DNA from: Neoconidiobolus thromboides FSU 785
Lineage: Eukaryota > Fungi > Entomophthoromycota
NCBI GenBank assembly: GCA_025603075.1
Contig: MU626295.1
Location: 62,001 to 126,000 of the forward strand
DNA length: 64,000 nucleotides
Reading direction: 5' to 3'
This document shows, piece by piece, positions 1-64,000 of the stretch; the first letter of the stretch is position 1; the number at the start of each line of letters is the position of its first letter. The notes under the pieces are model-generated. The model was not told the DNA's origin, did not search any database, and saw only the letters and a list, made by a program, of their open reading frames with translations. The translations under genes were made by a program, and so were the position numbers.

Positions 1-175
1 GATGTGTATTGGAAATCAATTTTCACTTTTGGAACAAAAAGTATTCTTGATTTTGATATTACTAAAATTTAATGTTGAGTTACCACAGGATTCTATTCAT
101 TGTAAACATCCTATCCTCCCTGCTTTAGGGATATCTAGTCCAAAGGATCTCAAATTAAATTTTATTCCGATTTAA
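1..175 (+). CDS. 3' end of a cytochrome P450 (gene starts before window)
   Basis: The frame starting at base 2 reads MCIGNQFSLLEQKVFLILILLKFNVELPQDSIHCKHPILPALGISSPKDLKLNFIPI*. This is the heme-ligand CxG motif followed by the L-helix (FSLLEQKVFL) typical of P450 C-termini. Stop TAA at 173-175. Too short for the ORF track. Confidence 0.8.
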   Translation, partial: MCIGNQFSLLEQKVFLILILLKFNVELPQDSIHCKHPILPALGISSPKDLKLNFIPI

Positions 176-405
176 TATATTTGCGTGATTTTATAACTAT
201 AGTTATCACCATTTTTATTGTAAAATCATATTAAAATTGTATTATTTTCAATATTTTAATAAATAAATATCTATAAAATTAATTTAAAATAATTGCTTTA
301 AAAATCAATTATTTTATTTTATTTACAAAAATGATTAAGTAATAATACTGGAATTAATAACTTACAACTTAAAAGTAATAGTATTTTTGTTAATATGAAG
401 TCAAT

Positions 406-512
406 ATATGGGGATGTATTTTTTTGTTTAAGAATTTTACTAATAGCTTTTCTACTCAAATAGCGCTTAAAAATAGAGAAAAGTAATGAAACTAAAAAAA
501 ACACCCCCATAT
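406..512 (+). mobile_element. ~105-bp MITE-like element, full copy
   Basis: ATATGGGGATGTATTTTTTTG ... AAAAAAAACACCCCCATAT inverted termini, with the core TTTAAGAATTTTACT...CTCAAATAGCGCTTAAAAA shared with about 18 other copies. Confidence 0.85.
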
Positions 513-617
513 GTTTATTTAGATTATATAAACTTATTATTCTATGAATTCAAACGTCATTATTTTAAATCAACTTGTTAAGTAAATAACAAAAACTATT
601 CTATTAGTAACGAAGCA

Positions 618-690
618 GCTCCCTTGGCCCAATGGATAAGGCATCAGACTTCTAATCTGAGGATTGCGGGTTCGAGTCCCGCAGGGAGTT
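618..690 (+). tRNA. tRNA-Arg (anticodon UCU), intronless
   Basis: Acceptor stem GCTCCCT/AGGGAGT, D-arm GCCCAATGGATAAGGC, anticodon arm TCAGA-CTTCTAA-TCTGA, T-arm GCGGG-TTCGAGT-CCCGC. A T6 Pol III terminator lies at 701-706. Confidence 0.95.
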
Positions 691-1247
691 AAAAGTATCC
701 TTTTTTCCTTATGGAAAAGATGATTTTTATTTCATTAGTAAAATAGTTGAATCAAGGTTTAAGTTTGTTTAAATAAAATTAATGGAGTTTTATTTTAATA
801 AACATAGTATATAAACCCTTTTAAAAGTACGTTAACAAAAAAAGTGTTCAATAAAGAAAATTGATAATTGATTCAATCAATAAATCAAAGTTTTGTATAA
901 CTTCAAAAATAATGATGTATATAGATAGGATCGTTAATAAAAATTATTAAGGTTGATTAAGTGATGCTTTTTGGTAAATAAATTCAATTAATGCAAAAAT
1001 ATTTAAACTCGCGTTTTGAACCTATAAATTAGACGCGTTTTGGTAGAGTTTTATAGCAAAAAGTTCAACTTAAAACTTGGATCAATTCAAACAAAGCAAC
1101 TTGTTAACTCACTTTCTAAAAACAAACTTTTGAAAAAAAAGTTTTTCAACAAAATCCTTTAAATCAATCTACACTTTATCTTTTTATATATATTAACTAA
1201 CATCAACATCAACATCAAACTAATCAACATTAAAATAAATCAAAAGA

Positions 1248-4180
1248 ATGAAATCCATCTTACAAAAAGAATTCGATCGTTTTATATATGAAAGTAAAGC
1301 GTATTCCATTGATAAACCGAAGGCAAAGAGTAATCCACTTGGTAATTTCAATTACAAATCCGATATTGAGAAACAAATCATTCATGGTAAAGAGCATTAT
1401 TATGACTCTTTATTAATGAATATCGATTTAACTAAAATTGATTTAAAAGATAAAAATTTAAATATCAATGGTAATTTAATCTTATTCTCAATAGATATTC
1501 TTACTAAGATTGATTTTTTATTCCATTAGCTGCTTATTTTCCGATTGAGAATAATGATATGAATACGATAAACGTAAATAAAAAATCCAATTATCGATTT
1601 GAAGTTGTGAGTTCTTTAGGTAGAGGTGCTTTTGGGGCTACTTTTTCAGCATTAGATAAAAGTTTTAATCCACCTATACAAGTGGCTATTAAAGTACAAA
1701 TTGATCCAAAGCAAAATTATATTGGAAAAAATGTAAGTAATTAAAACAAACAAAATTAAGATAATGTTCCATTTTTAACTTGATATTTAATTTAGGAAGC
1801 AAGTGCTATTAATTGGTTATCAAGAAAGATCAATGGACGTAAGTCCTCAGGTTCCCAAAAAATTGTCAATTTAAATTTCACCTTTTATCAACAAGGGCGT
1901 TTATGTTTAGTATTAGAATTATTAGAAAATTTTCCCATATTTGAATATACATTTCCAAAAGGTTATAAAGAAAGTAAAGTAGAATGGCGACCTATAAAGA
2001 ATTGTAAAGAAAAAATTAAAAGAATTAAAAGGCTAACTAAAATTGCTTTTCAATTAATTACTGCTCTATTACATCTTCAATCTCAAGGTGTCATTCACTC
2101 AGATATTAAACCAGATAATATATTGAGAAGTAGGTCCAAACAGACTTCTCTTAGATTATGTGATTTTGGTAATGCTATTATTTTAAATCAAATTGATAAT
2201 TATAAAAAAAGTTTTGATGTTCAAACCTTACCTTACAGAGCCCCTGAAGTAAGTTATTTTATAACAATAATAATATTTTCATATTCAATATAAAATTCAT
2301 AGCTATTAGCCCAAATTAGAATTGAAAAAGCAATTGATATGTGGTCAGTTGGTAAGTTTAATAAAATAAATAACATCAAATCTAATTTATTTATTTATTA
2401 ATATATATTAATATATATTATTATATATTTATTTTATTAATTATTAGGAATTATATTATGTACAGCAATTACTGGTAAATTACCTTTTTATTCTAGTGAT
2501 CAAGATAGTTTAGAAAGAATTAATAAATGTCTTGGACCTTTTCCATATTCTTATTATCATACCTCTACTATATTAAAATCTGATTTAATGGATGATACAC
2601 ATATGATTGGAAGGTAAACCTTAAAAAAAATAGTTATACTAAAAAAATTAATAAATATAAAATATAGTAAACGACCTTTATTAACAAGTCAAGAAAGATA
2701 TAAAAATTTAGGACAATTATTAGGATTAGATTGTACAGAACCAATTATTCAATTTTTGGATGGATTATTACAGTTAGATCCTAACAAAAGATTTACACCT
2801 TTAAAAGCATTATCTCATCCCTTTTTATCGGATTTAATGGGCATTGATTTAAGATATATTATTTCTTTACAAACTAATTTTTCACCAAATTCAAAACATC
2901 AATTAAATTCATCTCAATCTATTCAATTAAATCATTCAAATCAACAGCAGCAAGCTATTAGTAGATCTAACAATATTAAAAGTTTAAGTGGAAATAGTAT
3001 ACATAATTTAAGTATTAGTAATTTAACTATGAACAATAATCAACAGTATTTGAATAATTTTAATGGAAGAAGTATGATTAATAATAACAAAGAATTATTT
3101 TTAAAAGAAAAACAAATTAAATTACATAGTTCAAATCAATTTATTGATAAAGCAAAGATTAATTTAATAAAGAATAATATTGTCAATATAGATAAAGAAA
3201 ATATAAAAGAAAAGAAAATAATCAATAATAAGGAAATAAAAATAAGGGTTAATAATGAACGAACTGAATTAGAAAAACAGATGAATGAAGCTATTTATAA
3301 TGAAACTAAACAAATTAATAATAATAATAATAATAATAACAATAATAATAATATAGATAAAGATCAATACACAAATAATAATAATAATTTAACTAAAACA
3401 AATTCTACTAATAATATGAGAGTTAAATTGAAAAGAGATATTCAATATCAATTAGAAAATAATGGAGATAAAGAATATAAAGAAGAAATGGAAGTTAAAG
3501 TTAAAAGAGAAAAATTAAGTAATGAGAATGGGAGGAATAATAGTACTATAAAGTTAGCCAAAGAAATCAAAACAAATAATAATAATAACAATAATAAAAT
3601 TAAGGAAAGTTCAAATACATTAAAATCATTACAATTTTATGATAAAAAAGTTAAAGAAAATACATCAAATTATGAGTTGAAGTTAAAAGAGAATCTAAAT
3701 TATGATTTAAAATTAAAAGAGAAGTATGATAAAGATTATAATAAAAAGATAAATAATGAAAAGAATAATGAATTAAATAATGATGAAGATATTAATATAA
3801 CATCAATAACTACTACAGCTACAATCACTAGTCAACCAGTAAAAATCCCTAAAATAATTACTAAATCAAGTAAGCCTCGAGTTAAAAATATAAAAGAAAA
3901 ATCAGTAATTGAATTATTAAAAGAAGAAAAGAAACAATTGAATTCAATTCTTCAACCAATAAGAACAAAGAATTCAAATCAATTAAATATTCAAGCTAAT
4001 AAAGTACAATATCAAACAGTAATGAATCATATTAATCATACTATAGAGGAAGATAAAGATAAAGATAAAGATAAAAATCGAAATCAAATAAAAACAAATA
4101 AAAAGTATTTTGATTTTGATAAATTAAATACATTATTTCCTTTGGATGATGAAGAAGAAGTAGATGTTGTTGAACTTTAA
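1248..4180 (+). CDS. Divergent CMGC (DYRK/PRP4/HIPK-like) Ser/Thr kinase with long Asn/Lys-rich C-terminal tail; multi-exon
   Basis: GT-AG introns at 1471-1529, 1733-1795 and three more join LGRGAFG, VAIK, HSDIKPDN, LCDFG, QTLPYRAPE, IDMWSVG and LDPNKRFTPLKALSHPF in frame. Ends at the stop of ORF 2756-4180. Confidence 0.85.
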
Positions 4181-4457
4181 TAAAGTAAAAGAAAAGTGAA
4201 GATTAAATAGGATAATGATTATTTATTGTTTATTATTTCTAGATAAAAAGTGAGAATTAAATAAAATAAAAAGAGAATATTAAATTATATTAAATTGTAT
4301 TATAATTTTTATAATTTTTTATAATTTTTATATTATTGATTTTTTTTGATTAGATATAGTAATTGATTACGTCACCCTTGTTATTAGATTAAATAATTTA
4401 AGTTAATTTTAGTAAAAATTAAAATTATTCTTTTGTAATTATTAATTGTTTATAAAG

Positions 4458-5399
4458 ATGTATACTTTATTATCTGGGTTATATCAAAAATATAATCAAA
4501 AAGAAATGTATTCTATATTAATAATTGGATTAGATAATGCAGGAAAAACAGTAAGTTGAAAATATTTAGCTTTATTTAATTAAATTATAAATATAAATAT
4601 AAATTAAAGAAATAGAAACAAATTAATAAAAGAAATCAATTGACTAATGAGATTTAATTTTTAAATAGACGTTATTAGAAAAAATTAAACAACAATATTT
4701 AAATCAAATACCATTACCACCCGAGAAAATAGCACCCACCGTTGGTTTAAATAGTAAGTTTGATTTTAAAAAATAGAATTAAAATTTAATTCATAATTAT
4801 TTATTATTTAACTAAATATTAATTAACGTTTTTATCTTTATTTTTATTTATTTCTATATGATTAGTGGCTAAAATTCAATATGAAAAGAACAGTATTATA
4901 AATTTTTGGGATTTAGGTGGACAAAGTGATTTACAAAATATATGGAAAAATTATTATTCAGAATGTCATGGTATTTGTTTTGTTATTGATGCTACAGATA
5001 AAGAAAGATTAGAACAATGTAAATTAGTATTTGGTAAATTTATTATTTATTATTTATTATTTATTATTTATTATTTATTATTTATTATTATAGAAAAATT
5101 AGTACTAGATGATAGAATTCAAGGAGTACCTATTGTAATGTTAGCTAATAAACAAGATATAACTGGAAAATCATTATCAGTAGAAAGTATTAAAGAAATT
5201 TTTAATAAAATTGCTATTAAATTAGAAGCTAGTGATTCTAAAGTATTACCTATTTCAGCATTAACTGGGTAAACTAGTATTTAAATCTTTCAATTAATTA
5301 TTTTATTTGAATTCTAGATTAGGTGTTGGAGATGCAATTGATTGGTTATGTAGTCGAATGATTTTAAATAAATTAGAAAGACCACCTGTATTAAAGTAA
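4458..5399 (+). CDS. ARL3: Arf-like GTPase Arl3/ARFRP1; 5 exons
   Basis: MYTLLSGLY N-terminus, GLDNAGKT, PTVGLN, WDLGGQ and ANKQD motifs. GT-AG introns. Ends RPPVLK* at 5397-5399. Confidence 0.9.
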
Positions 5400-5579
5400 T
5401 AATAACTATTTTAATAATATATAGTATAGTAACATTATTATTATTATTATTATTATTATTTTATTATAAATAAATTAAATTAAATTAAACTAATAAAACA
5501 TTATTTAACTTGATTTTATTTATTTTAAAAAAATTACAAAAAAGACATTCTCTTCTCACTTCTCATTCATTCTTCTCTC

Positions 5580-6236
5580 TTATACATTCGATTCAAAATT
5601 GTCTTCGTTATCAGTGGATTGATTATCCAGTTCATCAGCTTCAGTAATAATATCATAAGACCAATGTTTTTTCAAAGTATCATTGAAATTGAAATTCGTT
5701 AAAATTAAATTATAATTATCTCTTTCTGGTTCTTCAGGTTCCTTATAAAATTCTGCTTGTAAATAAATGAATAAACAAAGGATTTGAATTATTAAAGAAT
5801 TGAGATCAGTTATTAATAATAAAGCGAGATTTGATTCTAAATTAAGTAGAGATAAAAGTTAAAATCAATAGCTTAGAATATATACAATATTAAATAAAGT
5901 ACCTTGTCCAATAAAATCAATAATAATACCTGGTGTTATATTAGAAGTTAGATGTAATATGATTGAATAAAAATTGATAATAAATAAATATAAAAAACTT
6001 AATTTTAAATTTTTAGAAATGGGAATTTTTAAAAAGATCTAAATAAATGATAATAGTAATAATTTAGTATTATTTCAATAAATAAACAGAAATTAAGTTA
6101 CCAAGGTAAAACACCATTTTAAGATCAAATTTAATAAATTACAATCCAACAAATAAATAATAATTATTAACGAATAATGAAGAAAAGTATAACTCTTATA
6201 TAAGTCTCTTTTGACGAAATCCCATTTATTACTCAT
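5580..6236 (-). CDS. DUF1746-family membrane protein (DSC E3 ligase subunit Dsc4/Vld1-like); 3 exons
   Basis: Spliced translation MSNKWDFVKRDLYKSYTFLHYSLIIIYLLDCNLLNLILKWCFTL|IFLKIP...INFYSIILHLTSNITPGIIIDFIGQ|ESNLALLLITDL...NFESNV*. YxLDC and GIIIDFIGQ match the DUF1746 pattern as I recall it. Not in the ORF track. Confidence 0.7.
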
Positions 6237-6561
6237 TTGTTATTATTATTATTATTAGAAATAAATTAATAAAGATTGAATGATTGAAATTTGAAATATC
6301 AATAAATTCAAGTTAAACCTCCACTCTTTTTTAAAAATTGAAGATTAAGTAATTGTAAGCCAATGGAACAAAAATAAACATTAATTTTTATATATACAAA
6401 TAAGTGATGTAATAAAAATTCTTTTTGATAACATGGGTTTTTTTAATAGACTAATAAAATCCCATTCAATCCTATTAATACATTCAATCAAAATTTCGAG
6501 TGTTTTGAAACTCAATTAAACTTAATCAATTAGTTAAAATAAATACATTAATTAATTAAGG

Positions 6562-8829
6562 ATGTTAATAAAAAATATTTCAAAGAAGATCACTTGTTTA
6601 AAATCCATCATTCAACCGTTGAAAATAAATTCCAATTATTCGTTATCAAAACATTCTATTAATAATATCATCGTATCTACTTTAATTTATCAATCTCAAT
6701 TTCATACTTTAAGAGGAATTTATAATGGTAATAATGACACTTCCATCACTTATAAAGATAAAACTCAATTACAATCTTCATTAAGAAAAGAATTAGACAA
6801 TTTAATTCAATCAATAGATTGCAATACAGAAATTCCAGTTATTGAAACACAAGTTCAAACTATTCAAGATCAACTTTTATATCATGAATTACATTATGGC
6901 CCTTATTCTATTAATTATTATGAACAATTAAGTGGATTATTAAAAAGAATTAAATTAAATAAAAAAGTAATGTTAGATTTAATTCATCAATTACAAATTA
7001 AAAAAATCACCTTGAATCTTTTCCTTTTTAATGAACAAATGTATTATAATATTATCGATAATGACTGGGAAAACATAAAGAAATTGGAAGACAAATTAAG
7101 ATATACAAACGTTGATAGAGACAATAATACATTAGATTTGATGATTAAAAAAGAAATCAATTATTTTAATTATTTAAAAGAAATAGATCATGGGAATGAA
7201 AAAGGAAATATAAAGGAAATGAACGATAACATTCAAGAATGGTTAATATTATTTGAAAATAAAAAGATTACTTTGAGTGAAAAAAGTTGGCTTCAATTAT
7301 TGCAATTTTATTTAAAACTAGGAGAATATGAATTAGCAGAAAAAGTTTATTTAATGTTATTAAAAAAAGAAAATGGACAAATAGAAGAGAACATTAGTCA
7401 AATAATATCTAATGATAATAATAAAGAATTAATAGAAGACAATAATATAATCGAATTATTGAATGAAAGTAAGAATATTAATCCATTTATTATTCGATTA
7501 GGTATTAAATTATATAGTAAATTAAAAAGAAAACAATTAATTCAAGTTTTATTTAACAAGATTAATAATAAGAATGAAAAAGATTATATTAGTTTGATTA
7601 CTATATTATTACAAAATCAAGAATTTCAATTAATTGAAGAGTATTTTCAATTATATTTAAAACAATATTTAGGTTTCAATATAAATTTAAAGGATGAAAA
7701 TAGTATAATAGATATTAATAACAAGAAAGATGATTTTAAAATTAATAATAATTTAGTATTTAATTTATATTTAAAAAGTTTATTAATTCAAAATAAAAAA
7801 CAAGAAATTGAGAATTTAGTTGATTTAATGAAACAATTTAATTTAATGGATCTTATTAGTTATACAACATTAATTAAATCATATACACAAAAAGAAGAAA
7901 TAATCAAAGTAAACAAAATATTTAATGAAATTGAACAAAATAAATTACAATTAGATACTAAAATTATAGTAATTTATAGTGAATTATTATTTTTACATGG
8001 TCAATATAATGAAGCTTATCAATTAATTGAAAAATATAATAATTCATTAAATTTATTAAATGATGTTAATATAATTATTAATTTATGTTATGGTAGTATA
8101 ATTAATCTTAAAGAAAATAAAGCAGCACAGTATTATTCCATATTAAAAAATAAAAAAATTCATATTGAGAAAAGAATTCTTTTATTACAAGCAAGTATTC
8201 AAAATGAATGGCATGAGTTTTTACAAATTATTATTTCAGATATTGGAGAAAATGAATATAATAGTAAATTATATACAATTTTATTAAATTATTATTCAAG
8301 AAATCAAAAGAAATTAGAATATTTATTATTATATCAAAAATTAAAATTAGATAATAATTTAATTAATTTAGATATTTATTTAATTAATTCTTTAATTAAT
8401 GGGTTTAATTTATTAAAATTACCTTTTAGAAGTCTTCAACAATTTGATATGTTAGAGTGTATGAATTTAAAACCAAATGAAGCTACATTATCAATTATAT
8501 TAGATACTACTTCTCATCATCAATTGCCTGAAAGATTTGAGTCTATTTGGAATAAATATAGTAACAATAATAATAAAGACATTCAATTAAATTCCAATCA
8601 TTATTCTAATTATTTAGAAGGTTTAGCAAGATTAGGTTATATAGAAGAAGCAATTCAATTTTTGTATCAAAATAGTAGTAAAATTGAATTCAATTTAAAA
8701 ACATATTCTATATTAATTCAATATTGTAAAAAATTTAATTTAATTCATGATAAATTAATGTTAATTAAAACTTTTTTATTGGATCAATTTCCACAACATA
8801 GAAATCAAATATTAAAATTATTTTTTTAA
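6562..8829 (+). CDS. Pentatricopeptide-repeat (PPR)-like protein, probably mitochondrial
   Basis: 755-aa intronless ORF with a basic, Ser-rich N-terminus and helical repeats such as SYTTLIKSY, LINSLINGF...MNLKPNEATLSIILD and YSNYLEGLARLGYIEEA. Confidence 0.75.
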   Translation: MLIKNISKKITCLKSIIQPLKINSNYSLSKHSINNIIVSTLIYQSQFHTLRGIYNGNNDTSITYKDKTQLQSSLRKELDNLIQSIDCNTEIPVIETQVQTIQDQLLYHELHYGPYSINYYEQLSGLLKRIKLNKKVMLDLIHQLQIKKITLNLFLFNEQMYYNIIDNDWENIKKLEDKLRYTNVDRDNNTLDLMIKKEINYFNYLKEIDHGNEKGNIKEMNDNIQEWLILFENKKITLSEKSWLQLLQFYLKLGEYELAEKVYLMLLKKENGQIEENISQIISNDNNKELIEDNNIIELLNESKNINPFIIRLGIKLYSKLKRKQLIQVLFNKINNKNEKDYISLITILLQNQEFQLIEEYFQLYLKQYLGFNINLKDENSIIDINNKKDDFKINNNLVFNLYLKSLLIQNKKQEIENLVDLMKQFNLMDLISYTTLIKSYTQKEEIIKVNKIFNEIEQNKLQLDTKIIVIYSELLFLHGQYNEAYQLIEKYNNSLNLLNDVNIIINLCYGSIINLKENKAAQYYSILKNKKIHIEKRILLLQASIQNEWHEFLQIIISDIGENEYNSKLYTILLNYYSRNQKKLEYLLLYQKLKLDNNLINLDIYLINSLINGFNLLKLPFRSLQQFDMLECMNLKPNEATLSIILDTTSHHQLPERFESIWNKYSNNNNKDIQLNSNHYSNYLEGLARLGYIEEAIQFLYQNSSKIEFNLKTYSILIQYCKKFNLIHDKLMLIKTFLLDQFPQHRNQILKLFF

Positions 8830-10719
8830 TTTTTATAAATTGAAATTAAATTTGTTTCCCCATAACCTATTAACCGATTGGAAAATGGATGACTTAATAT
8901 ACCAATTGGATGTGAAATTGTTTCCTATTATTATTTTATGAAATAAATTAAATTATAAATAAATTATTATATTATATTATTATATTGTTATATTATTATA
9001 TTATTATATTATATTATTACCTGAAATTGATGTAATAAATTGCCATTTTTAAAATCCAAACAATAAATAATACCATCCATATCTAATAGATAAATAAATT
9101 GAAATTGTGATGAAATTGAAATATCAACAATTTTTTTATCTTCATTTGATAATTCATATTTTCTAATTATCTAAATATTAATATATTAATATTAATATAC
9201 TTCCATTTTATTATTATAAATAAACTTACATTTCCATTGAAGTCAATTAAATGACAACAATTGGAATTCGAACCAATTAAATAATAAGCTTCTTCATTTA
9301 ACTTCATTTGTACTTTTAATATTTTAAATAAAGTAATACCACCTAAATTATTATTAAATCCTGCTTGATTAAATCCTAATTTATCGCTCGTTATTATCTT
9401 TAAACATTCACTTGTTTTATAATCCCATATCTAATTTATTATTATTAGTAGTAGTAGTAATAATAAAATAAAAAACTTACCCTAATAACCCCTTCACTAC
9501 CCACAGATAAAACTTTAGTATTATCAAAATTCATTACACAGCCATTAACAAAAGAAGTATGTCCTGTAAACTGTTTGATTTTTTTACCAGAATTAAGACC
9601 AAATACTCTAAAGTAATAATGAATAACAATAATGTTAATATTAACATTCTATTTTCAATAATATTTTTGTAACTATTAATTTAATTTACCTAATAGTTTG
9701 ATCAAAACCAGCAGTTAATACCTTTGTATTATCTAATATAAAAGATATACAAGTAATTCCATTTTCATGAGCAGATAAATACTTTTTAACTAATCGTCCA
9801 TTGATTAAATTATAAATATGTAAGTTTCCTTCTTTACAACCACTTGCAATTAATTCATTATTACTACTTAAACTCATACTTAAGATACTAGACGACATAA
9901 ACATGGGATTTTTCTATTTAAAAATTATTATTATTAAAATACTGTTATTATTATCTTTTATCTTTTATCTTTACTTACTTCAAATTGATATTTTAAATCC
10001 TTTCTTAATTTACCTGTATTAATATTCCAAACTTCAATAAACCCATCAGTTGAACCAGTAACTACAGATATACCATCATTAGAAAATAATACCGATTCTG
10101 CATGTGTTTTTTTTGGTAGCTAATAAAAACGAGGATATTTAATTTAATTTAATTTAATTTAATTTATTATTAATTATTAAAATTAAATAAAATTAAAATT
10201 ACTTACTTTAATTGAACAATAAAATTTATTGGCCATTTCTTCAATATCTTCTTCTTTTTTTTTATTTTTGCCTTGGAATAAATCATAATCAGTATCCGTT
10301 AATAATAATCCTTGTGATTGCTGATATTTTATAGATTGATTTAATAAGGTTAATAAACGTGCTGGTGGAGCGGTGATTAAATGAGTAGAAAGTTCTAAAA
10401 TTGTAAGATTGGTATATGAATAATAGTATAATAAAATAACTAAACTCACTCTTGCCTATTTGTTGTCGTCGTTTTATTTTTTCATTATTATTAGGATAAA
10501 ACTATTTAAAAAAATGAAATTTTAATATTGTTTTTTTAGAGTCATATATTTATACTTACCTCTCTTAGATCCAAAAATGTTCTTGATATTAAATTTTCCA
10601 AATTTAAATATTTTTCAGCATCAATATTTCTTAATAAACTTAATGGTTCACTATGTCTCAATAACTCTCTTGCTCCTGTTACTTCTTTCATTTCTAATAA
10701 TTCTAAAAAAATCTAAACA

Positions 10720-10786
<67 letters not shown>

Positions 10787-11145
10787 GACAAAAATAGTTA
10801 CCTGTTCATATAATTCAATCAAAACCTTTGGTTTTAAATCCAAATTTTGAGTTTGTTCTAATACTAAATCCCATTCTCCATTTTCAATTTGAGATTGAAA
10901 TAAATTGATATCTTTTACAAGATTTAAACTATTACCAGTTTCTTCCTAACATAAAGTTTAATTAGTTTGATTTTCAATTAAATGGAAATGAAATTTACTT
11001 TTAAAGCTTCATAACTTTTAGTTAAATTATTCTCTTTTAAATATTGTTGAATCAATTGTATCACTCTATTAATTATGGATTAACCTTAACATTATTTAAA
11101 ATAATATTGTAAGTACTCTTGACTTTCAATTTCAGTTTGATTCAT
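8826..11145 (-). CDS. SMU1: WD40 spliceosomal protein SMU1 (LisH/CTLH + WD40); many exons
   Basis: [20 protein letters not shown] (LisH), [47 protein letters not shown]40 repeats and C-terminal [28 protein letters not shown]. All resemble SMU1 segments. Start codon is approximate. Confidence 0.85.
10721..10786. repeat. (ATT)22 microsatellite in a SMU1 intron
   Basis: Uninterrupted ATT run lying just upstream (minus-strand sense) of the intron acceptor at about 10713. Confidence 0.95.
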
Positions 11146-11403
11146 TCTATCTATAAAATTTAATAAAAATATAAAAATCATTATTTGAACTTTAATTACA
11201 TAACTTATAATTACTCTTCAAAAACTTCTGTCCATCCAAAAAGAACCAACTAAAATAAATCACAGTTAAAAAGTTCAACTTAACCAACTTTTGAAATTGA
11301 TTTTTTTTCACTATAAAAGAAATAAAATCTTATATTATCATTTTATTCAATATCATTCACAATAGTCACAAAATAATAATAAAACAAGAAAAGAAAAAGC
11401 AAA

Positions 11404-12612
11404 ATGACGGATCGATTACCACCCAATTTATTAAAACTATTTGCTCCTAGACCACCGATGCCATATTTAGCCCCAATGGATCGAGATGAAGATGAAAGAA
11501 CAGGACCAGTTATTTCTGGTATTGCTTCAGCACTCAAGTTTTTGGATGAAGAAAAAAAAAGAGAGTTTAAACCAACGGAAACAATTGACCAATGGAGAGA
11601 GAGAAAAGTAAGTTAAATTGTTTTTTTATACTTGGTTTTAATTTAAAAAAAATGAGATATTAATAACATTCATTGAATTAGATGAAAGAACGTGCTGAAC
11701 TTTGTCATATGACTCTTCAAAATAGAGCTCAAAATTGTAAGTTTAAGAGAATAAGAACCTTTTTTTTAAAATTAAATTCATGTTCTTTTTTCATTTTATA
11801 GGGAAACCAAATGAAAATCCAAACGCTACTAGTGACCCATTTAAAACTTTAATCGTGGCTAGGCTTGTATGGTCTTATTCAAAAACTATCAAAATTAATA
11901 ACAATTTTTCATTTTTTTATTAGGCTTATGATGTAACGGAATCAGATCTTCGTAAAGAGTTAGAATATTATGGACCTTTGAAAAAAGTATTTATATTAAG
12001 AATTAATTTATCTTTTAACCAATAACTAATCATCAACTAGATAAAAATGGTTCAAAATAAAGAAACAAATGAACCAAGAGGTTATGCTTTTGTGGAATTT
12101 GAAAGAGAAAAAGATATGAAAGGTAATTCAATTTATTAGTTTATAAAATGACAATACTAATAATTATTATAGCTGCTTATCATGAAGCGGATGGTGTGCG
12201 TCTTCGCGGCAAAAGAATTTTAATTGATGTTGAACGTGGACGTACAGTTAAAGATTGGAAACCACGTTCTTTAGGTAATACACCTTATATATCACCTTCT
12301 CTAACTTAAACTAACTCATTAACTTTAGGTGGTGGTCTTGGTTACACTCGTAAAGGTAAAAAAGAAGAAAATCAAAAGAACAGTGGAAGAGCTAGAGAGC
12401 CAGCTGCTCCAAGAGAACGCGAACGTGATTCTTACGATGGACATCGTGAAAGAGAGAGGAGAAGAAGTCGCTCACCATATGGTAGTAGAAATCGGGAACG
12501 TAATTATGATCGATATAGAGAAAACCGATATCACGATCGTGACTCCCATCGTCCACCACCAAGGGATTATGATCGTCCTCGTGAATATGAACATGGGTAT
12601 TATCGTCGTTAA
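11404..12612 (+). CDS. SNP1: U1 snRNP 70K protein; 7 exons
   Basis: [43 protein letters not shown] (RRM), [22 protein letters not shown] and an RD/RE/RS-rich tail. TAA at 12610-12612. Confidence 0.95.
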
Positions 12613-13263
12613 TCAATGGTAGGTGAGTTTTTAACAAAAAACTATGGCTTTGCTTGGTTACAGTTATAAGAGATATTTTTTTCTACATTTTTTTTTGATA
12701 GGTATTTTTAATAAAAATAAAATACATCCTATATATTTAATTGTCAGGTAAGTTGGGTAAGATATTGACCTGAAGTTTAATTTAGTTTGTAAGCTGGAAG
12801 ATACTAAGAATGTTTCAATTGTTAAGGTAAGCTTGGTAAGATATAAGAAATCTTGCTTTGCTTTTTAGTTGATAATTTTAAGTTTTTTAATATTAATTAG
12901 GCTAGTTTTATGTAATTAATAGAATTGTAAATTTATTATATTTAATTAAAATAAACAAGTAAAGTTAAATTTAAAGAACGTCTATCAAATTAAAGTGTAT
13001 TTTTATTGTTAATAAAATGATTAAACCCGTACGTTTTGTTTTTTTAAAGTGTTTTTGTTATTATAATTACTACTATTATTAACTATTAAGTTAATTAAAA
13101 CTGAATCAGTTATTCTTGATATTTATATTAATTATTATTCATATAATAATGAAAGAACTAAATTCACATTAATAGCCTCATTTCTCTTTATTTTATTTAT
13201 AACTCAATCAAAGATATATCAATATATAATTCAATTAACATTTAATAAAAAAGTGTATTGAAT

Positions 13264-13781
13264 TTAACGTCCAAATGGACCACCTCGACCTCTACCACGA
13301 GGAGCCATACCTAATAATAAGAACATTATTAAACCCCAACCTTTATAAAAAAAAAAGAAACTAAATAAAAACGGATTACTTACCAACTCTACCACGACCA
13401 CGGATCAAATTTTGGCCTCTGCCTCTTAAAGCCCCTGGTAACATTGTTTTAAACATTGGAGCATTCTTAAGCATATCAGGTACCACAAAATAACGAATAT
13501 GTGAACCACGAATATATAATTGATCTAATTGCATTACTCGTCCATCCCTAGCTGTCATCGTTATCTCTCTTAATTGTATATTCATATTGTCTTCAGCTAA
13601 AATTAAAAGTATTATCAGTTTAAATAATTATGTTTCTTTTTTTTAGATAAAAAAGAAAATTGAATAATACTAACTTACCATCTTGAAGTTTACCACGATA
13701 AAGAGTACCATTGGTAATTTCGACGGTAACTATATGACCCGTAGATTCATGTAATAATTTGATAGGGACACCTAAAACCAT
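13264..13781 (-). CDS. SMD3: Sm core protein SmD3; 3 exons
   Basis: [21 protein letters not shown]...[16 protein letters not shown]...[22 protein letters not shown], followed by an RG-rich tail ending [10 protein letters not shown]. Confidence 0.95.
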
Positions 13782-14184
13782 TTTGTTTGTTTTGTCCTTT
13801 TTATTTTTTAAAGAATAAGCTTTTGTTGAACTTGCTTCTTTTTGTTAAATTTAATTATGGGAAATTTGTATATAATTGAAAGTTCATTCGATTCTATTGG
13901 TGGACTAGAAGATGCTCGAATCGAATGATGGATAATTTGGTTGCTTGTTTTGAAAGATAGATTTGTGTCACTAATTAGTAAATTAGTTACAATTTGGGTG
14001 CGATTTGTAGGGTTCTATATGTAATTATAAGGTAGAATTAAAAACAGAATGTTTTAATTAATATTTGACTAGTGGCATAGTAATATTTCTTTGAATTGCA
14101 GAATAGAAGTTACTTTAAGACCTATTAGGAAGTGTTTGATAGAGTTACAGCTCAATAAAAATGATGATGACTGCGAACCAAATA

Positions 14185-14289
14185 AATGGGGATGTTTTTT
14201 TGGCTTTATTACTTTTTACATCTTCTAAGCAGTATTTGAGCGAAAAAATTGTTAGCAAAATTCTTAAATACAAAAATACATTCCCAAAT
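14185..14289 (-). mobile_element. MITE-like element copy
   Basis: AATGGGGATGTTTTTTTGG...AATACATTCCCAAAT; core in reverse orientation. Confidence 0.75.
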
Positions 14290-15830
14290 GGTAAATTAAC
14301 CAATTAAAATTAGGTTCAAACTTATAAACCAAAGTCAATTTAGCTTGATCTAGCCACCCTTTTAATTATCTATATACAAAAATGACAGTGGACTTTAAGC
14401 GTTTATCAGATATATTATTAAGGTAGGTCTTTAAACTAATGGATCCAGGAAAGCTTTTTAAATTTCAATTTCTGGACAAGTATTTATTTTTAGTTGTTGA
14501 TAAGAGGCTATCAAGCATAAGTTGACTTATTCGGTTTATAATCAAGTAAAGTATATAAAACGTCGTCACTGTCAAGAAAACTTTATCAAGTAAAATAGTT
14601 TGTTGATTAAACACTTAATTATACATATCTGCAATACTAAATTTTGGATTATTGTCAAAATATAAAATCATTAAATTATATATTAGTGTCGGATTTATAC
14701 AACAATAATAGTAATGATAGTAAATAAACCCTGAATTACCATGTTTAAAGAGATTGAAGATAGCATCAACTGATTACAAACAATCAATAAAGAAATTAGA
14801 AGATTAGTTAAAGCAAATTGAGGCGTTTGGAATTTGCGGAATTAGCTTAAACACTGAGGAGATTTCTAACTTTATTAATTTAAATAATTTAAAGATGTTT
14901 AAACTATGTTCATATGACGATGTTTCTTTTAAGGCTTTGGACATCATCAAAACCAAATTTAATAAATTGTAACTACTAAAGACAAAATCAAGCAACTATA
15001 TAAAAAATTGCCGTAAAGCTAATCCGAATATAAGCTTTAATTTGAGTTTAAAATTGAGAATTCAAGAGAACTTCAATATCGGTTTTTACATCCAACACCT
15101 CAGTGAGGTAAAGCAATTTAGAAGTATAAACATAACCAATAGTCATGACAAAAAGTTTTGTGCTTATCGTTTAAACAATGATATGAGGATATATAAAAAC
15201 GGCACTCCTACTATTTTCGGTAATTTTATTTTAGACAATGAGCATGATTTTGATTTTTTAAATTTATCAGCACTAAAAGTCTTCTTTACCTTTTTATGAA
15301 GACTATTAGATTTAATTCAATCATTATCAAATATAAAACCCATTGATTTTGATAAATTAAGAGATGATAGTAGTTTATATTATAATTCTAAAGTAAAAGA
15401 AGTAGCTTTGATTATAACAAAAATACTTTGGACAGATATAAAAAAGTAAAATCTATTGTATTTAAGGACCTTCAAACGTAGTTTGAGAATTTTGTTTATT
15501 TGCTATTCCGTTTTTCAAATTTTGAATATTTGCATGCCACGGCTTTTAAGTTAATAAGCATTAAATCAAGAGTTAGTCACAACCCTATTATCCCTTTTTT
15601 ATTCACTACAACTTGTATAAACTAATGTATTATAAATAAGCAATTAGTCGTTTCATGAGTATACATTATGTAACTTACATGGCGATATGGCACTATAGCA
15701 ATATAGTTTAATATAATTTATTGATATAATGAAACTTATTTTAAGATGATTCAAATTGTAATTAAATATTAATACTAAAAAGTTTAAGCTAATATTGCTA
15801 TAGTAAAACCATAAACACTATAGATTTAAG

Positions 15831-15923
15831 ATATGGGAGTGTTTTTTTTAACTTCATTATTTTTTCCATTATTTAAGCGGAAAAATTGTTAGTAAAATTC
15901 TTAAACAAAAATACATCCCATAT
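15831..15923 (-). mobile_element. MITE-like element copy with internal deletion
   Basis: ATATGGGAGTG...AATACATCCCATAT; about 12 bp shorter than other copies. Confidence 0.75.
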
Positions 15924-16594
15924 TAAGTTCTTACATGTAGCATGTAGCTATAGGTTAAATTGTATATTAAAATAGCTTTTATATCAATCTTTATATTACT
16001 TATTATTTATATAAGGGTTGGACTATTGTATATAAAAAGAATAGTAGAGGCTACAGAAATTTGCTTATATAAGGATAGGTCAAAAAGTTCAAAAAGTAAT
16101 GAGGCTAGAAAAATGCTAGAAGGCTGATTTTTTACAAGTGTAATTTATAAGGATGTAATATATTATTTAAAAAGTTTTAAAATATCAGTCAGCAGTTTTT
16201 ATAAATTAATAAATGCAAAGAATAATCTAAAAATTACTAAAAGAATTTATTTGGATTTGTTATAAAAAAAGCTATTTTTTAATTATAAAAGGTATTATTT
16301 TTATATTTCCATATTTATAATTCACGATTATAGTAGAGAATTATAACTGTTATTGTATTCAACATATATAACATCTTAATATAAAATATAGTTTTTTTAA
16401 ACTTTATTATGTATAATTTTAGTAAATTTATTTCATTTTTTAGTTATATTACTTTTTTACTAATTTCTTGTATACTTTATGTTTCTTTATTTATAAAGTT
16501 ATTTTAGTTATTAAAGCTTTTTTTTTAAACTTAGTATAAATAATTAAAAAACTTTTACAGTTTTTTTTATTAAATATTATGTTTTATAATAAAC

Positions 16595-16698
16595 ATTTGA
16601 GGATATATATTTTTGCTTAACAATTTTAAGCAATTTTTCCACTCAAATAGTGTTTAAAAGATGAAAAAAACAATGAAACCAAAAAACATTGCCATTTG
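16595..16698 (+). mobile_element. Degenerate MITE-like copy
   Basis: Core TTTTTCCACTCAAATAGTGTTTAAAAGATGAAAAAAACAATGAAACC with decayed termini. Confidence 0.55.
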
Positions 16699-16946
16699 TA
16701 AAAAACCTTAGTTAAAGTTAAATTGCTGCTAATCAAAAATAAACCTTTTTTATGGCAATGTTATTGAAGTAGATTTTTTATTACTTTAACGAACTACTTT
16801 TTTAAACAAAGCTTATTAATTAACTCATAATAGTATTTCAACAACCATTTATAGCACTTATAATAATAAAGGATGTCAAGAGTTATCTGATGACTGATAA
16901 GCTTAAGATTTTCAAATGAAGATAAATTGTTTGTACAGAAATTCAA

Positions 16947-17050
16947 ATATGGGATGTATCTTTGTGTTTAAGAATTTTACTAACAAATTCTCCACTTAAA
17001 TAGCGCTTAAAAAATGGAAAAATAGTGAAGTCAAAAAAAACATTCCCATA
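16947..17050 (+). mobile_element. MITE-like element copy
   Basis: ATATGGGATGTATC...AAATAGCGCTTAAAAAATGGAAAA...CATTCCCATA. Confidence 0.8.
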
Positions 17051-19372
17051 ACAGTATTTTCAACACATCACGTTTCTTTTAAGAAAAATATTTAAATAAA
17101 CTGAAGTAATTAATTCAACAAAAAGTATTAACAAAAACAAACAAAAATCTAAATTTTTGTTATAATATTTTAAGCCATTCACTTTTGTTGATAGTTTCTA
17201 TTGAATTTTTTTCTTCAGTTTATTTGGATTTCTTACTTGATATACTCATGATAGTTTAAAAATACTGTATTAGCCTGGAAAAATGAATTTATTTTTAGAC
17301 AATCACATAAAGAATAACTATAGATATTCATGAAGAAAACCCATATTAAAATTTTACGAAGATGTTTTTTCCTCAAAATTTTGCTCAGTTTTAAGCAGTT
17401 AAAATTATATCGTATATATTTCTAAACCGAAAAACATGCTTATTTTTTATTGTGTTAAATTCAAAGTTGATGATAATAAACTATATTAATTTATCAATAG
17501 TTATAAAATTATATATATTTTAAAGATAGGAATTTTTAAAATAGAATATCAAGGGGTAAACTGAAATTACTAAATAAAAAAGGAGCAAAATAAGAAAAAA
17601 TAGAGCTATAATTTATTAAAACTATTTTTAAGGTTAAATTTTAAATCGATTGAAGTGAAAGGCAATTTACTATTTTTGAAAACAAAGACTTTAAAAATAC
17701 AGGGTCAAAAAGTTATTGAAAGAGCTAATATATTCGAAATTATAAAAAAAATATAATTCTTAGCCGATATGTTTTAAAATGTAACAATAGTATATTTAAG
17801 AAGTATAAAAAATTTATATAGCTCAAAAGTAAGTTGTAAACTAAGTAACTGATTTAAAATATTACTTTTAAAGGTAATACAAATGCTATTGGATATTTTT
17901 AAGGAAAATGGTTTTCTGTTTTACATTTCCCTAAGAAATAGTGGGAAAAAGTTAAAGTTATTTAAATTTAAGCCACTTTAATAAGCTATAAAGTTTTAAG
18001 AGATTTGTTCTCACAGTAGATTTATTTTGAAATAAAATCTATATATTAAAATATTCAAAGTTTGTTGGATTTAATAAATCTTAAAATAGTTTTTTTATAG
18101 AATTTATCTATTAAAAAACTACTAGATCTATAAATAAAATATTTTGTGTTATTTTTATATTGAAGTTAACTTTTGTATTTTGAATTGCCTCAAAATAGGA
18201 AAGGTCCTTGAATTATTTACCAAACAGATTCTGTTAGGGAATATTACAGGAAGATAGATCTAAAAATTCCTTAATTGAAAATAGCCTATTGTACAATGCT
18301 CAATGCGCCGATATTTTGTATATGTTGCTTCCTAATATAAAAATAATATTAAATTACAAGTATTTTTAGAATGTAGGTCTTGTAATAATTTTCTATTATC
18401 TATTGTTTTATTTATTATTAATTGATTTAATTTAATTAAAGTCTTCCCTATTTTTAGCTTCACTTTTATGCTAGTAATTATAACCTTAATAAGAACCTTA
18501 AACTTCCAATGAATAGGTGTTAGGAGCTCTGAAACCTTGCTTTAGAATAAGTAACCGTTAATGATAGATTATAGGCATTTAACAAAAAAATTGATGGATT
18601 TTTAAATGATAGAAAAGGTGCCAACAGTTCAAATTTTTCGACACCGAAATGATTTACCAACTTTTTTTTTTTGAATATTCTTAATTTTAAAATGTCTGTT
18701 TTTTTCATTGTTGAAATCATACTTTGTGTACTCCTTTAAAACATTCATTTGAAATATAACGAATTAAAATTAAATATTCCAAATATGCCCAATTATGTTA
18801 TGGCTGATTTAAGTTAGAAAGCCTATCAAAACTGACTTGAACATCTATTTATGGAATAGTAATTTATTTGAAATCATAAGCTTTTGGAACAAGAAAAATA
18901 AAAGCCAATTATTTTGAAGTTTAGAGTATAAACTTAACTTTATTAGTAAAATCCAGGAAATTTAGGAACTGGCTAATTCAAACAATATAAGATCTTTCCG
19001 CTAAAACTATAACATCTCATCCATATATATATTTTATATTCCCACTCAAATGTGGCATGATTTATTTTCTTATTAATTTATTTGAATCATTAGGCCTATT
19101 TATTAATATCAGCTTAACATTAAAAATCATCTTTTTCACCTTAATCTAACGGTATCCCCAAGTTTTAAGTTTGAAATACTGTGGGGAATTTTTTTATCAA
19201 CCATTATTTTACCAATTTTAACTTGTTAACTTTGTGACAACTTACTGTTTACTCTTAATTATCAACTACGTTTGTCTATTGTTTGTTTATTTTAGACCTG
19301 ACTTTTCTTTTATTTAATCCTTTCTTGTTTTTAATATAATACTTAATTTAATATAATTTAATTTAATATAAA

Positions 19373-22006
19373 ATGGATTTCCTTGACCCGGTTGATATTG
19401 ATCCTCGTTATCCAGGTAGAAGGCAATCCAAGCTGCTATACCAAGTAATACAATCTCAAGTAGGTCTTTTAAATATTATTTTTAAACATATTCTAACTAT
19501 TTTTAAAGAATGGTTCCCAATCTTCAAATCCAAATTCAAGGCTAAGTGTGTATAAAAATAGTCAAGCTGATGCTATAAAATTAAATCATCGTCAAACTGT
19601 CTATAAAACTTCAATGGACCCACCCAGTCCTGATTCTCGTCAAAGTATATATAGAACAGTTGCTGATGGCACTAAAATAAATTCTCATGGTGGTATTAGG
19701 ACAATGGTTGAAGGGAGCAGAGAAAGTTCGCGTCAAAGTGTTTACAGAACGGTAATGCCTGAAGGTAGCAAAGCAAGCTCCCGTCAAAGCGTTTACAAGA
19801 CCACACTTCCAGAAAGCCACAAATCTACTTCCGGAAGATCTAGATCTAAAACTTGTACTCCAGGGGATGTAAGCAGTACTTCCCCAATACGTTCTAAAAC
19901 ACTTTTCAATGAAGCGTTACTAAGTAGAAAATCCTATCACCAACCTTCTTCCGAAAAGCTATCAACGTCACCTAAAACTCGACCAGCTCACCTCATATCC
20001 AATTCAGACAAATCTCATTCCCGAAAATCAAAATATCAGACTGCTGTTTCTCCTGAAGTCAGCACATCACCCCCTATCTCTATTCCTGGAAAAATCACAA
20101 CTGATGAAGGTGATATTCTTGTTTTATCATCTAAATCTCCCAAAGGATCTCCAGAATCTATTTATTCAAAAGAGGAATCACAGGGTGATTTCAAAAATGA
20201 CATTCTTGATAATTCTGATGATAAAGGTTCTACTCCAGACGATTTATTTGGAGATTCAAATATTAAAGAAAAGAAAGATGTCGATATCGATACTCCAACA
20301 TCTCTTCTTACTGAGGTTGGAGATTACCTTATTAAAAGAGATATTGGACAAGGAACATTTGGTGTTGTCAAACTTGCCGAGCATAAAGTAACCAAACTTA
20401 CGGTAAGTATTTCCTAAATTTCCAAATATTTTTTCTAATATTGATCTAGGTCGCCATTAAAGTCATTACTAAAGCTTCAATTAAAAATGCCCGTGCTCGA
20501 GCTAGGGTTGAACAGGAGCTTCGACTTTTGCCACTACTTGATCACCCAAACATTGTCAAAGTTTATGAAGTTATTGAGGATGAAGAACGCTACATGATTG
20601 TTATGGAACACATCTCAGGTGGAGAGTTGTTTCAATATATTGTAAAAAATCGTCGAGTAAATGAAAGGGAATCTCGTTACTTCTTTCGGCAGATTGTATC
20701 AGCATTACAATACTGTCATCATAATTCAATAATACATAGAGATATGAAACCAGAAAACTTGCTATTAGATTCTAAAATGCAAATTAAACTGATCGATTTT
20801 GGTTTTGCCAGTTTTTATCATCCCGAAGGTACCCTTTCAACCTTTTGTGGGTCTCCTTATTATGCATCTCCTGAAATGGTCCGTGGCCTTGACTACGTAG
20901 GGCCAGAAGTGGACATATGGAGTTTAGGTGTCACTCTTTATACTATGCTTTCAGGAAAATTACCATTTAACGCATATAACCTTAAAAGCTTCCAAAGAAA
21001 AGTTACCCGGGGTGAATATGAAATACCTGTATATTTTTCCAAGGAAGTCACTGATTTAATTCGTTGTACTCTTAATACGGATCGTCGTAAGCGTATTTCT
21101 ATTGATAACATTCGTTTACATCCATGGACTAATGCTGGATATTCTGATCTCCCAAGTGGGCATTTAATGATTCGCCCACCTATTGTAAGGAATCCAGATA
21201 TTGAAATAATGAAACTTCTTGATCCATATGGATACAAACTTGAAGAAGTTAAACTTGTCCTTCTCACAAACAATCGTGCTATAAACCCAGTTTATTGCTT
21301 ATATCACCTTCTAGAAGAAAGTAAATCTAGGAGAGAAAAAGAAAAGGCCAAGGTAGAAAAACAACGTCAAAAATCACTAAAAAGAACTCAAACTTTAAAG
21401 ATTGATACTTCTGTTGCTGGTGAGCATAAGGTAATGGAAGAAGAAAGATCACCAGATCAAGAAGAAAATGAGTTGATTTCAACAGAAAAATCTAGACGTT
21501 ATAGTATAGATACTACCCATGACGATAACTTTTCAGAAGACCTTCCACTTTCTCAAACCCCTCTTAAAGCAGCTGGTAGATCCTTCGATTCAATTTCTAG
21601 ACGTCAGCATGATCAGTCAAAAATAAGACCAGTCATTGCTAACAATATCGGTGTAAATAATAGTGATGGAGTTTCACAAAGTGGGTTAAGAAACCCATTA
21701 TTAATCGAAAAAGAGCCAAAAGAGGGGTGGTTTACTGGGCTTTTCAATGTGTCTACAACGTCTAATAAACCACACCAACAAATTGTTCAAGAGCTTGAAA
21801 GAGTGATGACTAATTTGCAAATAGAGTTCCAACAACTGGAGTCACGATTTGTATGTGAGAGCAAAGAAAATAAACTAGCATTTGAAGTACGTATTATGTG
21901 GAAGGATTCGGTTAAAGCATTTATGATATGTTTTAAAAATTTAAAAGGCTCATCATGGGCACATAAAAAATTTTGCTACAAAATTATTCAAAGGATGTTT
22001 ATATAA
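19373..22006 (+). CDS. Kin1/MARK(Par-1)-like CAMK-group kinase with long N-terminal extension and KA1-like C-terminus; 3 exons
   Basis: Exon 1 MDFLDPVD...IQSQ, then GT-AG introns near 19460-19509 and 20403-20449. Motifs IGQGTFGVVK, VAIK, HRDMKPEN, DFG and TFCGSPYYASPE. C-terminal LFNVSTTSNK...KGSSWAHKKFCYKIIQ resembles KA1. Confidence 0.85.
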
Positions 22007-23073
22007 TAACTTAAGGATTACTATTTATACTATACAGTGAAATCGGTTTTAAATATTTTATGCTAACAATAAAGAATATATTTGGTTTTATATTTTCAGT
22101 TTTTATTGAGCTTTTATATCTTTTGAGAACAAATTGCCAAGATGTTGTGCATTAAATTAACAGGGATCCAATATTAAGGTATTCTAATAATTAAAAACTT
22201 GAATCGCTTTAATACAATTGAGTAATAATTTTAGATTTAAAGTATTGGCAAAGCTATAAATAGATAAATTTAATTTGTGAAGCTGCAGCAAATGAGATTT
22301 TAGTTTGGAGCAATTCACAAATTTTAAATTTATGCCTATAAATCATAAGTATTTTGCGTTATCCCTGGTTTATTTAAATTATATCCGAAAGCTCATATTT
22401 TAACTAGTTAGTGATACCAAGAATAAGTCACAAATAGAGAACATAAAACAAAACACGCGCACACATATCAAAGTAGCATTACTCTTGAAAAATCATATTT
22501 TTTATATTAAGCAAATATTCTAATTAACTACTTTTACAATTTGAGACAAATTATATCTTTAATAAAAAAATCCAAATTACTATATAGCTTCAGTAGTATA
22601 ATAAAGTTAGAACTTATTAGAGAAGGGTTATTATTTTAGCACTATTATAATTAAAAGATATTGTATAGCTTTTATTAACGCTTATATTTATAATGCTCAG
22701 AGTTTTATTGTAATTAAAATCTAGTATATATATAAAATAATTTATATTTAAAGGATGTTAATTAGTTATACTTTGTGGCATTTGCTGTAAACGATATGGT
22801 AGACAATAGGGCCAGTTGTTTAAATACAATAGTAGAAATAGTAGAAATTGCATTTAGCATAAGTTCAGTGTGATCTTAATGGCTAAATTTCAATGTGAGT
22901 TCAAAAGCATTTTATATTTTTTTATAGTTAATAAATCATTACCATTATTTTTAAAATAATAATATTGTGTATTGTATACTGATATAATAGCTTTAGTATG
23001 GCATTATAGTTGCTTCCTCAACTAAATCTCAAATATAGTCGATATCTATTAATATATTGAAACATTACATTTA

Positions 23074-24936
<1,863 letters not shown>

Positions 24937-25844
24937 CTATAAATATGAAGCTGTTTTTTGGCTATCTATTTATAGTTTAGTTTTACATTATTAATACTAA
25001 ACTATAATATGGTATCATTCTATATTATAATTACGCTAATGGTCACCCTTTTATTTCAAACAGCTTTATCTATAAAATAATATGAAATATTTTACTTATA
25101 TCACGTCATTTTTGACTGTTATGATTCATTTAACACTACCATTATTTTTTAATTTAGTTAAGGCATAAAAATTGCCTTATCATTTTTTATCATTTCAATA
25201 TAAAAGTTAATAATAATAATTTGAGATATTTGACATTTAGTTTGTTTTTACTTATCACTAATCTGAATACTATAAAAATCTCAAAGACTGACTCCAATAG
25301 TATTCATAATCAAATATTGATTTATTTGAAGTAAAATTTTGAACATTGTAAATATAAAAGTTACTTTAAAAAGTAGTTCAATTATGTCCCAAATCATTTG
25401 TTTTATAAATTTTCAAATATCAACATCAAAGTATTAATCTATTTTTTATAAATAAATTTAAGTTTTATCATAGATTTATTTAAAATTGATAATATTTACT
25501 TTATGATATTTTATTTCTCAAGCTTAAACTTTAAAAGTTTGTTTATTAAATTCTTAAATATAAAACATGCCAATATACTCTTAAAAATATTCAAATATTA
25601 TTTAAATATCAATATCCCAATAAGTATGTGTTGATATTTGTTTATATATATAATATCTTAATTTATAAAGTTTACTATAGTTTTAGTTTATAAAGAATTT
25701 AATAAAAAAAGTATATTGGTAATGACATATTTGATATTTAATTTAAAAGTCAGCTTTAATAAAAGATTTAAAAATTGGTATTTATCATTTACAATCTTTT
25801 CAAAATCTAAATACAAATCAGTTAGTAATAATATAATTATTATA

Positions 25845-25980
25845 TTTTTTTAGTTTCATTACTTTTCTATTTTTAAGTGCTATTTGAGTGGAAAGATTAT
25901 TAGTAAAATTCTTAAATAAAAAAATATATCTTCATATGTATATGTGGAGTGTTTTATGGTCATATTACTTTTTCACTTTT
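25845..25980 (-). mobile_element. Degenerate MITE-like copy plus adjacent fragment
   Basis: TTAGTTTCATTACTTTTCTATTTTTAAGTGCTATTTGAGTGGAAAG...ATCTTCATAT, immediately followed by ATATGTGGAGTGTTTT... Confidence 0.6.
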
Positions 25981-26325
25981 TATACTATAAACTATCATTT
26001 GATGTAAAATAGGTATTCTAAAATTAACATATTTATTTCCAAACTTTGTAATAAAGAAATTTTATAGTTTAGCTCTATATTATGTATTTTATACAATAAA
26101 GAAACCAGCTTTTAAAATCTTAAGATTTTTATGAATAACCGATATTTTTTCTTGAAAACAGTACTTTACTTTAGGTCAAAATAATTATTCTTAATTTTGT
26201 AAATGAAATGTCAATATAAAATTTTTAATAAAAGAGTATGTCCTACTTGGATCATTGTAGCTTCATCCGCAACTTCAATGAATTTATTTATGAATACAAA
26301 AATGGAGTGAGTAGTTTTTTTACAT

Positions 26326-29300
26326 TTAACCTAAGCGAGAGACCGTTGTAGCGCGGTAGTAGTTGATTAGCATAAGCTCAGCTTCTAAAACGTATGGTGA
26401 AGGAATATCTATCTCAAACTCCGGTATTGTATTTATTGATTGGTCATAAGATCCTAATTCATCAAAAGCGTGAATAGGCCATACTCCAAATTGCTGGATA
26501 GGCTGGATTTTGCTTTGTTGAAGATTACTCTCTTGAGAATAGATGTTTGCAAAGTCGTGTTTATTTGCTGTTGATGCAAACTGGTCAGTTGATTCCTTTA
26601 AGATTATGCTGGACAGTTCTTCTATTGGAACATCTGGTTCTGAATTCAATGCATTATTATCATCTGGAACCAGTTCAACAGTATAGCTCTCCACTTTAGC
26701 CCCCTCCAGTACGTTTTTGATTTTTTCACCATAATCACAGTAATCCGTGACTCTTGAAGATAAAGTATTAAACCTTGTCATAAGAGTACCATATCTTCCT
26801 TCCAAAACTTCCCACCCAAAAGGCTTATTACTACTATGCCACATGGAGCGATGATACTGCCAAAGTTGAATTATGCTCTCCCTTAATTGCTCAAGTTGAT
26901 CTTTACTAAAATCCTTTAATCGGCCTTTAAAGTAGCTTTCTAAATTGTTATTTTTGCAAATTCTATAACGTTCAACTAAATTAGAGCGAATATCTACTTT
27001 TAAGGATAACACTTTCGCCAAATAAGCTGGTAACATCAGCCTATGATTTAATGGGTAAAGCTTTGATTTTTCTGTAATTTTTTGATTCAAGTATTCATAT
27101 AATTTTGTATAGTGCTCGGTTAGCGGAAGCTCACTGTATGTGGCAGAAAAGATAGAATAAAGAGGGTCTAAAAAAATATAACTAAGTTATAAATACATTG
27201 GGATTTTCGAATTACCTTCCCATAGCAAATGTTTACTAGTATTAGGGGGGAGGCCAACTCCTTGGGTTACGGGTTGCAGAGTATCTAAATCAGAGGATGG
27301 TAGAAAAAAAGGTAACTCATCAAGCTAAAGGCTATATTAGAATAAAAAACACAATATATATGGATATACCTGGCTTGCTTCATACTATAATTGTTTTTTA
27401 AAAAGAAAGGTTAGTTATTATTAGTTATAGATAAATATACAAACCCATGCATCAAATTCACCACCACATATCGCAGCTAGATAATGTTAAACATTAGATA
27501 TTGTTGAGGTTACAATATTAATAGTTACCAAAATAGGACCTTAATAAGCTAGTATCAATGTTGGTCTCAGATGTGTAAGCTTGAAGCGAAGCATAAGCCA
27601 TAACAGGCAAAGCGGAGAAACTTTAAAAATAAAAAATAACAATAAAAAATAACAATTAGATAATAAAATTGGCTTACTAATCGCACTCAGCTCCATCATC
27701 GCCCCAAAGTGTAAGCATATATTTGTTAACATTACTTCCACTAGATTTTGACGCTTTCATAGATATATACGTTTGTCTAATACTGAATGGCATACTACAC
27801 CAAAACCTAGTCCAAGTCCACGCACCGCCTGCTACCCATATATTTTTTTGCCCCAACTCAATGTGTTTATCAATTTTTTGACGAAAATAAGTAAAATCAG
27901 TATGATAATAATCCCAATATACTAAATCCAAATCATTAAGCTTTGATGCATTGTTTGATAATTTAATGGGCTCGCAATCTGCATAGTAGCCATCAAGAGA
28001 AACACTGTTTGAGGCTTTAAACATTAGTTTGAATGCTATTGAATATAATATAAGTATTACAAAGACAAAATAACACTAATAAAACCATTAGTATCATTTA
28101 ATATAATGATATAGAATATTACTATCTGACCAAATCATGGGTTTAAGTTCTAATTTATCACATATTTCTCTTAACCTATCCAAATGGTTTATAAATATAG
28201 TACTAGGATCTTGCATTGGGAATTTTCTACGATATTCTCCTTCCCCTAGGCCACTAGCCTTAACAATAACTTTAGGAAAAGTTGCAAAAAAAAGTAAAAT
28301 GTACCTCATCCATCCCAATGTGGATATTTTTAGATCTTAAAGGCGCAGTAGCAGCTTTGATCATAACCTCCAGTTGTTCATAACTTTCTTCGGATCCAGC
28401 AAGGATCACTTCGCTCGTATCTTTAAATTTAAAATTTTCAGGCCATTGTAGCATTTGACCTAAGTGACCTAAAGTTTGGATACATGCTACAACTTCAATT
28501 CCTCTAAAAAAATCAATTTTTATATACTGTTAATAATATGCTTACAAATGAAAGGCATAATCATCAATCGTCTTAAGCTCTTCAAAGGTGTAACCGCCTA
28601 CAAACAATTTTAAATACCCGCTTATTTTTTATTTTTACTTGAATACCTCTACAAAAGCCAAAAAAAGCTTGACCTTGAATCTAGTTATCTTTAACATGTA
28701 AAATTTAAATCTTTGGCAAAGTAATACCTTATATGTATCTTCAGTATACAATTGAAGCATGGTATAACCCATAAGAGCTCCGTATCTCAGAAATGCTTTA
28801 ACAAAGCTAACCGTTGGTACAGCATTTCTGGAGCAGTCTATCATGAGACTAAAAAAGGGATTAAGTTTTGAAGTTGATATTTGATCATACTTAATTACCA
28901 AAAATCTTCAAATTGAGCCATCTCTTTGAACTGTAACATTCTTAGGATATAATTCCAGTCTAATTTTCCAGAAGTAAAAGTTCTAGTTTGAAAAGCTATA
29001 GTAAGAATCCTTCCTAAGGCCTTGAAAGCTTTAAAAATCATCAGTATTGTAAGATATTTATCTTGTGGTTATTTACCTTCAATTTTACGCCTATAACGGA
29101 TGTCCACTTCAAAATATTTATATTTCTTAAATTCGCATGATACCTCTAAATCACCTATTTCGAGAGATTCATGTTCTATAAACCTATAAATTCATTTAGT
29201 CAAATTACCTTGTGATTTAATTCGTTTACGTTAGCTTAAATTCTGTTTCAAATCTATTGTTCATATCTTTTTTATCTTCAAAAAATTTGATACCATGAAT

Positions 29301-29552
29301 ATAGATATTTTTATGAGGACAGTATATAGCTATTTCTACTAAAGCTTCAAGTAAGTCTTGTGGTACTCCCTCACTATCTATTGAAATCAATACCGGACTT
29401 TCTTCTTTAATTGGAATTGTCCCAAAGGAAACTGGTTCTTCAGAGTTAAGCTCATCCCCCATAGAATCCAAGTTAGGTGTTTCCTCATCCCTATTAATCT
29501 CATCGTTATCTTTCTTTATATTAGAGAATTGAATATCTGGATGCAAGCTCAT
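26326..29552 (-). CDS. GH20 beta-N-acetylhexosaminidase, GcnA-like subfamily; many exons
   Basis: Spliced motifs LMIDCSRNAV, LQLYTEDTY, CIQTLGHLGQ, HIGMDE (catalytic DE), PMIWSDM, LVYWDYYH, TLWGDDGAEC and PNTSKHLLWE. The N-terminal exons 29552-28910 join in frame through GT-AG introns. Confidence 0.85.
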
Positions 29553-29936
29553 TTTATTTAAACTGTTATAAATTGATATAAACTCTAAATTTGTTTACGT
29601 AGCTTTCGTGCCACTTATTTTAAAAATTATAAACAAATCAAATTTTAAGTGAATCGTAATTTGAATAAAAATTAAATCAGCAATTATTAAATATTCTATT
29701 TGAATTTTATATAATTTGTATTACAATATTTTAAAACAGTTGTAATTCGCTATATAATTTTAGTAATTATAATTTTATTTATAAGTAAAGACAAAGTTTG
29801 AATTATACTAAACACATAGCCACACAATATACTTGAATTTATAAGTTACAGCAATCTAATTTAATCTTAGAAATTACAAAATAAACTACTTAAAAAATTC
29901 GATTTTGATAAAAGTCAAAATTTATTTTGCTTTTTA

Positions 29937-31822
29937 ATGACTAAATCCAACATTAAAAATATATTCCGCCAAGTCACTTTTAAAAGCAATGCTATAAGAA
30001 GGCATTTATTTACAACTTCAAATAGGCTAAGCATAAATGATAAAACCAATGAACAGGCTAATAGTAGCCCTTTAATATTAAATGATAGTAAAGCTAGAGG
30101 AAATGAAGTAGCTTTTAAAGGAAATGAGTTCCAAAACCTGATGAAAACATTTGATAGTCTACCAGCGCTAGCTCCAGTGTTTCCTGCAAAAGCAGAAGAT
30201 ATTGTAATTATTAATGAACCTGTATCTTTTTATGATGTTTTAAAGGTAAACAACTTCTTTTTGTTTCAAAATTTGCTTATTGTTAGGATAAAATAATAAA
30301 TTCAAAAAGACAAATTACCTTAGCATCTTTGTATTTCGGACCGGAAGAAAAAGAGATAGTAACTAAATTTATTTAATTTAAATAAGTCAAGTAACCATAT
30401 TGTTATTTAGATAAATTTACTAAGAGAAAGCTTGGCAGCTAATAAAGATTTGAAATTGAAGATATTGTTAGACTGTTTAAGAGGGACAAGAAAAACAAAA
30501 ACTGGAAGCTCAATTGAGGTTTTATCACCACTCCAAGATGAATTCCCTGACAGGGTTGAATTACATTTTTATCATACCCCAGATTTGACTGGATGGTCTA
30601 AAAAATTGATTCCAAATAGGTTTAATGAAACAATAGGATTAATGCATATAAAAGCATACCTCTTTGATGATGATGTTATCTTATCAGGGTACAACTTTTA
30701 GTATTAAATTATTTTAATTAATTATTCTTAGTGCTAACTTAAGCAAAGATTACTTTTCAAACCGTCAAGATAGATATTATTTATTTAAAAATAACCTTCC
30801 GCTATTAAGTTATTTTCAAATGCTTATTGATACGCTATCAGAAATAAGTTATAAAGCTAAACCTAACAATGACGAAAAGATGCCCTATCTGCTAAAAATG
30901 GAAAATTTTCCTGATCCAGTCTATGAAAGTTCAAAGTTTAAATATGAGTCTTATTTAAAAATAATGGATTTTTTAAATGAAATCAAAGATCCATTTTCAA
31001 TAAACGATTTTCAAGAATTAAATGATGAAAGCGACACTGTTATTGTCCCTATTATCCAGATGGCTCCTCTAAATATATTTCAAGATCAAACGGTAACTTT
31101 ATCATTATTAAGAGCTATTGATAATAGTGGAAGATTTCAAAATGAAAAATATAGTACAGCTATTACCTCTGGGTATTTCAATTTTAATCAATTGTATCAG
31201 GAACGTATTTTAAGTACTTCTGCATTATTCAGGATTATTACTGCCTCACCAGAGGTAACCGTTTTATAAATAATTTATATAAGATATTTAGGTTTTATAG
31301 GCAAATGGCTTTTTCAATTCAAAAGGGGTTTCAAAATTTATACCTGATGCATATACATTAATAGAAAAAGAGTTTTTATTTAAAGTCAAAGGTAAGCATA
31401 GAGAAAAAACAATTAAGGTTGAAGAATATCATAGAGATAAATGGACCTATCATGCTAAAGGTAAATTTATTTTTAATGCATAAGCTTTTATTTATATAAT
31501 TAAGGGCTATGGATGTATAAGCCAAACGAAAGTATACCGTTCTTAACTATGATTGGATCTCCGAACTATGGATCACGTTCTTTGGAAAGAGACCTAGAAG
31601 CACAAGCTATAATTGTTACATCCAATGTTAAACTTAGGACTGCTATGCAAAAAGTAATTTGGTTTATATAGCTTATATGTGTCAACTTATTTTTTGAATT
31701 AGGAACTAGATAATATTGAGGATTATGTCAACCCTATCTCATTAGATGATTTAGAAACCCAAAATAGAGAACCCAGACTTTTTGCCAAAGTAGCGACTCC
31801 TATTATTAAATCCATGTTATGA
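29937..31822 (+). CDS. PGS1: Phosphatidylglycerophosphate synthase (PLD superfamily); 7 exons
   Basis: ITLASLYFG, LLDCLRGTR, HIKAYLFDDDVILSGANLSKDYFSNRQDRY and WTYHAKGLW...IGSPNYGSRSLERDLE. TGA at 31820-31822. Confidence 0.93.
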
Positions 31823-31916
31823 TTTTAGATAACATAAACTACGATTTATAGATAAAGCCATTTGTGTTAGTTTACTATAGGTTAAATTAATTTTTTTTAA
31901 ATAAGTGTAAAACAAG

Positions 31917-32021
31917 ATATGGGGATGTATTTTTTTGTTTAAGAATTTTATTAACAATCTTTCCGCTTAAATAGCGCTTAAAAATGGAAAAAGTGATGAA
32001 ACTAAAAAATCATTCCCATGT
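31917..32021 (+). mobile_element. MITE-like element copy
   Basis: ATATGGGGATGTATTTTTTTG...CATTCCCATG. Confidence 0.8.
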
Positions 32022-32199
32022 GACTTAAATTGTAACTAATGGATGAAATAACAGCTGAATCATTTTAAATTAGTTTATTTGAAATGTGAGTATCCCAATA
32101 TTATTATTGTAAAAATAGTTTAATTGAGAAATATAGAGCAATAATGATTATACCATATAGCCATATATTAACCACGTGAAAAGTTTTTTAAAATATTGA

Positions 32200-33226
32200 C
32201 TAAAGAGATACTATTTTCATTTTCTTGCGAAACGTCATTTTGATCTAATATAAATACAAATGTTATAAAAAAATAAAAAATAAAGGTAGAAAATAAAAAT
32301 ACCTTCTTTATCACTATTGTTTTGACTTAATTTTAGTCTATCTTCTAATCTTTTTACTTGGAATTTATAAATAAAAGTAAATAAATGATAAATAAAGTTA
32401 CATAAAAGTCTTGTCCTGGAAAGCTCTTGATTCATTAACGTGTCCTGCTTCATAAAATTTTCCGGAATGATTATATCCTCATTAATTACCTTGAGCCTTT
32501 TTGGCGAACTGATCTCTTCAAGTCCATTTAAAAAGCACTTTGAAGGGTATTAATTATACATGAACTGATTAGAATTTTTTACTTGGTATTTTTTAATCTG
32601 CGAATCAACATTATTGTATTCCTTTTGTCTTTCTTCTATATCTTTGAGCAAAGATTGGTATCTACAAATAAGCAATGATTTCATTTTCTTTTAATTATAA
32701 TTACTTTATGATTTGTTTGTCTGTTGCACTCCCATATACTCCTCTTATCCAATCTTTTGGAAATTTTTTCAATAATCTAATTTATACATAAGTTATTTTT
32801 ATAAATAGAAGATGAAATTACTCTTCATTTTCTATCATCTTTACATTTATTTTTTTTACCGACTCTAAGAAATTTATACCATGACTTTGATAATTCGTTT
32901 GCTTTACATTTATAAAATAATTTATCTGTTTAATCAATTCTAATCTGCTCTTTTTGTTATAAATCGTATTAACATTCTTAGCATTCAAAGCGTTCACTAA
33001 TGAAAATTAGATCTTAAAAACCTATCTAAATGCTCTTACATCTTTGTAAAAATGGAGATACATCTTTCCTTTTCCCCTAAACTTTAATTGAGTTATTAAT
33101 CTTATATTGACATAGTTGTTGTACCTTATCAAATATGCTAATATCTATTGGGGCCTCTAGTATCTCTATTTGTTTATTTATAAATGATCGATACCAGCTC
33201 AAATCTTTAACCTCAACTTTGTCCAT
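32200..33226 (-). CDS. Uncharacterised coiled-coil-rich protein; about 7 small exons
   Basis: GT-AG introns join MDKVEVKDLSWYRSF...FDK|GKRKDVSPFLQR|LNALNAKN...ENEE|LLKKFPKDWIRGVYGSATDKQIIK|YQSLLKDIEERQKEYNNVDSQIKKYQ|...|DQNDVSQEMKIVSL* in frame. I do not recognise the family. Confidence 0.6.
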
Positions 33227-33635
33227 AATATAATTAAATTTTACTTTAACAATAAAAAGTTTCAAAGTTTTAAAAAAAGTTTTAAAAAAAATTTAAAAAA
33301 AGTTTCTTGAGATGCGCTAAGTGCAAAAAATAAGGCTTTAAAACATAACGTCAACTCCTCTAGTTTGAGATTTTAGTACAATAGTTAGGCTAATAATAAG
33401 ACTAATTGCAATTTAATGCTAAACACCAACCCAATCTTATATTAACTTAGAACTTTACTTTAAATAAATCTTAACCACCATGAATGAAACTAAAGGACGC
33501 CGTTACTGCTAATGTACCCACATTAGTTAGTAAACTATTCTTTTAAAATTATTCTATTAAGCTTATTAGATTATTAAATTTTCAATTAGTTAGAAACAAA
33601 AGCACTTTTATTATAATAAATATACTTTTATTAGA

Positions 33636-34375
33636 TTAATGATACTTGGAACAATCTGGGATAACTTGACAGGTACATTGAGTTCCTTTAGCAAATTCTT
33701 GGGTCCAATAGTTACCTGCTTCACCCCAACCCATACATTCAGCGTCACTAACAATGTTTCTGAAATGACCTGATNNNNNNNNNNNNNNNNNNNNNNNNNN
33801 NNNNNNNNNNNNNNNNNNNNNNNNNNNNNNNNNNNNNNNNNNNNNNNNNNNNNNNNNNNNNNNNNNNNNNNNNNGTTCTCAGAGCCACCCATGAGTTTGT
33901 AACCCTCATTCTTGATACGATCCCAGAAACTCTTAACCTTAGTTCCTTCATGGGTCATTTTTTTGTGATTGAACTGATCTTGAGAGTGTTTTTGAGCAGC
34001 TCTATTTAATTTGTCATCCATCTTGAGTGGTTTTTTGCCATGTTTTTTACGGATGGCATTAACACGACAAAGCATTTCAACATCCCTTTCATTTAAGCCC
34101 CCATTTCCAGATGGCTTGTTGTTATTAGTTGGAGGATTATTTGGCTTTGGCTTATTGTTAGTTGGAGGATTATTTGGCTTTGGCTTATTGTTATTGTTGT
34201 TTGGTTTAGCTGAAACATAAACAACTTTTGTGACTACAACAACGCGTCTTCTTTCAAGGTTAGAGTTTGTAGAGGCTTCAACATTTTCGTGAAGCTGTAC
34301 TTCGCCGACATTGGTAGGTGGAAGAGTACGAGCAAGGACAGAAGATAAAAGAATTAATGGAATAGTGAACTTCAT
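33636..34375 (-). CDS. Secreted CAP/SCP-domain protein (paralog A), interrupted by assembly gap
   Basis: Signal peptide MKFTIPLILLSSVLA, a dibasic ERR site, a (KPKPNNPPTNN)-type linker and CAP domain MLCRVNAIRKKHG...H...SEN. After the gap the correct frame reads SGHFRNIVSDAECMGWGEAGNYWTQEFAKGTQCTCQVIPDCSKYH* (TAA at 33636-33638). Confidence 0.85.
33775..33874. other. Assembly gap (100 N)
   Basis: Run of N. The paralog has only 53 bp between the same flanks. Confidence 0.99.
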
Positions 34376-36122
34376 TTTTACAAGATTAATTTTTATAAAC
34401 AAAATTAGATAGCTAGGGACTAGAGAGTAAAGCTAAATCTTTAAAAGTAAAAATTTAATCTTTATATATAGTGGTCGCATTTAATTTATTCTTTTGATTT
34501 TATTGTAATAGAACATAAAGTTTTGTACTTTTGGTAAGGTTAAATAAAATCACCAAACTTCAAAAGATGGTAAATTTTATTCTAAATTTAGTAATTTGAC
34601 TTACTATAGTTAAGAGGTTCTTGGATCAATATTTTTTAATTAACTTCCACCTTAAAAAAATCCAGCTAATATTGTGATTTCTTTAGACATTCATCAAATG
34701 AAATACTATTATGTGCTCATATCCAATCAGTTTTGTTTACCTAAAGGTCATATTATATAAACATCTTAGATTTATTAACTCAAAAAAATATAACTTGTTG
34801 GCTTCAAGGAGATAAAATGTTTTTAAAAGAAAATAAAAATATTCCAAGAACAAAGATGGTGAAATCAACCAGAGGACCTTTAGCCAATCTTACTTATACA
34901 TAGTAATAAAATTAAGTTCAGTAAGATAACGAGGTGAATCTTGATATAAATTAACTTTCTATAATTCTCTCAATTCTCCTGAACAAAGAACAGATTATAC
35001 TTTGCTAATCATTTGTTTTATATTTATGGAAATTCATAACACAATAGTAGTATTGTAAGACCATCAAATGATCAAATTAGAGTATTAAAATATTAAGAAT
35101 TATATGACTCTTTTTAAACTAAATCTATAATTTATAGCTTTTATTTATCGCTTATTATGAAAAACAATCACTATAACGATTTCCGAATTTTCTGAATGCA
35201 GTAAAAATATACTATCCCACTCAACCTTTAATCTACTGTCTGCATGTGATGTTTAAGAATATAAATGTTTTTGTCTCATCACATTAATAGTACCCGAGTG
35301 GGTGATCAAATTACTTTTAGACTGCATATATTTATTTCACTTGTTTGATTTAAAATAAAATTTCAAGCTCTTTGAGCTTTCACAAATTCACTACCAAGCT
35401 ATCTTTTTAGACTTTAATAAATGATTTTGGCCTCGCAATAACCTTCCCTTTCTACTATCCCTCTTAACTTCAATAATATTTGCAAGCAGGTTAAGTTGAT
35501 GCTTGTATCCTCTGAATAGCATAAAATTGAAAGGTTTAGAGTTTAATTTATTAAACCCCAAAAAATTGCTTAAATAATATTATCGAAAACCAAATGACTG
35601 TTTAAAGGTTATTTTTTAATAAATATTTTTTATTCTATTAAATTTTAATAGGCTAAATTAATTAAACAGTGGAAATTCTGAGCTACATTAATTCCGCAAT
35701 AAAGTCAACTATTATATAATTGTCTAATAACTTATATTCAATAGGGTTTAAAAACGAGCACAAGTTAATAAATATTCGAAACAGACGAAAAGGAGGTAAA
35801 TATAACTAATTTTGGCTAGTATCAATGTAATCTTTTATTTGTTAGAATAACATCGGATTAAACTTGTATATTTCAAAATGGTTAGAATAATATACAAAAG
35901 GTATACCCCTTTATCAGAATTGAATATACTTAAAGGTATTGCTATTTTATTAAATAATAAACATGTAAAACTACTTGAAGCTTTAATTTATTAAGTAAAG
36001 TAGAAATATATAGTAAATGATTATTTAATAGTATAAAAACATTAACAGTATTCATGAATGAAGTTATTTATTTATATTAAGTATTTATAAAATTTATACT
36101 TAAAAACAAGATAACTATCAAT

Positions 36123-36225
36123 ATCTGGGAATGTATTTTTTGTTTAAGAATTTTACCAAAAATCTTTCCACTCAAATAACGCTTAAAAATGGAAAAAGTA
36201 ATGAAATCAAAAAACATCCCCATCT
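36123..36225 (+). mobile_element. MITE-like element copy
   Basis: ATCTGGGAATGTATTTTTTG...AAAACATCCCCATCT. Confidence 0.75.
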
Positions 36226-36931
36226 GTTTTTTCTATTATGATAAACTATAAAATTGTAATTATTCTAGTGGATATTTGTTTGGCTTTAGTACTAAAGTAC
36301 AAGTCATATTAAATTGAAATAAGTATACAAGGCAAATATAGAACTCATAATAGATTTCAAATAATTATAATCATGATAGAAAAACATATTAATTATGTAT
36401 TTGAATTCTGCTATTATTTTGTATTAATATTGTAATTTTTTGTGTTCAACAAAATCTTATATCAATAAGCTGTACCATTTAAGAAATTAAGCATTATTTT
36501 GGATACTAGATTTAATCAAGTCATAAACTTTAACCTTTTTAAATGTATTATATCGTTAAAGTGTCAAGCTGCCCTACAATATTTTTTACTTCATTTCCAT
36601 ATTAAATTGATTAAACACAAAGCTCTTGAAATGTGTATATAACGTTGATTTTTTTATGAAAGCTTATAAGCTGATTTTGTTGTAGACATATGTTTAGTAT
36701 CAACAGCTTTGTTTTAAAATATCTTCAATAAAATAAATTATAAGAGCATTGTAATATAGTTTAAACCATTCATAATGTCATTTATCAATGATTTTTAAAG
36801 TCCCTTAATAGCAAAAACATTATGTATTCAAGTTAGTTAGTAGCTTATTAACAAATATTCCAGTAATTTAACATTGATATACTTATACTAATGTGTTAGA
36901 AATCAGCTATTTGCAAAAGTACTTTTATTAA

Positions 36932-37864
36932 TTAATGGTATTTAGAGCAATCTGGAACTGTTTGATAGGTACATGGAGTTCCTTTAGCAAATTCTTGGGT
37001 CCAATAGTTACCTGCTTCACCCCAACCCATACATTCAGCGTCACTAACAATGTTTCTGAAATGACCTGATGATTGTTCCCAATCGCTTACAACTTGAGCA
37101 ATACTTCCTTGACCAGCGGCACAGTTCTCAGAGCCACCCATGAGTTTGTAACCCTCATTCTTGATACGATCCCAGAAACTCTTAACCTTAGTTCCTTCAT
37201 GGGTCATTTTTTTGTGATCAAGTTGATCTTGAGAGTGTCTTCGAGCAGCTCTATTTAATTTGTCATCCATCTTGAGTGCCTTTTTACCATGTTTAGCACG
37301 GATGGCGTTGACACGACAAAGCATTTCAACGTCCTTTTCACTCAAACCGCCATTTCCAGATGGTTTACTGCTAGGAGGATTGGATGGAGCTGGCTTACTA
37401 GTAGTAGTATATGATGTGGTTGGTTTACTAGTAGTAGTATATGATGTGGTTGGTTTACTAGTAGTAGGATATGATATAGCTGGTTTACTAGTAGTAATAG
37501 AATAAGATACAGTTGATTTACTACTAGTAGTAGGATAGGATACAGTTGATTTACTACTAGTAGTAGGATAGGATACAGCTGGTTTACTAATAGTAGGATA
37601 TAATTCAGCTGGTTTACTAGTAGTAGGATATAATTCAGCTGGTTTACTAGCGGTAGGATATGATGGTTCTGGCTTGTTGCTAGTAGTAGCTGGCTTACGT
37701 GGACGGCAGGCCTTCTTCTTTGGTATAGCTACATCTCTTTTTTCAATCTTAGAATTTAAAGAGGCCTCGACATTTTCATGAAGCTTTACTTTACCATCAT
37801 TGGTAGGTGGTAAAGTATGGGCGAGGATCGAGGATAAAAGAATTAATGGGATAGATAACTTCAT
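36932..37864 (-). CDS. Secreted CAP/SCP-domain protein (paralog B) with Ser/Thr/Pro repeat linker
   Basis: Signal peptide MKLSIPLILLSSILA, an EKR site, about nine TSKPxxxYxT repeats and a complete CAP domain (H..., SENCAAGQ, WEQSSGHFRNIV). Confidence 0.9.
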   Translation of the reverse strand: MKLSIPLILLSSILAHTLPPTNDGKVKLHENVEASLNSKIEKRDVAIPKKKACRPRKPATTSNKPEPSYPTASKPAELYPTTSKPAELYPTISKPAVSYPTTSSKSTVSYPTTSSKSTVSYSITTSKPAISYPTTSKPTTSYTTTSKPTTSYTTTSKPAPSNPPSSKPSGNGGLSEKDVEMLCRVNAIRAKHGKKALKMDDKLNRAARRHSQDQLDHKKMTHEGTKVKSFWDRIKNEGYKLMGGSENCAAGQGSIAQVVSDWEQSSGHFRNIVSDAECMGWGEAGNYWTQEFAKGTPCTYQTVPDCSKYH

Positions 37865-39328
37865 TTTTACAAGATTAATTTTTATAAACAAAATTAGATA
37901 GCTAGGGACTAGAGACTAAAGCTGATTTTAAAGGTGGAAATCCAACCTTTATATATAGCGTTCTCATTTGATTTATTCTTTGACCTTGTTGTAATAAAAC
38001 ATGAAATTTGCACTTTTGGTAAGGTTTAATAAAAGCACCAAAATTTAAAAATATGGTAAATGTTATACCAAATTATTGATTCGGCCATGTATAGTTGAGA
38101 GGTTCTTGGAGTAATATTTAAATTAAACTTCCGCCCAAAGTTACTTCACACAATATTCTGATTTCCTTTAAAAAGTTTGGGGAAAAGACTTTAATACATG
38201 TTTATATCTAACTAACTCTGTTTACTTAAAGGTCATATTATATGGATACCTTGGATTTATTAACTCAAAAAATAAAACTTGTTGGTCTCAAAGGAGATAA
38301 TTTAAGTATCTTTACAAAGATAGTAAAAAATATTTCAAGAATAAGGTTATGAAATCAACTAAAAGGCATCTAGCCTATCTTGTTTTATATACAGTAATAA
38401 AATTAAGTTCAGTAAGATAACGAGGTGGATCTTGATGTAAAGTAACTCCAAATTCACTCCAAATCCTCTTGAGCAAAGAACAAATTATACTTCATTAATC
38501 ATTCATTTTATAATTATAGAAATTCTCAACACAATAGCAATATAAAAATACTATCAAATGATCAAATTAAAGTATCAAATATTAAAAATTTTGTAACTTT
38601 TCAAACTTTAAATCTAAAATTTTTGAATTTTATTTATTATTTACCGTAAAAATGACCACTATTGCGATTTCCGAATTTTGGGAATGTAGTAATCTTTACA
38701 ATGTCATTTAACTTTTAATCCACTTTTTTGCATGTAATGCCTGGGAATTTAAATGTTTTGTCTCTTTATATTGACAGTACCCGAGTGGATAATCAAATTA
38801 CATTTAAACTGCATATATATATTTTACTCACTTGATTTATAATAAAAAGCTCAAGTTCTTAAAGTTTTCAAAAGCCTGCCATCAAATTATTTTCACCAGG
38901 CTGTAATAAAATAATTATGATCTCATAAGGCCCTTTTCCTTTCATTATTTACTTAATTTTAATAGGGCTTTTGAGCAGAATGAGCTGAAAATGCTATTCC
39001 CTAAATAATATAAAATTAAAGGTTTAAACCTTTAATTTATTAAACCCAAAAAATATGCTTAAATAATAACATTAAAAGCCAAATGACTATCCAATGGGTA
39101 TTTTTTCAACACAATGACTTAAGTCAATTAAGCTTTCATAAAAATGATTACTTAAATGGTGTAAATTTTTAATTGTAAATATTAGGTATTTACATAGAGA
39201 AGTGTTTGTAAAAAAAATCAATGGTCGCTGGTTGGGAGAATGTTTTTAATTTTTGTCTAAAAGTGTTAACTTTTTCTAGAAAAGTTATTACTATTGTGAT
39301 CATCCTTATTAACTTTTTTAGAAAAAAC

Positions 39329-39431
39329 ATATGGGGATGCTTTTTTTAGTTTCATTACTTTTTCTATTATCTGGTGCTATTAAGTAAAAAAATTACTAGT
39401 AAAATTCTTGAACAAAAAAACACATCCCTAT
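39329..39431 (-). mobile_element. MITE-like element copy
   Basis: ATATGGGGATGCTTTTTTTAG...CACATCCCTAT. Confidence 0.75.
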
Positions 39432-39959
39432 GATTATTTATGATAATGTTTGTACTGATTTATTTTATATTTTTACTAAAATAATAGCTTAAGAGCAGTA
39501 AAATAAAAATATCATGACTAATAAAAGCTATTATATTCTTTATAAAAACATATGTTATTTTGAAATATGAACTAACTATTATCAAAACTCAAATCAAAAA
39601 ATTAAAGTTATATTAATAGTAATTGTTTATTGTTTATTGTTTATTTTTTGACTACTAGTTAAAAAACACTTGCTTGTAAATATCTAATATTATGAAAAAC
39701 TACTAATAATGATTCAGTTTAAATTTTTTAATAAAAGTTTGTAGCTATTTAAAAATTATTCCTTTTAGAAAAGTCATTATACTACAAATTTGTTAAATAG
39801 GATAAGGTAGTTAATTATTAATACTCACTTTTACAAAAACTAGTACACAAAAAAAATTGAAGTGTTTTTACTAATATTAAACAGTTGCTATTTTTTAAAT
39901 AATAAATTCATACAACACTAAATTATAATAGATTAACAGATAGTTCAAAACTTATATAT

Positions 39960-41213
39960 TTATTTTAAGCTCAAACCTTTGATATATTTATCATGGGTCT
40001 CAACTAAAATGGGTAAAAACACCATTTCAATTTCGCCTAAAGCTGGATTTTCACTCTCTAAATATATATGTTTATAACCATCTGATTCAGTCGGATAAAC
40101 AAACCAAACTTCTTTTTTTCTTGTGTTTAAAAGGTTAGCGATGACTAACTGATGTCCATATTGTTTTAAAGATTGTCTAGCTTTAGGGATTAGTAACTCA
40201 GGGTCAGTTTCTAATTTAAAAGAAACGATGTATGCTTTAGGCGCCCATTGATGTACTAACGGTTTAAGGAATTTAGGTACTTTAGACATTAATATTTGTA
40301 AATCTCCGGAGTTAGATTGTATTTTATGTTCTGACTAGATATGAATGTTAAATTAATAAATAACATATAAGATTACATAAGTCATATATTATGGTAATGT
40401 TGAAATATATACAATAAAAAAAAAATACCATTGCTTTAGGGTGTATAAAAAAATCTGAAACTGCAGCAGCTAAATAAAACAATGCTCTTTCTTTCAGTTT
40501 ATCTAAAGCTTTTGAAACAAACGTCAAAAGGTAAAGATAGTCGGTAACTGTGACAAAGGTGATTGATAATAACGTTCCTTCTTTTTTAGTCTAAACTTTA
40601 AATAAATAAACAAGTAGTATTATGAACTTATTTACCTTTTGGTATTTAATTAATACCTCTTTCATTTCAGAATCATATCTTGAGTCAGCTAAAATTTACA
40701 TCACTTCAGCATATTTTGTTTATAATTTTTAATTAATACCTTCAATACTACCATACTCGTTATTGAAATTCAAGTAATCTAAAAAGCAATTAGTAGAATG
40801 AGAGAAATGTCTAGAGTAAGGTTGTAAAGAGAATTGACGGTGCATAAAAATAACACAATAATCATTTTCTAAGAAATATGTATAAAAGGTTAAACATAAT
40901 AACTTTTTACAAACTAATAAGTTAAAAGTAAAAAAGGATATTCAGCAGAAGTAGCCCCACGAGTACCAGCAGAAAAATTATCGATAAATCGAACAGTGTT
41001 ATTTTCTAAAGGTACTGTTGTACCACCACTCTTAATTGATTAAATATTCCTTTTGAGTATAAAAAAAGAATCACTTACAGTAACTAAAGCTATCTTTTTA
41101 TCTTTATCACTCCATAATTTTATAAATTCATTGATTTTGGCTTGAGCTTCTTCGAAATTCGTTGGTGGGCTATGTAATCTTAAATAATCTTCTGGGTCCA
41201 AAATTTCACTCAT
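39960..41213 (-). CDS. CAB2: Phosphopantothenate-cysteine ligase (PPCS); includes one AT-AC intron
   Basis: [54 protein letters not shown] and [24 protein letters not shown]. Confidence 0.93.
40880..40941 (-). other. U12-type (minor spliceosome) AT-AC intron, 62 nt
   Basis: Minus-strand intron ATATCCTTTTTT...ATGTTTAACCTTTTATAC. Its removal restores the conserved ATSAE|YFL. Confidence 0.88.
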
Positions 41214-41852
41214 TTTTTGATATTTTCGGAAAGAAAATAATAATCACTTTTCGTCAGCTTTCCATTTTTATCAAAATTAACTTCCAATTAAAACTAATTT
41301 AAACGAATGTCCTTAATTTTTAGAAAATAGGTTCATAAAAGCAATGTTATTATACCAAACTATCAAATTTTAAATATGAACTATATAATTAATTTGATAT
41401 ATATATATAGCTTTATGAAAAATGTTTTTACATTTAAAATTGATAATATTTATACAAATATAACTTATAATGGGGATATACGTTTATTATTTAATAAAAG
41501 AATATAAAATAAAGGATATAAGTAGCTACATAGTTCAATATATTGTAATATCACTCAGTCACATAGAGCGGTATTTCAATGACTACTCTTGTTAAAAGTC
41601 GTACTAACTTTAGGCTACATTTGTAATGAAAAAACAAAACTGATAAAATTATAAGCATTATAAAATTTAATATTTTAAATAATATATAAAAAGAAACTAA
41701 ATATTTAAATGAATTTATTAGAACCTCAAGCAATACAAGTGAGGTAAAAGAAAAATTATGATATTTTAAGGGCTGAATTGAAGTAACAAAGAAGTTATAT
41801 ATAATTTGGTAGCTTAAACTTTGCTAGCAAGATTTAAACTTATATAAGCAAA

Positions 41853-43008
41853 TTATTCGTTTGGACCGCTTTGTAAATTAAGGGTCTTAACTGAACCTAT
41901 AACAGTATATTAAATCAAATGCTAAATTGGATCAATTATTAGTTACCTTGAAGTCCCATATTCTCTTTGCCAATTAATTCATCATGTACTTTTTCAATAG
42001 ATTTGAAATAATTTACAGTCTTGACGTGAAGTTCAAGGGTGGCGTCTTCATCACAGACAATCAAAGAACGAGGATGAAGTTGGATAGCAGATACGGTCCA
42101 CTTAACATGTTTTTAATAAACTAAATTAAATAAATAAGTAAACAACTTACCATATGGTTGACACCTTCTTCAATACATTTGGCTAAAGCTAATGATTTAT
42201 GTTGGCCAGTAATGATAATGGCAACTTCACGAGCATCCATAACAGTACTTTAGTAAAAATATTAGGTTAGAAGTTACATGAATTATAAAATAAACTTACG
42301 CTACACCAACAGTGAGGGCTAATTTTGGAACTTTGTTAATATCACCATTGAAAAAACGTGCGTTGGCAAGAATAGTTTCATAAGCTAAAGTCTTTACACG
42401 GGTACGAGATTGTAAAGAAGACCCTGGTTCATTGAAAGCAATGTGACCATCAGGACCAATACCTATTAATATTTTAAATATGTGTATATTACATACTAAA
42501 GTTAAATATACCTCCTAAAAAGAGTTCAATACCACCAACATCACGAATCTTCTTTTCGAAGCGTAAACATTCCATTTCTAAGTCGGATGCATTACCATCT
42601 AAGATGTTAACGTTAGTAGGTTTAACGTCAACATGCTTAAAGAGATGGTTCCACATAAAAGAGTGGTAAGATTCTGGGTGGTTTTGTGGTAAGCCTACGT
42701 ATTCATCCATATTAAAAGTTATAATGTTTTGGAATGAGATTTGTCCTAATTTATAGTATTCCACAAGACAGCGATATACACCAATTGGAGAAGAACCAGT
42801 TGGTAAACCTAAAACGAAAGGTCTTTCTGCAGTTGGTGCAAACTTTTTTACACGGGCAACAATATAGTCAGCTATAAAATAAATTTTAGTTTAAGTCCAG
42901 TTACAGGAGCCGATTTGTTTATAATCAAGCGTTCATATTATATAATTAAAGTCACTTACCAACATATTTAGCTACAGCTTGGGCGTCGTTACGAATAATC
43001 AATCTCAT
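41853..43008 (-). CDS. NAG1: Glucosamine-6-phosphate deaminase; multi-exon
   Basis: [58 protein letters not shown] and WPYLLSKSILMP-like C-terminal segments ([13 protein letters not shown]). The last exon (QGSVK...PNE*) is inferred. Confidence 0.92.
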
Positions 43009-44644
43009 TTTTATTTATATTTATTAAAAAGTTTTAGTCTTTGGTCTATTGAAATCTACTTATATTGCATTCGTAAGAATTAATACAGCAATAACCAATC
43101 GTTTTTAGTGCTTGCAAGTCATCCAATTAAAACAAGTCATTTAAGCGATGACTTACAAATTAACCTTCACCTTGAAATAAAAAAATATGTGAGGTATTCC
43201 CTTTTTTGTTAATATTGCGTTTTTTGCTTTCTTTCTTTTGCTATTTGGGTTGATAAATATTCTTGAAGACCCGGTTAATTATCTGAAGTTAAAAATTATT
43301 ATAAAAAGTTCCAATCATTTCCACTTCCTCTTGTTAAAGTTGAACCATGTGTTTGTGGTGAAATACTATCCAATTAATTTGACCAATACCTTCATTTCAT
43401 TTGTGGCTAAAACCATTTTTTTCACCAACTACATATATGGTTTTATGTTATTTTAGCCCTTGCTGTATCAGATGATGTATTTATTATCACTTGTTCACTC
43501 CCTTGTTCTTAGGCTGGGAACCTTTGCGTATATTCAAACTATGTTAAAATATTTTCAGCACATGTAATTAATAGTAAAGTTGTTTGGTGTTGTTAATAAA
43601 GCTTATATTTAATATATAGTTATAAACTGCTTTTATTAAAAAAATGCTACGTTTCAGTGCGTTATTCGATTATTTTGGCAATATTAATACTGATATTAAG
43701 TCTAAATTCATAACGTTTAATTCAAAAAAATTGGCATCAATCTCAAATAGTTTATTGATTTACAATACCTTTTATAATTTCGTTTATAATTCCCTTAATA
43801 AAGATGCAAAAGTAAACATTTCTTAGAGTACTATATTAGATTTAATTTAATCTCTGATACATATATCGATTTTAACACATACTAAAAAATATTACTACAT
43901 TTATTTTGATATAGATATTTATAATAATTAAATATTAATATTTAATATGTAATGCTCATTTTGATATTTTAAAAACTACTCGAAATTTTGCAAAAATAAA
44001 TTATTTATTAAAAACCAAAGTACCTGACACAGTTTTAAACTATTTTGTTATAACCTACATTGTAAGTTAGGAGAATTTTTACTAAATTTAATAAAAATTC
44101 CCGGATTAGCAAGGCTTTTACTAATATAACCTATATGCTGATATTAATCAAAGTTACAAAATGTAAATAGATACATACTCTTATAAAACTTCATCAAGAA
44201 ATATTTGTTATCAACTGCTTTATATATAAGCAACATTACAGATTTATTATCAAATGAATAAATAATCTTAATGTTATAGTTATAGTTATAGTTATAGTTG
44301 TATTGTTAACTTAGCTATCAATGCTTTAAGTGATATTAACATTTAATAATTGATTTCTATTATTAATAAACTACTTGCTTGCTTAGTAAATATTGAAAGT
44401 TTGAGATTTTTCATTTTCTATAAACTGTAGTTTTAGTTGGAATTATATCGTTCTTTTTTTGATTTATCAGGTACTGGGTAATATTGTAGTTTATTATAAC
44501 ATTTAATAAATGTAAATACTTTTTAATATTTTATATTTTTAATATTTTTTAAAGATTGTATTTATTATTATTATCAATAGCCGAGTTATTAATTTTATTA
44601 TGGTTATAAATAAAAATTTCAAATTTTGAAATCAATTGATTAAT

Positions 44645-44748
44645 ATTTGGCGATGTATTTTTATGTTTAAGAATTTTACTAACAATTTTTCTGCTCAAAT
44701 AACGCTTAAAAAAGGAAAAGTAATGAAATCAAAAAAAACATCCCCATT
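44645..44748 (+). mobile_element. MITE-like element copy
   Basis: ATTTGGCGATGTATTTTT...AAAACATCCCCATTT. Confidence 0.75.
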
Positions 44749-44912
44749 TTCTATTTATTTAATGGTTCAAAACTATTCTTCTATTAGGATTTTTTTTATA
44801 TAATGTGAAAACTCTTGAGATTTAAGATAATTTTTTATACCTGGCTATATATTAATTTTTGTAAACTTTTTAAAAGCTTTTTAAATATTAAATTAGTTAA
44901 ATAATTTCTTGC

Positions 44913-44994
44913 ATATGGGGATGTATTTTTTTGAGCACTATTTGAGCAGAAAAGTACTAGTAAAGTTCTTAAACAAAAAAATATATCCCCATAT
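44913..44994 (-). mobile_element. MITE-like element copy with ~25-bp internal deletion
   Basis: ATATGGGGATGTATTTTTTTG...ATATATCCCCATAT. Confidence 0.75.
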
Positions 44995-45243
44995 ATTGAA
45001 TTATAATTTAATATTTCATACAAATAATCAAAATAAACTTTGCTTATAGTTCTGTTATTTTTTAAATATAAAATATTAAAATTTAATACTAACATAACTT
45101 ATTACATCAAGCTAAATTCACTAAATCTGATTTTATTCTTATTTCTATATTTTGTTCAAAGTTTAAATTATTATATAACTTTTATTATTTAGTTTTTTAG
45201 TAATTTTGTCAAATGTATTTTTTTAAATATTAATATAAAATTC

Positions 45244-45349
45244 ATATGGGGATGTATTTTTGTGTTTAAGAATTTTACTAATAATTTTTCCGTTCAAATA
45301 ATACTTAAAAAATGGAAAAATAATGAAATCAAAAAAAACAGTCCCATAT
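45244..45349 (+). mobile_element. MITE-like element copy
   Basis: ATATGGGGATGT...AAAACAGTCCCATAT. Confidence 0.8.
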
Positions 45350-45423
45350 AGTTTATACAGCCTTTCTTTTAACTTTTTAACTTTTTGCTTTGTTTCTTGT
45401 TATTAAGTTTATTTTATTTCCAA

Positions 45424-45521
45424 AATATTTTTTTGGCTTCGTCACTTTTTCCATTTTTAAGCGCTATTTGAACAGAGAGTGTGTTAGTAAGATCCTTAAA
45501 CAGAAAAGTGCATCCCCATAT
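45424..45521 (-). mobile_element. MITE-like element copy, one end decayed
   Basis: TTTTTTGGCTTCGTCACTTTTTCCATTTTTAAGCGCTATTTG...GCATCCCCATAT. Confidence 0.7.
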
Positions 45522-45565
45522 ATTTAAAAAAGATTGACTTAGTTATTGCTCTATTTTTTAAAGTA

Positions 45566-46015
45566 TGTGAAATCTGGTACTCAGTGTTTGGAGTCAAGAA
45601 CAGCTATTGGTGGATTGACTACACTATAAGTCGAAAGGTCTTAGTTTATGTGACTAAGATAGGTTTGGATTATGAGGAATAGCACGTAATAGGTTACAAG
45701 CTATATAAGACAAATAGAATAGATAACACTAATGTAAAATCTACGTAAAATACTATTAAGAAAACTTAGTGGCTTTATTAAATGTTCGAGATATCAGGGA
45801 ATAATTCAGTTAAAAAGCCTCGAGCTATTATATTTTAGAATCTCTTTTATACTCCGATAAGTATAAATATCAAAACGGGGGGGAGGGTATTCTTTGAGAC
45901 GAAGATAGAAATTCTCTTAACAAATCAGAATAAGAGCATGGGACTAATTGTCTCTATAGTCGAGAACACGACAGCTTAGGCGATTATTATGCTATAATTA
46001 ACCATGGGGCTGACA
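45566..46015. mobile_element. Probable solo LTR (~450 bp)
   Basis: GC-richer island bounded by TGT...ACA, with imperfect flanking 5-mers AAGTA/AAGCG and an internal TATAAATA. Its first ~27 nt recur at 63974-64000. Confidence 0.5.
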
Positions 46016-46050
46016 AAGCGATATTTCACAAGTATTAAAATGTTTAGTAT

Positions 46051-46157
46051 ATATGGAGATGTCTTTTTTGGCTTCATCATTTTTTCCATCTTTTAAGCAC
46101 TATTTGAGTGGAAAAATTGTTGGTGAAATTCTTAAACACAAAGATACATTCCCATAT
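46051..46157 (-). mobile_element. MITE-like element copy
   Basis: ATATGGAGATGTCTTTTTTGG...ATACATTCCCATAT. Confidence 0.8.
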
Positions 46158-46402
46158 CATTTTTTTATTTTTATTTAACATACATATTATTTGATGGAGA
46201 TTTATCACTATTATTACTAATTATTTAAAAATAATCATGTTGATTTCTACTTATACTAAATCTAAAACTTTTACATTTACCAAAAAAGTATATTGAAGCT
46301 ATAGTTGATATTAATACTACTTGTTTTTGTTTTTTGTTTCTTTTAAAGCACTACCTTTATTGCTTAATTGGGTTTAGTATTGTTAATAGTAAACTTTAAT
46401 AG

Positions 46403-46488
46403 TTTTTCTTGGTTTCATTACTTCTTTGTTTTTAAGCGCTATTTGAGTGGAAAGATTGGTAGTAAAATTCTTAAAAACATATCATATA
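46403..46488 (-). mobile_element. Partial MITE-like copy
   Basis: Core GGTTTCATTACTT...TTTAAGCGCTATTTGAGTGGAAAGATTGGTAGTAAAATTCTTAAA; termini lost. Confidence 0.65.
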
Positions 46489-47407
46489 TCAAGGACTTAC
46501 AAATTTAAAAACTCAAAATCTGGATTAATTTTTAACTAACTTCTAAAACCAATTCAACCATCCCTATGCTTATTTTATTTCTATTCAATAAAGGAATTTA
46601 GTTATCTTTTTAATGTCAACTTTAAAGTTGAAATATCTCACACTTAATACTATAGTCTATCAATATTTGATTTATGAGTATATTAGTAAATATGTATTTT
46701 CGACTCTTTAATTTCGAAGAATTAAATTGTTTTAATCATAATTATTAAACTTTATAAAAATGTGCAAAAATGAAATATATTATTATAGCTTAATGTTCTT
46801 TTTTTATACTATAATTAAAGTCAGTATGGGCTTTTATCTACGAATATTTAATTATAGTTTTAAAAGGATTTTTGGTAAAATAAAAAATAAAAAAGTAAAA
46901 GTCTTATTTAAAATACTATATTGTAAAAACAAACATCTTTTAAAGTTTAGTAATAATATCGAATAATGGAAACAAGAGTTTTACAGTATTAATCCATATT
47001 TTTCAGTATTTCGATCTTAACATAAGAATCTATTTTTCCGTGAAAAAAAGGGTATAATAATTTGATTTGTTTTAAATTGATTTCCTAGACTTAATGTATA
47101 CATATAAGTTTTTTGAAGCAAACAAGGATCTGTTAGTAGCTAGTCATAAGCTAATTTAAAGCTAATATCAAACATTGTAAAGGCTCAAATCTGATATATA
47201 TAATTTAATACTTATCATAAATACAATGATAAGAGAATAATTACTCGCTCTCAAAGACTCACTTTCTATGGGATAACTTTCGAAAAGGCTTTTTAGCCAA
47301 TTAGAATTGATTTTGAGGTAATCTAATCATCCAAATTAAGAGTATGACAAAGATATAAATTTACCCACGATAATTAACAGCTTTGAGCTTAAAGCTTTTA
47401 AATTAAA

Positions 47408-49348
47408 ATGTCCAGTTTAAGAAGACTTCCTCGCCTCGCTAAAAACGCATCAAAAAATATTAGATTGTTACAAAATCAATCTTACAAGGTTTCCAACTTA
47501 TATTCAAGATGCTATTCTCATAGGTATTATCATCTTGTTTTTAAAAATTAATCTCTAACTCAATATAGCATTAACAATTCTATGTTATTTAATGAATCTT
47601 CTATTAAAGGAGTGAGATTATATAGCTCTAAAAGTAAAATTCTTGTTTTTTTATTATAAAAGTACAAATTTTATGTTTTGATTAGATTTTCCATCACATA
47701 ACATTATTAAAATGCCTGCATTATCCCCAACCATGACATCAGGAAACATTGGAAGCTGGCATAAAAAAGAAGGTGATGAAATCACTGCTGGAGATGTATT
47801 AGTAGAAATTGAAACTGATAAAGCTCAAATGGATTTTGAATTTCAAGAAGACGGTTTTATTGCCAAGATTTTAGTTGATGCTGGCTCAAAGGATATTGAC
47901 GTCAATAAAGTTAGTATTTATTTAACTCTAGTTGGAACCTTATTTAACTTTTGTTAGCCATTAGCTGTCTTAGTTGAGAATAAAGAAGATGTTGAGAAAT
48001 TTGCCAACTTTACTCTTGAGGATGCTGCAGATGGTGAAGGTGAAGCTACTCCTGCTTCTACCCCTAAAGAAGAAGCTTCAAATGAACCAAAAGCACAAGC
48101 TCAAGAAACCAGTTCATCTGCTTCCGGTTCAGCACCCAAAGCTACTCAAGGATCAGGTAATTTTTAGTCAATAGCGATGATTATTTAATTGTTTTAGATG
48201 ATCGCATCTTTGCTAGTCCTTTAGCTAAAAAACTAGCTGAAGAAAAGGGTATAAACCTTGCTGAAATCAAAGGAACTGGCCCAAACAATCGTATTGTCAA
48301 GTCCGATGTTGAGTCCTATACTCCAGCTAGTGAGTTGTTTATTTATTCATAAAACGTTTCTTACCATTTTAGCTAAAGCACCTCAACCACAAGCTACCCC
48401 AGTTGCTGCTCCAACTTCTGCTCCAACTACTTCTGCCCCAACCCCAGCCTCAGCTCCAGGATCTACTGGATCATACACTGATATCCCACTTACTAACATC
48501 CGCAAAGTAGATCCATTTGATTTTAACTGTGTTTTTCTAATCATAATTTAGGTTATTGCTACTCGTCTTACTGAATCTAAGCAGCAGATCCCACATTATT
48601 ACCTTACCGTTGAGGCTAATGTTGATAGCGTCTTAAAGTATTGTAATTTAGCCATTTCTTTATAATTTATTAATCGATTTAGATTACGTCAGCATTTGAA
48701 TAGCAAATCTGATGATAAATACAAGTTGTCAGTTAACGACTTTATTACCAAGGCTTCCGCTTTAGCTATGAAAGATGTTCCTGAAGTTAACTCATCATGG
48801 CATGGAGACTTTATTAGACAGTAGTTTTTAATATTTTTAATAATGAGTTTTGATTAATTACATTTTAGATACAACACTGCAGATATTTCTATTGCTACTG
48901 CTACGCCTACAGGTCTCATTACACCTATTGTTAAAAGTGTTGAAGGTAAAGGACTTAGCTCGATTTCTAATGAAATCAAATCACTTGCAGCTCGTGCGCG
49001 TAACAATGAACTGAAACCACATGAATATCAAGTAAGTCTTGTAATTGAATTTTTAATGGAATTTCTAATAAAATTAAGGGTGGCTCTTTCACCATTTCCA
49101 ATCTTGGTATGTTCGGAGTCAATAACTTTACTGCCATCGTTAACCCACCACAATCTTGTATTTTGGCCGTTGGTGCTACCCAATCTCGTATTGTTGTTGA
49201 TGCTACTGCTGAAAAAGGATTTAAAGAGGCTAGTATCTTAACCGTTACTTTATCTTGTGATCATAGAGTTGTGGATGGTGCTGTTGGTGCTAAATGGCTT
49301 AAGGCATTCAAAGGTTATTTAGAAAATCCACTCACTATGTTACTTTAG
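47408..49348 (+). CDS. LAT1: Pyruvate dehydrogenase E2 (dihydrolipoamide acetyltransferase); 9 exons
   Basis: Mitochondrial presequence, lipoyl domain MPALSPTM...[10 protein letters not shown]3-binding ASPLAKKLA, and catalytic [12 protein letters not shown]. Confidence 0.95.
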
Positions 49349-49882
49349 GTTCTGGGGCATGCTGCTAAAGAATAAATCATAATAATTTATATACATTTGA
49401 TACATTAACGTTGGTGTTTTCTAAAATGACATAAATGCAATATAATATTGTTTTTATTTGTACTAGGTTAAATCGCATTATAATCCTTCAATTAGTATAC
49501 TAATTAGATCGCCATCTATATAATATATAAGTTGTTTTGAGACAGATTAATTTGTGGTTCAAAAATGTATTGAATGAATTTTTATACTAAGAATTAGTGA
49601 AAGCTTAATATATTTAATTACTAAAATAACATTTAATATTTAATGGAGAATCATTGACTACAAAAACAAAACAAGAATGAATAAAGACATGCAGGTTAAA
49701 TCTTATCATCAACTTTTTACTAACACCAAATAATCTTTGGTTATCAGTATTCAATATTAATAAAACAGTCTATTAGATATAAATTTTAAAATTTAAAAAA
49801 AAACCATCGTCTAGTTAAATAAAAATTCGGGGAGATATATTTTTACTTTTAAATCATAATCATTAATACTCAATTCAATATA

Positions 49883-50707
49883 CTATTCATCTTTTGAGTA
49901 TAAAAATAAAACTCTTTCTTCTATATCTTCAAGTTCCCATCTATGCTTGTGGATAGCCAAATTTTCCGCTTCATCTTTAAAAAATACATGAGTATTACTT
50001 TGTTGACCAGGCATTGTAGCATTCATAGTTGGCATAGACATAGCTTGCATATCCTTGACGCCATCCGCACTGTTCTCTTCCCCTAAGACTAAGGAAAAAA
50101 CGGCTCTTAACCCAAACAAATTTAAAAAATACCAAGAAAGTGAAGAAACCCAAGCAACATCCATATTACTAGCTAAAATACCAGACTGAAGCATGGATTT
50201 AAATCTTAAAGTTAACGGAAATGGTAATTGAATTAACACAAATCCAGAAAAAAAGAAGTTGATCCAACTCATTATTAATGTTTGTGGTACAACCATAGCT
50301 ACATTACGTTTCATTCCACCCATTAGAGTTTCCATTTGAGAAGGGTCTGTAAGCATACTAGCAGTACTCTTCTTTTTTAAATGTGAGTCTTTACCATCCT
50401 TTAAAAATGTCCCATTTTCAATCTCTTTTAAAAAATATTGTTTACGTGCTTCAAACTTGGATGGTGCTAAGTAATCACCATTTTTAGCTAACATTTTTAC
50501 CCAGTTTAATGATTGTTGCTCTTTCAACTCTTTCTTTTTGGGCTTGATTGGTGCTGATGTTAATAATATTGTTATATGATGTCTTAATACCCCGACTAAA
50601 ACCATAACAATCATAATGGGAAATAATACCCAATCACGGATAGCTATTATAGATTTGAATTTTATTTATCACATGTTCAAAGATATATTACCTGGATCAA
50701 GGATCAT
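49883..50707 (-). CDS. EMC3: ER membrane complex subunit 3
   Basis: MILDP|AIRDWVLFPIMIVMVLVGVLRHH, WINFFFSGFVLIQLPFPLTLRFKSMLQSG and WVSSLSWYFLNLFGL. Confidence 0.92.
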
Positions 50708-50971
50708 TGTAGAGCTATTAAATGTTATTAGTTATTTTGGTTTATCATCATTGTTTATAATAAAATTACTTTTCAGTAGTCATTTAGTTTAATAGTCTGA
50801 AATACGATTACTGATGAATCCTAAAACTTATTCAAGGAAATTTAAAATCAAATGCAAAAAAGGAATTTACCCTGATTTTATTGGTTCCCTTAAAATCAAG
50901 CTTGGCGCCACTATGAATAGCGGGAAATAATTAACTATTGTTTATTTTATTTACAATTTAATAGTTTCAAA

Positions 50972-52420
50972 ATGGGTATGATGTTAAGCTGTATACCAGC
51001 GCAAATATGTAGTTGTTGTACTACTGCTGTTTGTAGCTCTTTATGTTCATGTTGTGGAAAAAAAGTATCATTATCAAGTTCCATTGCAACTCGTATTACT
51101 TACGCATCAATTTTCTTATTAAATTCAGGGCTAGCTTTTGTAGCTACTTCGGATGCAGCTTCTAAATGGATCGAGAGTATTTCATTTGGTTATTTAAAAT
51201 TTGAATGTGGAGGTGGACAATGCTATGGGTTATTAGCAGTTCATAGGATTTGCTTTGCTCTTACACTATTCCATATTATACTATCACTATCTGTTTTAGG
51301 GGTAGAAGATACTTCTCACCCAAGAGCTACGATACAAAACAAATACTGGCCATTAAAATTTTTAGGATGGATATTATTATTGATAGGATGTTTTTTTATT
51401 CCAAATGGCTTCATCCAATTTTGGGGTAATTATATTGCGTTAATAGGAGCTTCCTTTTTTATTATTATCCAGCTTTTACTGTTAGTTGATTTTGCACATA
51501 CTTTTGCTGAAACATGTTTAGAGAAATGGGAAACAGACGATAATGATAAGTGGAAATATATCTTGGTTGGAAGTACCTGTGGACTTTTCATTTTAGCAAT
51601 TACTTTAACTGGTGTATTATTTGGGTTTTTTGCTGGTAGTGGGTGTGGGTTGAATCAATTCTTTATTTCATTTAATTTGGCTTTAGGATTAATCGCTTCT
51701 ATTGTTGCAATTCATCCTGTAGTACAAGAATCGAATCCTCGTTCTGGTTTGACCCAGGCAAGTCTAGTGGTTGCTTATTGTACTTATCTTGTCACCTCAT
51801 CAATTGTCAATGAACCTACTGATCCATCCACTGCTCATTGTAATCCACTTGATCATGTAAATGGTACTCGTACCACTTCTATTTTAGTTGGTGCTATTTT
51901 TACTTTGATTGCAATAGCTTATTCTACTTCTAGAGCTGCTACACAAACTAGTACTTTAATTGCATCATCAGGTTCCAATTCACCAGATAGTGCTTTACCC
52001 CTAGAACTACCATCATCATCTATTAGAAGTCAAGCCATACGTGATGGTATAGCTAGTGGTGCGTTACGACCATCTGAGATACATTCAATGGATATTGAAG
52101 AAGGAGAAATGGGTGTACCAGATGATGAAAAGGAAGGAGTAGCTTATTCTTATGCTTTATTTCATTTAGTATTTGCTTTAGCTTCTATGTACGTAGCTAT
52201 GTTAGTTACTAATTGGAATGTAATGAATGGGGATTCGGATGATTTTATTATAATTGGGCGTTCTACTTCGGCTATGTGGGTTAAGATTATTTCATCTTGG
52301 ATTTGCTTTGCTTTATATTGTTGGACTCTATTAGCACCAGCCATATTTCCTGATAGGTAAATATCTATATATATTCTTGATTTAAGTTAATCTTTTTATA
52401 GGGAATGGCTATTGAATTAA
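50972..52420 (+). CDS. TMS1: Serinc/TMS1 membrane protein
   Basis: Cys-rich N-terminus, CYGLLAVHRICF, LLLLVDFAH, YSYALFHLVFALASMYVAMLVTNW and WTLLAPAIFPDR. A probable last intron at 52357-52401 gives ...DREWLLN*; without it the stop is at 52360. Confidence 0.92.
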
Positions 52421-52999
52421 TTTAATTGTAATAATTCAATGCCTATTACTTCGTAATCTTTTCAAAGGTTATTTTAATATATATTATTTAATCAATATTA
52501 TACTTTTAAAATTTGTAATCTATTTGGTTTTTATTGTTTAGTTTATAGAATAGATTGCTAATATTTGTAATTTAAAATACGATTTGGATACATTTAATAA
52601 CTTTGTATTAAAATTAGAAAGCAAATTAAAAAGATGAGGAGTTAGTTAAATATAAATATAAAAAACATTTTAATAATAATTTTACAATAAAAAGTATCTT
52701 TGACATATAATATAAAAAGGGGGTTAACCAAAGTATTGTTTATTTGCATACTTATCCAAGTCAACGTTGTAATTTCGTTGAATTTATTTGGAGGTTGAGT
52801 ATCCATATCAAATTCAATAAATGTAATAAATAATAAAGGAGTAATAGGTTTATAGTTAATATCTATATTTGAATCATCTAAAACATTTTTTTCAATTCTA
52901 ATTACTTCAGGGTTTGGGAAAAAAGTAAGAAATATAAATTGATTCAATGTAAGTTTATCAACACATTTGGTTTTGATATATTTTATATATTCATATTTA

Positions 53000-54055
53000 C
53001 ATAAGCTATATTCAATAGTACCATTAACATTAGCCTCATCAAAACTAGATTCTTTTAATAATTTTAAAATAATAGGATTTAGAAATACGATGTGGATGCT
53101 TTGAGTATTTGATATTATTAGAATTACTCTCAGTAATTCTTTTGGAACACTATTAACATATATCCTTTAACATTGATAATTTTAAAAAATTATTAACCGT
53201 GGTCTTACAAAAACTAAACTTACCCAAGGAAATGGCATTACTACCTTCAATTATATTATTATTTGTTTTTAAAAAAGCACTATAATTAGCAATCAATTCT
53301 ACACTTTTGAATTTTCTAAGATAATAATTGAAGTGTCTTTTACTAAGTGTTTTAAAATCAAATATTTTAAGTCTAAATAGGAAACAAAATTTACATTTAA
53401 AGCAAACAAACTTGAGTAGAAGTTACGTTGATTATTAAATCTAATCATTATAAATTGGTGAGCTCTTCTTTTATTATATTTAAACCATCAATATTAAGAT
53501 TTCAAAGAGGGTCTAATTTAAGTGATTTTAGCTTGTTTGGATTTAAATACTCGATAAGATCCTTTAAATCAATATCATCACTTAAAACACCCAAATCTTC
53601 AATTTAGTTTGAATGACTTTGAAATGCACTTGATAACTTAAAAACACAGGCATTTAGTACATTTATATTTATTTTCTTTAATATTGGCAATTGAATTTCA
53701 ATCTTAGGTTTACTCAAAAATGACAATAATAAATTACCATCAATATAAATAACGTGTTAAATTTGAGCAATGGTTTATATATTAATAGTATTACAATATA
53801 TAGTTAAGTGTTTCATCCTTCCTCTACTCTTTAAAAAGAGCCTTTATTGAATTTTTTCAAAACTATTAAATTAAGCATCATTATTTTTTTTGAATTCACG
53901 TTTGTTGTAAATTGAATACATTAATTTATGTTGGATGGCTTTGTTTATAATATGGGAAATACGTCTATTTAATGAGATTAAACCAAAATACCTCTTCATT
54001 TTCATCAGCTTAAACACAATAAATATCATCAGGTAATTAGTTAACCACATTTCAT
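53000..54055 (-). pseudogene. Decayed F-box/LRR-like gene remnant
   Basis: Broken frames contain N*LPDDIYCV* (54022-54036), LISLNRRISHII and L*NLNIDGL, with many stops and frameshifts. Confidence 0.3.
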
Positions 54056-55639
54056 TTTATCAGAAATAGAAATAAAGCCTGGTAAAATTTTTATTTCAAC
54101 TGCTCAATATCAAACTAATAAACCACAAACGTTGTTGCGCTTTTTTATGTCTCAATGCCGAAGCATTAAACAACTGTAATGGAAAAAACCAAAATACTAC
54201 AAATTTGGAGTATTAAGTTTGTAGCTTTTTTAAAAAAAATTATATGTTAACAAAAAATAATTAGATTGCTTTGAAGAAAAATTTGACATATTCGTTTTTT
54301 AAACTACTGCTCTATCTTTTGTTAAACTCTATTTATTTTTCCCTTTCTCTGGGACGAATATTCTGTCTACATTGTCACTTGATTATTTTGAAATTCATAC
54401 AAGTAAACGCTGCCTTTAAGTAAGGATAAAAAACTAATAAGACATTTCTAACTAGTTTGATTAAATAAATAGAAATTGTTACTGGATTTATTTATTACAT
54501 TCGTGCTTAATTGGTTTAGTATACTTATCTGTATTAACAACTAAGCCTAAATCTTACTTAGTCTATTTCAGTGAGTTTGGGATATTTTTCCTTGAGCTAT
54601 AGCCTTATCATCAATAAACATAGAAATAAACAGTAAACAAGTTAAAGTGAAAGATATCAACTAATGGAATACTTAATTTTAAAAAGATAAATTCTTTGTG
54701 AATTTTTAGCTCTCTTAAAACAATTACGAGTATAGTTTTATATCATTAAAATAATTCTATTTAAACTGCTTTAGATTATACATTGGTATTAAATATAATA
54801 ATAATAACAATGTTAAAGTTTATAGATTGTTATTATATCAATGCTAAAATTTATAGATTACTATTATGTCAATGTTATTGTCTTGTACAATATCAACATC
54901 GAATCAATTTTCAATGTTGAATATCTTTTTTAAATTTCAAAACCCAAAGGGTTTTGTGTTTTTATTATTTAGAATTAAGCACTAATATAACAGAGGAAGG
55001 AAGTCGAAGAGAGCCAAGTTTTTATACTTATTTAGGGTAATTTTGACCAAAGCTAAGTCTAAGTTCTGAAAAATATCAGTATAAGCCTTAAACGAGATAA
55101 GACCTTTAGAGGTATGAAACCAAGAGAGGGTATGCATAAGTTCTGTAAGAACTAGATTGTTACAATACAAGTAAAGTAAAGTTAAAATGTTAGGCATATA
55201 GTTGAACATGAATTTTACATGTGATGAGGTGGTAGAAAGGATGGCCAATCGAGCAGTTATGTAATTTTAGATATTTAAATGTAAAAATAAAATTCTTGAA
55301 GTAAGGATAGATTATTCAGTTGATATTGAAATCAAAGCACACTCAGGAATAGAGAATTATTATTGAAAGAAATATGATTCAAAAAAGATATATATTAACC
55401 TTCTAGTTTAAATGTATAATATTACATGATAAAAATACAAAACAATTAAAAGATATAAATATATTTATTTGCTACTGGCTAATATTTTAGAGGCATATCA
55501 AATAAAGTGTTGGTTTGTTTAAAAGCTCATCCAAATCAACATTGGGGTTTTGTTCAATCTCTTGTGAAGTTAAGCATTTAAATCTAGTATAATAGGTTCA
55601 AAAAGTGAAAAAGGAGTAATGGGTTTACAATCATTGTCT

Positions 55640-57261
55640 GAATTTAAATTATCCAGTTCAAAGCTCCTAACTCTAGTTGGTTCGAGATTTGAGGAAAAGG
55701 ATAAGAAACAAATAGTTTTATCAATTGAATAAAATTACTAACATTGATTGTGATCCTTTTTACAAACTTGCATATACATAAACTATAGTTAGTGGTATTT
55801 TCAACCGTATTACTATTTTTTGAAAATATAGTCAAACACTTAATACAAATATTTTGAATATTTGATAGTAAAAAAATTGATGCCAATAACTTTTTTGATA
55901 CCCTTTAAATATTCTTTTTTGGTGTTAATAATTTTAATAAATCATGGTTGGTTGATTCTGACAGATCAAGATGCTCAAAAGAAATAATACTACTTTCTTC
56001 AACTATATTCTTGCCATTATTCAATCTTAAAATGGCTTCACAAGCGTTAATTAATTATATATTTTTGAATTCCTTAAGATCCCTAAAGTAGTTAAACCCA
56101 AGGAAAGGATTATAATTTACCTTGAATTATTAAGTCTAAATGAGAAATAAAGCTTATATATATTATAACCAATTGGGATAGAAATATTACTAAATGATTT
56201 TAAATGTAAGTGCTTTTAAATTTGTAAACTTCTTTTTAATTACACCAAACTATTAGTATAAAGACCATGATCAAAAAGTTATCTTAAGTGATTTTGATTT
56301 GATTAGATTCAAATGTCTAATAAATACCCTCATGTTCCCGCTAATACCTGAAATTTCAAAAGCTTCCAGCTAATATAAATAATCTTCAAATAGATTTAAT
56401 AACATATTAACATGCTCTTTTGGTGCCTTTATTGCTATTCTCTTTAATTCTGACAATTGATTTTCAGACTTATTATTGTTTATACAAAAATTATAGCTAG
56501 TTTTATCAATTGTAATAAAAGTTAAATTTGGACAACAGTATGGGGATTCAACTGTGAAACTTCTTGTTACTGAATGCTTCGTTGTCTTCTCATTTTTCAA
56601 ATACTTCCAAATCATTTTTCTTTATCATAATAAATATTTACAAATACGTATCTATCACTAATACATGTGTTAGTCTATATTGAATAGTTTTCTTTAGAGC
56701 ACAAGATAAATATTTATTTGAAAAGCGTAGTTTATGCTATTCCATTATTCCTACGAGTTTAAATATCTTATATAATAAACCATTGTGTATTTGTTTACAC
56801 ATTAGTATAAAATTTGATTTTAAAAAGAATCATAGCAGTTTATAGAATTTATTGATTCAAATAACTTTATATAGGGATTAAGAATGTATTTTAAGAATTT
56901 ACTATCCTATTCAAATGACGGCTTGAAAAATAAGTGATGAGATAAAAAAACATACCAGATGGTGATATAATAAGATACAGAATATTTCATTTTATATAGT
57001 TAAACAATAATATGCTATGAAAGTAAAGTAATTTTTGTAATTTATTTTGAGTTGGTTTTTATATTGACTAATATTTTATTTTTGCAAAAGATACTTTACA
57101 GTGTTATGTTCAACTAAGAAGTTAGTATGAGTATCCCTGTATTTATGCAAACGATGTATACCATTATTTGTATAATTAATTTCATTTTTAAAACCCCCAT
57201 AGTTTAGTAGATTTTCAAGAGTAAAAGTTGATAGCTTTTTTAGCCTATAATTAGTTGTCAA
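55640..57261 (-). pseudogene. Decayed LRR (RNI-like) gene remnant with a MITE inserted
   Basis: CPNLTFITI and LSELKRIAI in ORF 56370-56615, continuing in frame past a TAG as YLY*LEAFEISGISG. FTNLKALTF lies downstream. Confidence 0.4.
56870..56960 (+). mobile_element. Highly degenerate MITE-like copy
   Basis: ATATAGGGAT...TTAAGAATTTACT...TCAAATGACGGCTTGAAAAATAAGTGATGAG...CATACCAGAT. Confidence 0.4.
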
Positions 57262-57726
57262 TATACTCTTTTCTCCTTAATAATTTCAAAGATTCAATTG
57301 AAAATAAGGAGCTTAACTTTAGTTAAATTAATTGTATAGCCTTGTTTTTTGACTTATTTTTGGCTTAATTTTTAAGACTAGTTATTTTGAATGTAATAAG
57401 TTTATAATCTATTTTCAGTTATTAAAAAGTAGTGTATATAATTTTATCAATTTGGTAATAACTTGGAATGTATTTTATGAAGTAATTTTATTTAACAGTA
57501 TAGATCACAAGCTTTTTTTCATAGCGCAGTAAGCTCAGTGCAATAATTCTAATTCAAATTTTGAAATGGGAAAAACCCATAAAAATAAAGGGATTGATCC
57601 TAAAAACGGGACAAAACATTAGTTCTTAAAACAACAAATATCTCCTTTGAGTTAAATATAACTAAAAAGTAAAACAAATAACTATATAATTTAAGAAGGA
57701 TATTAATTATTAGCTAGCTTGAAATA

Positions 57727-60524
57727 ATGTCTCGTTTCTTTAAAGGGGATTCCGATAGCGATTCTGAAACCTCCTCCTCTGAGGAGTCCTACATGTCTGA
57801 TGATATGTCACAAGATGACTTTTCTCAAGGTAAAGAATCAGACTCAGACGGATCAGATAAGTCAGATGATGAAGCTTCACCAAATGCATGGTTCAAAAAA
57901 GATGATAATGATGATTCTGATGATGAAGAAGACTCAAAAAAGATAGTCAAGTCTGCTAAAGATAAAAGATTTGATGAGATTGAAGCTTGCCGAAAAAGCA
58001 TAGAAAATTATTTAAAAATTAATGACTGGGTTTCAAGTTCTAATGGTATATTATAAATCAGTTTTAAAGCTTTTGACTAATGGTTTAGAATATGAAAAAA
58101 TGAATAAAACGGTTGCTAAGCTTAAGTTAACTAGCATTAAACCACCAACGAGCTACTTCAATGCTCTTATTATATTAGAGGATGGGCTAAATGAAGCTAC
58201 CAAAGAAAAGAAGAAAATGAACGCACCTAACTCCAAAGCTATGAATTCTTTAAAGCAAAAATTAAAGAAGAATAATAGAGATTATGAAAAACAAATCAAG
58301 ATTCTTCGTGAGGTAAATCAAAATTTAAACTAATAGTTTAAGTTTCTCATTTTGTTAGGGAGGTGAGCTTGACGAACCAGCTCCAGAAGCTCCAGCTCCA
58401 GTGGTAATTTGCATTTGATTACTTTTTTTATAAATTAACTTTTTATTAGACCTCTAAACGGTTAGTTTCAAGATTATCAAATATAACTAAATTAAATTAA
58501 ACTTTTGTTAGCAATAAAAAGGTTGCTTTTGAAACTCGCGAGGAGAGCGATGATGGTGGTTTTACTTCAGTAGGGAAGGGTGGAAGGAAGAATGATATCA
58601 CTTCTGATATGGTTTTGAAGAAATTAAAAGAAATCATACAAGCTCGTGGTAAAAAGGTAATATCCTATTGGAAATTTTGATGACTTTAATTGACTTCAAT
58701 TACACTTAGAATACTGATAAAGGAGAACAAGTTAGTCTTCTCCAAAAATTATTTGAAGCTGCTTCTACCCCTCGCCATAAAATCAAAGTGTTATTTGTCC
58801 TTATTTCATCTCGCCTTGATTATGGTTCTGGAATCGGAAATTTCACTCCAGTAGATACATGGAGAAAGTAATTTTAATTGATACTTTTGTTAAACATTTT
58901 ACTAATATGATAATAGTGCTTTAAAAGAGATCAATTTGTTATTCAATATCCTTGAAGAATCAAGAGAAATCAATATTTCCGAATCCTTTGAAGATGTTGA
59001 TGAAGAGGATCCAGATAATACCAAAGTAACATATACAATATAAGTTCAACTTAAATTTAATATTGTTTTTAGGATTTAAATAATATTCAAGGGTCAGTCA
59101 TTTCTTTAATTGAGCGTTTAGATGAGGAGCTTACTAAATCTTTACAAAATATTGATCCCCACACCAATGAATACATTGAACGTCTTTCTGATGAGCCATT
59201 ACTTATCAGTTTAATACTTCGTAGTCAGCAATATTTTGAATCAAAAGAACAAACTAGTGAATATACTCGTGCTTTAGCTCGTGTTATTGAGCATTTGTAC
59301 TATAAGCCCGATAATTTAGTTAGTGCCATCCAAAAGATTGCTCTTAAGAAACTTCCAAACTTAGCCTTAAAGCAGATTGATTTTGCTTCTGAGCCATCTG
59401 ATTTGATATCCCAATTATGCGCCTATATGTATACTCATGCTGAACCCCTCCTTCGTACTCGAGCTATGCTTTATCATATATATAATGTTGCTTTCCATGG
59501 ACATTATTATACCGCTCGTGATATGTTATTAATGTCTCATCTCCAAGAATCTATTCATCAAGCAGATGTTCCAACAATGATCTTATATAATAGAACTATG
59601 GTCCAAATTGGTATTGCTGCTTTCAAGCAAGGCCTCATCCGTGAATCTCTTAACTGTTTACAAGAAATTTATAACAGCGGTAGAGTTAAGGAAATGCTTG
59701 GACAAGGTGTAACTCAACAAAGACACAATAATCCTAATACTGAACAGGAGCGCTTAGAGAAACTTAGGATGCTTCCATTCCATTTACATATCAACTTGGA
59801 ATTATTAGAATGTATTTACCTTACCTCTTCCTTCCTTTTGGAAATCCCTAACATGGCTCGCGCTGGTTCTAATCCTGATGCTCGTAAAAACATAATCAGC
59901 AAAGCCTTCCGTAGACTTCTAGATCAATCTAATCGTCAAATTTTCTGTGGACCACCAGAAAATACTCGTGAGCATATTATTTCAGCAGCCAAATCATTAT
60001 CTTCTGGTGATTGGGAAGAAGCTAAGGAATACGTATGGAGTATTAAGATATGGGAACTTTTGCCAGAAAAAGATAAAGTTTTACAAGTATTGGCTAACAA
60101 GATACAGGAAGAAGGGTTGCGTACTTATCTCTTTTCTTACTCTGCTTATTACAGTACTTTAAGTTTAGAGCAACTTTCTGAAATGTTCGGATTGAGTAAG
60201 CAAATGGTTATTAGTATTGTAAGTAAAATGATATGGAATGAAGAGCTAGTTGCCGGACTTGATCAATCAAGGGACATCGTAGTGTTGCATTCTGAAGAGC
60301 TTTCAAAAGTACAATTATTGGGCGTATTAATTGGAGAGAAGCTTACCTCTATTGTTGAAGTTAATCAAAAAGGATTTGATTCTAAGATGGCTGAGCTAGA
60401 CACCCAATACCATACACAAGATCGCCGTAAAGGAACTCAAACTCAAGGAAAGAAGCAAATTGATCATAAGTATAATTCTAATAAGCCTCGCCGCAATTTC
60501 AATCAGACCAACCGTGCTAAATAA
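57727..60524 (+). CDS. NIP1: Translation initiation factor eIF3 subunit c; multi-exon
   Basis: MSRFFKGDSDS acidic N-terminus, VKSAKDKRFDE, YHTARDMLLMSHLQE-like segment, PFHLHINLELLE, GPPENTREH and a PCI domain. Confidence 0.95.
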
Positions 60525-60803
60525 GGATCTTTTATAAAAATTTTAGATTGTAAAATCATCTTTTGTTTTTATACACTCCCTTTTCCCACTACATAAATCT
60601 ATCATTATGTTTTAAATAAAATTTATAAGATTAGATTCTCATAGAACTAAATTTTAGTTAAATAATGGTGTTTGATATATTTATATATTTTATAATGTTT
60701 AAAAGCTTAAACTACTACTTTTTGTTTACTATAAAACTTACTAATAAACTTCGAAATATCTTTCATTTTTGTTTAAATGAAAATCAAGGTTTATAAATCA
60801 AGC

Positions 60804-60911
60804 ATATGAGGACGTGTTTTTTTGTTTAAGAATTTTACTAGTAAGTTTTTCTATCTAAATAGCGCTTAAAAAATGGAAAAAGTAATAAAATCAAAAAAAA
60901 CACTCCCGTAT
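60804..60911 (+). mobile_element. MITE-like element copy
   Basis: ATATGAGGACGTG...AAAACACTCCCGTAT. Confidence 0.75.
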
Positions 60912-61116
60912 ATAAACTGATAATAAAAAATAATCTTAAGTATAGTTTTTCCATTTAAAAATCTTAAATACAGGATCGAAATGAAATATACATATATATT
61001 TGAATGCTAATACTAATAATTACTAAATAAATAATAAATAAATCTTTCAAATAATCTATTTATTGGTACGAAACGTGGTAAATCTATAAATATCCTTTTA
61101 TTTCAATTATGGACCA

Positions 61117-62350
61117 TTATTCCCCTTTCTTACTTTTCTTCCTTGTCTGTTTACCAACTTGTTCAGTACTTGGTTTCTTCTGAGTAATCTTTTTGCCATT
61201 ACCAGCTTTGATGCCATTGTTAGATTTAGCTTTAACTTGTTCTTTAATCTCTTCCTTAGCATCTTCTTTTACTACTTTTTTGGTCTCTTTTTTAGCTTCT
61301 TTTGTGACCTCCTTTTTAATTTCTTCTTTGGTTTGAGTTTCTGTTGTTTCTTCTTCCTCACTACTGCCTACTGCTTCATTTGAGCTTTCTTTTTTTGCCT
61401 CTTCCAAGTCAAAAGCGTTTTGTATTTTACCATAAATTGGAAGACCAGGAGAATCAGCTACTTTGACGGAAATTGACTGGACTGAGTCCATATTGTTAGA
61501 AAAATATTTTGTTACCGAGCGAATAGCAGTTTCTATATTTTCCACAAGCTGACTAGCAGTTAATTTCTCAGTGCCAATTTTAAGTTGTCTAAAGTAATTG
61601 AGCTTATAAATTTAAAATACAATCAAATAACTTACAATAAATTTCCAGTTGGAAGGTAAACGCTACACTTCTTCAATCCTTTTTCGACTTGGAATTTTAA
61701 ATTGCTATTTATACGAATTGGGGCTGGTAGTCTAATACAAAGGTTAACAAGGTTAATTTACATATAGGTAAAGCTTCTACTTTCTATTTTTGAAAAAAGT
61801 TTTTCCAAGGTAACTTGGTAACAAAGGTAACACCTTATCGTCTGCTAAAAATAAGTCGTGAGTTTGGCATAAGTTACGCTTTGCTTCAAAGGTTTTGTAT
61901 TTTTGCTTAAGATCATCTATAGAAACAATCTAAAAATTGATTTAACTTTTAAATAATAAGGAAAAAGTTAGTTACTTCATTAACTCCAGAAATTTTCATA
62001 TTGGTTAAGGAGTCTGTTTCCTCTTTACTGATGGTTTTAGTTATGATACAGATAGAAGCATCTTCATTATATATAGGATGTGGTAAATCACTAAATCTAT
62101 ATTAGGTCGAATTAAATTGATAACACTGATTAAAACTTACATGAATTGAGGGGAATACGTTTTATCGGGTATGTAGTTTAAAGAAATTAATAAAGAAAAG
62201 GATTCTAAATCTTTTAATAGATTGGTATCATTATCCTTGGTTTTTAAATATTCATTTAATGCGTTAACTGCTTTTTGTATCTAATTTATTAGTTAGCCAC
62301 TATCGTTTTATTCTATTTAATTAGTTTACTTGAACTTTTTCTAATTCCAT
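61117..62350 (-). CDS. Ribosomal L1 domain-containing nucleolar protein (RSL1D1/Cic1/Utp30-like); 6 exons
   Basis: IQKAVNAL, LPHPIY, KYKTFEAKRNLCQTHDLFLADDKVLPLLPSYLGKTFF, KIGT...QLVENI, SPGLPIY and a Lys/Glu-rich tail. Confidence 0.85.
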
Positions 62351-62557
62351 TTTGAAAAACTCTTTTTTTGAAAATTCGAACTTAATTTAAGTCCAAATCT
62401 CGGATCATTTAATCAAGTATTGGGACAATAATTTGGAAATTTTTGCACAAATAAATTATGAGGATAAAATTTTATAAATAGTTTTTAATTCAGGTTGAAC
62501 TTTTTTAAATATTTACCCTTCAAAATGCGAACAAAACACAGAGCCAATAGCACTTGT

Positions 62558-62663
62558 ATATGGGGATGTATTTTTTTGTTTGAGAATTTTACTAACAATC
62601 CTTCCACTCAAATAGCGCTTAAAAAATGGAGAAAGTAATGAAATCAAAGAAACATCCCCATAT
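62558..62663 (+). mobile_element. MITE-like element copy (near consensus)
   Basis: ATATGGGGATGTATTTTTTTG...AAAGAAACATCCCCATAT. Confidence 0.85.
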
Positions 62664-63074
62664 TATAATAAATTTTAAAAGCTCTTAACTTGCCACGTTT
62701 TTAAGTAATTTTATATAATATTTTATCCAGCAAAACACTATCCAATTTATTAGCCACAATAGCTTTAAATTTTATTATTTTGGAAGTTATTAAGATAATA
62801 AGACAAAATTTTATTTATAAAATCAAGTTTTATCTGTTTGTTATACAAGGGGAAGTCGAAAAGTTTACAAAATTAAGCACCTTTACTAATAAAAGATAAA
62901 GCTTTTTTGCATAAATTATTAATATTATATTAAAATTTAAAAAACAAATATATTTTTATTACTTTGAATAGAATACCATTAATTAATTAAATTCACAGCT
63001 TTCAGAACAACTTAGTTAAAACTTTATATTATAAAAATATAGAAAAAAATCAAAAAAGAGTTTCATTCAAGATC

Positions 63075-63181
63075 ATATGGGGCTGTTTTTTTTGGCTTCA
63101 TTACTTTTTCCATCTTTTAAGCGTTATTTGGGTGGAAAAATTGTTAGTAAAATTCTTAAATACAGAAATACATCCCCATAT
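63075..63181 (-). mobile_element. MITE-like element copy (near consensus)
   Basis: ATATGGGGCTGTTTTTTTTGG...AATACATCCCCATAT. Confidence 0.85.
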
Positions 63182-63973
63182 ATAAAATAAAGGTTGGGCT
63201 ATCTTTTGGATTTATTTTTGATTTTTTTAGAGCTAATTATAAAAAAATTAGTAAAATAAAAATTAAAATAAAAAGTTCCAAAATATTAATATCTATTCTT
63301 AAATTAAATTAATTAATATTGATTTATTCAAATAAATATTATCATTATATTATATAAAATTTAGTATTTAAAGCTTCATTATTTTAAATTAATTATAAAA
63401 AGCTGAAAATTAGAAATTAAAGGAAAATTAAATCTATTAAATCTATTAGCTTTATAATTGATATAATACAATAATTATTTAAATTGTTTATAAAACTAAT
63501 TACAGCTTTATGATTTGTTTAATTAACTTCAAATGATTGTTGTTAAAAATTATCGTATTTTTAAGTCAGATATAGTTAATTTAAACTTTTTTTATTTAAA
63601 TTTGCTATAAAAATTTGTATTATTTAATTATAAAAAATATTATCATGTTTTGTGTATATAGCTACCTAGTTGGAATATAATCTTTCCTCAGTATAACGCT
63701 TTAAAGCTTTTTATTAAATTATTTCCTAATATTATATCCTTTAATAAAACTATTAAATCTTATGGAATTTTATATAAATTATAATAATAATATTTTTTAT
63801 CTTATTATATATTATTTTTACTAATTTAAGTTTATTTCTGTTATAAAAATTAAGATTTTTTAACTTATAACTAGTCAATAAATAAAAATTACTTGAACAG
63901 AAAAATTATTATTGAATTTTAAAAAAATTACATCTTAATAATATACTTTGTAATTATATTTTAAAGTTTTTAT

Positions 63974-64000
63974 TCTGAGATCTGGTACTCAGTGGTTGGA
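63974..64000. mobile_element. Start of a second copy of the putative LTR, runs off window
   Basis: TCTGAGATCTGGTACTCAGTGGTTGGA matches TGTGAAATCTGGTACTCAGTGTTTGGA at 45566 at 24 of 27 positions. Confidence 0.55.

What the first reader, a model, noticed from the sequence alone, without database searches (positions are those of the whole stretch)
40880..40941. U12-type AT-AC intron in CAB2 implies a working minor spliceosome
Seen: the only way to join ATSAE to YFLEND in frame is a 62-nt intron that starts ATATCCTTT (canonical U12 donor) and ends TAC, with TTTAAC about 10 nt upstream of the end (a U12-like branch site). Every other intron I traced in the window is GT-AG. Established: the minor spliceosome is absent from Dikarya but retained in some early-diverging fungi. 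Inference: this genome keeps U11/U12/U4atac/U6atac, and CoA synthesis may be rate-limited by minor splicing. Automated annotation probably mis-models this gene.
Basis: partly seen in the sequence, partly recalled or inferred. Interest (0 to 1): 0.75.

Follow-up and report, generated by a model that had tools for sequence, protein, structure and literature searches.

The report
Minor-spliceosome AT-AC intron in fungal PPCS
The coenzyme-A biosynthesis gene PPCS/CAB2 of the fungus Neoconidiobolus thromboides has a genuine 62-base intron of the rare minor-spliceosome (U12, AT-AC) type. The public gene model mis-splices it, but introns of this kind are already known in such fungi, so it is a solid, fairly ordinary example.

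Summary
On the minus strand, 40941-40880 is a 62-nt intron that starts ATATCCTTT and ends AC. It has TGTTTAAC nine bases before its end.

- **Only colinear junction.** Of 34 in-frame, stop-free GT-AG, GC-AG or AT-AC junctions, only this one keeps the protein colinear with homologues (yeast Cab2 residues 114|115|116).
- **Single copy.** The gene is the only PPCS (DFP-domain) locus in the 24.6-Mb assembly.
- **snRNAs present.** The genome encodes U11 (65 bits), U6atac, U12 and U4atac. The U4atac and U6atac candidates pair through compensatory changes.
- **Other AT-AC introns.** At least 12 other sites with AT-AC U12 signals have open reading frames in matching phase on both sides.
- **Public model is wrong.** The NCBI protein (N. 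thromboides FSU 785, 305 aa) uses a GT-AG intron at 40966-40869. That deletes 12 near-invariant residues ([12 protein letters not shown]).
- **Position is ancient.** Thirty metagenome PPCS contigs have a U12 donor at the same codon and phase: 28 animal-like with a GT donor (20 seen whole, ending AG) and 2 fungus-like AT-AC. Three fungal protein models read into it.

The idea that minor splicing rate-limits CoA synthesis is untested. This scan has already reported U12 AT-AC introns in other genes of this genome (HBS1, RAB2, CLP1, GMF and others).

Verdict: a new member of a known kind.

The parts
41079..41213 (-). PPCS/CAB2 exon 1 (ATG at 41213; 45 codons)
   Evidence: Reading. 100% identical to residues 1-45 of the NCBI N. 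thromboides protein P0270.
41031..41078 (-). Intron 1, GT-AG (GTAAGT...AG), 48 nt
   Evidence: The junction agrees with P0270.
40942..41030 (-). Exon 2 ([11 protein letters not shown]...GTRGATSA plus GA of the Glu codon)
   Evidence: aligns to yeast Cab2 residues 86-114, E = 9e-13.
40880..40941 (-). U12-type AT-AC intron, 62 nt, phase 2
   Evidence: It is the only junction colinear with homologues.
40933..40941 (-). U12 5' splice site ATATCCTTT (followed by TTT)
   Evidence: It is complementary to the 5' end AAAAAGGG of the genome's U11.
40889..40896 (-). Branch-site-like TGTTTAAC, with 9 nt between it and the 3' terminal AC
   Evidence: It matches the TCCTTAAC consensus at 6 of 8 positions. 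The spacing is the same as in other AT-AC introns of this genome.
40740..40879 (-). Exon 3 (A of the Glu codon, then [21 protein letters not shown]...)
   Evidence: aligns to Cab2 residues 117-154, E = 3e-10.
40689..40739 (-). Intron 3, GT-AG, 51 nt
   Evidence: Agrees with P0270.
40636..40688 (-). Exon 4
   Evidence: 17 residues identical to P0270.
40591..40635 (-). Intron 4, GT-AG, 45 nt
40429..40590 (-). Exon 5 (54 codons)
40335..40428 (-). Intron 5, GT-AG, 94 nt
39960..40334 (-). Exon 6 (124 codons plus stop). It carries the DFP domain match.
   Evidence: PF04127, 29.5 bits against a cut-off of 22. One search shows it is the only DFP locus in the genome.
40869..40966 (-). Intron of the public (NCBI) gene model: GT-AG, 98 nt, donor G|GTACTC. 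It removes 36 coding bases ([12 protein letters not shown]).
   Evidence: Deduced from P0270 against the exons and listed among the alternatives.

Best explanation
Window 40941-40880 (minus strand) is a U12-type AT-AC intron in the single-copy phosphopantothenate-cysteine ligase gene (PPCS/CAB2) of Neoconidiobolus thromboides FSU 785.

Inferred mechanism, from established knowledge of minor splicing:
- U11 pairs through its 5' end AAAAAGGG with the donor ATATCCTTTTT.
- U12 pairs through GUAAGGA with the branch region TGTTTAAC, 10 nt from the 3' end.
- The U4atac/U6atac.U5 tri-snRNP then joins, and the intron is cut out between GCTGA| and |ATATTTC.

The result is a 317-codon reading frame with the conserved G-x-R-G-x-x-S-A-E-x-F-L motif intact.

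Shown here: the signals, the homology-fixed junction, the four snRNA genes, other AT-AC introns in the genome, and conservation of the intron position. Inferred: actual excision in RNA and which spliceosome carries it out.
For: - **Junction fixed by homology.** Exon 2 ends at Cab2 residue 114 and exon 3 starts at 116, with the split Glu at 115. The best homologues found (14 listed) are contiguous in the same way. It is the only colinear solution among 34 in-frame alternatives.
- **Conserved motif.** The 12 residues that only this junction preserves include G.RG..SAE, found in 225 of 280 full-length-like homologues. Most of the remainder differ only at the Ala.
- **Single copy.** Only one DFP/PPCS locus exists in the 24.6-Mb assembly, so it must yield a working enzyme.
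- **snRNAs.** U11 scores 65.4 bits (gathering score 39), U6atac 33.6 (33), U12 34.7 with E = 3e-4, and U4atac 40.9 with E = 1e-4. U4atac and U6atac form stems I and II with compensatory changes relative to the Rfam consensus.
- **Other U12 signals in the genome.** RTATCCTT + N20-50 + TCCTTAAC gives 12 hits, against 0 for the backwards control and 4 with a scrambled branch site. At least 12 further AT-AC sites have open reading frames in matching phase on both sides; two of these genes are recognisable as HBS1 and RAB2.
- **Conserved position.** Thirty metagenome PPCS contigs carry RTATCCTT at the same codon and phase. Twenty-two hold the whole intron: 20 are GT-AG and 2 AT-AC, and most of the 20 have a U12-like branch site 10-14 nt from the 3' end. 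Annotated PPCS proteins of Basidiobolus meristosporus, Glomus cerebriforme and Cetraspora pellucida carry YPF directly after SAE, the translation of (A)TATCCTTT.
Against:
- The branch site TGTTTAAC is the weakest among the AT-AC introns seen in this genome.
- U12 and U4atac score below their Rfam gathering scores.
- The U6atac candidate lacks the canonical AAGGA 5'-splice-site box and has GGC where AGC is expected.
- Minor-specific proteins were not clearly found.
Confidence: 0.9

Rival explanations
1. The public gene model is right. A major-spliceosome GT-AG intron (40966-40869, 98 nt) is removed, giving a 305-aa protein without [12 protein letters not shown].
For: It is the deposited NCBI model (P0270). 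It is in frame and stop-free. The acceptor TTTCTTAG is good, and TTTAAC lies about 20 nt upstream, where it could serve as a U2 branch site.
Against: It deletes 12 residues that are near-invariant in PPCS from yeast, animals and other fungi. Those residues are nevertheless encoded in frame and flanked exactly by U12 signals. The donor GTACTC is poor compared with the GTAAGT, GTATTA, GTAAAT and GTATTT donors of the gene's other introns. The same intron position is U12-type in 30 other PPCS genes. It could still exist as a minor aberrant isoform.
Confidence: 0.04
2. The AT-AC intron is real but is removed by the major (U2-type) spliceosome, as happens for rare U2-type AT-AC introns.
For: U2-type AT-AC introns exist (established knowledge). 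The branch site here is degenerate.
Against: The donor ATATCCTTTTT is the full U12 consensus and matches the 5' end of U11. There is no U2-type ATAAGT-like donor. The branch-to-3' distance of 10 nt and the missing polypyrimidine tract and AG are typical of U12 introns. Orthologous introns elsewhere are U12-type.
Confidence: 0.04
3. The gene is a decaying pseudogene, or the segment is retained, so that the reading frame stops at the in-frame TAG 24 nt into the segment.
For: Read straight through, the frame gives [11 protein letters not shown] and then a stop.
Against: It is the only PPCS locus in the genome. All six exons are open and 48-53% identical to homologues over their full length. The other four introns have clean GT-AG sites.
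Confidence: 0.02

Closest known systems
U12-type (minor-spliceosome) AT-AC introns of early-diverging fungi, e.g. Basidiobolus meristosporus and Rhizophagus irregularis (Larue & Roy 2023, PMC10639083)
   Same: Donor ATATCCTT, a branch site related to TCCTTAAC about 10 nt from a terminal AC, and no polypyrimidine tract. The host genome is a non-Dikarya fungus with minor snRNAs.
   Different: The species (N. thromboides) and the gene (PPCS) are not named in that paper's main text or in its one supplementary file held here. The branch site is degenerate (TGTTTAAC).
Other U12 AT-AC introns already reported by this scan in the same genome (HBS1, RAB2, cyclophilin, syntaxin-6, lipoate ligase, CLP1, GMF)
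   Same: Same genome, same signals, similar length (62-85 nt mostly). Several are likewise mis-modelled in the public annotation. I re-found the HBS1 and RAB2 sites independently.
   Different: A different gene. Here the mis-model removes a conserved 12-residue motif of an essential enzyme, and no RNA evidence could be obtained.
GT-AG U12-type intron at the same codon of animal-like PPCS genes (metagenome contigs L070-L099)
   Same: Identical position and phase (GA| in the Glu codon of S-A-E), a U12 donor xTATCCTT, and a branch site 10-14 nt from the 3' end.
   Different: GT-AG rather than AT-AC termini, and much longer (112-1,222 nt). The nearest named homologues are mollusc and annelid proteins.

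Membership tests
U12-type (minor) intron, AT-AC subtype | 5' splice site /ATATCCTT(T) | tested here: met
   ATATCCTTTTTT at 40941-40930.
U12-type (minor) intron, AT-AC subtype | Branch site resembling TTCCTTAAC about 10-15 nt from the 3' splice site, with no need for a polypyrimidine tract | tested here: met
   TGTTTAAC (6 of 8 matches to TCCTTAAC), with the second A 10 nt from the 3' end. It is weaker than the TCCTTAAC, TCTTTAAC and CCCTTAAC sites of other introns in this genome.
U12-type (minor) intron, AT-AC subtype | 3' terminal AC at a junction that restores the reading frame | tested here: met
   The intron ends ...TATAC|ATATTTC. It is the only homologue-colinear junction of 34.
U12-type (minor) intron, AT-AC subtype | Host genome encodes U11, U12, U4atac and U6atac | tested here: met
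   U11 scores 65.4 bits and U6atac 33.6 bits, at or above their gathering scores. U12 (34.7) and U4atac (40.9) are below theirs, with E <= 3e-4. U4atac and U6atac pair with compensatory changes. The U6atac is atypical.
U12-type (minor) intron, AT-AC subtype | Host genome encodes minor-spliceosome-specific proteins (65K, 48K, 59K, 35K, 31K, 25K, 20K) | tested here: inconclusive
   PF05253 (48K) and PF16021 (59K) gave no hits. Six-frame exon-wise searches are insensitive, and the PF16021 control rang nowhere. One candidate 25K ubiquitin-like exon scores 21 bits against a cut-off of 22.8, and its best PDB hits are SNRNP25 at E about 1. 65K, 35K, 31K and 20K were not searched.
U12-type (minor) intron, AT-AC subtype | Excised from RNA at exactly these sites, dependent on the minor spliceosome | not testable with these tools
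No RNA-derived N. thromboides PPCS protein was among the hits.
U12-type (minor) intron, AT-AC subtype | Orthologous introns at the same position are U12-type (supporting, not defining) | tested here: met
   Thirty metagenome PPCS contigs have RTATCCTT at the same codon and phase. Three fungal protein models show YPF read-through.
Phosphopantothenate-cysteine ligase (PPCS / Cab2, Pfam DFP PF04127) | DFP domain and full-length colinearity with characterised PPCS | tested here: met
   Exon 6 matches PF04127 at 29.5 bits (cut-off 22). Exons 2 and 3 match yeast Cab2 and human PPCS structures. All exons are colinear with homologues. Exons were searched separately; the joined protein was never submitted.

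The most novel reading that the evidence does not exclude
The minor spliceosome of this fungus may have an atypical catalytic RNA.

- The only U6atac locus found (contig 1, 41699-41843) has GGC where the near-universal AGC triad sits.
- It has GUUGA where the AAGGA box that pairs with the 5' splice site normally lies.
- Its partner U4atac carries the matching U-to-C change in stem I, so the pair appears to have co-evolved rather than decayed.

Separately, the PPCS intron looks like an ancient opisthokont minor intron that is AT-AC in fungi and GT-AG in animals. I found no paper linking PPCS to minor introns.
Probability: 0.4. Interest if true: 0.55.

Novelty: new member of a known kind. Interest (0 to 1): 0.3.

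Why it matters
- **It corrects a public gene model.** The deposited protein of an essential CoA-pathway enzyme lacks a 12-residue conserved motif because the annotation pipeline forced a GT-AG intron. PPCS models of three other early-diverging fungi show the same kind of error.
- **It adds to the evidence for minor splicing in Entomophthoromycotina.** The case is well supported and the position is conserved. The same intron position holds a U12-type intron in animal-like and fungal PPCS genes, with different terminal dinucleotides, which is useful material for studying subtype switching.
- **It does not change what is known** about the distribution of the minor spliceosome.

Tried and rejected
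1. **Motif frequency as evidence.** RTATCCTT is at chance level in the window. ATATCCTTTT is three times as common as its backwards control genome-wide (451 against 151). However, only 1-2 of 20 sampled sites look like introns, so I did not use the excess to estimate the number of minor introns.
2. **A second candidate in the window** (ATATCCTTT at 53160, plus strand). There is no coding context, so I rejected it.
3. **Pfam searches for U11-48K and PDCD7.** No hits, which is uninformative.
4. **First large protein search with the yeast-like P0018.** It returned only Saccharomycotina and not the window's own protein. An alignment of P0007 with separate exon rows then succeeded. MAFFT had misplaced short exons in two earlier alignments.
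5. **Fetching genomic loci of orthologues.** I used a metagenome DNA-pattern scan instead.
6. **Literature.** No paper links PPCS to minor or U12 introns. No paper found links Conidiobolus with U12 splicing: the three papers holding both words are on unrelated subjects. The one supplementary file held for PMC10639083 has no Conidiobolus entry.
7. **Middle exon of the 25K candidate.** It gave no Pfam signal on its own. The protein-atlas look-up gave only generic ubiquitin-like leads scoring below 0.9.

The joined (spliced) protein was never submitted to any search. Exons were searched one by one, by reference.

Full report
**What is there.** The finding lies in a minus-strand gene. I read six exons: 41213-41079, 41030-40942, 40879-40740, 40688-40636, 40590-40429 and 40334-39960. 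Together they make 954 nt, or 317 codons plus a stop. Four introns are ordinary GT-AG. The second, 40941-40880, starts ATATCCTTTTTT and ends TATAC. TGTTTAAC lies at 40896-40889, nine bases before the end. Read straight through, the frame runs [11 protein letters not shown] and then stops.

**Is the junction right?** Exons were searched one by one, by reference. The joined protein was never submitted to any tool.
- Exon 2 aligns to yeast Cab2 (6ai8_A) residues 86-114, identical at 28 of 29 positions. Exon 3 aligns from residue 117, with its first Tyr at 116. The split Glu codon (GA|A) is residue 115.
- Exon 6 carries the DFP domain, PF04127, at 29.5 bits against a cut-off of 22.
- Against 355 homologues, all exons are colinear. 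In the 14 best, exon 3 starts exactly two residues after exon 2 ends.
- I enumerated all in-frame, stop-free GT-AG, GC-AG and AT-AC pairs in the region and found 34. Only 40941-40880 preserves [18 protein letters not shown].
- The motif RTATCCTT is not rare in this AT-rich DNA: 10 found against 8.25 expected. Its weight comes from sitting exactly where homology demands a splice.

**Organism and public model.** I searched with a profile of a close homologue (P0007) plus separate exon rows. This returned P0270, NCBI 'putative phosphopantothenoylcysteine synthetase [Neoconidiobolus thromboides FSU 785]', 305 aa.
- P0270 is identical to my exons 1, 4, 5 and 6. It also matches most of exons 2 and 3, but lacks [12 protein letters not shown].
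- The public model therefore uses a GT-AG intron at 40966-40869, with the poor donor G|GTACTC and the acceptor TTCTTAG|A.
- The deleted residues include G.RG..SAE, present in 225 of 280 full-length-like homologues. Most of the remainder differ only at the Ala.
- PF04127 hits only this locus in the 24.6-Mb assembly. The gene is single-copy and must be spliced productively.

**Minor spliceosome in the genome.**
- Rfam models find one locus each for the four minor snRNAs:

| snRNA | Bits | Gathering score | E-value |
|---|---|---|---|
| U11 | 65.4 | 39 | 1.4e-10 |
| U6atac | 33.6 | 33 | 1.3e-5 |
| U12 | 34.7 | 53 | 3e-4 |
| U4atac | 40.9 | 53 | 1e-4 |

- U11 begins AAAAAGGGC, complementary to CCTTTTT of the donor. 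U12 keeps GUAAGGA, the branch-site-pairing box.
- U4atac and U6atac co-fold into the expected stem II, 5' stem-loop and stem I arrangement at -43.7 kcal/mol.
- Stem I (UGCCAAU with AUUGGCA) and stem II (CCGUCUCU with AGGGACGG) both differ from the Rfam consensus through compensatory changes.
- Oddly, this puts GGC where the AGC triad of U6atac normally sits. The 5'-splice-site-pairing box reads GUUGA rather than AAGGA. I could not test whether that is lineage-wide.
- Three of the four genes have a similar motif (TATCCCAC, AAACCCAC) 50-75 nt upstream, and U4atac has a weaker version.
- Minor-specific proteins remain open. PF05253 and PF16021 gave nothing. A half ubiquitin-like domain on contig 2 is a candidate 25K protein, at 21 bits against a cut-off of 22.8; its best PDB hits are SNRNP25 at E about 1.

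**Other minor introns in this genome.**
- The strict pattern RTATCCTT + N20-50 + TCCTTAAC occurs 12 times. The backwards control gives 0 and a scrambled branch site gives 4.
- A looser pattern gives 38 against 28.
- I tested for open reading frames in compatible phase on both sides. At least 12 further AT-AC sites pass; two of these genes are recognisable as HBS1 and RAB2.
- Their branch sites are TCCTTAAC, TCTTTAAC, TTCTTAAC, CTCTTAAC or CCCTTAAC, 9-16 nt from the AC. The PPCS branch site is the weakest of the set.
- Earlier notes of this scan report U12 AT-AC introns in HBS1, RAB2, cyclophilin, syntaxin-6, lipoate ligase, CLP1 and GMF of the same genome. I re-found the HBS1 and RAB2 sites on my own.
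- The threefold excess of ATATCCTTTT over its reverse is mostly not introns, so I did not use it.

**Conservation of the position.**
- I scanned the metagenome collection for the codons of N-F-S-x-G-x-R-G-x-x-S-[AT] followed by GA and RTATCCTT. This returned 30 contigs, and every one is a PPCS gene with the donor at the same codon and phase.
- Twenty-two contigs hold the whole intron.
- Twenty of these are GT-AG, 112-1,222 nt long. Most have a branch site such as TTCTTAAC or CCTTCAC 10-14 nt before the AG. Their nearest named homologues are a scallop and a leech protein.
- Two are AT-AC, on low-GC contigs. Their proteins are closest to Glomeromycotina (L074, 99 nt) and to chytrids (L080, 217 nt).
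- None of these contigs looks human.
- Annotated PPCS proteins of Basidiobolus meristosporus, Glomus cerebriforme and Cetraspora pellucida carry YPF right after SAE, with a disturbed sequence following. YPF is the translation of (A)TATCCTTT, so those models appear to read into the same intron. That last point is an inference from proteins, not from DNA.

**What is not shown.**
- The idea that minor splicing limits CoA synthesis has no support here.
- Literature (PMC10639083) already documents minor introns in Zoopagomycota and Glomeromycotina and their absence from Dikarya.
- I found no paper that links PPCS to minor introns.

**Verdict.** It is a new member of a known kind and one of many already noted in this genome. 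It adds a gene-model correction and evidence that the intron position is ancient.

Noticed in passing
L002:1501-1645 (G000 contig 1, 41699-41843) and L004:1501-1649, minus strand (contig 25, 43214-43362): The U6atac candidate has GGC where the AGC triad sits and GUUGA in place of the AAGGA 5'-splice-site box. U4atac has the compensating U-to-C in stem I (UGCCAAU pairs with AUUGGCA). The two appear to be a co-evolved pair, but no canonical second U6atac could be excluded.
   Followed up: partly
P0282 (Basidiobolus meristosporus), P0322 (Glomus cerebriforme), P0353 (Cetraspora pellucida): The public PPCS proteins carry YPF directly after SAE, followed by aberrant or missing sequence. This looks like annotation reading into an ATATCCTTT donor at the same position, so these gene models are probably wrong too.
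   Followed up: partly
G000: C6:41807, C28:118959, C73:74957, C214:23207, C264:13946, C1:68424, C51:45678, C59:4195, C60:8170, C63:5358, C87:45540, C93:29200: At least 12 further sites with AT-AC U12 signals have open reading frames in matching phase on both sides; two of these genes are recognisable as HBS1 and RAB2. Of the 12 strict-pattern hits, 10 have an AT donor. The two with a GT donor did not look like introns, so the AT-AC subtype may predominate here.
   Followed up: partly
L001:1438-1452, L002:1424-1436, L003 about 1690-1700 (minus), L004 about 1695-1705 (minus): A similar motif (TATCCCAC or AAACCCAC, weaker ATCTCCA) lies 50-75 nt upstream of the four minor snRNA genes. It may be a proximal sequence element.
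   Followed up: no
whole genome G000: ATATCCTTTT occurs 451 times against 151 for the backwards control. Only 1-2 of 20 sampled sites look like introns, so the excess is unexplained.
   Followed up: partly
L068:1398-1653 (G000 contig 2, about 5020-5280): A candidate U11/U12-25K (SNRNP25) gene. Its last exon matches the C-terminal half of Pfam Ubiquitin_4 at 21 bits, and its best PDB hits are SNRNP25. A possible upstream exon reads ...KIKDLKNII... The case is weak.
   Followed up: partly
window 618-690 (+): A tRNA gene (Rfam RF00005, 64.9 bits). It was the only Rfam gathering-level hit in the window.
   Followed up: no
L070-L099 (metagenome contigs): Animal-like PPCS genes, nearest to mollusc and annelid proteins, carry a GT-AG U12-type intron of 112-1,222 nt at the same codon. 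Several contigs are near-duplicates from different samples.
   Followed up: partly
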